In this document: in pieces, positions 1 through 64,000 of the stretch | How positions within the stretch are numbered: the first letter of the stretch is position 1 | How the letters are laid out: the number at the start of each line of letters is the position of its first letter | Assembly: GCA_002104945.1 (NCBI GenBank) | Contig: MCFH01000017.1 | Coordinates: 372,001 to 436,000, forward strand | Source: Piromyces finnis finn | Lineage: Eukaryota; Fungi; Neocallimastigomycota | Direction of reading: 5' to 3' | DNA: 64,000 nt | Translations under genes and position numbers: made by a program | The notes under the pieces: model-generated | What the model was told of the DNA's origin: nothing | The model's input: the letters and a program-made list of their open reading frames with translations, nothing else | Databases searched by the model: none

Positions 1-135
1 TATATTAATGATAATAATGCTAATAATAATGATGATGATAATGATGATGATTTATATATATAAAGATGTATATACATCATCATCTTATCATCACCAATAT
101 AATTTTATTATTATTATTTTTTAAATGTAACTTAC

Positions 136-1951
136 CCATCTTTACGACAATCCCATGTAAAAACATTTTCATTATTTGTAGTAACAAATATATCATTAGA
201 ATGAGGACTCCATACACCTGCCGTTAATTGTATTTTATCATTATATTGATTTGATGGAATTGTATATTGACGTATTGACTATTTTTTTTTATTTATTTAA
301 AACATATTTAAAATAGTAGAATATATAAGTATATATATATATATATATATATTTAGAGAGAGTATGTGTATAAGTAAAAAATAAGATATGGTTAAATCAT
401 ATAATTATTTCATTTTATGATTTTAATAATTTGAAATGATTGAAAATTATAATATATAGATAAAAAATATCAAATTTTTTTATTTATTTATCTGAGTGAG
501 CATACCTCTGATGTATTAGTTATATTATTAATATCCCATACACTTATGGTATTATCTTCTAGAGTTGCTAATTTTGTTGCTGATTCGGTTGGTTCACATA
601 TAATTCTTTTTATTTATTTGTTTATTATTATATATTGTAATATTTTTGTTTTTATACCATAAATTTTTAAATATGAAATTAGGATTTCATTTTTTTTTTT
701 AGTTTTTAATGAAAAATAAAAAAAAAAAAAGAAAGAAATTATTATTTATTAGGACAATACTGTTATTGAAAGTAAATAAATAAATATATATATATATTAA
801 AATACTTTTTACTTTTTTATTTTATAATTTGAATTAAAAGTAGCCATATTATCTAATTTATATTCTGTTACAGTATTTTCAGTAACATCTACTGTATTCA
901 TTTTCCATAAACTTGTTTCCATAGTTTGGGAATTGGGTATCTTATAAGCTGGTTTATTTTTATTTTTATTTTGTTATTGTTATTGTTGTATTTTTCATGT
1001 ATTTATTTTAAAATTTTTTTTATATTTAAACATTTTGGATTGGATTTTCAAATTTCGAATTTTGAAATTCAAATGAAATTTCATTTTTATGTATTCAATA
1101 ATTAAAAAAAAAAAAAATTTTATATTAGCATTGTTCCAATTTCATAATAAAAATTACATTTTATTCTTTTCTTTCTTTCTTTTTTTTTTTTTTTAATATT
1201 GTCTTTTTTATTATTATTAAATTATTATTTATTAAATTGTATTTATATATATATATTTTTTTTTGCTTATTTATTTTAATGTTCGTGTTAATTTTTGTTT
1301 AAATAAAAGTGTATTAATATATAAATAATATTTCATATTTTTTATTTTTCATTGATATAATAAATAGTTGAAATTACTTGTAAATATCATATCACTTAAA
1401 TAAGGATGAGCTGTTATTGACCATACTTCACCGGGGTGTTTAAATATTATACTGGAAATATCACATTCATCTTCGTTAAATTCTAGTAAATGAATCTTTT
1501 ATTCATTTTTGATATTATTGAAAATAATAGAAAATTTTTTATTTGTTTGTTTGAATTTTAAATAAATATATAAAAATTTAAATGTTAATTCTAGGTTCAA
1601 TTAATTGAAACTAAATATTTTTTTATTATTTATATATATATATATGTATTTTTATTTTGAAAAGTAAATATATTTATCAATAGTTTCATAATTGTAATTA
1701 CTTCATTATCATTTCTTGGATCCTGAGTACCTATTATAAAACGATTTTTTTCTTGTTCTGCTTCCTGTGATACCATACATCTTGTCTATAATATACATTG
1801 ACCCATTTATATAATTGTAAAGTTAATGAATTTGTTTACTTTTTTTTTAATATAAAAGTAATATTCTATTTAAAAAGAAATTAAAAAAAACTAGTGTTAT
1901 TGCTATTATTACTTTATGATTTATTCCATAAACACAAGACATTTCCTCCAT
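136..1951 (-). CDS. EIPR1: EARP/GARP-interacting WD40 protein (EIPR1/TSSC1-like); 3' part runs off the left edge
   Basis: Six GT-AG exons with consistent phase (1913-1951, 1702-1785, 1378-1495, 813-948, 506-605, 136-278). They read MEEMSCVYGINHKTRCMVSQEAEQEKNRFIIGTQ..NEIHLLEF..HPGEVWSI..LWKM..IICEP..ISVWD..GVWSPH..FTWDCR, matching remembered EIPR1 motifs (VIYG..RFLVGTQ..NQIHII..GEIW..WSPH..WDTR). Confidence 0.85.
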
Positions 1952-2004
1952 TTTCGTTTCGTTTCGTTTCGTTTTTCTTTCTTTTTATTAAATAGTTTAA
2001 AATT

Positions 2005-2039
<35 letters not shown>

Positions 2040-2218
2040 TTTTTTTTTTTAATTAATCATTAAATTAAATTAAATTTTTATTATTAATTAAACTTTTTTT
2101 TGTTTTTGTTTTGCTTGTCTTTTTAATAAATTCTTTAGGTATTGACATTGACATTGACATTTTATAGTATTACTTGTAGATTAAATAAAAGATATAATAA
2201 ATATATAATAAAATACAC

Positions 2219-2358
2219 ACCTAACACCTACACAACTACACATACACATACACCTAACAACTACACCTAACAGCTATATCTACACCTACACCTAACACCT
2301 ACACCTAACAACTATATCTACAACTACACATACACATACACCTAACAACTACACATAC
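2219..2358. repeat. Degenerate ACACCT/ACAACT simple-repeat tract
   Basis: Reiterated cacctaaca/caactacacata units visible directly. Confidence 0.7.
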
Positions 2359-4573
2359 TTTTTTAAATGTGTTCAATATTTAAAGAATTATTAATAAAAA
2401 CACATATGTATTTAGAATTTGATTTATATAGTAATGAAGAAATAGAAAAACTTTCCATTCTAATTTCAAAAAAGTATGAATTAACTGATAATTAACATTT
2501 ATTTATTATATATTAAATAGATAAATATATTTTATATATATATATATAATTTCTTTTTTAAAAATATTGGTAAGATCGATCATTGTTCTTTCTCTTTTTC
2601 TATTTATCTTAGCCTTAAAGAAAAATAAAATGGAAAAAAAAAAATGAAATTATGTTTATGAATGAATATAAAATTATTGTTCATTCATTCATTTAATCTT
2701 TTCCATTTTATGATTATATTCATTTGCATTTGAATATTATAGATCTTATCTTTGAATTAATAAAAAGTTTTTTCTAATCTATAATCAATTAATTTATGAA
2801 AATTAAAACTTTTTCTAAATAAAAATAAACTTGTTTTTGATGAATTTTAATAATACATTTCAGTATAACAAAAAATGTCAAAGTTTTTTTTAACTTTGAG
2901 AAACTTTAAAAATAATTTTTTGTGTAACATTATGGTGATAACAAAAATAGTTTAAAAAAAAAAAAAAAACCAAAGTTTTCTTACTTTTTCTTTTTTTAAA
3001 GTAATATAAAAAAAAAGAAAGATTAATTATATATGAGGGTCTATGCATGTTTTTTTAATAGAATTTAATTCATCCTACATTGGAAAAATGTAAGAAAATA
3101 AAAAAAAAAAAAGTTAAAAATTCCTATAAATAGATTTCTAATTTGAGTTTAACCAAAAAAAAAAAAAAAAAATCTATTTTAAAATAAAAAAGTTCTGATA
3201 TGTCTTTTTTTCCTTTTCCATTTTTTTTTTTTCTATAGAATTAGTTTTATGTTTAAATAAAAAGTTATATAAAAAATGAAATACTGAATGATAATTTACT
3301 TTTTTTTTTTTTGAATAATTAAATCAAATATATAAAGAGAATACAATTTTTTTTAAATATTAAAGAATAATCCTTTTTATTCATTTAATCTTAAACTTTG
3401 ATTATTATTTATTATATATACACATCAACGAAAAAGAAAGTTTTTTTTTTTTGTTGGTATTGTCTTTTTTTTTTTTAATAGAAAGGATAATTAAAAAACA
3501 ATATATATATATTTTAAATTGAATTATTATGATTTTACATATAAAGATTTTTAGTGCGTAGGTATTTGGGTGTCGTTTTATACAATACTTTATAAAATTA
3601 AGATTAAAATTAATAAAGTTTAATAAAAATACATTATTTTTATTTCAATCATTTTACGTAGACAGCTTAAGCAAAAGAAAAGAGTTAAAGTTCAATTTAT
3701 TTTTATTCATAAAATTAATAAACAATAAAATTTTAAATAATAATATTTTATCCTAAAACTTCAAAATGAAAATAATGCATCTATTAATGATTCTATCAAA
3801 ACCTTAAAAAAAAAAAAAAACATTACAGTTAAATGAAAAGTCTTTTTTTTTATTTATTGAACCAAGATTAATAAAAAGGATAATAAAAAAAATTAATAAA
3901 AAGAGTTTAATAATGATTATAGTATTAAATTATTAAAAATAAATCCTTGGTTATATTTTTAAATTACTATTTTTATCAAAAAAAAAACTTTACCTTTTAA
4001 TTAATAAAAAAAAAAAAAAAAAGATTTGAAATATACCTTTTTTTTATTTATTATATTTTTATTTTTATTTTTTATATAGAATTTAAATTATTTTTTTTTC
4101 TTTATTTATTATGAAAGAGTAGTAATTATTCTACTTTTTTTTATATATATATATGTTTAAAAAAAGGATTATTATCCAGTAACAACAATAATAAATAATT
4201 AAAAACATTTTATTCATAGTTTAAAAGTACATCATATCATCTATGCCTATTCATATACACGTTAAAATTCATAATAATTTAAGTAAAATAAAAATTGGAA
4301 AAAGAAAATAAAAGAATTGTGTTTTTTTTTTTATGGAATACAAGTAATTAATAATTTTTTTTTTTTTGGAGGATAACCCAATTTATAACTTTTATATAAC
4401 AAAATAATCTATTAACAAAAGTATTCAATTTATAAGAATTCAAATCATATTATTACTTCTTTACTTTTTTCCAAAAAAAAAAAAAAGTAAAATCAAAAAC
4501 CAAAAAAAAAAAGATATATATAATTAAAGAAAATAAAAAAAAAAATTAAAAATTTCAAAAGTAACACTCTCCA

Positions 4574-6541
4574 ATGAATAGTTATAATAACGATGTGGAA
4601 GGGAATGAAAGCTATACTACTGGATTCTCTTATGTAAAAGCATTTGAAAATGAATTAAAAAAATTATATTCAGCAAGTTTATCATTAAGATATAGTGGTA
4701 AATATAAATGAAAAAGAAATATTAAATAAGAAACAATTCATAAAAGAGCTATATATATATATATATAAAGAAAAGAAAAGCTCTATATATAGATATATAA
4801 TAATATCATTTTTATTTTTAATTATATAAATAATAATAATAAATCTAATAGCATGCGTAGAAATTGGAAACTTGGCCTTTTTAGGAGGAGAAATAATTGA
4901 AAATGTAATAATTTTTTTCAAAAAAAAAAAAAAAAAAGAGGAAAAACGAAATATTGTTAAACTTTTTTTTTTTTTTTTAATTATTATTAATTCTTCTTTT
5001 TTGGAGTATTATATATATATCTAATTTAATTTTTTTTATAATATTTTTATAAAATATTTATTATTTTTAAAAAATTTCAATTTAAATATCATAATGGATT
5101 TTCATTCATTTCATTCATTCATCATCATTATCATACCTTGATAAATTATACCAATATCATTTTGAAAATTTTCTTGATATTCATGAATAATGAATTATAA
5201 ATAATGATATGATTAGTATATTTTAAGAAATCGTCGTTTTCTTCAAGTATTGTTAAAAATTTCAACATCATTAGTAGAACCATCAGTATTAAGATTAGTA
5301 ATGTATCAACATTTAAAAAAAAAATTTTTTTTTTTTAAATAATAATAGATATATCATTGAATTTTTTATTGATATTATTATTGATTATCTTTAATTATAT
5401 GTATAAAATATAATAATTGTGGATTTTATTTTAAGATATTCTTTTATATGCATATCTTTCTAATTTTTTCTTCTTCTTCATATATATATTCGTATATACC
5501 TATTTAAATTATAATTTAATAGCAAGTACTACAAACTATATATATAATATGTAGGAGTAATCAACTATATAAAATATTAATAGAATATAAACTTTTTGAT
5601 AGTCTTTTGACACTTTTAAATGATAGAAATGAAGATATTGTAAATATCAAAAAAAAATTATAATAATATATATATTATATGAAAATTTTATTTAAAATAT
5701 TTAGTTAAAACTAACTTTTCTTTTTATAAATATTTTAATTTTTTATAATGAAATCATTTCCAATACTCTCAAAATATATTTATAATATTTTATCATTATT
5801 CACAATATAATTTATAAACCTTTTTTTATAATTTTTTATTAAAACATAAAAACATAAAAAAACTATTATTATCATAATAATAAAATGTCATTTTATGATG
5901 AATATCATTGCTTTTTTTTATTCTTCTTTTAAAAAACAACCCAAAACAAAATGAAATAAAAAAAAAAGAGAAAATGGTCTACACATCTCATGTTAAATAT
6001 TGTAGTAAGGAATTTTGAAAATTTCAAGGAAAACTTACAACTACCAGGTTTAGAAGTAATTTTAAAATTGAATTAAATATATCTTTATTTATATTTATAT
6101 TATTATTATTATTATTATTATTTTCATTAATCCAATTAGAAAAAAAAATCTTAATCGTTCTTATTTATATATACATACACCTTTAATAATACAAAAATCA
6201 TCTCTGTACTATTTATTTATTATGTTTTTTATTTTTTTCATATAAAACAATAGACTCAAGTAAAAAAAATAGCAAAAGAAGATTGGTCAAACTGGATATA
6301 TAATGTAAAAAATAATAACATTATTTTTTTTAAAAAAGAAAATGAAAGGAATAATATATTAATGTTCATGCTTATATATATATATGTCATACATTTTTAT
6401 AATATATATCATTTTTATATTTGTAATACAATCTTCTTTTTTATAATATAATATGTTGATTATTATTAATTATATTTGGATCATTAGGATGCAGATGAAC
6501 TATTAATTCTAATTAAATTATTAGAAGAAAATAATATATAG
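4574..6541 (+). CDS. ARMH2: ARMH2-like armadillo-helical protein, 188 aa, 7 exons
   Basis: Exons 4574-4697, 4852-4904, 5217-5297, 5523-5639, 5969-6055, 6254-6304 and 6488-6541 are all GT-AG and splice in frame. Motifs EIGNLAFLGG, LQVLQTIYIIC, KWSTHLMLNIVVRN and IAKEDWSNWIYNDADEL resemble remembered human ARMH2 (KIGLLAFTGG, LLQSVACWC, FWTCYVLSVMTCNN, LAAENWSGWTENFAEVL). Confidence 0.7.
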
Positions 6542-6560
6542 GAGGAGGAAGAGGAAAAGA

Positions 6561-6600
<40 letters not shown>

Positions 6601-7786
6601 TATTTTATCTTGTTCGCCATTTCTTTTATAACAAAAAAAACATATCAAGTTATTATCATTAATCATTTAATATTCATTGGCATTAACAAATTTATAAAAG
6701 ACAATACAATTATTTTTTATATCTTTTTTTTTTTCTTCCTTGCCAAAAAGAAAGAAAAAAAAAAAAAGAAAGATATATTTTTGAACCTTTTGTCTTATCA
6801 TATAAAATATATATATATATATTTAATTTCTTTTCAATTATTCTATCAATTTTTCTTTTATGGTATAAATGATATCATTATATACATTATATTATTTTTT
6901 TTTCAATAATTATAAAATATAAAAAAATAACAATAACAAAAGAAAAACAAAACAAAACAATGACCTTAAAAAAAAAAGAACTATTTCTTTTATATTAACA
7001 ATTAAATTATTCACCCATTAATTCCATTTTCAAAAATTCAATAATTACAATTTGTATATCCTTTCAGTATTTTATCATTCAATCCATCAATAATAAATGA
7101 AAAAAAAAAAAAAAACCCAACATTCAATAAATTTTTTTTCTTTTCTTTAATATAAAAAAATCATATATAATATATAAAGAATATTATTAATAGTAATATA
7201 GAAATATAATAAGAATTATATGAATGAAAAAAAAAAAAGAAAACTAAACTAATCTTTAGAAAAATAACTGAATTATAAACTATTTGATATATATATATTT
7301 TTTTTTAAAAAAAAAAAAGGAAAAGAAAAGATAATAATAGTTATTATTTTTTATAAAAAAATTCAATATGAAAAAAAGGTTTTTTATTTTATATATATAT
7401 ATATATTTGATAGAACTTTACTATCCTTTTAATTATAATAAAAAGAATATTATTAAACATAAATATTTTTGTAACAATAAAATAAAAGTGCTTGTGTGTA
7501 ATGAAGGAATTAATTCATTCTAATTCTAATTTTTCATATATATATAGAAAAATTATATTAATCTCATTATTTTAAACTTAATAATAAAAGTTTAAAAAGT
7601 AATGATGGTAAATAACCAATTTAGATTATTATTATTGAATCTATTAACTTTTCATAACACAATAATTAAAAGAAAAATACATTTTTTTTATTTTTATTTT
7701 AATTTTTTTCTTATTTATATTATTATACAGTTGATATTTTTAATTTCAAGTGATTTTTTCACTTTTAAAAAACTTTTAAATTATAA

Positions 7787-7818
<32 letters not shown>

Positions 7819-7838
7819 TTGTTACTTTTTCTATTTTT

Positions 7839-9356
<1,518 letters not shown>

Positions 9357-10602
9357 GTTTATCTTTTAATAATAATAATAATAATAATATATGTGTGTGT
9401 ATGTATGTATGTGTATGTGTGTGTGTATGTATTATTGTTATTATTATAGTTGGATGTATGAATGTGTTTATAATATTTTTTTTTTGAAATTTCATTTTCA
9501 TGTTAATGTTTTTTTAAAAAAAAAGAAATGGTTTAGATATTTATATTTTAAAATAGTTTATTTGTTTGTTTTCCAAATAGTATATAAAGTTTTCAAGTTT
9601 AATAAATACATTGACAGTTGTTATTTAATCAATTTTTTTTTTTGTATTTAGTAGGATATAAGCAACCATAAAAATTTGTTTTAAGCAATTAAAAATATAT
9701 AAAAATTAATAATTATATAAAATTGTTAATTATAAAATAATAAATAAATATTAAAATATTATAATAATAATAATTCAAAAGCTTCTTTCTTTCTTTTTCA
9801 ATTTTACTTTTTTTTTTTTTTTTTTTTTCCCTTTTTGGTTTTTACTAATAATAATAAAAAAAGGTTCAATTTCTTTTTTTTTTTTTTTGGCACTTTTTCT
9901 CTTCTTTTTTTTGAATTTTTCTTTAATAAAAATTCACATTTTAACCAATCACATTCAAGTGTTTTTCTTTAATTTCGACTTGCAAAAAAGTTTTTAAAAC
10001 TTTTAGGAAATATAAAAATTTTTTTATTTTTACTTTTAACACTTTGAAAATTGAACAATTTTAAAAAAAAAAAAAGGTAAAAAAGAAAGGGAACATTTTA
10101 TACAAAATCCGTTTATTATTATTATTATTATTTACCAAAGTGAAAGAAAAAGAAAAAAATTTAATAATCAAAAAAAAAAATCACAATTTTAAGATGTTTT
10201 CATTTATATAACAATTGGATTAAAATGAAATAAAATGAAACCATTTTAAATACAAAAATTAATTGATGGATAAATAACAAAAAAAAAAAAAAAAAAAGTT
10301 TAAAAGAAGTAGATGGAAATATTTACAATAAAGTATCTATATATTCAATTGTTAGAAATGTTTTAAAAATTTAAAGAAATTTTAACAATTGATATATACA
10401 ATTCATCGGTATACATCGATATAACCTATGTATTATGCACTTTGAAAATTTAATAAATGGTTTTTTTTTTTTTTTTTTTTTTGAAAATTTATTTTAATTA
10501 CCCTTTATTTTTCAACCATATTAAAAAAAGACACATTAAAATTAATTTTCTTTTTATTTATGTGAATATATAAAATTTCATAAAAAACCCCCTTAGATAA
10601 AA

Positions 10603-10779
10603 ATGTTTGGACCACAATACTCTGCTGCTCAACGTAGATACATTCCAGAACCAGATCCATCTTTCTCTGAAAAAATAAAGAATCAAATTGCTGATCCAGA
10701 AACTAGAAAATTATTATTCAATGTTGCTTTCTTTGTTGGTGCCATTGCCGTTATTAACAATGTTCACAAATACTTATAA
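10603..10779 (+). CDS. TOM6: 58-aa tail-anchored protein, probable TOM complex subunit Tom6
   Basis: MFGPQYSAAQRRYIPEPDPSFSEKIKNQIADPETRKLLFNVAFFVGAIAVINNVHKYL. High-expression codon usage like ARG1, and a single C-terminal TM segment like remembered yeast Tom6 (IALNGAFFVAGVAFI). Below the ORF-track length cutoff. Confidence 0.6.
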   Translation: MFGPQYSAAQRRYIPEPDPSFSEKIKNQIADPETRKLLFNVAFFVGAIAVINNVHKYL

Positions 10780-11984
10780 ATTAACATGATATTTTCACGC
10801 ACCGATTAATAAAAACAAATTAAAAAAAATAGTTTTTATTAAAATTTAAAAGAAATATATACAAAATCTTTTTTTTTTTTTCTAAAACTTGATAATAAAA
10901 AAAAAGAAATAGTCAAGAAAATGATATATCCCAGTACAATAGAATGAAAATAAAGGAAAAAAAAATAGTATTCCAATAATAAATAAAATTAAAAAAAAAA
11001 TGCCTATCTAATATTTTATTAAATGTTTAGAAAAAAAAATAAAAAATATATCCATATATATACATATCAAACATTATTCTCAAATAAAAAAAAATAATAA
11101 TAATAATAATAATAACAAAACTTTTTTTTTTTTAGTAATAATACCTATAAAATAAAAATTCATTTGTTCACACACTTTTATAGATGTATAAATTCAATTT
11201 ATAATATTTAATATTTTTTTTTATCTAAAAGAAATACAATATAAATACAAAATAAAACAATAATAAATAATTAAAAATCTATAATGAATTCGAGTATTAA
11301 TAGATCCTATATAAAAAAAAAAGAATAGTCAATATACAAATTTCTTTTTTATATATATAGTTGAATGGTGAACACGAATATCTCGAATATTTATTCTAAA
11401 TAGTCCACTAAAATGATCTCTTTTTTTTTTTTTTAAAAAAAAAAAAAAATAGTATTTCACTTTTTCTTTTTTATTTTTTTGTTTTTTCTTTTTATTTTTA
11501 AATATATTAAAGAGATTAATGGTTGTTTTTTTTTTAACAGAAGATAAAATTAAATATATATATTTATAAAATGTTTGTATAGCGAATGCTCTATATCATC
11601 TATATATTTTATACGTTTTATATGATATTTTATATTCATCTATTATTATTTATTATTTTTATTATGATAAATATTAATTCATTCTTCTCACACATGTGCG
11701 CTCTCTCTCTTTCTATAATAAAAAAAATAGTTAATAATTATGATAAATAATATATATATATATATAAAGAGTAGAAAGAAGTAGAGAGGAATATTTAATA
11801 TTTACAATATCATTTCATTAGGAATAATATAACATTTTAACATATAAATAAAATTATAATGTATAATAATAATAATAAAAAAAGTTTATAAAAATTTTAT
11901 ATTAGTAATAATTGAACCAAAAATTAAAAAAAAAAAAAAGTTGCTTTTTTTTTTTTTTTTTTTTTTTTAATTCGTATGAACTCT

Positions 11985-12020
<36 letters not shown>

Positions 12021-12055
12021 TTATGTCTTTACACGGTTAAAATATTGAAATTCAT

Positions 12056-13121
12056 CTATGGGAATAAAAAGAAAATTAAAAGATGAGTGATAATAAAGAT
12101 ATAAGAAATAACGTTTGACATAGTAAAACCAGCATCTGTTTCATACATATCATTTAACATGTTGGCCTAAATTTATAATATTAGAATAATAATTATTAGT
12201 TAATTAACAAATAAAAAAAAATAAATATTAATATTCAAAAAGTATTAATTTATATTTGGAAAAAAAAGTTTAATCTTTATTTTTTTTTTTTTTTTTGACA
12301 ACAGCAACAATAAAACTTACCTTACGATTAGAATTTGCAGACTTTTTTCTAATTAATTCTTCATGATTTTTTATTAATTCACTTGTATCTATACTATATT
12401 TTTCATAAAATTTTTCAGCATCAGCATCTCCTTGAGCTTGTTTTGCTGAAATGATCATACTATAACCGGTGGTAACATAATTGATACATTGAGAAAGATT
12501 AATTCTGGAATAATCTTCAAAATCAACTTTATTAGCAGGGTCATTATTTTCATATTGAAAAGATAAAAGTTGAAGTTCACTTTCTAACCAATTCATACAA
12601 TCGCGACTTGAAAGAGCTGAAAGACGAACAGGTAAGGCTTCTTCTGGAAGAACAGTTTGACCAAGTATATATTTTACAACAGTCATGGATTGTTCCTTTT
12701 TATCTTCAGGTGTCATGTATTGATAACGTTCTAAAATATCATTTAAATATTTAAGAGCAGCTTCAATAGCATCAATTTGATTGATAATAATATTTCTATT
12801 TTCATTAGCTTTTCTTTCTAATGTTTTATATTCGGTTTGGTCTACTTCCCCAGTTGGATGGTATGGGAAATCACCAAAGTTTTGAATATTTTTTCTATTT
12901 TTTGCTAAATCGTCAAAAAACTGTTTACGACTTTCTACTCCTGTGCCATTATCATTTAAATAAACAGAAAAAATAGTTGCTGGGTCAGAAGTTAAAGAAT
13001 CAAATTTACTTATAATATTTTTAATTTCACTGTAAGCTTCCAACTCTTTTACAGCTCTTATTGTTGTTATCCATAATAATACATTAAATAAATAGAACAA
13101 ACGACGACTTATTTTTATCAT
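12056..13121 (-). CDS. Secreted, probably GPI-anchored protein of unknown function, 303 aa, 2 exons
   Basis: N-terminal signal peptide. Donor AAG|GTAAGT ends exon 1 (12321-13121); exon 2 (12056-12166) adds ANMLNDMYETDAGFTMSNVISYIFIITHLLIFFLFP*, i.e. small residues followed by a hydrophobic tail. Confidence 0.75.
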
Positions 13122-13151
13122 TTTTGTAAAGAGTTATTGAAACGTTGTAAA

Positions 13152-13266
13152 AATAAAAGTAATTGAAACGTTTGACGATTAATTAATTTCAATAAAAGTA
13201 ATTGAAACGTTTGACGATTAATAAATTTCAATAAAAGTAATTGAAATGTTTAACGATTAATAAAAG
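13152..13266. repeat. 39-bp tandem repeat, about 3 copies, just upstream of the secreted-protein start codon
   Basis: Unit aataaaagtaattgaaacgtttgacgattaat(t/a)aatttc starts at 13152, 13191 and 13230. Confidence 0.9.
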
Positions 13267-16200
13267 TATAAGGTAATAGAATATATATGTATGTGTGTAT
13301 ATATATATATGTGTGTGTATGTGTGTGTGTATGTGTGTATATATTTCCTATTGATATTACTAATTAAAAATAAATAAAATTAATTTATTCTTTTCTTTTA
13401 TTTTTTTTTCTTAAAAAAACAAGAGTTTAATTGCTTCAATTTTGGAATGACGACTTTGAAATGGAATGGGAAATGGTTATTTTTTTTATTATTATTATTA
13501 TTGATAATTTTGGTCAAATTAAATATTTTTAAAAAATATTTATATAATAAATAAATATTTCTTTTTCTTTTTCTTTGCCTTTACTTTCTTTCAATATTTC
13601 AAAAAAAGAAAAAAGAAAAAAGTTTCTTTCTTTCTTTTCTTTTCAATTTTACTTTTTTTTTTTTTTTTTTTGTATAAAGAAGAAAAAAATAATTTTTTTT
13701 AAAAAATTTTTCTTTTTTTAAACATTTTATTAATAAACTTTAATTATTATAAAAATAATTATTATTTAAAAAAAAAAAAAAAAAAAAAAGGCAATAAAAC
13801 TGTAAATCAACAACAAACAACAACAACCATCACTATCATCTATTTATTCATTCATTCCTTCATTCTTTTTTCAAAAAAACAAAAATGTTTATTTGATCCT
13901 TATAAAAGAAATACACATAAAAGTTTTCTTTTTTTTTTTGTGGTTAAATTTCACCATAAAAATTTTGGAAAGTAGGGAAGATTTCATGGTAATGAAATTT
14001 TCTTTTTCAATATATTAAATTGTATTGTTAATCTATGGAAGCCCATTTAATTACAATATAAATTATTTAAATTTTTAATTATGATGTGGATTTAATTAAC
14101 CACCATATATTAGAATATACTCCAATATATAATATAATTAAATTATCATTTCTTTTTATTAATAATTCAATTTGAATAATGTTAATAATTAAATTAAAAA
14201 TATATTATAATATATATAAATAATATATGGTAATATATAATTAACTATGGATTGTTTATATTATCTATTTATTAAATAAATTAATTTATGAATTTTCACC
14301 ACGTTTTATTAATTTGACAAATTTTAAATAAAGCCACTACATAAATTGATGTATAGAAGGTCTATAAATGTAGATTAATGAAATATTAAAAATTTGATAA
14401 CTTTATATAGCATTAAATAAATAAATACTATACTATTAAATTAATAGATATAGCGTCACTCAATACATATTTTTACAGCCACAACTTACCAAACACGATG
14501 AACCTTGCCAAAAAATATATAAATAAGAAATTAATAAAATCTTATATAAATAAATGAATAAATAATAGTTAAATAAATAACTACTATTTTATCGCTATTT
14601 ATTTATTTATTCATTTATTTAGGTAGTTGATTTATTAATATAATTATTTATTCATTCATTCATTAATACTACGCTTTATAAAGAGAAGAGTTAAATCGTT
14701 TAGTAAATTAAAATAAAGAGTTAGTTTATAGACTAGTCTAAGTTCCATAAATATTTTCCTTATATATTTATTGGTTTCCTTTTTTTTTTTTTTTCCTTTC
14801 TCATCTTTTATTATTTAGTGAAGGAACGTAAAGAAAGAGAATCATACAATATGAAATGAATATTTATTAATTTCTTATGTATAATATGATAGTTTTTTTT
14901 TTTTTTGGAGAGGAGGTATTTTTAATTTTATTTCCTAATGACACTTAATAATAAATAAGAAATTGTAATAATAATGATGATGAATGATGAATGAATATTA
15001 TAAAAAGTATTAATAATTGATATAAAACATTCAATTTTGTTTTTTTATTATTAATTAAAAAACATATTCAAATTTTCTTTTTTTTTTTTTTTTCAGTTGT
15101 TGTTATTCCATTCAATTTGAATAAATAAAATTATTGAAATATTCATTCAATAACAAACATTGAAATAGTTTAAACGTTTGAATATTCAAAATTCAAATAT
15201 AGAACAAAGTAAAAAAGTTTATTTTTCTTACATGTCAAAAAAAAATAAAATTTATTTTTTCCACATGGTTAATTTATACTTGTGTAACCTGTAGCAGTAG
15301 TAACAATTAATGAAAAAAAAAAAAAAAGATCTTTATTAAAATCACTTTTTTATAACAATTAGAATCCTTTTTATTAACATAAACAATATATAATTTTCTA
15401 CAACCTCCAGTAAATGGATTCTCGTATCTTTCATATTGCCCGACTAAACTGACAGTGTGATTATTTTTCTTATCATAACTTAAAAAAAAATTTTATTAAA
15501 ATCACTTTTTTTTTTTTATTTTCTTCTTATTTATTATTATAAAAGGATTATTTAAAAAAAATAGATACAAATTACTTTTTAATTAAAAACATTGCTATTT
15601 TATTTTCAGCAAGTACTACAAAAGATAAATATATATTTAAAAAAAAAAAGTATAGATTGATATCTTTCACACCCTCACAATACTATGAGTTTAATTGTAT
15701 TAAAAGTTTACAATTTTCAAATTATTATATAAAGAAAAAAAAAAAAAAGATTAAAAAAGAAAAAATTAAGTTTAAAAGTGAAAATCATTTCATTATTATA
15801 CCTTTTGTAATTCTTTTGTAATTATCCCTTTTAATGATTTTCAAATAATAAACTAAAAAAAAAAAAATAATAAAGAAAAAAACAGAGTTTTTTTTTTATT
15901 ATAATGATTAATTCATTTAAAAACTTTTAAAAGAAAAGTAATCGTTTTATATGTATTTTTTTAATTTTTTTTTTCAATATTTAAAAGGTTTATAAGACTT
16001 TTTATAATTAAATATGACTTTTTAAGTTACACTATAGTATTAGTAATGATCTGGTATTGTGGTAACACCTACCTAGAGGATGATAATATATGAATGTTAC
16101 TTTTAGGGATAATAAAAACAGTATAGTTTATTCATTTACTAACTAATAACAATAGTATTTTTTTTTCGTTATAAATTATTATCTAATTAATGAGCCAAAA

Positions 16201-16387
16201 GGTTTTATGTTTTATATATTTAAAAAAAAAAAAAGTATTCTTTTAAAATACCCAATTTTAATAATATTTAAAAAGAGTAATATAATAAATTGGTATTCAT
16301 TTCCTATCTTATTATTATTTATTAATAATTATTTCTCTTTCTTTTCCCCGTCTTCTTTATAAACTTTTTTTTTTTTACTTTTCTAAT

Positions 16388-16537
<150 letters not shown>

Positions 16538-17618
16538 AAATTATGTTCTGTTTTTCACACAGTTGTACATAAAACAAAATTTTTACCATAGTATGCGTTC
16601 TCAATAACCTAAGATAAAGATAGCGTATTCTTAATAATTCCTTTTTGAAAATTAGACTGTATATCATTTAGCATCCTTATCCTTCCATAGATTATGAGAA
16701 ATGATATCAAACCTAATAGAGTGACTAACAAATGGAATTATGTATATGAAATAGTAAAATTGTCCTATATTGGATATTTAACCAATTTACTTATGTATAT
16801 GCCCTAATCCATAGAGAAAATCCAGTGGACAGAATCCCTAATATGAACATGTAAAGGATGTGTATTGTATTACAGTATAAAAACTAGAAATCTTTTCCTT
16901 TCTTTTTTTTAAAAAAAAAATAATAAAAATTGATAATTCATTTATTAATTAATTTAATTGTTTATATTATTAATAAATGGATCAATTTATTTTTTTCATT
17001 TATTAATAAAAAAAAAAAATCTTTAAAAAAAATAAAAAAAAAAGTTCATCACACACACACACACACACACACACCATCTTTAAGTAGTAAAAAGTAAAAA
17101 CATCAAAAAAAAAAAAAAAAAGGAAGAAAGAAAAAACTTCAAAATTTAAATATTATATATTCATAAATATATATTTGTTGAAAAAAAAAAAAAGGTAAAT
17201 AAAATTGAAATTTTTATAAGTAATAAAAGATTGATTTTAAAAAAAAAAAATCATAATGAAAAGAGGAAGAATATATAAATATGAATATTCATTAAAGAAT
17301 ATTGTATTCTTTTATTATTATCAATATTCTTTTATTATCAATATTGTGAAATTTTGAAAATAGTATTATTATTCTTTATATCTATCATTGACTTTTATTA
17401 ATATCATTATTATAATTACTTTTATTAAAAGTTTTAAAGAGCAATTAGTAAAAGAATTAACAAATATTTAATTTTATATATATATATGTGTATATTTATT
17501 GATATCATATATCATTAAAAATAGGAAAAAAAAAAAAAGTAATTTCCAATTAATTAATAAAAGAATTTACAGCAAAATTCATTAAAAATAATATTATTAC
17601 TTTTTTATTTTTTAAAAA

Positions 17619-19745
17619 ATGAGGCATATTAGTATAAGGAAAATTAGAACTTTAATCATTGTTCTATTCGTTTTAATTGTCATAACATTAACTTTTTCAG
17701 CATTAACAAGTAAAAAATCATACACTGAAGATCCTTCTTTCGTCGATTCAATAGGTACTGAAAAAGAAATAAAAGAAAATGTAGATACTGGAATATTAGA
17801 AGATGATGTAGATTTTATGAAAAACGACAAAGAAAATCTTTTAGATAATGATGACTTGAATCAAGATTTCAATGAATTTGCAATTGATAATTCTATTGCT
17901 GAATATGATAAAACTGAAAAAGAAAATCAAGATGATGATATTAATTATGATGATAATACTGATGAAAATGAAAAAAATATTATTGAAGATGATAAAAATG
18001 ATATGAAACAATTTGATGAAGAAAAAAATCTTGATAATGACAACAATTTAGACGGAGATGACGATGATGATGACGATTATAATAATCATATCAAAAATAT
18101 AAAAGAAGATGATAAAAAAGAAATTGATGAAAATGCCAATAAAAACACAAATATTGATGATGATAATAATCTCGATGATGATAATACTTTCAATGATAAT
18201 AATGCTATTGATGATGATGACGACACCCTAAATGTCAATAAAAATATCAATAAGGGTAATATCGATGATAATGATAATAATATTGATGATGATAATATAG
18301 ATGGTGATGACAATGAAATGGGTGACAAGGATGAAGGTCTTTATGACGATAAAAAAGAAAAAGATAATGATAATAATCTTGATGATGATGACAATGTCAG
18401 CGAAAAAAAACAAAATAAAGATGATGATGGTGATGATGATGGTCCTATGGATGGCATGGGAGACAAGAATGATGAATCTATGGATGATATTAATAATGAT
18501 CCAGACGATAATAATAATATTGATGAAGATGAAAATAAAAATAATAATTCTGATGATGATGAAAAAAATATTGATAATGATAATAATATTGATGAAATTA
18601 ATGAAAAGGATCACCATGAGAATGATGATGATCATGACCATGATGAAAATGAAATTGACCCTGATAATGTGGCCGATGAAAATAACCTTGATAATGACAA
18701 GGATGAAGTAGAAGATAAAAATGATGAAGAAGACAATATAAAGAATAAATATGAAATTAAACCAGATAGTATGTTAGGATCAAAAACTAAATTTAAATTA
18801 TTCCATCGTGGATCTAATTATCGTGATTCAGACGATCCAACAGGTACAAAATGTCCAGTAGCATGGGAATGGATAGAGTCACAGGAAGAAAGTGATATCA
18901 TTGCTATGAATCCTTTAGATAATTATTCACAAATTAATCGTATTGAATCATTTGACTATGACAAATCGCGTCAAAAGTTATTGTTGATGTCAATGGAATC
19001 CACAAGTAACTATGAATTTATGTTGACAAAGAAAAAATCTTTTGATTATTTTATTGATTATCGTCTTGATTCGGATGTTCCAATTCCTTATACCTATGAT
19101 TTCTTTAACTTTTTAAAACCAGCCCTTCCAACAAAGGAAAAAGGAAAGGATGGAAGAGGTCTTGCTGCCGTTTTCATCTCTAATTGTAATGCCGTCAATG
19201 AAAGATTAGAATTTTTAAAACAATTAATGGAATATACCAAAATTGATTCCTTTGGTATGTGTGCCCACAACAAAGAGGTATACGATGAAGATAGTGATAG
19301 AGATTCCTGGCAAACTAAAATGAATACCATTAGTAAATATAAATTTACCCTTGCCTTTGAAAACTCTAATGATCGTGACTATGTCACCGAAAAATTCTTC
19401 CAACCTCTTGAAGCCGGTTCTGTACCTGTCTTTTTTGGTACTTCTAATATTGCTGATTTTGCACCAGAACATTCTTTTATCAATGCCAATGATTTCGAAA
19501 GTGCAAAAGAATTAGCAGAATATTTGGAAATGTTGGATAAAGATGATAAAGAATACGAAAGCTATTTAGAATGGAAAAAGAAGGGAGAAATTGGTGAAAA
19601 TCTTGAACATCTAATTGAAATCCGAAAGTTTAATAGTATTTGTCAATTACTTCAACGTATTAAGGGATTATGGATTAATCCTTATTTAACCATATGGGAT
19701 AGAAAAGATGTTTCTAAAGGTGAAAGAGCCTGTGGATTATGTTAA
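17619..19745 (+). CDS. GT10 alpha-1,3-fucosyltransferase with very long Asp/Asn-rich stem
   Basis: Intronless 708 aa. N-terminal TM anchor, AAVFISNC and the family motif YKFTLAFENSNDRDYVTEKFFQPLEAGSVPV. Confidence 0.93.
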   Translation: MRHISIRKIRTLIIVLFVLIVITLTFSALTSKKSYTEDPSFVDSIGTEKEIKENVDTGILEDDVDFMKNDKENLLDNDDLNQDFNEFAIDNSIAEYDKTEKENQDDDINYDDNTDENEKNIIEDDKNDMKQFDEEKNLDNDNNLDGDDDDDDDYNNHIKNIKEDDKKEIDENANKNTNIDDDNNLDDDNTFNDNNAIDDDDDTLNVNKNINKGNIDDNDNNIDDDNIDGDDNEMGDKDEGLYDDKKEKDNDNNLDDDDNVSEKKQNKDDDGDDDGPMDGMGDKNDESMDDINNDPDDNNNIDEDENKNNNSDDDEKNIDNDNNIDEINEKDHHENDDDHDHDENEIDPDNVADENNLDNDKDEVEDKNDEEDNIKNKYEIKPDSMLGSKTKFKLFHRGSNYRDSDDPTGTKCPVAWEWIESQEESDIIAMNPLDNYSQINRIESFDYDKSRQKLLLMSMESTSNYEFMLTKKKSFDYFIDYRLDSDVPIPYTYDFFNFLKPALPTKEKGKDGRGLAAVFISNCNAVNERLEFLKQLMEYTKIDSFGMCAHNKEVYDEDSDRDSWQTKMNTISKYKFTLAFENSNDRDYVTEKFFQPLEAGSVPVFFGTSNIADFAPEHSFINANDFESAKELAEYLEMLDKDDKEYESYLEWKKKGEIGENLEHLIEIRKFNSICQLLQRIKGLWINPYLTIWDRKDVSKGERACGLC

Positions 19746-19959
19746 GAAGTTTTTTTTTTTTTTTTTAATTTTGAAATCTGGAAATTACACCTACACCCTA
19801 TGATAGGCACATACACTACCCGTACTCTCTACATTTTAATATATCATTTATCTATTAGGAATAGATATTAAATTTTATTTAAAAGAAATTCATGTTTAAA
19901 AAAAAAAAAAAAAAACATATTCAATGATCATTAATTATTATTATTATTATTATATATAC

Positions 19960-19990
<31 letters not shown>

Positions 19991-21680
19991 AGTTTTTATA
20001 TTCATCATCAACAGCAACAGTAACAGCACATAATTATCCATAAAAAAAAAAAAAAAAAAAGAAAAACTAATTAAAGTTATATCATTTATAATATCATACA
20101 TTCTTTTATATCAACATTTTTAATTAATCAATAACAATATTCACACACATATATATTTCCCTAAAAAAGAAAAAAAACACCTTTTTTAAATTTACCATTT
20201 ATGAAATACTATTTATTTAAATTAATAAAGAAAATAGAAATTTCTTTTGTTTTTCAACATTTATATGCCTATATAAAACATAAATCCTTCATCATAAAAA
20301 TATTATATTATTCATACCTCCTATAATGTACTACTAAATTTGTTTTATATACCCTTTTTTTTTTTTTTAATTCTCCATCTATTTAACCTATCCTACCTTT
20401 TATTTCTTTTTTCTTTTTTCAATTTTTACCATTTTTATATATAATAATTAAAATGTATATATATGCCTATCCATATATACATTTCTTATCATTAATATAT
20501 AGATTAGTTATTGATAAAAATTTTTGTTACTTTTCTTAGTTTTTTACTGGAACTTGTTATTACTTTTTTATTTAAATGAAAATAACAAAATTTTAAAAGT
20601 AAGAAATATAAATATTTATTAATAAAAAAAAAATCTTTTTTTTTATAACTAAAATAATCATTCATAATAGATTGAATAATCACCATTTTTAGTTTTATAA
20701 AAAGTAATTATTTAAAGTATATATAAAATATTATTTATTATTCTTACTTTTTTTTTTAAAAGAAAAAAAGATAATAAAAAGTTAAACCATATAAAAAAAA
20801 TTATATATAATATAATTAGAAACTAACTCAATCAAAAGAAAAAGAAAAGGAAAGGAAAAAATATAGAAAATGAATAAAAGAAATATATATATATATAAAA
20901 GAATCCTATACAACTTTTTTTTATATATATATGAAAAATAATAATAATAAAAAAAAAAAAAAAAGCATAATATTAATTAAACAAGTAAAAAGTAAGAACA
21001 TAATTAAAAAATAATAATAAAATAATAAAATAAATAAATATATATAAATAATAATAGTTGATACATATTATTGTTACTTTATATATATATATATATATAT
21101 TATTACACTTTAGTTGATCTTAAGTTTATTTTAATATATATAGGTTTAAAAACCATTTTTATTTCATTATTTGATTCTTATTTTAATTTTTAACATAAAA
21201 CAAAAAGGTGTAATTCTTTTTTATTTATATGTGTACCACTGTAATGTAAAATACAATGAAGTTTAAATTAATAATTAATTGTTTTTTTTTTTTTTTTTTT
21301 TTTTTTGCTAATAAAGTATTTCCATTTTTTAACAACATTTGTTAAAAAAAAAAATAAACAAGAATCTTATAGTTTAAAATTTAGAAATTATTCATTATAT
21401 TTTAAAGTTTTAATCATCTACATCTTTTCGGTAGTAAAAAAAAGTAAAATAATAAAGTTTTATTTTAATTAAATTTATAACAAAAAGAAAAAAGTATAAT
21501 ATTTATATGTATTTGTATATATTTTATTATTATTATTTTTTTCTTAAATCTATTCTATAATAGTACTACTGCTACAACTATTGTTCATTTTACAATTTAG
21601 AAAAAAATTTATTTAAAAAAAAAAAGATTCTAGAAAAAAAAAATAGAAACTTCATTAGTAATAATAGATAAATATAATAA

Positions 21681-23270
21681 ATGGTCAATAAGTTATTTAG
21701 TATTAGAAGGTTAAGGACATGCTTAATCTTCACAGGGGTTGGAATGATTTTTGTTCTTTTATTCTTGATATTTTTTAAGGATGAAAAGATCACCGATAAT
21801 ATAGAGAGAACCAGAAAATTAGCATTAAAAAGTCAAAATGTTGTCAATTTAAAAGAATTAACTGACAGTATCAATGAACCATTAAGAACAAATCCATTAA
21901 AATATAATAATAAAAATGAAAAAGGTAAAGAAGGAGAGGACGAAACCTTGGAAGATCTTTACAATAATAATAAATTGGATTCAGAAGTAGAAAGATATGA
22001 ATATGAAAAAATAATTACAGAAGATAATGAAAATGATCGTGAAATTGAAAAAGAAAAATGGGAAAATGAAAATGGCATTATTGAAGAACAAATTCTTAAA
22101 AGTATTAAGGAAAATATCAATAAAAAAATGAAAGGAAAAAAAAAAGGTGGAAAGAAAAAGTCTGGTCATAAAAAGAAACCAAAGATTCCAGTCTATAATC
22201 CTAACAATAATAATACCAATACAATGAGTTATTCATCAAATGAAAATGAGACAGAAAAAAAAGAAGAAACAAATAAAAAACCAAAGGAAACTTTAGATTT
22301 TTCAACCAAAGAATTCTTTAAACTTTACCATAAAGGACCAAATTATCGTGATGGAGATGACCCAAAAGGATTAAAATGTCCTGTACCTTGGACCTGGACA
22401 GACGATGAAGAGGAAAGTGATATTATTGTTATGAACGTTTTAGATAATTTATTTGATATTATGAGAATAGAAGATTACGACTATGATAAATCTCGTCAAA
22501 AATTATTATTAATGTCTATGGAGTCTGTCAGTAATTATGATGTAATGGTGTCGAAAAAGGATAAATTTGATTATTTCATAGATTATCGACTTGATTCTGA
22601 TGTACCAATTCCATATTCCTATACCTTTTTTGACTTTTCTAAAACCCCTGTTCCAACCAAATATAAAGGTTTAGGAGGTAGAGGTTTAGCCGCTGTTTTT
22701 ATATCCAATTGTGCTGCTCGTAATAAAAGATTAGAATTCTTAAGCGAATTAATGAAGTATGCCAAAATTGATTCTTTTGGTATGTGTAATAATAATAAAA
22801 ATGTATATGATGAAGATATTGCCGATAGTTCATGGAATACTAAAATGAATACAATACGAAAGTACAAATTTACCCTTGCTTTTGAAAATTCTGATGATCG
22901 TGACTACGTCACCGAAAAATTCTTCCAACCCTTAGAAGTTGGTTCCGTTCCTATCTTCTTTGGTACTTCTAATATTGCTGATTTTGCCCCACCTCATTCC
23001 TATATTGATGCTAAAGATTTTGAAAATGCTCAAGAATTAGCAGAATATTTAGAATATTTAGATAAAAATGATGATGAATACGAAAAATATTTAGAATGGA
23101 AGAAAACCGGAAACTTTGGCGAAAATCTTGAACATTTAATTGAAATTCGAAAGTTCAATAGTATTTGTCAATTACTTCAACGTATTAAAGGATTATGGAT
23201 TAATCCTTATTTAACCATATGGGATAGAAAAGATGTTCCTGAAAATGAAAGAGCCTGTGGTCTATGTTAA
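21681..23270 (+). CDS. GT10 alpha-1,3-fucosyltransferase paralog with Glu/Lys-rich stem
   Basis: Intronless 529 aa. Type II TM anchor and YKFTLAFENSDDRDYVTEKFFQPLEVGSVP; catalytic domain is collinear with the upstream copy. Confidence 0.93.
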   Translation: MVNKLFSIRRLRTCLIFTGVGMIFVLLFLIFFKDEKITDNIERTRKLALKSQNVVNLKELTDSINEPLRTNPLKYNNKNEKGKEGEDETLEDLYNNNKLDSEVERYEYEKIITEDNENDREIEKEKWENENGIIEEQILKSIKENINKKMKGKKKGGKKKSGHKKKPKIPVYNPNNNNTNTMSYSSNENETEKKEETNKKPKETLDFSTKEFFKLYHKGPNYRDGDDPKGLKCPVPWTWTDDEEESDIIVMNVLDNLFDIMRIEDYDYDKSRQKLLLMSMESVSNYDVMVSKKDKFDYFIDYRLDSDVPIPYSYTFFDFSKTPVPTKYKGLGGRGLAAVFISNCAARNKRLEFLSELMKYAKIDSFGMCNNNKNVYDEDIADSSWNTKMNTIRKYKFTLAFENSDDRDYVTEKFFQPLEVGSVPIFFGTSNIADFAPPHSYIDAKDFENAQELAEYLEYLDKNDDEYEKYLEWKKTGNFGENLEHLIEIRKFNSICQLLQRIKGLWINPYLTIWDRKDVPENERACGLC

Positions 23271-23392
23271 TAAGTTGGAAGAAAAAAAAAAATTTTTTTA
23301 AACCCAGAAAATGATAATAATAATACAATACTTTTAGAAAAAAAATAATATTTCATCATTACTAGAAAAAATAAAAAAAAAAAAAAAAAAAA

Positions 23393-23423
<31 letters not shown>

Positions 23424-23597
23424 TAAAATGGATTAAATAATTATGCTTTTTTTTTTATAAATCTTTTATAATCCTATACCAATAAATTGTAATTATTATT
23501 ACTTCAATTGACTTTTTTTTTTAAAAAAAATTAATACAAAAGTAGAGTTAAATTACATTAAGAGGTGCACTAATTATCGTCATCATCATCCTACCAC

Positions 23598-23684
<87 letters not shown>
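23598..23684. repeat. (AAT)n microsatellite
   Basis: Directly visible. Confidence 0.95.
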
Positions 23685-23820
23685 TCTATGTTTCTATGTT
23701 TAATTTAGTTTAATATAAAATAAAAATATTAAAGTTTTATATAAAAAGGGCATGTTTATTACTTTTTAAATTTTTTAATATAAAAATTTATTTTATATTA
23801 ATTATAATTGTTTATTTACT

Positions 23821-24125
23821 TTATAATAATATATTTATTTACTTTATTATATAAATTTATTTAATCTATAATTATTCGTTCATTCATTTTATATTTATTT
23901 ATTTTATAATAATATATTTATTTACTTTATTATATACATTTATTTAGTCTATAATTATTCATTCATTCATTTTATATTTATTTATTTTATAATAATATGT
24001 TTATTTACTTTATTATATACATTTATTTAGTCTATAATTATTCATTCATTCATTTTATATTTATTTTATAATAATATATTTATTTACTTTATTATATAAA
24101 TTTATTTAGTCTATAATTATTCATC
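23821..24125. repeat. About 83-bp AT-rich minisatellite, about 3.7 copies
   Basis: Unit beginning ttataataatatatttatttacttt recurs at 23821, 23904, 23987 and 24066. Confidence 0.85.
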
Positions 24126-24512
24126 TATTAACTTTATATTTGTACTTCTTTTACATGCAATCAACAAATTTTTAGTTTATAAAAATTTTTTCATTTCAAG
24201 AATTCGGATTTTTTTTTTTATTTCATAAATAATAAAGCCTTTTTTTCCAGTTCCCTATTACATAGGAAATATTATTAATGACTACTACCATCTACGTTAT
24301 AAGGGAAGAGATATCAAAGTAAAAAGTATCTTTTTTCCTTTACTCTTCTTTGCTTTGGTGAAAAAGAAACAGCTTTCATCATAAATTTTTATTATATTAT
24401 TGATTATATTGTAATATATGGAATTTTATATTATTCATTTTTTATTAATATATTAATGGATTAATCATTTTATATGCATTCTGAATTTTGATTGGTTGAT
24501 AAAACTAAAATA

Positions 24513-24543
<31 letters not shown>

Positions 24544-24983
24544 ATAGGAAGGATGAAGGGAAGGAAGAAGAGGAAGAAACATTAAAACATTAAAAAGGTA
24601 GATTAGAATAATGATATTAAAATGAGCAAAATAATACAATATAATATCTTCTACTACAAAAGAAATGATTTTATTTTTTATTGCCTAAAAAAAAAAAAAG
24701 AAAAAGGCTTGTTAATATTAATTCTTTCCTTTTTTTTTTAATTCCTATTTAAAAAAATTTTATAATTTTTTTTAATCCAATAATCTATTAATCTAATATA
24801 ATGTATACATTAATGAATTGATATTATCAATAATGTATACATTTTACTTTTTTTTTTTTTTACTTTTGGAATAAAAATATAAAAAACTTTTTTTTTTCTT
24901 TTTTTTTTAAAAAGTTACAAAAGTCATTTAGAAATTTTATTTTAATAAATTTTTAAAGTTTAATACTTTTTAAAAAACAAAAC

Positions 24984-26630
24984 ATGTCTACTAAGGGAAA
25001 GGTTCTTTTAGCTTACTCTGGTGGTTTAGATACCTCCTGTATTCTTGCCTGGCTCATTGAACAAGTGAATATTTAAAAAATTAACTTTTTTTTATATATA
25101 GAAAAAAGATGGAAACGAAAAAAAAAAGGATGGAACAAAAAAAAAAAAAAATTATTTATGAAAATAAGAATAAAGGAAAACTTTAAAAAAAAAGAAACAG
25201 ATATAAAAGAAATAAGATTAAATGTATAATTAAAATGATAAAAGGAAAGGAAAAAAGATTAATAATAAAATAATAAAAAAAAAAAGGATAGATTGATAAG
25301 AAAGATGGTATAATAGAAAGTTTTTTATTATATTTAAAAGTAAGATAGTATCAAAAGATTTTAAGAAAAAAAATACTTTATAAAGATATTAAAAAAAAAG
25401 GTTTAAAACGTTATTTTAAAAAACATAAGAAAGTTACTAATTGAAAAAATTAATAATATTTTTTAAAAAAAATAGGGTTACGAAGTTCAATGTTACATGG
25501 CCAACATTGGTCAAATCGAAGATTTCGATGCTGCCAAGGAAAAGGCTTTAAAGATCGGTGCTACTGCTGTCTACATTGAAGATATCCGTCGTGACTTCGT
25601 CAACACCACCATTTTACCAGCTATTCAAGCTAACTGTATCTACGAAGGTGTCTACCTTCTCGGTACTTCCTTAGCTCGTCCAGTTATCGCTGCTAAGCAA
25701 ATGGAAATTGCCAAGAGAGAAGGTTGTCAATTCGTTTCTCACGGTTGTACCGGTAAGGGTAACGACCAAGTCAGATTCGAATTAGCTTTCTACGCTCTTG
25801 ACCCAAAGATTCAAGTTATTGCCCCATGGAGAATTCCAGAATTCTACAACAGATTCCAAGGTCGTAGTGACTTACTCGCTTACGCCGCTGAAAAGAACAT
25901 TCCAGTTCAACAAACCGCTGCTAAGCCATGGAGTACTGATGAAAACCTTTACCACATTTCCTTCGAAGCTGGTATCCTTGAAGATCCAAACGTTACTCCA
26001 CCACCAAACATGTGGAAGCTTACTGTTAACCCAGAAGAAGCTCCAAACACTCCAGAACACATTGCCATCACTTTCAAGGCTGGTATCCCAGTTAAGGTTG
26101 AAAACTTAGATGATGGTCATGTTGAAACTGATCCACTTGACCTCTTCATCTACTTAAACACTCTTGGTAGAAAGCACGGTGTTGGTAGAATCGATATTGT
26201 CGAAAACCGTTTCATTGGTATCAAGTCTCGTGGTTGCTACGAAACTCCAGGTGGTACCATCCTCCGTGCTTGCCACGTCGATCTTGAAGGTATCTGTATG
26301 GACCGTGAAGCTCGTCGTTTAAGAGATTCTCTTGGTGTCAGATTATCTGAAATCCTTTACAATGGTTACTGGTTCACTGCTGAACGTGAAATCATCCAAG
26401 CTGCCGTTAACGAATCCCAAAAGTACATTGACGGTACCGTCAAGTGCAAGCTCTACAAGGGTTCCGTTACCATGGAAGGTCGTACCTCTCCAAACAGTCT
26501 TTACGACCAAGATCTTTCCAGTATGGATATTGCTGGTGGTTTCCACCCACTTGATTCTGAAGGTTTCATTAAGATTCAATCTATCAGATTAAAGGCTTAC
26601 ACTGACATGAAGAACAGACTTTCTAACTAA
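24984..26630 (+). CDS. ARG1: Argininosuccinate synthase, 411 aa, 2 exons
   Basis: Exon 1 (24984-25064) gives [27 protein letters not shown]. Exon 2 (25476-26630) contains [24 protein letters not shown] and [10 protein letters not shown]. Strong codon bias. Confidence 0.98.
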
Positions 26631-27076
26631 ATTTAAAAGTTCAGTGGTATAAAAAATGAATGCCCAATGCATAAAATTTGTTTTTTAAAAAATTAGTAAT
26701 TTAAATAAAAAAAATATTAAAATAAAAATGGAAAAAAAACCAATGAAAAGAAATTAAAACGAAATTGCAAATAAATCAAATGAATTAAACAACGAAAAAG
26801 CAAATATTTAATAATATTAGAAAAAAAATATTGAAAAATAATATTGAAAAAATTAACCTAAATAAAAAAAAAATTAAATTTAAAAAAAAAAAATAATTTT
26901 ATAATACTCTGTGAATTTAATATAATTTAGTGTTTTATTATTAATTGTTATTGAAATAGTAAGGGGAAAAGGGTAGATAGTATTTTAATGGTGAAAAAAA
27001 GAAAGACCATTTTAAACGATTTTAAATATTTTATAACAATTACAAGAGAATAAAATATTGTTTTATAACAAATAGT

Positions 27077-27117
<41 letters not shown>

Positions 27118-27153
27118 AAAATAATTGTTGTAAGAATGGAATAAAGAATTATA

Positions 27154-27640
27154 ATATCAATTACAATTCAAGGGAATGGAAAGAACTTTGTAAGCGTAAG
27201 ATTCAATCTGGTACTAACGAAGGAACACCATTCTTGACGGTAACCGCGGAACTTCTAACCAAAATCATGCCTTTTGCTATTGGCCAGCAATGGTCAATGT
27301 TCAAAAGGTTTGAAGCAACATCCAAGAGCGTCAATGCTGAAGAAACAGTAAGACAGGCCAGGAGGGCCAGCGCAACCAATGGAGATCATAATTTTGTCCC
27401 ATGATAAAATTTTGATCTTTGGCTCGGTGTCCCATTGGAAGTCAAATACAATTATTATACTTTAGTATGATAGTGGCTTTCTTACTTTAATTAAAATTAC
27501 TAGAATACATTATACCCAATTTTTATTCATTTGTGTTTATTTAAACATATTTTTTTTTATTTTTATTTTATTTTAATTTTTATATTACATGTATTATAAT
27601 TTTAATTAAATTAATAATAAAGTTTAAAATATTTGATGCC

Positions 27641-27678
<38 letters not shown>
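27154..27678 (+). mobile_element. 5'-truncated copy of LINE family A with poly(A) tail and TSD
   Basis: Near-identical to 32864-33370; poly(A) at about 27645-27678; TSD ATAAAGAATTATA at 27141-27153 and 27679-27691. Confidence 0.92.
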
Positions 27679-27681
<3 letters not shown>

Positions 27682-27691
27682 AAGAATTATA

Positions 27692-30600
27692 GGTATTATA
27701 ACTAATTCAATTGTGTTCCTATTTGTTTGAAAAATGGAATTATTCATTTTTAATGAAATGTTTCATATTATGTTCTATATACTTGAGAAAATCAAATTGT
27801 CCCTCTTGGGAACGTGCCTTCATTTATTTAATAAATGTAGTTTCTCAAGGGGGTCTACTCATGCTCATGGTACTGAGAGAGTAGAAAGAATTAAATCCAA
27901 GCATTGCGCAATGGATGCTTGGTTAGTCTTTAAGGGAAAATTATTAGGACTAAGCTCATGGTACTGAGCGATTATAAAACATTTTATTCATCGAATTTAA
28001 GTATTTGATGAATAAGTTGAATGTTTGATACTCAGGTAAGTTTGTATAGTATTTAATTAGAAGAGTAATACATTTTGTTGCTGTGTTTTTTTCTTTTATT
28101 CATGTATTCATGTAGTACTACTCATCTCTTGTAAGAATCCAATGTAGTCAACTTTAGCATTTGCATTGTATTTTTATATTCATGTAGCTATTGTTGTATT
28201 GTTTCTTGTAAGAGACTGATTCACTCTACATCATGTAAAAATACTATTCACAAGCTTTCTGGTGTCGACATTCTTGATTCAAATTTTATACCAATTTAAA
28301 TATTTAATGAAAAGTAAGTCAAACAAGTTTAGTGTCAAAATGCGAATCGAATTTACTAACAACAAACCAAAACTAGGATTTTTAAAGAAAATTTACAACT
28401 AGAATTCAAAAAAAGAAACTTTAAACAAAGCATCGTAACAATTTTTGTACTATCCAGTACTTTTAAGAAGAGAGAGAGAGACAGATTTTTTTCCATATAC
28501 GTTATATTTATAATTTTTATTAGTATTTATTTTATATTCAATATTTTTTAATTAGAATTTATTATCATGTCAGTCCTTTATATTAAAGATAAGAATTATA
28601 TCAGACGTGGTACCCGGTCTTATGGTATCCCCTTAGATGATATTCGCTCCTTCTTTATCCGTGGTATTCGATCATGGTCAGTAAATATGCTATGGGAAAA
28701 ACTCGAGGTTATTCTAGAAGATAAATTTAATTCAGTTATTAGTGTTAAATATTTTCAGACTTTCAATGATCACTTTTTCTTAGTCAAGGTTCATGGTTCA
28801 TCGAAAGATTGTATTAAAATCTTACACATGTTAAAGAAGAAACTTTCAGTTACCTCAATTTCCTTTTCAGCTCGTAGTAGAAGGAATCACAAATACACTT
28901 TTTCCACACTCAAACGTAAAATTTTAGTTTCTAATAAACATCAACATTCTATTCAACAATCATTTCAACAATCAGTTCAACAATCTCATCAACAATCCGA
29001 TCTTCAACAAGATCTTCAACAAGATCTTCAACAAGATCTTGAACAAGTTTCCCATCATGAAAATATTCCAGATCTACAGCAAACACAATTTCAATCTCAA
29101 CATTCAACAATTAATTCTAATAGCTCTATCAACTCTGATAACAGTTCAATAGTTGATAGTTCTTCAGTTTCACAGCCATCTAGTAATAGTTCTACTTATT
29201 CCTCTGATGCATCATCCATTAATAATGATGACTTTAATAATAGTAATAATAGCAACGATTCTTCCTCATCCAACAAGCCTGATAACTTTTCTTTTTGTCT
29301 TAGTTGGAACACCAATGGGTTGAATCACGAAAAGAGAGATAGTATTAGCTATTTCACAGCTATTTTCAAACCATTATTTTTATGTTTCCAAGAAACTGGT
29401 AATGGTTCTGGATCGAATACAGATTATCCTTGTCGTGTTACTTTGCGAAACTATAGACACTTTTTCAAGAAAGCTGATGAATCAGTTCCGGGAATGAGAG
29501 GTTTATATTTAGGTTTTCACAATTCGTGTCAAGCCTCACTTGAAAACTTCTCTGGAAAGTATATTATTTCTATTTATACTTTTAGTCTCTGGAATAGATT
29601 CAAATGCTCGATTGGAAATGTTTATATGCCTCATAGTCATCACAACATCTATGTTGATCATGCAAAGTTAGAAGTTCGCTTGTGGTTACAAACTCATTCA
29701 TCCCATCCATCGATTCTTGTTGGTGATTTTAATATGTCTAAAGTAAAATTATCCAACTGGTTATCAACTAATGGATTAGGAGATTGGGAAATTCTTCCGC
29801 TTAGAGGGTCTACTATCTCTTGGACTCGAGGTGATCAATCTTCCGACATTGACCATGCTCTTATCAATTCGAAGATGAAAGATCTTATTCACTCAGGATC
29901 ATTTATAAATAATTTTTATCCAATATCAGACCATAAGCCACTTCTTATTAATGGTAAAATTATTCCTATGAAAGATTTTTCTAATGACTTTAATGTTCCT
30001 AAGAAAATTCTGAAATGGAATAGATTAAAATGTATTGAGGAAAAGGAATCTATTCTCAGTCATAATAAATTCCAAATTCTTTCAGCAAAATTCAACGATC
30101 CTAATGTTTCTACAGATGAACTTTCCAAAGAGTTTACTTCAACTGCTTTTTCAATTGCAGACGAGCTCAGTATTACCTCAGCAAATAATGTTATAAAGTC
30201 TTCATTTCATATTTCAAAACAAATTTTTAATCTTCAAAAAATCAAAATGAAGTTGTATAAGAGATTTAAAAAAGAAAGAATTTATGATATAGTTGAATTT
30301 ATTAAAAGAATTAAAATCTACCGTAAGCTCATTGATTACATCCACAAAAGATGTAATGAATTTAGGAAGCAAGAATATCTTCATTGGATTAAAACAGGAT
30401 GTGAGTATATGAAGAGTCATAATCCTAAGAAGGCCTGGAAATGGATCAAGAAAACTGAAAAAATTGGAAAAGATTCTTTCTTTATTGCTCAACCAATTAA
30501 AAATAAAAATGGAGAATTAGTTGTTGCTACGGAAAAACAACTAGATGTGTGGCATGATCATTTCGAAAACCTTGCATCAGATCCAAGTGGTGTAAGTCTT

Positions 30601-33370
30601 GATTTAGAGCATTGGTATGAAGAACCAACGAATAAACGTTTTTCACTTCCTATGCTTGATGAGTGGGGTATCAACCAAGATATTAGTATTGATGAAGTCA
30701 AGTCAGCTATCCTCTCTACTCCAAATTATAAAGCATCAGGCCCGGATGGTATTCCAATTGAATTTTACAAAGCATTAATTCCATCAAGTAATGATTCTAA
30801 TAATGCTACAGATAATAATTCTTCCGGTAATACTACTTCAGATAATGATGCTCATGGTTTAAATTTTATTCTTAAATTATTCAACCGTATTTGGGATGGA
30901 GACTTTCCCAACTCATGGAATGAATCCAGTATTGTTTCTATTCCTAAGAAGGGAGATTTGACAGATTGTGATAACTATCGAGGTATATCACTTATCAATA
31001 ATGGTATTAAGTTGATTTCCAAAATTGTCACCACTAGAATTTCAGAATATGGTTTAAAGAATAATTTCATTAGACCTGAACAATTTGGTTTTCGAAAAAA
31101 GGAAGAAAGTATCAGTCTTTTCATTTCAATCCAAGAAATATGCCGTAGACGTCAATTAGATAATAAAGAGACATATTTGGCCTTTTTAGATCTCAGGAAA
31201 GCATACGATTCAGTCCCAATCGGTAATATTCTCCATAAATTAGATTGTTTAGGAATCCGAGGTAAGAGTTTACAATTTATCAAAAATTTATATTTAACAT
31301 CTAAGGCTAATGTCAAATTAGATGGACAATTCTCGAAATCTTTTGATGTGAAGAAAGGAGTCCGTCAAGGTTGCCCACTTTCGCCTATTCTTTTTAATCT
31401 CTTTATTAATGATATATTTAAAGAGTGCGAAGATCTCGGAGTCAGTTTAGGTGGCACTCGATGCTGTGGTGGACTTTTTGCAGATGATATAGTTATTTGT
31501 GCTCCAACAAGAGGATGCATAAAAAAGATGCTTAGAAGAGTTAATGAATGGGCCTTGTATAATGAAATGGAATTTGGTATCCAGAAATGTTCAACGATGG
31601 TGATTCGTCCTGAATCAATAGAAAATCAGAACAAGAGAGATCCAACATTTTACTTAGCAGGACAACCCATTCCAACTACTGATTGTTATACTTATCTTGG
31701 TGTTCCATTTGATAAGAATCTGTCCCTTAAACCAGTTATTAAAACTCTTAATAACAAGGTTTTGAAAGGACTTTTTTCAGTCAGTAAATTCTTAAGAAAT
31801 CCTAATATTCCTATTCCCTTCAAAAAGCTAGTACTTAACTCACAAGTGATTAGCAGAGTTTCATACTTTGCACCATTACTTGGATCCAACAAAGCTAGGT
31901 CTAGGATTGCTCAGAAGCATGTTAACAAAGGAATACGATGGATTACCGGAGTTCATAAAGCTGTATCGTTTATATCTTTATACTCTATCTCAAAAGATTT
32001 GAATATTCCTCCATTGTCAGCCAAATGTGCATTAGCTCAGGTTAGATGTTTTAACAAATGGAAAAACTCGAATTGTATTATCTCACACCTTGTCAATTAC
32101 ATTCCTAAATTTAGAAAATACACGTGGTGCAAATCAAGTAGGACACTTGATAAAAAACTAAAGAAGCATGGAGATGTTAAAGCAGTTAAAAACTTTTATT
32201 GGAAAGATCTCAAAGGGAATTCAATCAAAGCGCAATATTATGATGATAATAAATTTATTGAAACTAAAGATTTTATTAAATTATGTTATGAGTACCCAGA
32301 GTTTACCTATGGCTTCTACTGGCTATTGAAAGCAAGAAGCGGATACAAGTTGGATGCTAGAGTTGCCAAAGCTGCTAAATTTGTTGATCCAGTTTGTCCT
32401 AACTACTGTCCATGTTGCAAGTGTGGAGATCAAAGTATTAAACATTGGTTATTAGATTGTCCAACATTTAGAGATATCCGTATTAAACATTATGATTCTA
32501 TAGTCCATCTATTAAATTTTTTCAGTCAACGTAATTTCAACAGTCCCATCAATAATAATGAAAATATTAATATCAGTAGAGATAGCAATAAAAGTAATAG
32601 TAATAGTAACAATAGTACTAATAATATTAACAATAGTAATAGTAACAATAGTAATAATAACAATAATAATAATAACAATAATAGTAGTAGAAATAATAAT
32701 ATTAGTAATGATAGCAATGGTGAAGATAATAATTCTAATTTAGATAGTAATTTAGTTAATAATAGTAATAGTTCTAATAATCCGGTGAATACTAATGTGT
32801 ATGATTATTCTAGTGTGTGCAGTAAAATATTTAAATTCCTTCTTGGGGGAAGAAGTTTTAACAATATTAATTACAATTCAAGGGAATGGAAAGAACTTTG
32901 TAAGCGTCAGATTCAATCTGGTACTAATGAAGGAACACCATTCTTGACGGTAACCGCGGAACTTCTAACCAAAATCATGCCTTTTGCTATTGGCCAGCAA
33001 TGGTCAATGTTCAAAAGGTTTGAAGCAACATCCAAGAGCGTCAATGCTGAAGAAACAGTAAGACAGGCCAAGAGGGCCAGCGCAACCAATGGAGATCATA
33101 ATTTTGTTCCATGACAAAATTTTTAATCTTTGGCTCGGTGTCCCATTGGAAGTCAAATACAATTATTATACTTTAGTATGATAGTGGCTTTCTTACTTTA
33201 ATTAAAATTACTAGAATACATTATACCCAATTTTTATTCATTTGTGTTTATTTAAACATATTTTTTTTATTTTTATTTTTATTTTTAATTTTTTTTATTA
33301 CATGTATTATAATTTTAATTAAATTAATAATAAAGTTTAAAATATTTGATGCCGTTAAAAAAAAAAAAAA
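27692..33370 (+). mobile_element. Apparently full-length LINE family A (5' boundary uncertain)
   Basis: Intact ORF, T-rich 3' UTR ending GCCGTT then poly(A) at 33357-33370. No TSD could be identified. Confidence 0.85.
28567..33114 (+). CDS. Single-ORF LINE polyprotein: N-terminal domain, APE endonuclease, RT, C-terminal CCHC
   Basis: APE motifs SWNTNG, CFQET, ILVGDFN, IDHAL, SDHKP. RT motifs KKGDLTDCDNYRGISL, QFGFR, LDLRKAYDSV, GVRQGCPLSP, LFADD. Zinc motif CPCCKCGDQSIKHWLLDC. Confidence 0.95.
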   Translation: MSVLYIKDKNYIRRGTRSYGIPLDDIRSFFIRGIRSWSVNMLWEKLEVILEDKFNSVISVKYFQTFNDHFFLVKVHGSSKDCIKILHMLKKKLSVTSISFSARSRRNHKYTFSTLKRKILVSNKHQHSIQQSFQQSVQQSHQQSDLQQDLQQDLQQDLEQVSHHENIPDLQQTQFQSQHSTINSNSSINSDNSSIVDSSSVSQPSSNSSTYSSDASSINNDDFNNSNNSNDSSSSNKPDNFSFCLSWNTNGLNHEKRDSISYFTAIFKPLFLCFQETGNGSGSNTDYPCRVTLRNYRHFFKKADESVPGMRGLYLGFHNSCQASLENFSGKYIISIYTFSLWNRFKCSIGNVYMPHSHHNIYVDHAKLEVRLWLQTHSSHPSILVGDFNMSKVKLSNWLSTNGLGDWEILPLRGSTISWTRGDQSSDIDHALINSKMKDLIHSGSFINNFYPISDHKPLLINGKIIPMKDFSNDFNVPKKILKWNRLKCIEEKESILSHNKFQILSAKFNDPNVSTDELSKEFTSTAFSIADELSITSANNVIKSSFHISKQIFNLQKIKMKLYKRFKKERIYDIVEFIKRIKIYRKLIDYIHKRCNEFRKQEYLHWIKTGCEYMKSHNPKKAWKWIKKTEKIGKDSFFIAQPIKNKNGELVVATEKQLDVWHDHFENLASDPSGVSLDLEHWYEEPTNKRFSLPMLDEWGINQDISIDEVKSAILSTPNYKASGPDGIPIEFYKALIPSSNDSNNATDNNSSGNTTSDNDAHGLNFILKLFNRIWDGDFPNSWNESSIVSIPKKGDLTDCDNYRGISLINNGIKLISKIVTTRISEYGLKNNFIRPEQFGFRKKEESISLFISIQEICRRRQLDNKETYLAFLDLRKAYDSVPIGNILHKLDCLGIRGKSLQFIKNLYLTSKANVKLDGQFSKSFDVKKGVRQGCPLSPILFNLFINDIFKECEDLGVSLGGTRCCGGLFADDIVICAPTRGCIKKMLRRVNEWALYNEMEFGIQKCSTMVIRPESIENQNKRDPTFYLAGQPIPTTDCYTYLGVPFDKNLSLKPVIKTLNNKVLKGLFSVSKFLRNPNIPIPFKKLVLNSQVISRVSYFAPLLGSNKARSRIAQKHVNKGIRWITGVHKAVSFISLYSISKDLNIPPLSAKCALAQVRCFNKWKNSNCIISHLVNYIPKFRKYTWCKSSRTLDKKLKKHGDVKAVKNFYWKDLKGNSIKAQYYDDNKFIETKDFIKLCYEYPEFTYGFYWLLKARSGYKLDARVAKAAKFVDPVCPNYCPCCKCGDQSIKHWLLDCPTFRDIRIKHYDSIVHLLNFFSQRNFNSPINNNENINISRDSNKSNSNSNNSTNNINNSNSNNSNNNNNNNNNNSSRNNNISNDSNGEDNNSNLDSNLVNNSNSSNNPVNTNVYDYSSVCSKIFKFLLGGRSFNNINYNSREWKELCKRQIQSGTNEGTPFLTVTAELLTKIMPFAIGQQWSMFKRFEATSKSVNAEETVRQAKRASATNGDHNFVP

Positions 33371-34409
33371 TAAAAGTACTAAAGAATTAGAGAATATTAT
33401 TGGAATAATAGTAGCCTAAATAATGGAAGTAAAGACCTCAGATATACTATCAACAAATTCCTTAATTCAAATCGCCTAATGCTTATCGGTCTCAACAAAC
33501 CTCACTTAAATTTAGGAATTACCTGGATTATTCGTATTCGATGCGGTTATGAAAATACTACCCGAATTGCTATTGCCAGTAATAGAGTTACTCCTGACTG
33601 CCCTCGTGTCTGTCCATGTTGCGGATATGACGAACAACCTTTTTACCATTGGATTTTAGAATGTTCTGCATTCTCTGAATACAGAGCTTCTTCACTTAGC
33701 TTTCTTGACGAGATTTTTACCCTTTTTTACAATAAATATAAGAATCAATTCATCACATACTTACTCCCCGAAACGGAAGTAAGAAAAACAATTTATAATT
33801 ATATTTTTACGTTCCTTCTTGGTGGAACTTTAGCTTATGATGAGCTACAAATCGATAAGGCGAAACAAAGACATTTGAATGAACAGCTTTACAGTTCATC
33901 GGGGTCTCAAGTTCCATAGGTAGAGGGTCTCGCGGCTTTTCTTACTAAAACAATCCCTATCATTAGTAGCTCTATGAAGCTACTTTTTGATAGGTTTAGT
34001 AAGACACCTAACATAATCAAGAGCGCCGACATCGTACCGATATGACAAAGGAACATTCTCAGTGTTCCGTACACAGGGTTCAATGTTAGTATTTCTTCGA
34101 ATGAAAACATTATGAACTCATGGAAGAGTATAGTGGACACCACACTATCCTACCTGATGCTACTTCTTTTTTTTTATTTCATTTAATTTATTAGGTAGGG
34201 ACCAATCCCACACAGTACAAATTGCAGAGTTCATTGAACTTTTAAGCAACTTAAATAATTATTTTATATTATATTATTTATATTTATATTTTTATTTATA
34301 TATATTTATTTATTATATCAATATGTATTATCACCTAATATTATGTAATTCACAAATTAAATAAAAGATGTGTATTCTCTTCCTAGTCTAAAAAAAAAAA
34401 AAAAAAAAA
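33371..34409 (+). mobile_element. 5'-truncated, decayed LINE family B (ORF C-terminus, 3' UTR, poly(A))
   Basis: IREYYW..TWIIRIRCGY..CPCCGYDEQPFYHWILEC..FLLGG is collinear with the family A C-terminus. Premature stop near 33917; poly(A) at about 34390-34409. Confidence 0.85.
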
Positions 34410-34642
34410 TTATTAAAAATTTCTTGATGACGTTAAAAAAAAAAATATTAAGATCTCGTCTGATATATTCCTCCCATGTCTCATTACTCTTGGGCAAAAG
34501 AATCTTGTTCTCTGCATAAGAAACTTATAAAAATAAATATTAAAAGTACTAAAGGTATTAGAGAACATTATTGGAATAGTAGTAGTTTTAATAATGAAAG
34601 TAAAACCCTCAGATACTAATTCCTTAATTCAAATCGCCTAAT
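34410..34642 (+). mobile_element. Tiny family-A-like 3' end plus an internal family B fragment
   Basis: ttgatgacgttaaaaa resembles the A terminus ttgatgccgttaaaaa. 34446-34642 reads YIPPMSHYSWAKESCSLHKKL..IREHYW and overlaps in homology with 33371-33480. Confidence 0.65.
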
Positions 34643-35330
34643 ATTATAATTATCACAATTAAGAATTAAAGGCTTTTTATCTATAGGAGTTTGAGCAGTC
34701 AAACATTGATTTAAATTAATATTATAAATCCATACAGGTTTAACATTAGGATCAATTGTTGGAACACTTGTATTAAATATTGTTGTTGATGAAGTTTTAG
34801 CAATCGCAGATATTTTTACTTTGGAAACAGTAGTAGATGATTTTTTTTAACAGTAGTTGAAGTTTTTTGAATTATTACTATTGGTAATAGTAGTTAAAGT
34901 TTTAGCAATAGTAGTAGTAATTTTAGAATCTGATATACTGTACCAATCACCATTTTCATAACCCCAGTGACCATTCTCATCAGTATAGTAAAAATAGTAA
35001 TGTTTTCACCAGAGCACTATGAATAATCTAATTTTTCAGCAAGGCATTTATCACTTGAATTAGAAGTCCAAACATAAAACTTTTCATCACTATTTTAAAT
35101 ACACTTGTTTAAATTTAAAACGATTTTATCATTATACATATCATTAAGATTTAAAAATCCGATACATTTAATATTTGATAAAGATGAAATAAAGAAACCA
35201 CTACTATCGCATTTACCTAAAGCAAGAGAACCACTAGTAAAATTAGTAATATGTAAACAATAATTAGGACAGGCCATTGAATAGATGTAATCTTTAAACC
35301 ACTACTATTTCTAGTACTAGCTGATAAACA
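34643..35330 (-). pseudogene. Ricin-B-like / fungal dockerin (CBM10-like) / Ser-Thr linker pseudogene
   Basis: Reads CLHITNFTSGSLALGKCD..CLAEKLDYS*CSG..YYTDENGHWGYENGDW..T/S-rich linker..VWIYNINLNQCLTA, with stops and a frameshift. Confidence 0.75.
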
Positions 35331-36242
35331 AATTATTTCTAAATTAATTTAATAAATTTTATAAATAATTTTTCCAAACAATTATTTTATTATTAAATAA
35401 TTAATTATTAACTATTAATCTAAAGATATATATTATATCTTTACAAAAATATTAATTATTAATATTATCATAGTAATATATAACAGTTATAAATATAAAA
35501 ATTTAAGAATTAAAATAAAAAATAAAGATTAAAAAAAAAAAACTTAGCGAGTTTATTATAAAGATTTATAATAAACAATAAAACACAAAGATTTAAATTG
35601 GGTTTGAGGATATTAATTGATTATTATTATTTATTAATTATTGTTTCATTAGAAAAGTATTTTGTTTTATTATTTAAAAAAAAAAAAAAAGAAAGAAAAA
35701 ATGCATTTGTTTTATTTATTATAATAATAACTCTTGAATTTCTAAAGAATTTCAAGAGTGTCTTATTTATATTTTTATTTAAAAATAAGATTCATTAAAA
35801 TGGGTTCTAATCTTAACAAATGAAATGATTAGGGAAAGATTAGAAGAAGAGCCTAAATAAGATTTTCGATCAATATTCTAATCATATTGATCATTGTATA
35901 ATTTTAAATAAAATGTAATTACAAATTCTTTAAAAAGATAAATATAATTACCAAAAATAAATGTATAAAATAAATAATAAATAAATAAATAATTTATATT
36001 AATTAAATAATAAATTTATACTATTAATTAAATATATAAAAATATAATAAATTAATAAATAAAGAAATTTTATATTTTATATAAGTGTATATAAAATTAA
36101 TATTTTAAATAAAATATTAATATTAATTAAGTGAATGGAATACTAAACAATTGGATAATTTCTCAATAATAATTAAATGTATAAAAATATAGCAAATAAA
36201 TAAATTACATATTTAAAAATTGGTGTACATTTCAAATTAGAA

Positions 36243-36328
36243 CTTAGGCTATACCAAATGCACAAGTAATACTCCTTAATTAATTTAAGTGTAAACATTA
36301 AGGGGCGGTTGACACGTGATCAAATTGA
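36243..36328 (+). repeat. Repeat X (poly(A)-tailed, SINE- or LINE-end-like), copy 1, 5' piece
   Basis: ttaggctatacc..aaggggcggttgacacgtgatc is homologous to the reverse complement of 61695-61795 and 49817-49860. Confidence 0.7.
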
Positions 36329-37581
36329 TGATACAGATTAATTTTATGTAGAAGAATTTAACTTTAAATAATATATATTTTATTAATAACTTTACTTATT
36401 ACGTTCTAATATTTCTATTTTGTCTAAATACTAAAACGTTAATTCTGTCGTTGTTAATTATTAAACTTTTACTAAAAACAAGAAGCCTCCTTAATAATAA
36501 TTATTCCCTAGTCTATTTATGTAAGTGAAGCTGACTTAATAACTAATTTTCCAATTATAAGGCTAGAATTATATGGATTATACATCTACATTATTCTTTT
36601 ATATTAAATGTTCTTACATTTGTTATACATTTGTATTACATTCTTATACATTATAGAAATTGAAAAGCAAATTTAGGTTTGATAAAGTTTATTTATTATG
36701 TTTATTAAATTTAATTTAATAAAGGTAATTACAAAGATTTTAATAATACATTTACAATTTCTTTTTATACTAACCCTATCATCTACATATAGACCTATTA
36801 AACAAGTTAAAGAATTATCATGTAAAAGTTTTATAAATGTAAAACAGATTATAAAATTTTTTTTACAATAAAACAACAACACAAAATAAAGAAAAAACAA
36901 GAAAATAAATTATATTTAAAAAAATATCTCTTTTATTAATTTTATTTAGTTATTAACTAAATAATAGTCAATAACAATTACATCGTTTTAATCAAGAAAT
37001 TTTACATGTATTTATATTTTTTTGTAAATTATATTTTAATATACTATTCTATTTAATTATACATATATTCAATATAAAATAAACAAAACTAATTTAATAC
37101 TAATTTAATTAAATAATAAAATAATAAAACTAAACTAAAACTAATTAAATACACTTTTGATTCAATTTGAGTAAACTGCAAATTGAATACAGTCCATGTA
37201 TTACCTATATATTAATTAAATATTAATAATACTATTTATTATATATTTATAATTAAAAATACTAATTTAAAACTACGCTAAAGTTATTAAACTAATTTTA
37301 ATTAAATAAAAACTTTTTAAGATTTAATTTGAATATTTAAAATATTTAAATTTAATTATCCATTAATTTAAATATTTATCCAAATTTCATTTCTAACTTT
37401 GATATTTTAAAATTAATATTTATTTAATTATTCCATAAAATTTATACAATAAATTTTATAAACAATTTTTTCATTAAAATATCAAAATTATTATTCAATA
37501 ATTATTAATTAATTATTAAATAATTTAAAGATATACTTTATATCTTTACAATCTCGCCCTTTAAGTCGAGCTCCTGCGAGA

Positions 37582-39219
37582 TTATTTCTTTGAAGGAATA
37601 TCAATTACAAATGGTTGATATCTATGTCTGATCATACCATTGTTATTCCTTGTATAAACTTGATCTTGACTTTCTTTTCTAGACTTTTTATTTTTCCTAT
37701 AAAATTCTTGGATCAATTGTACATCTGAAATTTGATCTTCCGGGATCCAAGTATTTTCGTCAAGATTTTTCCATGTCATCAAGAAAGATTTCTTTCCATG
37801 ATAATTTCTTTCTTGAATAATCTTATCAGGAATCCTATCAATAGTATCAGTAGTTAACTTAATATTTTTTCTTTTATTTATTACTGATCTATTTATAAAT
37901 TCATTTTCGTTATAAGGTTCTAATAACGAGACATGAAAAACAGGGTGGCAACGTAAATTATTTGGCATCTTTAATTCAAATGCTAAAGGACTTACCTTCT
38001 TGATTATTTCAAAAGGTCCGAGCATTTGATCAGCAAGTTTTCTTTTAACATTTTTGTTTGAAGGATTAATACCTTTTAATAACCAAACTTTTTTACCAAC
38101 TTCGAAATTTGGGGATTCCATTCTCTTTTGATCAGCATACTTTTTGTAGGTTTCTTTTGCTTGATCAAGATTTTCTTTCAAAAATTTAATGTTTTCATTA
38201 ATATCCAAAATTCTTTGTTCAGCTCTATTTGGTCTATTCGCTGAAGGAATTTCAGGATTGAATTTTGGATTGAACCCATAATTAGCGAAAAACGGAGATT
38301 GATTGATTGATTGCTGTAAAGTATTGTTATAAGCAAATTCAGCAAAAGGTAACAAATCAACCCAGTTATTCTGTTTTTCGTTAATAAAACAACGGAGATA
38401 TTGTTCCAATATCCCGTTCACCCTCTCCGTTTGACCATCAGTTTCAGGATGGTTTGCAGTAGAAAAAGCAAGTTTAATATTTAACAAATTACATAAGCGA
38501 TTCCAAAAGTCTGAAGTAAATTGAGTACCTCGATCAGAAATGATAGAATCAGGAAAACCATGTAATTTAAAGATATTGTTAACAAAAACATCAGCTGCTA
38601 TAGAAGCAGTAGGCAGACATCTTAAAGGAATAAAATGAGCCATTTTTGTTAACCTATCAACTACAACCATAATGGTGGTCATGTCTTTGGATTTTGGAAG
38701 CTCGACAATAAAATCCATTGACAATTCCGACCAAGCTCTATTAGGCGTGGAAAGAGGAGAAAGCAAACCATATGGTTTATGTCTTGGAACTTTAGCTTTA
38801 CAACAAGTTTCACAAGACTTTATAAATTTTTTAACATCATAACTAAATTTTGGCCACCAAAAATTTCTACTAATTAATTCAATAGTTTTATTAATACCAA
38901 AGTGACCAGCAGAAATAGAATCATGATGTAATTCTAAGACCCTAGTTCTTAATGAAGAAGGAACATAAATTAAATTATCGTAAAGTAAAAATCCTTCTTT
39001 ATCAATTTTAACTTTATTAATATTCCTAATCGGAGGGGACAAAGAATTTTTTTCATTTAAAAATACACAAACTTTATTATATAAATCATCATTTTTTAAA
39101 GAACATAAAATAGAATTGATTAAAGAATCATCTTTATTAAAAGTATTAATTACATTACATGAAATAAAATTACAACTAAAATTACTACATTCAATGTGAT
39201 CACTACGTCTGGATAACAA
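37582..39219 (-). CDS. gypsy-1 integrase with C-terminal chromodomain (part of disrupted pol)
   Basis: HHDSISAGHFG..CETCCKAK zinc finger, SMDFI..SDRGTQF..HPETDGQTE core, GPF motif, and chromodomain-like TWK..NTWIP. Confidence 0.92.
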   Translation of the reverse strand: MLSRRSDHIECSNFSCNFISCNVINTFNKDDSLINSILCSLKNDDLYNKVCVFLNEKNSLSPPIRNINKVKIDKEGFLLYDNLIYVPSSLRTRVLELHHDSISAGHFGINKTIELISRNFWWPKFSYDVKKFIKSCETCCKAKVPRHKPYGLLSPLSTPNRAWSELSMDFIVELPKSKDMTTIMVVVDRLTKMAHFIPLRCLPTASIAADVFVNNIFKLHGFPDSIISDRGTQFTSDFWNRLCNLLNIKLAFSTANHPETDGQTERVNGILEQYLRCFINEKQNNWVDLLPFAEFAYNNTLQQSINQSPFFANYGFNPKFNPEIPSANRPNRAEQRILDINENIKFLKENLDQAKETYKKYADQKRMESPNFEVGKKVWLLKGINPSNKNVKRKLADQMLGPFEIIKKVSPLAFELKMPNNLRCHPVFHVSLLEPYNENEFINRSVINKRKNIKLTTDTIDRIPDKIIQERNYHGKKSFLMTWKNLDENTWIPEDQISDVQLIQEFYRKNKKSRKESQDQVYTRNNNGMIRHRYQPFVIDIPSKK

Positions 39220-39436
39220 ATCAGGTTTGCCACACTTTTTTCCAGCCCTATATATTAACTTAAAATCAAATCTAGATAAGAATTCATATCATCTTATCTG
39301 TCTTTGTGAGAGCATTTCAGGCTTTCTTGGGAAAGTTAAATTCTTATGATCAGTATAAATGACGAACTGATGCTTTGCACCTTCCAGATAGTGTCTCCAT
39401 TCTTCGAGAGCCACTTTGATAGCGAGCAACTCTTTA

Positions 39437-40459
39437 TCATAAATTTGATAATTTCTTTGAGACTTGGTTTAAGCTAGATGAAATAAAAGCAATAGGGTGC
39501 AATTGCCCTTCAAACTCTTGTGAAAGAATTGCACCGACTGCAAAGTTACTATCGTCAGTCTCAACAATAAAAGGTTTGTTGCTATCAGGGTTCATTAAAA
39601 TAGGAGCAGAAGTAAAAGCCTTCTTAAGTGTAACAAATGCGTTTTGACACTCAGAAGCCCAATTAAAAGGAACATTTTTCCTAGTAAGTTTATGTAAAGG
39701 ACTTGCGATTTTTGCAAAGTCTTTAATAAAAATTCTATAATAATTGCATAATCCAATAAAAGATTGGACTTCTTTAACATTTGTAGGAACAGGCCAGTCG
39801 AGGATAGCTTTAACTTTATCTCTATCCATTTTCAGACCATCTTTGGATAATACATAACCAAGAAAAGTGGTTTCTGAAACATCAAACTCACACTTCTCTA
39901 ACTTTACATATAAATTATTTTCTAATAATTTTTCCAATACTTTTTTAACATGTTCATGATGCTCTTCTAGACTATTTGAGTATATTAGAATATCATCAAT
40001 ATATGATATAGCAAAATCATCCAAATAATCACTAAGGACATCATTTATGAAATGTTGGAAAGTAGCTGGTGCATTCTTTAAACCAAAAGGCATGACGAGA
40101 TATTCAAAATGCCCATATCTTGTTCTAAAGGCAGTTTTGTATTCATCACCCTCTTTGATTCTTACTAAATTATAAACAGACTTTAAGTCCAATTTAGTAA
40201 AGTACTTTGCACCCTTCACTCTATCCAATAAGTCACCAATTAATGGAAGAGGATATGAATTTCTAATGGTCATATCATTAAGTTTCCTATAATCAACGCA
40301 TAGTCTTAATGACCCATCTTTCTTTTTGACAAATAAAACTGGTGCTCCGGCAGGAGATGTAGATTTCCTAATGAAACCTTTTTCCAAATTTTCTTTAATA
40401 TAACATTTTAATTCATCTCTCTCTGCCTCAGTTAAAGGATAAAGAGGACCATAAAGCAA
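39437..40459 (-). CDS. gypsy-1 RT / RNase H (frameshifted at about 39445; TGA at about 39290)
   Basis: [32 protein letters not shown]; RNase H continues in another frame ([15 protein letters not shown]). Confidence 0.92.
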
Positions 40460-40473
40460 GTTAGAATTATCCT

Positions 40474-42378
40474 TTAATCTGATTCACAATCGTATTCACG
40501 ATGTGGAGGTAAAATATTACAATTCTTTTCATTAAAAACCTCTTTAAATAATAAATATTGATTTGGGATTTCAACAGATTTTTTATCTTTATTTAAATTA
40601 TTATTTTCAGTTTTACATTTATTAATAATATTACAAGATAAATAATTACAGTTACTAACGGAATTTAATACACAAAAATTGTTATTATTAATCACTTCTT
40701 TTGAAAATGAGTATTGTTTTGGTCCAGTGACCGAATTATTATCTTTATTTAAATTATCATCAATACAATTAATATTATTACATGTACATTTAAAATTACA
40801 ATTATTATTATTATTATTATTATTGCTATTTAAACTATCACTAAATTTAATTTTATTACAACTATCTAAGTTACTAATGGTTTTAACGGAGGTTCTACGG
40901 CCCCTGATATTAACAGTTTCTTCGTCATCACTGGAGTCACAACAAAAGGATTCGTCATAGTCGGAAAAACCACGGTCAATGCAAGAGGATTGTTCATTTT
41001 CGTTATCCAAGGCAGCTTCTTTCCCTTTTCTTGATGATGGCATCGATTTCTTATCCATATTGGTTGTACCCTTATTTCTCCTTTTGCCTACATTACAGTG
41101 TCGAGCACAGTATCCGGAGCTAAAGGCAATTTTTGAGGAATCATGATAATAAACTGGACAATGTTTCTCAATCCAAGGTACTCCAAGAATAACATCGACT
41201 TCGGGAATCCTTAACGAGTACAGTTGAATTACTTCGTAATGGTTCCTTAAACGGAGAATACACTTTTCGGATTCTTTTCTAACAGTGGAATTACCTTGAC
41301 CAAGACCAGAAACCTTAAATGGATTCCTGATATTGTAAAGCTTAATGTTATTAATTCTCGCAAATTCAGGATGAATAAAATTTAAATCAGAGCCGGAATC
41401 AATAAGGACTTTGACTTTCACTTCTTCCATATCGTTTGTTTTTATATAAAAATCGATGATGTTCTTCTTTTCACTTTTGTGTATTTTATATAAGTTTGAA
41501 TCATTCTCAGTAACATCTTTGGTTGGTCTAATTCTTTTGACTGAAGGGGTTGAAGAACTGGCTTCTTCTTCGGAGATAGTCCTTTTAATAATCTTAACAC
41601 TCTTAGGCTTTTTCCTGTTTGGACAATTGAACTGCATGTGTCCAGACTTCCCACAAGAAAAACAAACCCCTTTTTTCTTTAAATCCGATCTAGTAGTAGA
41701 AGGTTCAACGTAATTACTTCTGTGAGATGGGAAGTAATTTACGTTTCGTTGACCCTTGCTAATCCTATATAGGTCAACATCCATTGGATCGTCACGATTA
41801 TAATTTCTTCTATCTTGGTGCGTCATATAATATTCGCTGATGTCATTTCTCTTAGTAAGATTTTCTATGCTAAGGACATCAGAGTAGAGACGCTCTAGCT
41901 GAGTAGGATTTGGGTTGACTATTGCTAAATGTTCACGCATTTTTGGATGTAAGCCCTTTGTGAACATATATATCTTCGCTGCTTCATTGAAATTAGAGTT
42001 TTGGCTAACGCGTTGAAATTCATTAATATATTCAAACACTTTGACAAACTTTCTTTGTTTTATGTTGCAAAGTCTTCCATTTGCAACAATTGTGTCATTA
42101 TTGGGATCCCCGAAATTGGTACGAAGGGCAGCAATAAATTGATCATAGTTTCTTAGAATGGCGTCGTTGTTCTGTCGTAAACGAGCGGCCCATTCTAAAG
42201 GTCTGTTAACAAAGTAAGATATTAAGAAGCGAACTCTCGCTTCATCATTAGCGAATCTATCAGGGTTGGCTTCAATGGCTAGTTCAACCCTGGTCAAGAA
42301 CCCATCTAGTTCTTGTCTTCTTCCTGAGAAAGTTGGAGGATCATTAACTATCCTCAAAGACGCCCCTTGACGGTCCAT
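40474..42378 (-). CDS. gypsy-1 gag-zinc knuckle-protease ORF
   Basis: PPTFSG..LEWA gag, [14 protein letters not shown] knuckle, [12 protein letters not shown] aspartic protease, then an Asn-rich spacer. Confidence 0.92.
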
Positions 42379-45300
42379 ATTTCCGTTTAAGTGGAGGTTA
42401 GATAAAAGTTGGTTTATTTCTTCCAGTATGTTTAATATTTACTTATTTAATTTTTTACAATATTTTAATTAAGATGTCGTCGTAACTCTATCCTATCAAA
42501 CGGTGTTAGACGAGCTCTTAAAAATATAGTAACAAAATTAAATACAGTACAATAGTAGATGTTGGTGGAAGATTAAATAAAGTTGATCCACAATATATAC
42601 AAGTACAATGATGGACGCGGTAGATATCTCTAAAGCAAAGTAGTCGTTCTAAATGACACGGTAGCAATACCAAAACGCGGTAGATAATCCTTTATTACGC
42701 GGTAGCAAATTTCAAAGTAAGGTAGAGAGTCCCTAAAACGCGGTAGTAAAAAAAAAATTTTATTAAATATGTTTTATTAAAAAAAAATTTATAACGTGTT
42801 TTATTAGAACAAAGGTAATTGTTATTGTAAAAGTTTTATAAATGTAAAACAGATTATAAAATTTTTTTTCAATAAAACAACAACACAAAATAAAGAAAAA
42901 ACAAGAAAATAAATTATATTTAAAAAAATATCTCTTTTATTAATTTTATTTAGTTATTAACTAAATAATAGTCAATAACAATTACATCGTTTTAATCAAG
43001 AAATTTTACATGTATTTATATTTTTTTGTAAATTATATTTTAATATACTATTCTATTTAATTATACATATATTCAATATAAAATAAACAAAACTAATTTA
43101 ATACTAATTTAATTAAATAATAAAATAATAAAACTAAACTAAAACTAATTAAATACACTTTTGATTCAATTTGAGTAAACTGCAAATTGAATACAGTCCA
43201 TGTATTACCTATATATTAATTAAATATTAATAATACTATTTATTATATATTTGCTATTAAAAAATGCTAATTTAAAACTACGCTAAAGTTATTAAACTAA
43301 TTTTAATTAAATAAAAACTTTTTAAGATTTAATTTGAATATTTAAAATATTTAAATTTAATTATCCATTAATTTAAATATTTATCCAAATTTCATTTCTA
43401 ACTTTGATATTTTAAAATTAATATTTATTTAATTATTCCATAAAATTTATACAATAAATTTTATAAACAATTTTTTCATTAAAATATCAAAATTATTATT
43501 CAATAATTATTAATTAATTATTAAATAATTTAAAGATATACTTTATATCTTTACATATCAAAAGTTTTATAAAATAAACAAGATTCAGATTTGCATTGAG
43601 TAAATCCAATTTTTGAGAGAAATTCAGAAATAGTGATATTCCAACTACGGCCTGATTGTTTTAATCCATATAACGATTTCTTAAGAAGCCAGAAACCCTT
43701 TTTGTAGTTTTTATCATCTTGGAGAATAGAAACATAAACATTTTTGTCTAATGGAGCATTTAAATACGCGGCCTTAATATCTAATTGATAGGTGTTCCAT
43801 TTGAATTTACCAGCTAAAGAGAGAATGAGTCTAATGCAAACAATGTCTAATGTTGGTGAGTAGATATTGTCATAATCAATTCAGTATTTTTGTTTTTATC
43901 CTCTAGCAACTAATCTAGCTTTATATGTTGAAATTTTATTGTTCGAATCACGTTTTATGTTAAAAACCCATTTTATAGAGATAACATTTGTATTTTCTGG
44001 AATATTTTTGGTGAATATCATAACTTTATTATTGTATAGATTTAAAAGTTCATTTCTAATAGCGCGTCTCCATTCTTTCCAATCTTCTCTTTTAATTATA
44101 TTATTGAAAGTTAGTGGAACCTCAGTATTAATTGAAAATATTGTGTTACATTCAGAATTATTATTGTTATTGTCAATATTATAAATAGTGTTGTTTACAA
44201 TATTTTCAGAAATATTTTCTTCTTCAGTTGTATTTGTAATTCTATATTTGCTAATATGTGTATCTTCAGTTGATGAAAGTGGTCTTTTATTGTTGTTTCT
44301 GCTAATATTTTCATTATTATCTTTGTTGGAATTCTCGTTAACTAATTTTTTATTTTGAATAATTACATCATTTTCATAATTGTTAAGATTATTGTCGTCT
44401 TGAAAAATTTATTCTGTGTAACCATCTTCACTATTTTCATAATTATATAAATTATTATTTTGTTGAAAAATTTCTTTTGTGTAACTATCCTCAAGAATAT
44501 TATTATTATTGTCAAAATTATTATTGATTTTAATTATGGTAGGATAGTGCTTGGTATAGATCTACTCATAGTTAGATTCCTGATCATATACCATTGTACC
44601 ATTAGAAATTGTTGTTTTTGAAATTTTTGGGTAACCAGGATTGTTGCTGGACTCAATTTTGAGATTGCCTGGTTTTTCTTCTATGAAAACTGCTTCCCTT
44701 ACTAAATGTATATTATGATCGTAAAAAATTCTTTCTTAATACCATTTCGTTTACAAAAATTTAATAATTTTTTATTGTATTCTTTTCCATTATCAGACTT
44801 AAATATTTTAATTTTTTCATTTGGGTAGTTATTGTTGATTAACTTAATAAAATTGATAGTCGTACTAGTAACATCTGATTTGTTTTTTAGATTAAATACC
44901 CAACCTTTTCTAGTAGCTTCGTCAATAAAAGTTAAAATATATTTATATTGATTTATTGATGGTGGTAAAGGTCCCATAACGTCGGAATGAATAACTTCGT
45001 TTCTTCTAGTCGCTTTGGGTGGAATTCCATTGTGTGGTTTTCTATTTAATTTTGATATTTTACAGTGTAGACATTTATTATTTTCAATTTTGTGTGACTT
45101 TAAAAATTTTTCTAGATTTTTGTTATAGTAATGTCCTAATCTATTGTGCCATATATTATTTGATAAATTTTCATTGATACAATATAACTTTTTATCATTG
45201 AAATTAATATTATTTTGTGTTTTAATTTTGAAATTATTTCCTTTATTGACATGTGTTCTAAATATATTTTTATTATTGTATTTAATAATTAACTGTGGTT

Positions 45301-46901
45301 TGAAATTTTTATTTCACAATCTATGTGTGATTGTGCTAATTTTATTCTACTTATTAGATTTTGTGCTATATCCTTGGAGTATAAAACCCTTTTTAATGTT
45401 ATGTTATGGTTATTTAGTTTTTCTTCGTATGTACTGAATCCCTGAAATTCGCAAGTAGTATTGTTGGCATATTTCATTTTAATTTTTGTTCAACAAAATT
45501 TCTTAAAATACTTTTATCATTAGTTATGTGTTCAGAAGCACCTGTATCGTATATCCAGATAGTAGAGTTCGAAGATTTTTCATTGTTTTCTTTATTATTG
45601 ATGTTATTAATATAATCAAGTCCCTCATTTGACAAGATTTCATCCATTTCTTTCTTGTTTAAATAATTGATGTTGTTTCTATTATAATTTCTTTTGTTAT
45701 TTTGATATGGTTTCCTTCTACTGTTGTTGTTGTTGTTGTATTTGTTGTATCTATTCTTGTTTTTTGTGTTATAACCGCATTCACTAGTATTATGATCTTT
45801 CATGTTGCATATGACAGTATTTGCTTGTTCTTGAGCTATTGTTGTTGCCCTTGTTAAATTTCATTATATTGTTAACTAAGTCAATGCCCATCATGGCTTC
45901 ATCATAGTTTCTTGTATTTTTAATTTCTTTATTTTTTTTTATGGTAGAGTAATTTGTATTTATTTTTAATATCTTCATAAAGGTCATTTGCAGTAGTTGT
46001 AGTTCCGGAAATGAAAATGATTTTTAGTTCCTTTAGCAGACATCCTAAAAGGTAATCTATTTTTTCTTGTTCAATAATTGGTAACTTTTTCTTCTCCATT
46101 TATTTAAATATGGACATCATTTTACTAGTTACGTTCAGTATTTCTTTGTGATTTTTGACCTTCATATCTCTTAATTTGTTCATCCATTCTTGTAAAGTTA
46201 CATCTTCGTCTTGCTCAAAGAGGATATTTAAGTTTTCCATAAGTTCGTGGGTAGGTAGTATCAGTATCGGTCATCAGCAGGTAAATTTTATCTTCAATAT
46301 TGTTAAGTATAATAGATATGGCAGCTGCATTTTCTTTTTGTATTCTTAGGATTTCACCTGGATCTTGAATTCCATCAGTAGTAATATTTTGGTCTAAGTA
46401 ATTCTTGAGATTTAAAGCGGTGAGAATGCTGGTAATTCTTAATTTCCAAACACTAAAATTATCACCGTTAAGTGGACGTCCGTGGTTAGAAAGAATATAT
46501 TCGGTAGCCATTGAGACTCTTAATCGGAAAAGTAAATTTAGGTTTGATAAAGTATATTTATTTTGTTTATTAAATTTAATTTAATAAAGGTAATTACAAA
46601 ATTTTAATAATACATTTACAATTTCTTTTTATACTAAAATATGTGGCTAATGTCAATTAGTAATACTATATGCTACGATTATTCTAAGAAACATTACATT
46701 AGTAATTACATTATACATTATAATTTTATTATTAATTAAAGTTTAATATTAGTAATATAAATTTTTATTAGTAATTTAATTTCTAGCTGAATTATATTCT
46801 TTCAGAAATAATTAATATTATAAAAATACTATATAAATTTAATATTAGGAAAAATTTATTAATATAATAATACGTTCAAGTTACATATTATTTTTATATC
46901 A

Positions 46902-47004
46902 TTTACTATATGAGGCATAGCATTATGGTTGGAAATACCGTACAACAACATGCATCTAATGTACATAGATTAAGTGAGCGTCGAGGCTGAAGATTCAGAA
47001 TGAC
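46902..47004 (+). repeat. Repeat X copy 1, middle piece
   Basis: Reverse complement is homologous to 49722-49810; ends in ATGAC at the start of a family B LTR. Confidence 0.75.
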
Positions 47005-47285
47005 TGTAAAGTTAGACACAAAATCGAATAGATTAGGATATTTAATCTATTACAATAACAGCACAGAATAAAATATGTTTTTTTAAAAAAAATAGTTATT
47101 TATTAATTTATTGTAATGAAATTGTTAATAACAATTACATCGATAAAATGATGAAAAATATCTTCTATTTATATTTTTCCTAAATACATTTATATTATAT
47201 TATAACTATTCATTCACTATATATTATTATTTAAAGCCTACACTAAAACTTTAATTATTAATAAAATATTTAAACTATAACTATT
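47005..47285 (-). mobile_element. LTR family B, partial
   Basis: TGT terminus; homologous to 47399-47620; cut at 47286 by an A2 LTR. Confidence 0.8.
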
Positions 47286-47398
47286 TGTAAAGATATAATA
47301 AATCTTTAGATTATTTAATAATTAATAATTAATTATTAAATAATAAATTAATATTTAGAAAAATTGATTATAAAGTTTTTAGAATAAATTTTATAGAA

Positions 47399-48015
47399 TG
47401 TAATGGTGACACAGAAAGAATAGATTAGGATATCTATTCTATTACAATAACACTAGATTTAAAATAAAATAAAAATTGTTTTATTAAAAAATATCTTTTA
47501 TTATAATAGAAATTTTATTAATAACAATTACATCGATCAAAATGATGAAAAATATCTTCTATTTATATTTTTCCTAAATACATTTATATTATATTATAAC
47601 TATTTATTTCTTATATATTATTATTTAAAATCTACACTAAAATCTTAATTATTAATAAATATTTAAACTATAACTATTTTTAGTAAAATACAATTGGCAA
47701 TTCAAATTAAGTACTATTCAATTTGAATATGTGCCCATGTATTATTGATATATTAATCATTTATTATTTATATATTATTTATCTATTTCTATGAAAAAAA
47801 CAATACTAAAACTAGGAATTTAAATTGAGAATTTTAATTTACTTGTTAAACATTAAAAATAAATTAATAATTTATTTTGTTTTAAACTTTAATTATTAAT
47901 AAATAAATTATGTCTCATTTTCTTTTTCTGAATATAATTTGTGTAACTTAAACAATAATACTTATGGCTTAAGTTACATTAAAGATATCAAGTTGAGGCG
48001 TTTGATATCTTTACA
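47399..48015 (-). mobile_element. Solo LTR family B
   Basis: TG..CA termini; TSD TAGAA at 47394-47398 and 48016-48020. Confidence 0.92.
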
Positions 48016-48474
48016 TAGAATAATTTAATAATAAATTATTTTATAATAATTCCGTTAAATTTAAATTAAGTTAAATATTTAAATTTAAGGAATAAAAGAA
48101 TTTCAATTAAATTTAAATATTTTAAATATTTTAAATATTCAAAATATTTTTAAATATTTTTTATTTAAATTTAGAATAGTTTAATAATTTTAACTTAGTT
48201 TTAAAAATAGATTTGTTTATATTTCAATAGGAAATATATTATGAATAGTAATAATAGTATTAAATTAATTTATAAATAATACATGGGCTTTATTCAATTT
48301 TGAGTTTACTCATTGTATAATGAATTAGTTTTAGTTTAGCTTTATTATTTTATTATTTAATTAGATTAGTTTTGTTTATTTTATATTAAATATATGTTTA
48401 TTTAAACAGAATAATATATTAGAATATAATTATAAAAAAATATAAATGTAATTTTTGTTTGTTAAATCGATGTA

Positions 48475-49206
48475 TGTAAAAGTTTTATAAAAAATTTAAA
48501 ACAGATTATAAAATTTTTACAATAAAACAATAAACACAAAATAAATAAAAAAGAAACAAGAAAATAAATTATATTTAAAATATCTCTTTTATTAATTTTA
48601 TTTAGTTATTAACTAAATAATAGTCAATAACAATTACATTGTTTTAATTAAGAAATTTTACATGTATTTATATTTTTTGTAAATTATATTTTAATATACT
48701 ATTCTATTTAATTATACATATATTCAATATAAAATAAACAAAACTAATTTAATACTAATTTAATTAAATAATAAAATAATAAAACTAAACTAAAACTAAT
48801 TAAATACACTTTTGATTCCATTTGAGTAAACTGCAAATTGAATACAATCCATGTATTACCTATATATTAATTAAATATTAATAATACTATTTATTATATA
48901 TTTGCTATTAAAAAATGCTAATTTAAAACTACGCTATAGTTATTAAACTAATTTTAATTAAATAAAAACTTTTTAAGATTTAATTTGAATATTTAAAATA
49001 TTTAAATTTAATCATCCATTAATTTAAATATTTATCCAAATTTCGTTTCTAACTTTGATATTTTAAAATTAATCTTTATTTAATTATTCCATAAATTTTA
49101 TATAATAAAATTTATAAATATTTTTTTTATTAAAATATCAAAATTATTATTTAATAATTATTAATTAATTATTAAATAATTTAAAGATATATTTTATATC
49201 TTTACA
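48475..49206 (-). mobile_element. Solo LTR family A
   Basis: Matches the gypsy-1 LTR; TSD ATGTA at 48470-48474 and 49207-49211. Confidence 0.93.
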
Positions 49207-49385
49207 ATGTAATTGCTATTTTAATTTTTTAATTATTAACAATTATACTGTTAATAATATTTTTAAGAGTTTTAAACAAAATGTTTTTTCTAAATAAAAG
49301 TTTAATGTTTTATTTTTTTATTTTGTGTTTATAAAAATTGTTTTGTTTTAATTATACAATCTATTTTAAATTTTATACTTTTACA

Positions 49386-50618
49386 CTTTTGTTGTTCTTC
49401 TGTTTCTTATGTTTGGAAGACTTGGAAGTTTGTTCAATAGATTTCTTTCCTTTGTTTTTCTTTGCGAATAAATTATATTCGTAATCTTCTAGCTTGTGAC
49501 CATGTCTACAGATAGCGCATAGTAATTATTTTTGGTTACTTTGGGTAGCTTTGGAGGAGTTGTGACTTGAAATCACTTTTGCTTCTTCCCATTAATTTTT
49601 TTTTTTTAACTTCCGAGTGCATTTCACCCATCAATCGGAGTTAGCCCCAATAGTGGTTCTTAGAGAAACGTTGGTTCATTCTTATTGCTAGGTGGTTGTG
49701 ATTCTTCTGGTCTGTCATACTGTATCTTCAGCTTTGATGCTCTCTTAAATATGTACATTAGATGCATGTCGTTGTACGATATTTCCCAACAAGGCTAAGC
49801 CTCCTATAGTCATTTTTGATCACGTGACAAGGCGCCCCTTAATGATTACACTTAATCAATTTATGTTAATATATTATGATGTAAATAATTGTAAAATTTT
49901 ATGGTACATTAATTCAATACATTATACATTAATTTAAATACGTATTCAGTACATTATTCAATAAAATATTTTACACTTGGTCACTTCTAATAATAGACCG
50001 GTTGTATTTGATGTTCTTTTGAATGTAGATTTGAAAATTGACCTTATTTTTAACTTCGGTCAAAAAATCCTTAATTTTCTTTGTTCCATCAGGATGTATC
50101 CGAGTTCTTATGAATTGAGGTAAAGAATAATAAATGATTCTTGTTTTTTCTCAATCTCCTAAATTAGAATTGTTGGATTCAACAGAGAATATTTCATTGA
50201 TCTGATGGAGTACATCCTTGCTGTCAGTTAAACTTTTGGCTTTTAAAGAATAAAGTTTCTTCATCCAATGTTGAATATCAGTTGATTCATTACCTTGATA
50301 AAGTGATTTTAACTTTTGCATTATCTCAGGTTTTAATGTGTTCTAAGAATTCTCTGGACACATTGGTACTGATGATTGATGCAGCTAAAGCGTCTTGTGT
50401 CTCTGCATCTTCCAGTTCCGTCAAGACATTCTGCTCATCTACTCCTCCATTCTTCTCCTTGGATTTTTCGACTTTCTTGAGTAAGGGACCAATAACGTCC
50501 TCCTTTGCGTAGGTGAAAATCTTTTTGAATTTCAGGATGTTGTCGATAAGAAACTGCCATTCATCAAAATTGATTTTCGGAAAACATTTCCTTTTTCGAT
50601 AAAGTGAGACTCTTAATC
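49386..50618 (-). mobile_element. Second copia family (copia-2): PBS and decayed gag, interrupted by repeat X
   Basis: NFDEWQFLIDNIL..ALAASIISTNV..MQKLKSLY gag motifs and a CAICRHGHKLED knuckle; same PBS as copia-1. Confidence 0.8.
49596..49860 (-). repeat. Repeat X copy 2
   Basis: 12-T tail at 49596-49607; contiguous homology to the three pieces of copy 1. Confidence 0.75.
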
Positions 50619-51880
50619 TATAAACTGAATATTATTTTTGTTTTATATTTAAAGTTTATATTAAAATTATTAATATATGATAGCTATGAAAAATATAAAA
50701 TACATGAAGATTTATCTTTCTTATACAACTTGTGGCTTGATTTTAGACCACTAAATATTTAATACAAATACATTAAATTAATACAAATTGTAACGATATA
50801 AAGTATCTGTAAGAAACATTATTTAATACACTATTTAATACATAATTTGATACATTAATTAAATACATTAATTAAATACATTGATTAAATACATTGTTTT
50901 ATTACATTAATTTAGTTGTATCATTTTAACCAATTCACGTATAATGTATTAAATTACTATAAAAGAATAACCTTGATTCTCTTTTGAGAAATCAAGAGTT
51001 ATTATTATATAAATTTATTAATAAATAAAGTATTAATTATTTTAAAAATAATGTTTATTTAACGTGTGTTTTTATATTTAAGTGTTAATATTTAATATTT
51101 TGCTTATTAGTATTTTTATATAATAAACTCGACATTAATGTTTTTATTTTCTTTCTCAAATTAGTAATATTTAATTATTTAATTATTATTAATTTGTAGA
51201 AGAAGTTATTTATAATTTATTTATAAGTAACTTCTTACAATAATAACTCTTCTTAAATATTCTAAAATACATATTTATATTTCTTAAAAAACTAAATTTA
51301 CAATTTCTTTTATTCTTTTATTAACAATAAACTTAACAAAGATAAGTGTAAAATTATAATTAAATATACTGCAATATAATTTCGAACCTAGAATGATAGA
51401 AAAATAAACTTTTTTTATTTATTTTATCAAAATGTAAACAAATACTATATATTGCTTAACTTTTATTTTTTATTTAATATTTTAAGAAATACTAAAATGA
51501 TATATTTAAAATAAAACAAATAATGTTATTTATATTTAATAATAATAAATAAATAAAGGTATGTTTCTTGATTTCTCCTATTTATTTATTGATTTTAACA
51601 TATGAATATATAATATGCCAAAAAAGAATTTTCATAAATTCAAATTGGATAAATAAATAAAAAATAATTATATTCATATAAATTTACACCAATTTTATAT
51701 TTTATTGGTAGTAATGGAGAATTCATATAAATATTAAATATAATATTTAAAAATCTCCTAAAACATGGACACATAAACATATAAATATATACATACATAA
51801 ACATATACAAATATATATATGTTTCCATCTGTATTCTAGATATAAACAGTGGAGCACATTTTAATATTAATAAAACATAT

Positions 51881-53362
51881 TGTAAAAGTTTATAAAAAAA
51901 GCAGATTATAAAATTTTACAATAAAACACAAAACATGAAATAAATAAAAAGAAACAAGAAAATAAATTATTTAAAATATCTCTTTTATTAATTTTATTTA
52001 GTTATTAACTAAATAATAGTCAATAACAATTACATCGTTTTAATCAAGAAATTTTACATGTATTTATATTTTTTGTAAATTATATTTTAATATACTATTC
52101 TATTTAATTATACATATATTCAATATAAAATAAACAAAACTAATTTAATACTAATTTAATTAAATAATAAAATAATAAAACTAAACTAAAACTAATTAAA
52201 TACACTTTTGATTCAATTTGAGTAAACTGCAAATTGAATACAGTCTGTAAAGATATAATATATATCTTTAGATTATTTAATAATTAACTATTAATTATTA
52301 AATAATAAATTAATATTTATTAAAATTAACTATGAAGTTTTTAATATTCAATGGAATAATTTAATAATAAATTATTTTATAATAATTCCGTCAAAATTAA
52401 ATAAAGATAAATATTTAAATTTAAGGAACAAAAGAATCCTAATTAAATTTAAATATTTCAAATATTTTAAATATTCATAATAACTTTAAATACTTTTTAT
52501 TTAATTTTAGAATAGTTTAATAATAATATACTTTCTTATTTAAATTTAGAATAGTTTAATAATTTTAACTGAGTTTTAAAAATAGATGTGTTTATATTTC
52601 AATAGGAAATATATTAAGAATAGTATTGATAATATTAAATTAATTTATAGATAATACCTGAGCTTTATTCAATTTTGAGTTTACTCAAATTAAATTAAAG
52701 GTATAATGAATTAGTTTTAGTTTAGTTTTATTATTTTATTATTTAATTAGATTAGTTTTGTTTATTTTATATTAAATATATGTTTATTTAAATAGAATAA
52801 TATATTAGAATATAATTATGAAAAAATATAAATACATGTAAATTTTATCAATTGAATCGATGTAATTGTTATTTTATTTCTAACCATTAATAAAGAAGAT
52901 AATTTTTAAAAAAAAAAAAGAAACTCCTATTTTTATTTTATCGTGTGTTTAATTGTTTTATTGTTAAATATATAATCTGTTTTAAGATTAATATTTTACA
53001 CAGTCCATGTATTACCTATATATTAATTAAATATTAATAATACTATTTATTATATATTTATAATTAAAAATGCTAATTTAAAACTACGCTAAAGTTTTTA
53101 AACTAATTTTAATTAAATAAAAACTTTTTAAGATTTAATTTGAATATTTAAAATATTTAAATTTAATTATCCATTAATTTAAATATTTATCCAGATTTCA
53201 TTTGTAACCTTGATATTTTAAAATTAATCTTTATTTAATTATTCCATAAAATTTATACAATAAATTTTATAAACAATTTTTTTTATTAAAATATCAAAAT
53301 TATTATTCAATAATTATTAATTAATTATTAAATAATTTAAAGATATACTTTATATCTTTACA
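51881..53362 (-). mobile_element. Solo LTR family A split by an A2 LTR
   Basis: Halves at 51881-52245 and 53001-53362; flanks CATAT/TATAT (one mismatch). Confidence 0.88.
52246..53000 (+). mobile_element. Solo LTR subfamily A2
   Basis: TGTAAAGATAT..TTTTACA; TSD CAGTC at 52241-52245 and 53001-53005. Confidence 0.92.
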
Positions 53363-53373
53363 TATATATTATA

Positions 53374-53706
53374 TGATAATAAATGTTGTTATAATATCCT
53401 TCGTTAGTCAACAAATATAACAACATTTCTTAAAATATAACTAAATTTAACGAGTGGATACTAACTCCACTGTAGAGGGTACATTCTTGAGATACACATT
53501 CTTAATATTATTAAATTAATTAATTTAAAAATTATATTTTTATAACATATTACATATATATTTTATTATTATTATGATAATAAATGTTGTTATAATGCCC
53601 TTCGTTAGTCACAAAAATAACAACATTTCTATATATAAAATCTAACGAGTGAATAGAATTTCACTGTAGAGGGTATACTCTTAAGAGATAAATTCTTAAG
53701 ATCATC
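53374..53706 (+). ncRNA. Putative structured RNA motif, two tandem copies (period 201 bp)
   Basis: Five complementary segment pairs are kept in both copies with compensatory or wobble-compatible changes; the class is unknown. Confidence 0.45.
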
Positions 53707-55248
53707 GAATAAATTAATTTAATATATATGTATATATGACTATTTAATTAAATTATTATGACAATTCTTTTAATTAATATTTTAATAACAACTCAATAAA
53801 TAATTTGAGTTGCAATATTATTATTTTATATTAATTTCTTATTATTAAATAATATCATAATAATTTAATTAATGCAAGTATTAAATACATTTAATACTTA
53901 AATGAAATTCGTTAGAATTTCATAAGTTATTTGTTCTAGATACAAATAACATTAAAAGTCTCCTTACATTTACTATAATGAATTTTTAAATTCATTTATT
54001 AAAAGGAGCAATAAGAAACAATAAATTGTTTCTTAAAAAACAAAAACAAACAAAACAAAAAAAAAAAAAAAATATTGTTTCTTAAAACTTTTTAAAATAA
54101 TTATAAAAATAGAATACCTTGTCAAGAAATAAGTATTTGTTTCTTACAAGGTAATAAAAACAATAAACAGGAAAGGAAAAGGTAATGTTTATAAAATATA
54201 TAATATATTATTATTATTTAAAATAAGTGAAAATATATGTATATTTGTTTAATGTTTTATTACTTTATTACTTCTATTTTATTAGAATTATCGGTTATTA
54301 AGTTTTTCCCAATTAAATAATAATTGGTTTTGCTTAATAATACGAGACTAATATGTATAGAGTATTAGTCGAATTTTCTAGAGTTTTTCTACTAATATTT
54401 TCTCTAGAAGAAATTGTTAAGATTAGAAAACACTTTAAAATTTTATGTTAGTTTAGAATTAAATAGTATTAATAGTTTATTTAATTAATTTATTTATTCA
54501 TTACTAACTTTTAATGGTGCTCCTAAGTATCTTTTAATTTCTTGATAAGTTATATAACTTATCAAAGTAAAAGGAGCAATGTAAGAAACATAGATAAATT
54601 CTATATAATTTATCTATTTTCTTATTAATTAATATTTATTATTATTTATTGTTTAATACATTAATTTAATACATTATTTAATACACTATTTAATACACTA
54701 TTTGTAGAAGAAGTTATTTATAATTTATTTATAAGTAACTTCTTACAGTTGATAAAGAATGAAATTTATAAATAATGAATTAATAGAATAGCTGATTTTA
54801 AAATTATATAAACTTAATATAAATTAAAATAATAGTAAATAATCAAAATAATATAAAATATAAATGTTTAATTAAATTTTAAAAATGTAAAATATAAACA
54901 TCTTTTATTTATAAACAAACTTAAATGTAATTATTTATTATAAATAGAAATAGAAAATATTATTTTTAAAGATTGTTACTAATTAGCCAGGAAAAGTAGA
55001 ATATTTTAAAATTATAATAAATTAATATATTTTTTTTATAATACATAGCGAGATGTATTATACATTTATTTTAAATAAATAAACTAATATTATAAAACAA
55101 GATGTGTTTTTTAAACTTTAAATTATATTTAATAATTATATAAACTTGTAGAATGAGCAAGTAAAAATAAATCATTCAATTACACACAAATATACCACTT
55201 TCTAAGCTTATTTAGAATTAAGGTATATTTGAACGTGTGTCACAGTAT

Positions 55249-57438
<2,190 letters not shown>

Positions 57439-58327
57439 GTATCGTTATAACTACTAAGATAGCTCGGTGGTACATAGTTCTGGTTTAGTATGGATTATGT
57501 CACTGGTTCAAAAACCTACTATTTACTTTTTATAATTTATATTTTAATTAAATGAATAATTAGATAAATTATATAAATTAAATGTATGAATAATTATAGA
57601 ATAGATAAATTTTACATTAATGTAAAATCCAATCATGTATTATAGAATTAGAATTAACGAATATAAATAACTATGTATTATTTTTATTTCATGCTCTTTG
57701 AGCTATTATTAACATTCAATAATAATAAATAAAATAATATAAAATCCAAAATAATAATATTTAATTCTGTGTTTTTATTTATTTATTTATTTTATTTATT
57801 GTTAATTCCTACAACCTAGTGGTTATCATTAGTTCTTGTTACAATAGGTATCGGAGGTCACCAAAAGATTATCGGCCATACTTGGCCTATAACTGTGGAA
57901 CACATGAATCACTCATGCCAGTTACAATTTTACGTCGTAGACTTGCCTTCTTACTGTTGTATTCTTGGCTCTGACTGGCTAGTCATTCACAATCCGACAA
58001 TCAATTTTGCTAGTAAGGACGTTTCCTATCATTCTGGATACTGTAAAGAAAATTGCTTAAAGAAAGAATCTGTTAATTCTACCTCTTCTGAACCTGAAGA
58101 CCAATCGAAGGGTGAAATGCCAACTGAAAATACACCTGAGTACCCTTTTAATGTATTCACTTGCTTAGAAGAACCTGAAGTTGAGTCACCCCAGATTCCA
58201 ATTCACTACTCTCAGCACTCTAGAGTGTTCGAGGAAAAGTTCGCTGATAAACTTCCCCCTCATCGCCCGTACGACTGTGAAATCAACCTGAGACCAAATA
58301 GCAACTTGTTTTATGGTCCAATCTACC

Positions 58328-58729
58328 TGTAACAACGCGAGAGACTCAGGTTAACACAATACTAATTAACTATTTTTTGTATTAATAGTATATTTTATTA
58401 ATAATTTGATTTTTAATATTATTAATACAAATTAACCTTTACTAATTCTAAAGACTAAATTTACATGAATTTTATAAATTATTTATATTTACTATTTATA
58501 AATATTATTTAATAATTATGAATAAACATTATTCATATTGATTGGTAACTTCAATTATTTAAATAAAAAGAAGAAATAGAAATATACAAATATTATGGAT
58601 TAAATATAGAGAACCCGGAGTCGAACACATGACAAGTAGGTCAGCGTCCAACAACCTGATGGCGAAGCCAGCTTGGGGAACCCCGAAATATAATTTCTTG
58701 GAAAAGGTACAAAACCTTTATACGTTACA
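58328..58729. mobile_element. Solo LTR family E (402 bp)
   Basis: TGTAAC..GTTACA termini; TSD CTACC at 58323-58327 and 58730-58734. Confidence 0.92.
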
Positions 58730-58942
58730 CTACCGACTTACTGAGAAAGAATCAAAGGTATTAGAAGAAACCATTAATGAAAATTTAAAAAAGGGGTTTA
58801 TCCGCAAATCCAAATCGCCTGCTGGTGCTCCCGTTCTGTTTGTCCCGAAGAAGAGTGGAGAACTTCGTATGTGTATCGACTACCGCCGCTTGAACGAAAT
58901 CACCATTAGGAACTCGTATCCTCTCCCATTGATCCAAGATAT

Positions 58943-59667
58943 TGTAAAAGTTTATAAAAAAACAGATTATAAAATTTTACAATAAAACATAAAACACGAA
59001 ATAAATAAAAAGAAACAAGAAAAACAAAATATATTTAAAAATATCTCTTTTATTAATTTTATTTAGTTATTAACTAAATAATAGTCAATAACAATTACAT
59101 CGTTTTAATCAAGAAATTTTACATGCATTCATATTTTTCGTAAATTATATTTTAATATACTATTCTATTTAATTATACATATATTCAATATAAAATAAAC
59201 AAAACTAATTTAATACTAATTTAATTAAATAATAAAATAATAAAACTAAACTAAAACTAATTAAATACACTTTTGATTCAATTTGAGTAAACTACAAATT
59301 GAATACAGTCCATGTATTACCTATATATTAATTAAATATTAACAATACTATTTATTATATATTTATAATTAAAAATGCTAATTTCAAACTACGCTAAAGT
59401 TATTAAACTAATTTTAATTAAATAAAAACTTTTTAAGATTTAATTTGAATATTTAAAATATTTAAATTTAATTATCCATTAATTTAAACATTTATCCAAA
59501 TTTCATTTGTAACTTTGATATTTTAAAATTAATCTTTATTTAATTATTCCATAAAATTTATACAATAAATTTTATAAACAATTTTTTTTATTAAAATATC
59601 AAAATTATTATTCAATAATTATTAATTAATTATTAAATAATTTAAAGATATACTTTATATCTTTACA
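58943..59667 (-). mobile_element. Solo LTR family A
   Basis: Matches the gypsy-1 LTR; TSD GATAT at 58938-58942 and 59668-59672. Confidence 0.95.
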
Positions 59668-60194
59668 GATATGTTGAATCATCTAGGAAAATCTAAGGTG
59701 TTTTCGAAGCTAGATCTTCGATCCGCCTACAACTTGGTAAGAATCAAAGAAGGCGATGAATACAAAACCGCCTTCACCTGTCAATTTGGCCATTTCGAAT
59801 ATCTGGTAATGCCTTTCGGTCTCAAGAACGCTCCTGCAGTCTTCCAACATTTTATTAACGACGTTCTTGAAGGCATTATCGGTAAATTTGTCTTTTCGTA
59901 TAAACGATATTATCATTTTCTCTGATAATATAATTGAACATCGTGAACACGTCAATGAAGTTCTTCGTAGACTCGAAAAAGCTGGATTGTATGCTAAATT
60001 AGAAAAATGTCTATTCGACTCTCCTTGTCTTGACTTCCTTGGTCATGGAATCTCCGTCTCTGGTATCGGAATGGATCCTAATAAGGTGAAAGCCATTGCT
60101 GAATGGCCGACTCCTAAATCGGTCCATGAACTACAATCTTTCCTAGGCTTAGCCAACTATTATCGTAGATTTATTCCTGGCTTTGTTAAAATTG

Positions 60195-60711
60195 CTATTC
60201 TATTACAATAACACTAAATAAAATAAGAAATAAATTGTTTTATTAAAAAAATATCTTTTATAATAGAAATTTATTAACAATTACATCGATAAAATGATGA
60301 AAAATATCTTCTATTTATATTTTTCCTAAATACATTTATATTATATTATAACTATTTATTTCTTATATATTATTATTTAAAATCTACACAAAAATCTTAA
60401 TTATTAATAATTATTTAAACTATAACTATTTTTAGTAAAATACAGTTAGCAATTCAAATTAAGTACCATTCAATTTGAATATGAGCCCATATATTATTTA
60501 TATATTAATCATTTATTATTTATATACTATTCATCTTTTTCTATCAAAAACAATACTAAAACTAAGAAAATAAATTGAGAAATTTAATTTATTTGTAAAA
60601 CAAATTATGTCCCATTTTCTTTTTCTGTAATATAATGTGTAATTTAAACAATAATGTTTATGGCTTAAGTTACATTAAAGATATCAATCTGTGGCGTTTG
60701 ATATCTTTACA
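60195..60711 (-). mobile_element. LTR family B, nearly complete
   Basis: Homologous to 47435-48015; joined to gypsy-2 RT through CTATTC microhomology; followed by GTGAC. Confidence 0.85.
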
Positions 60712-60831
60712 GTGACAGACCAGGAGGGTCACAACTACCTAGCAATAGAAAAGAGGCAATATTTCTCTAAGAATCACCATTGGGGCTTACTCTAATTGAT
60801 GGGAGAAATGCACTCGAAAGTTAAAAAAAAA
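60712..60831 (+). repeat. Repeat X copy 1, 3' piece with poly(A)
   Basis: Reverse complement is homologous to 49596-49722; ends GAAAGTT followed by 9 A. Confidence 0.78.
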
Positions 60832-61139
60832 CAGTTTATTATAATAATATTTATAAATAGTTTAAATACATAATAATTTTTACATATATAATATAAATAT
60901 TTTTAAGTATGGAAGAATCTAAAGATATAAAATATATGCAATATTTTCCTGTTGAGGATATTGACAACATATATAATAAAATATCTAAAAATTTCAAAAA
61001 AAATAAAAGATTGACTCCTTATATTGACCAAGTAAATAAAAGTTAGAAATTATTTAAAAAAATAAAAACAGAAGAAATTGATTGTGATTCTAAATTTAAA
61101 AAAGTATGTTATTGAACTATTCTAAATTTAATAAAAAAT

Positions 61140-61370
61140 ATTTTGAATACTTAAAATACTTGAAATACTTAAATTTAATTGAAATTCTTTTATTCCTTAA
61201 ATTTAAATATTTAACTTAATTTAAATTTAACGGAATTATTATAAAATAATTTATTATTAAATGTAAAGATATCAAACGCCTCAACTTAACATCTTTAATG
61301 TAACTTAAGCCACAAGTTACACAATTTATATTACAGAAAAAGAAAATGAGACATAATTTATTTGTTAATA
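61140..61370. repeat. Inverted A2/B LTR junction fragment
   Basis: Reverse complement of about 47900-48130, with an 8-nt difference at the junction. Confidence 0.75.
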
Positions 61371-61629
61371 GTGGCTTCGCTAATTTAGATGAGGATGTTA
61401 ACAAAATATTAAATAATGTTGTATTATCAGGAGCTAAAGGTATTGTTCAAGCTATATTGAAAGCTATAGGTAATGAACATTTTATAGAAGTTATAAGTTT
61501 AGAGTTGGGCGATTTTTTTAATAATGAATATATAGATTATAAGGAAATGTTTATGTATTTTGTATATGCTAATTCAATGCCTATTGATTTTGAATTACGT
61601 AAAAAGAATATTTGAAGGCAGTAACGAAA

Positions 61630-61795
61630 ATTATGAATGCAGATTGTTGTACGATATTTCCAAACATAATGCTAAGCCTCATATAGGCAATACGATCACG
61701 TGTCAACTGCCCCCTAATATTTATATACTAATATTTACACTTATGTTGATTAATGAATATTGTATGTGTATTTGGTATAGCCTAAATCACCACTT
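61630..61795 (-). repeat. Repeat X copy 3 (fragment)
   Basis: ttgtacgatatttcc..gctaagcctc..gatcacgtgtcaactgcccccta..tttggtatagcctaa. Confidence 0.7.
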
Positions 61796-62259
61796 TTAGT
61801 ATTTAGACAGACTAGAAATATTGGAATGAAATAAAGTATTAATAAAACATATATTATTTAAAATTTAATTTTTCTATCATTCAAATCACGTGATCTCATT
61901 TGTGAATTAGGATTTATTATTCAATTATAACTCAATGGTAATTCAATTATTCAATTGTAATTAAAAATATTTTAAAACTAAAAAAAATAAAATAATTAAT
62001 TAAAATGATAATAATATTTCATAATAATGATAACCCAGTTCTATTTACTTTTTAGGGGAAAACTTCATGAGTTGTTTTGGTCTAATTCTTGATTTATTTT
62101 ATTGTAAAATTCTATGGATAAGATGATTCATATTTGTTTAAACTCCGACTTGACACTTCTTCATATATCGGTACGGTTAATTATGGAGTCTAGGTAGTCG
62201 TTAGCAGTGATTCTAGATTAATCATTTAATAATTATATATTATCTATCTATTTCTATTA

Positions 62260-62419
62260 AAACTAATACTAAGAATGGGGATTAAAATTGATAAATTTAT
62301 TAACTTTAATTATTAATAAATTATGACCCATTTTCTTTTTCTGTAATAATGTGTAACTTAACAATATTTATGGCTTAAGTTACATTAGATATCAAGCTGT
62401 GGCATTTGATATCTTTACA
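62260..62419 (-). mobile_element. LTR family B end fragment
   Basis: Ends gatatcaagctgtggcatttgatatctttaca, like 48015 and 60711. Confidence 0.75.
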
Positions 62420-62481
62420 CCGATTTAGGGGTTCTAGCTTAAGAATATTTTCAACCTTAGATTTAATGGGAAGCTGAATAA

Positions 62482-64000
62482 AGCTAAAATATACATGTTC
62501 ACAAAAGGATTACATCCAAAAATGCGTGAACATTTTGCTGTAATTTATCCAAACCCCTCTCAATTAGAGTGTCTTTATTCTGATGTCCTTAGTATTGAAA
62601 ATCTTACTAAGAGAAATGATATCAGTGAATACTACATGACGCATCAAGACAGAAGAAATTACAACCAAAATGATCCTATGGATGTAGACTTAGGATCAGT
62701 TTAGGTCAAAGAAAGGTTAATTACTTCCTTTCCCATAAAAGTAATTATAATAAAAATAAAACAAACCGCACTGAGGCCAAGAAGAAGGGTGTTTGCTTTA
62801 CTTGTGGAATGTCTGGACACTTTCAATTTAATTGTTCAAACAAAAAGAAACCGAAAAATGTGAAAATTATCAAGAGATGCTATTCAGAAGACGATGCTAG
62901 CCCTTCAATCAAGAGAATTAAAAAAGAAAATCGTAATTCCAAGGGAACTTCAAACATGTTCGAGATTCATAAAGGTTAAAAGAAAATATCATCGATTTTT
63001 ATATTAAAACCAATGATATCGATGAGGTCAAGGCTAAAGTACTTATTGATTCTGGTTCCGATCTCAATTTCATCTACCCTGAGTTCGCCCGAATCAATAA
63101 TATTAAACTTTCAAATATTGCTGAATCTTTCAAGGTTTCTGGTTTAGGGAAAGGTACATCTACCGTGAAAAAGGAATCCGAAAAGTGCATCCTTCGTTTG
63201 AGAAATTACTACGAAGTCATTCAATTATATGCCCTTAGGATTCCTGAAGTTGATAAAATTCTTGATGTACCTTGGATAGAAAAACATTGCCCTGTTTACT
63301 ACCACGACTCTTCCAAAATTGCCTTTAGCTCTATATACTGTGCCAGACATTGTAATGTGGGAAGAAGAAAGAACAAGAGTAGCACAAAGGAAACCAAAAA
63401 AGAAAAAATATCATCAAGAAAAGGAAAGGAAGCTACTCAAGACGATGAAGATGAACAATCCTCTTATAGTGACCTTGGTTCATGAAATCATTATGAATCC
63501 TCCTATAGAGACTCCAGTGATGATGAAGAAACTTTGAGTATTAGAGGCCGTAGAATCTCCGTTAAAACTATTAGTAATTTAGAGAGTTTTAATAAAATTA
63601 AATTTAGTGATAGTTTAAATAATAATAATAACAATAATAATTGTAATTTTAAATGCACATGTTAACTGTATTAATGAAAATTTAAATAAAGATAATAAAT
63701 CGGACCAAAACAATATTCATTTTCAAAAAAAGTGTTTAATAATAACAATTCTTGTGTATTAAATTCAGATAGTAACTGTAATGATTTATCTTGTAATATT
63801 ATTAATCAAAGTAATACTGAAAATAATAATATGAATAAAGATAAAAAATCTGTCGAAATTCCAAAACAATATTTATTATTTAAAGAGGTTTTTAATGAAA
63901 AGAATTGTAATATTTTACCTCCACATCGTGAATACGATTGTGAATCAAATTAAAGGATAGATTCTAACTTGTTTTATGGTCCTCTTTATCCTTTAACAGA
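62482..64000 (+). mobile_element. Decayed second copy of the gypsy-1 family (gag-protease), running off the right edge
   Basis: [42 protein letters not shown] is collinear with 40474-41990; stops and frameshifts present. Confidence 0.9.

Follow-up and report, generated by a model that had tools for sequence, protein, structure and literature searches.

The DNA analysed here, a window of 64,000 nucleotides from the anaerobic gut fungus Piromyces finnis (assembly GCA_002104945.1, contig MCFH01000017.1; window positions are contig positions minus 372000), has a GC content of 14–32% and carries eukaryotic genes, for two GT10 fucosyltransferases and an argininosuccinate synthase, as well as transposon sequences, a LINE ORF2 and a Ty3/gypsy element whose integrase has a chromodomain. 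Beyond about 27 kb, nearly all of the window is transposon DNA; there, with every host gene over 20 kb away, lies a single long-period tandem array (TRF, 53367–53722; period 194, 1.8 copies, 82% matches). The array consists of two cores with a GC content of 0.26–0.27, compared with 0.06–0.12 in the spacer and flanks, and it adjoins a solo long terminal repeat (LTR). The features of the locus are as follows:

51883–53362, minus strand: solo Ty3/gypsy LTR (TG..CA, 723-bp family), ending ...TTTACA at 53362
52246–52999: related LTR in the opposite orientation, inserted in the solo LTR
53363–53367: right target-site duplication TATAT, 5 bases before copy 1; its left counterpart is CATAT, just before 51883
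53372–53505, plus strand: copy 1 core, scoring 154.8 bits with covariance model R1
53381–53392/53417–53428, plus strand: copy 1, stem a
53395–53400/53476–53481, plus strand: copy 1, stem b
53402–53407/53447–53452, plus strand: copy 1, stem c
53453–53458/53466–53471, plus strand: copy 1, stem d
53487–53492/53500–53505, plus strand: copy 1, stem e
53506–53572, plus strand: AT-rich spacer between the copies, GC about 0.06
53573–53702, plus strand: copy 2 core, scoring 149.9 bits with covariance model R1
53582–53593/53617–53628, plus strand: copy 2, stem a
53596–53601/53670–53675, plus strand: copy 2, stem b
53603–53608/53642–53647, plus strand: copy 2, stem c
53648–53653/53660–53665, plus strand: copy 2, stem d
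53681–53686/53694–53699, plus strand: copy 2, stem e
53753–53765, plus strand: TTATTATGACAAT, the initial 13 bases of a would-be third unit, by direct reading

The two cores are 89–90% identical when aligned and differ by 17 substitutions and 3 indels spanning 7 columns. Owing to these 7 indel columns, the start-to-start distance between the copies is 201 in the 5′ part of the unit and 194 in the 3′ part, the former value being the period given in the preliminary description of this DNA. The indels, of 1, 5 and 1 bases, rule out a coding exon. Outside the cores the resemblance fades rapidly: only the first ~25 bases of the spacer (53506–53572) align to the sequence that follows copy 2, with about 72% identity. 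Both units begin with TATGATAAT, and the word TTATTATGATAAT at the start of copy 2 is the same word as TTATTATGACAAT at 53753–53765, where a third unit would be expected to start and where TTATTATGAYAAT is found again. This microhomology word is likely to mark the site of the duplicating slippage or unequal exchange. On the favoured reading, a single local event, slippage or unequal exchange involving two TTATTATGAYAAT words, duplicated a segment of about 200 bp.

Five stems, in the order a-b-c-a′-c′-d-d′-b′-e-e′, are present in both copies, as had been proposed from the initial reading of the sequence, and 36 of 36 pairs are standard in each copy; when the 3′ partners are shifted by 1–3 columns as a control, only 41–49% of the cells pair. 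Given the alignment alone, RNAalifold returns stems b, c and d, that is, a three-way junction, together with the 3′ hairpin e. The differences between the copies are unevenly spread over this arrangement. The 70 paired columns hold 6 substitutions, all six of them transitions and all pair-keeping, compared with 11 substitutions (7 of them transversions) and all of the indels (7 gap columns) in the 62 unpaired columns; the loops change at about 3 times the rate of the stems, and every transversion and every indel falls in a loop. Four pairs have changed on one side (A-U/G-U, U-G/C-G, G-U/G-C and G-U/A-U), and one has changed on both, a G-C/A-U swap in stem d. Stem a, with 12 bp, is invariant, its 24-nt and 14-nt arms standing unchanged beside drifting sequence. 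These counts agree with three earlier observations, namely, that substitutions within stems keep pairing, that stem d harbors a true G-C to A-U compensation, and that loops and spacers drift. The one-sided changes in stems b, c and e go via G-U pairs, which on the other strand become A-C. Pairing retained through G-U on the plus strand only, as previously asserted, is thus found in these three stems; the minus strand, however, has a G-U-dependent feature of its own, a 6-bp extension of hairpin a. Taken as a whole, the substitution pattern suggests selection on a plus-strand RNA fold, although, coming from two sequences only, it falls short of proof.

If so, the 130-nt core would be constrained now, or would have been until recently, as a plus-strand RNA fold. 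The predicted core is a three-way junction made of a closing helix b, a helix c with a large variable loop and a hairpin d, followed by the 3′ hairpin e. The 5′ arm of stem a shortly precedes b, and the loop of c contains the 3′ arm, so that stem a would either form a pseudoknot with b and c or compete with them in a two-state switch. In the two copies, respectively, the calculated energies are −16.4 and −15.2 kcal/mol for the conformer with a, d and e, and −14.3 and −17.8 kcal/mol for the conformer with b, c, d and e. By these estimates, stem a and the b–c pair of helices are nearly isoenergetic, which is compatible with either a pseudoknot or a two-state switch. The joiner from a to b measures only 2 nt, but the other two joiners, of 9 nt and 13–18 nt, may provide slack enough for a pseudoknot of a with b and c.

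The energetics of the complete unit are less uniform. Whole-unit minimum free energy (MFE) z-scores are −1.7 (copy 1) and −4.6 (copy 2) for the plus strand, with corresponding minus-strand values of −1.2 and −4.0, and copy 1 alone folds no better than its shuffles (z = −1.7). The conformer with b, c, d and e is 3–3.6 kcal/mol weaker on the minus strand. In shortened windows, the minus strand folds equally well or slightly better, because hairpin a extends there by the 6-bp helix that needs G-U pairs.

LTRs of the 723-bp family flank the Ty3/gypsy element at 36823–43555 and also occur as solo copies at 48498–49206, 51883–53362 and 58945–59667. Copy 1 starts 10 bases beyond the end of the second of these (53362). 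The inverted LTR inserted within that solo copy explains the long inverted repeats at 52022–53362. At the four other LTR copies (ends at 37550, 43555, 49206 and 59667), the flanking sequences are unrelated to the unit, which implies that the unit is older flanking DNA outside the LTR; the divergence between the two units is 13%, as against 2–5% between LTR copies. The original placement of the unit inside a mobile element is not supported: the unit lies just outside a solo LTR and is missing both from the LINE and from the flanks of the four other LTR copies. We accordingly rejected the possibility that it is part of the Ty3/gypsy LTR, which it merely adjoins and in or beside whose four other copies it is absent. 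The solo LTR at 58945–59667 has a perfect 5-bp target duplication, GATAT, and interrupts another plus-strand gypsy element within its reverse-transcriptase region. A further small, gene-less LTR element occupies 55246–57438, with direct repeats at 55444–56024 and 56859–57438 that are 97.8% identical, the first of them holding an (ATA)65 microsatellite and being followed by a primer-site-like TGGTGGAG; its inner part of about 800 bp includes a GC-rich 100-nt island (56028–56125).

Other retroelement affiliations were considered as well. The tandem monomers at the 5′ ends of LINEs (mouse L1 A/Tf, ~200 bp) resemble the unit in being head-to-tail, non-coding, multi-hairpin units of 120–200 bp with a possible pseudoknot; here, however, no LINE body follows, similarity to LINE 5′ ends is lacking, and there are only two copies. 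A LINE 5′ monomer array was rejected on the grounds that it has no downstream ORF and no similarity to LINE ends. No ORF of at least 50 aa is found downstream of the unit before 57.8 kb, and the unit is absent from the LINE in the window (5′ end at 27.7–28.0 kb) and from three contigs with related LINEs, an ORF2 homologue search having yielded only short metagenome or fragment contigs. Derivation from the LINE in antisense was likewise dismissed, the only sequence in common being the 12-mer TCCTTCGTTAGT at 27210–27221. This 12-mer, which belongs to the stem-a loop of copy 1, lies on the minus strand there, antisense to a LINE fragment within its 3′ coding portion, with no similarity in the flanks, and is probably a chance match. 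A poly(A)-tailed retroposon was also rejected. The A-rich run at 54039–54073 lies between 14-nt direct repeats (54025–54038 and 54074–87) and is therefore a separate tiny insertion with its own flanking repeat. The whole of 54025–54087, a 35-nt A-rich run between direct repeats ATTGTTTCTTAAAA, is situated in a hairpin's 3′ arm and has the look of a retro-insertion consisting of a tail alone, complete with target duplication.

Neither nhmmer, relaxed BLASTN nor the covariance model R1 recovered a third copy of the unit in the 64-kb window; the copy 1 query ended at 53503, and the model searches and the later BLAST skipped or masked 53504–53539. A pattern scan of metagenome contigs gave 10 matches, all attributable to chance, in contigs with 40–52% GC, 8 of them in the same gene. 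Two scans of viral contigs yielded no match to the unit, and a scan of viral contigs for a neighbouring motif gave 7 matches that are probably due to chance as well.

The array opens an ORF-free block, 53368–54700, that is unusually rich in local structure. It contains 7 perfect hairpins of at least 9 bp in 2 kb, compared with 0.64 per kb over the whole window, and its mean 120-nt MFE is −19.6, compared with −12.2 ± 5.6 in other AT-rich stretches. Among the block hairpins are those at 53902–53923 (with TTCGTTAG, which also occurs in the unit, in its loop), 53926–53950 (with the self-complementary loop UCUAGAU), 54012–54035 and 54542–54565. Two further units are discernible at 53893–54034 and 54500–54640, each consisting of CTCCT(T/A)A, a hairpin, AAAAGGAGCAAT, and TAAGAAACA with a second hairpin; the stem sequences of the two differ. 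In both, a pyrimidine strand comes first, then an inner hairpin and a purine strand, and last a 3′ hairpin that ends in UUCUUA, a layout loosely like that of stems b, d and e of the tandem unit. Homology between the tandem unit and these neighbouring CTCCT...AAGGAGCAAT units was rejected, the alignment score being 108 as against 97 ± 8 for shuffles, with no match to the R1 model. At the end of the block, a 48-nt word (54700–54747) is 100% identical to one at 51192–51239; it contains a 45-nt TG...CA partial palindrome and has no matching target duplications. Each of the two words lies downstream of a 12/13-mer array (TATTTAATACAY)n, which itself comes after GTAAGAAACAT (50809 and 54587).

Comparison with known RNA families was negative throughout. 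An Rfam scan, envisaged at the outset as a check, matched no family: at the gathering score, the whole window gave no match, and at E up to 10 with lax filters, a 701-nt region and each copy alone gave only sub-threshold miRNA, snoRNA and cis-regulatory noise. The unit had initially been put forward as a candidate ribozyme, with resemblances to twister and pistol in particular, and this part of the proposal has no support. Hammerhead ribozymes have the core CUGANGA ... GAAA around a three-way junction. Neither CUGANGA nor even CUGA occurs on either strand of either copy, so that both the hammerhead core and box D are excluded. Hammerheads of retrozymes and Penelope-like elements are likewise found in tandem repeats adjoining LTR-type DNA, but the unit has no CUGANGA and lies outside the adjacent LTR. 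Twister, twister-sister, pistol and hatchet were rejected because none of the models matches at E up to 10; the likeness to twister and pistol is limited to short words, and their covariance models find no match in either copy.

There is a parallel in architecture with the HDV-like ribozymes, such as those at the 5′ ends of the R2 and L1Tc retrotransposons, in which the helix order P1-P2-..-P1′-P4-P4′-P2′ is similar to the a-b-..-a′-..-d-d′-b′ of the unit: in both, a second helix encloses the 3′ arm of an outer stem, and the final strand is preceded by a hairpin. In HDV-like ribozymes, P1 extends for 6–7 bp from the cleavage site and the catalytic C is located in the P4–P2′ joiner. The unit differs in having a 12-bp stem in the place of P1, no 3-bp P3 or P1.1, no C in the joiner and no Rfam match. 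The HDV-like reading was rejected on two of these points: stem a, which takes the place of P1, has 12 bp instead of 6–7 bp in both copies, and the d′–b′ joiner reads GUA(G) in both, with no C in the place of the catalytic one.

Weighing these observations, we tentatively favour the view that the unit is a locally duplicated structured RNA module, pseudoknotted or bistable, of a non-coding and probably element-derived transcript. Under this scenario, it would be a non-catalytic, cis-acting structured module of a non-coding transcript within the 1.3-kb block 53368–54700, in a transposon graveyard, the block itself being probably the relic of a gene-less retroelement or else a long non-coding RNA. 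We infer that the transcript would be read from the plus strand and that its fold would have been kept by selection for a role in cis. Bistable or pseudoknotted folds are common in retroelement leader and packaging hairpins and in the 3′ stem-loops that LINE reverse transcriptases recognise. The block shares with these, and with retroelement dimerisation hairpins, the presence of clustered conserved hairpins in non-coding, element-derived RNA; by contrast, no element boundaries, primer-binding site or tail can be assigned in it. What stands of the initial characterization as an RNA-level structure of unknown class is the pair-keeping pattern and the lack of a catalogued class to which the unit belongs, with modest support, since only two sequences are available and P is about 0.04 a priori (see below).

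The principal alternative, plausible enough to be taken seriously even though we lean away from it, is a neutral tandem duplication of junk DNA with chance inverted repeats, in which the six pair-keeping transitions reflect luck and the post hoc choice of stems. There are only two copies, they lie in a transposon graveyard, the boundaries of the unit show a microhomology such as slippage typically leaves, and homologues are missing from the window, the metagenome contigs and the viral contigs. Moreover, GC/AT exchanges make up 13 of the 17 substitutions, an excess in keeping with AT-biased mutation. In neutral simulations, 17 random substitutions with the observed transition share were placed on either copy, and all pairs of the post hoc stems were kept in 0.03–0.04% of the runs, but the resulting P of about 0.0004 is inflated because the stems were chosen after both copies had been seen. 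For an unbiased test, the MFE fold of one copy alone was scored on the other copy. The plus-strand fold from copy 2 keeps 32 of 34 pairs when scored on copy 1 (P = 0.039–0.045), whereas the fold from copy 1 scored on copy 2 is not significant (P = 0.38); neither are the minus-strand folds, be it from copy 2 scored on copy 1 (P = 0.14) or from copy 1 scored on copy 2 (P = 0.45). In these tests the plus strand does better than the minus strand. The a priori P of about 0.04 comes from a scan of more than 1000 windows, in which such a 1-in-25 event is expected somewhere. The built-in shuffle control (251 of 500) is powerless with two rows. Against neutral duplication stand the nature of the stem changes, all six of them pair-keeping transitions including one double change, the roughly threefold faster change of the loops, which carry all of the transversions and indels, and the arms of stem a (24 nt and 14 nt), untouched amid the drift.

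Less probable than a module of a longer transcript, and in our estimation improbable overall, is the possibility that the two copies are a tandem pair of paralogous genes, each specifying an independent small RNA of ~130 nt that would represent an undescribed class. The cores are discrete, GC-richer islands with a diverged AT spacer between them, and neither core has a run of 4 or more T on the plus strand, as would suit such genes. Conversely, the unit lies in a transposon nest, matches no Rfam family and lacks a box D, an Sm site, tRNA-like A and B boxes, and an ACA tail accompanied by a pocket. Each of the familiar classes was rejected on specific grounds. For a box C/D snoRNA, the 5′ word AUGAUAA lacks the second G-A step of RUGAUGA, and there is no CUGA. 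For a box H/ACA snoRNA, in which the hairpins have a pocket and an upper stem and an ACA stands three bases short of the 3′ end, the 24-nt loop of hairpin a shows no conserved upper stem when read on the plus strand, and an ACA after the loop of hairpin e is present only in copy 1. For a spliceosomal snRNA, including U11, U12, U4atac and U6atac, the two copies have no RAU(3-6)GR Sm word in common and no Rfam match; the minor spliceosome has been reported to be retained in this fungus (PMC10639083). For a tRNA or a tRNA-derived SINE, ARAGORN finds no matches in the window, and on direct reading the A- and B-box words are partial and in the wrong order. No conserved upstream promoter element is visible either, which is accounted for by the duplication beginning only a few bases before the core.

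A bolder form of the favoured reading would be a long shot: anaerobic gut fungi could possess an undescribed RNA class, pseudoknotted or bistable, to which the unit belongs and in which a 12-bp stem swaps with a three-way junction, whether to act as a switch or to let gene-less retroelements process themselves.

We consider it quite unlikely that the signal operates at the DNA level, as hairpins or cruciforms, or as repeated binding sites, of a transposon end or another DNA-acting protein. In each copy the two arms of stem a form a perfect 12-bp inverted repeat, the block is dense in perfect palindromic hairpins, and the 45-bp TG..CA palindromic word occurs twice nearby with 100% identity, all of which would fit this idea; yet 4 of the 5 variable pairs would turn into A-C mismatches if formed in DNA or by the opposite strand, and the unit is bordered by neither a transposase gene nor terminal inverted repeats nor target duplications. 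Finally, a self-cleaving ribozyme of a new class, releasing unit-length RNAs from the tandem, is very unlikely, with little in its favour beyond the tandem arrangement, the possible pseudoknot and the HDV-like helix order, against which are set the lack of a family match even with lax filters and of CUGANGA, a 12-bp stem a where HDV-like P1 has 6–7 bp, a joiner GUA(G) without C, and loops, the usual seat of catalytic cores, that are the least conserved parts of the unit.

Should the locus be only a drifting duplication, it would serve as a warning that two copies and one compensatory change can mimic covariation, at odds that the unbiased test puts at about 1 in 25. If, on the other hand, the structured RNA module that we favour is real, it would be a compact candidate RNA switch by virtue of its two near-isoenergetic conformers, and the gene-less, transposon-derived DNA of a gut fungus would hold a repeated, shaped RNA module.
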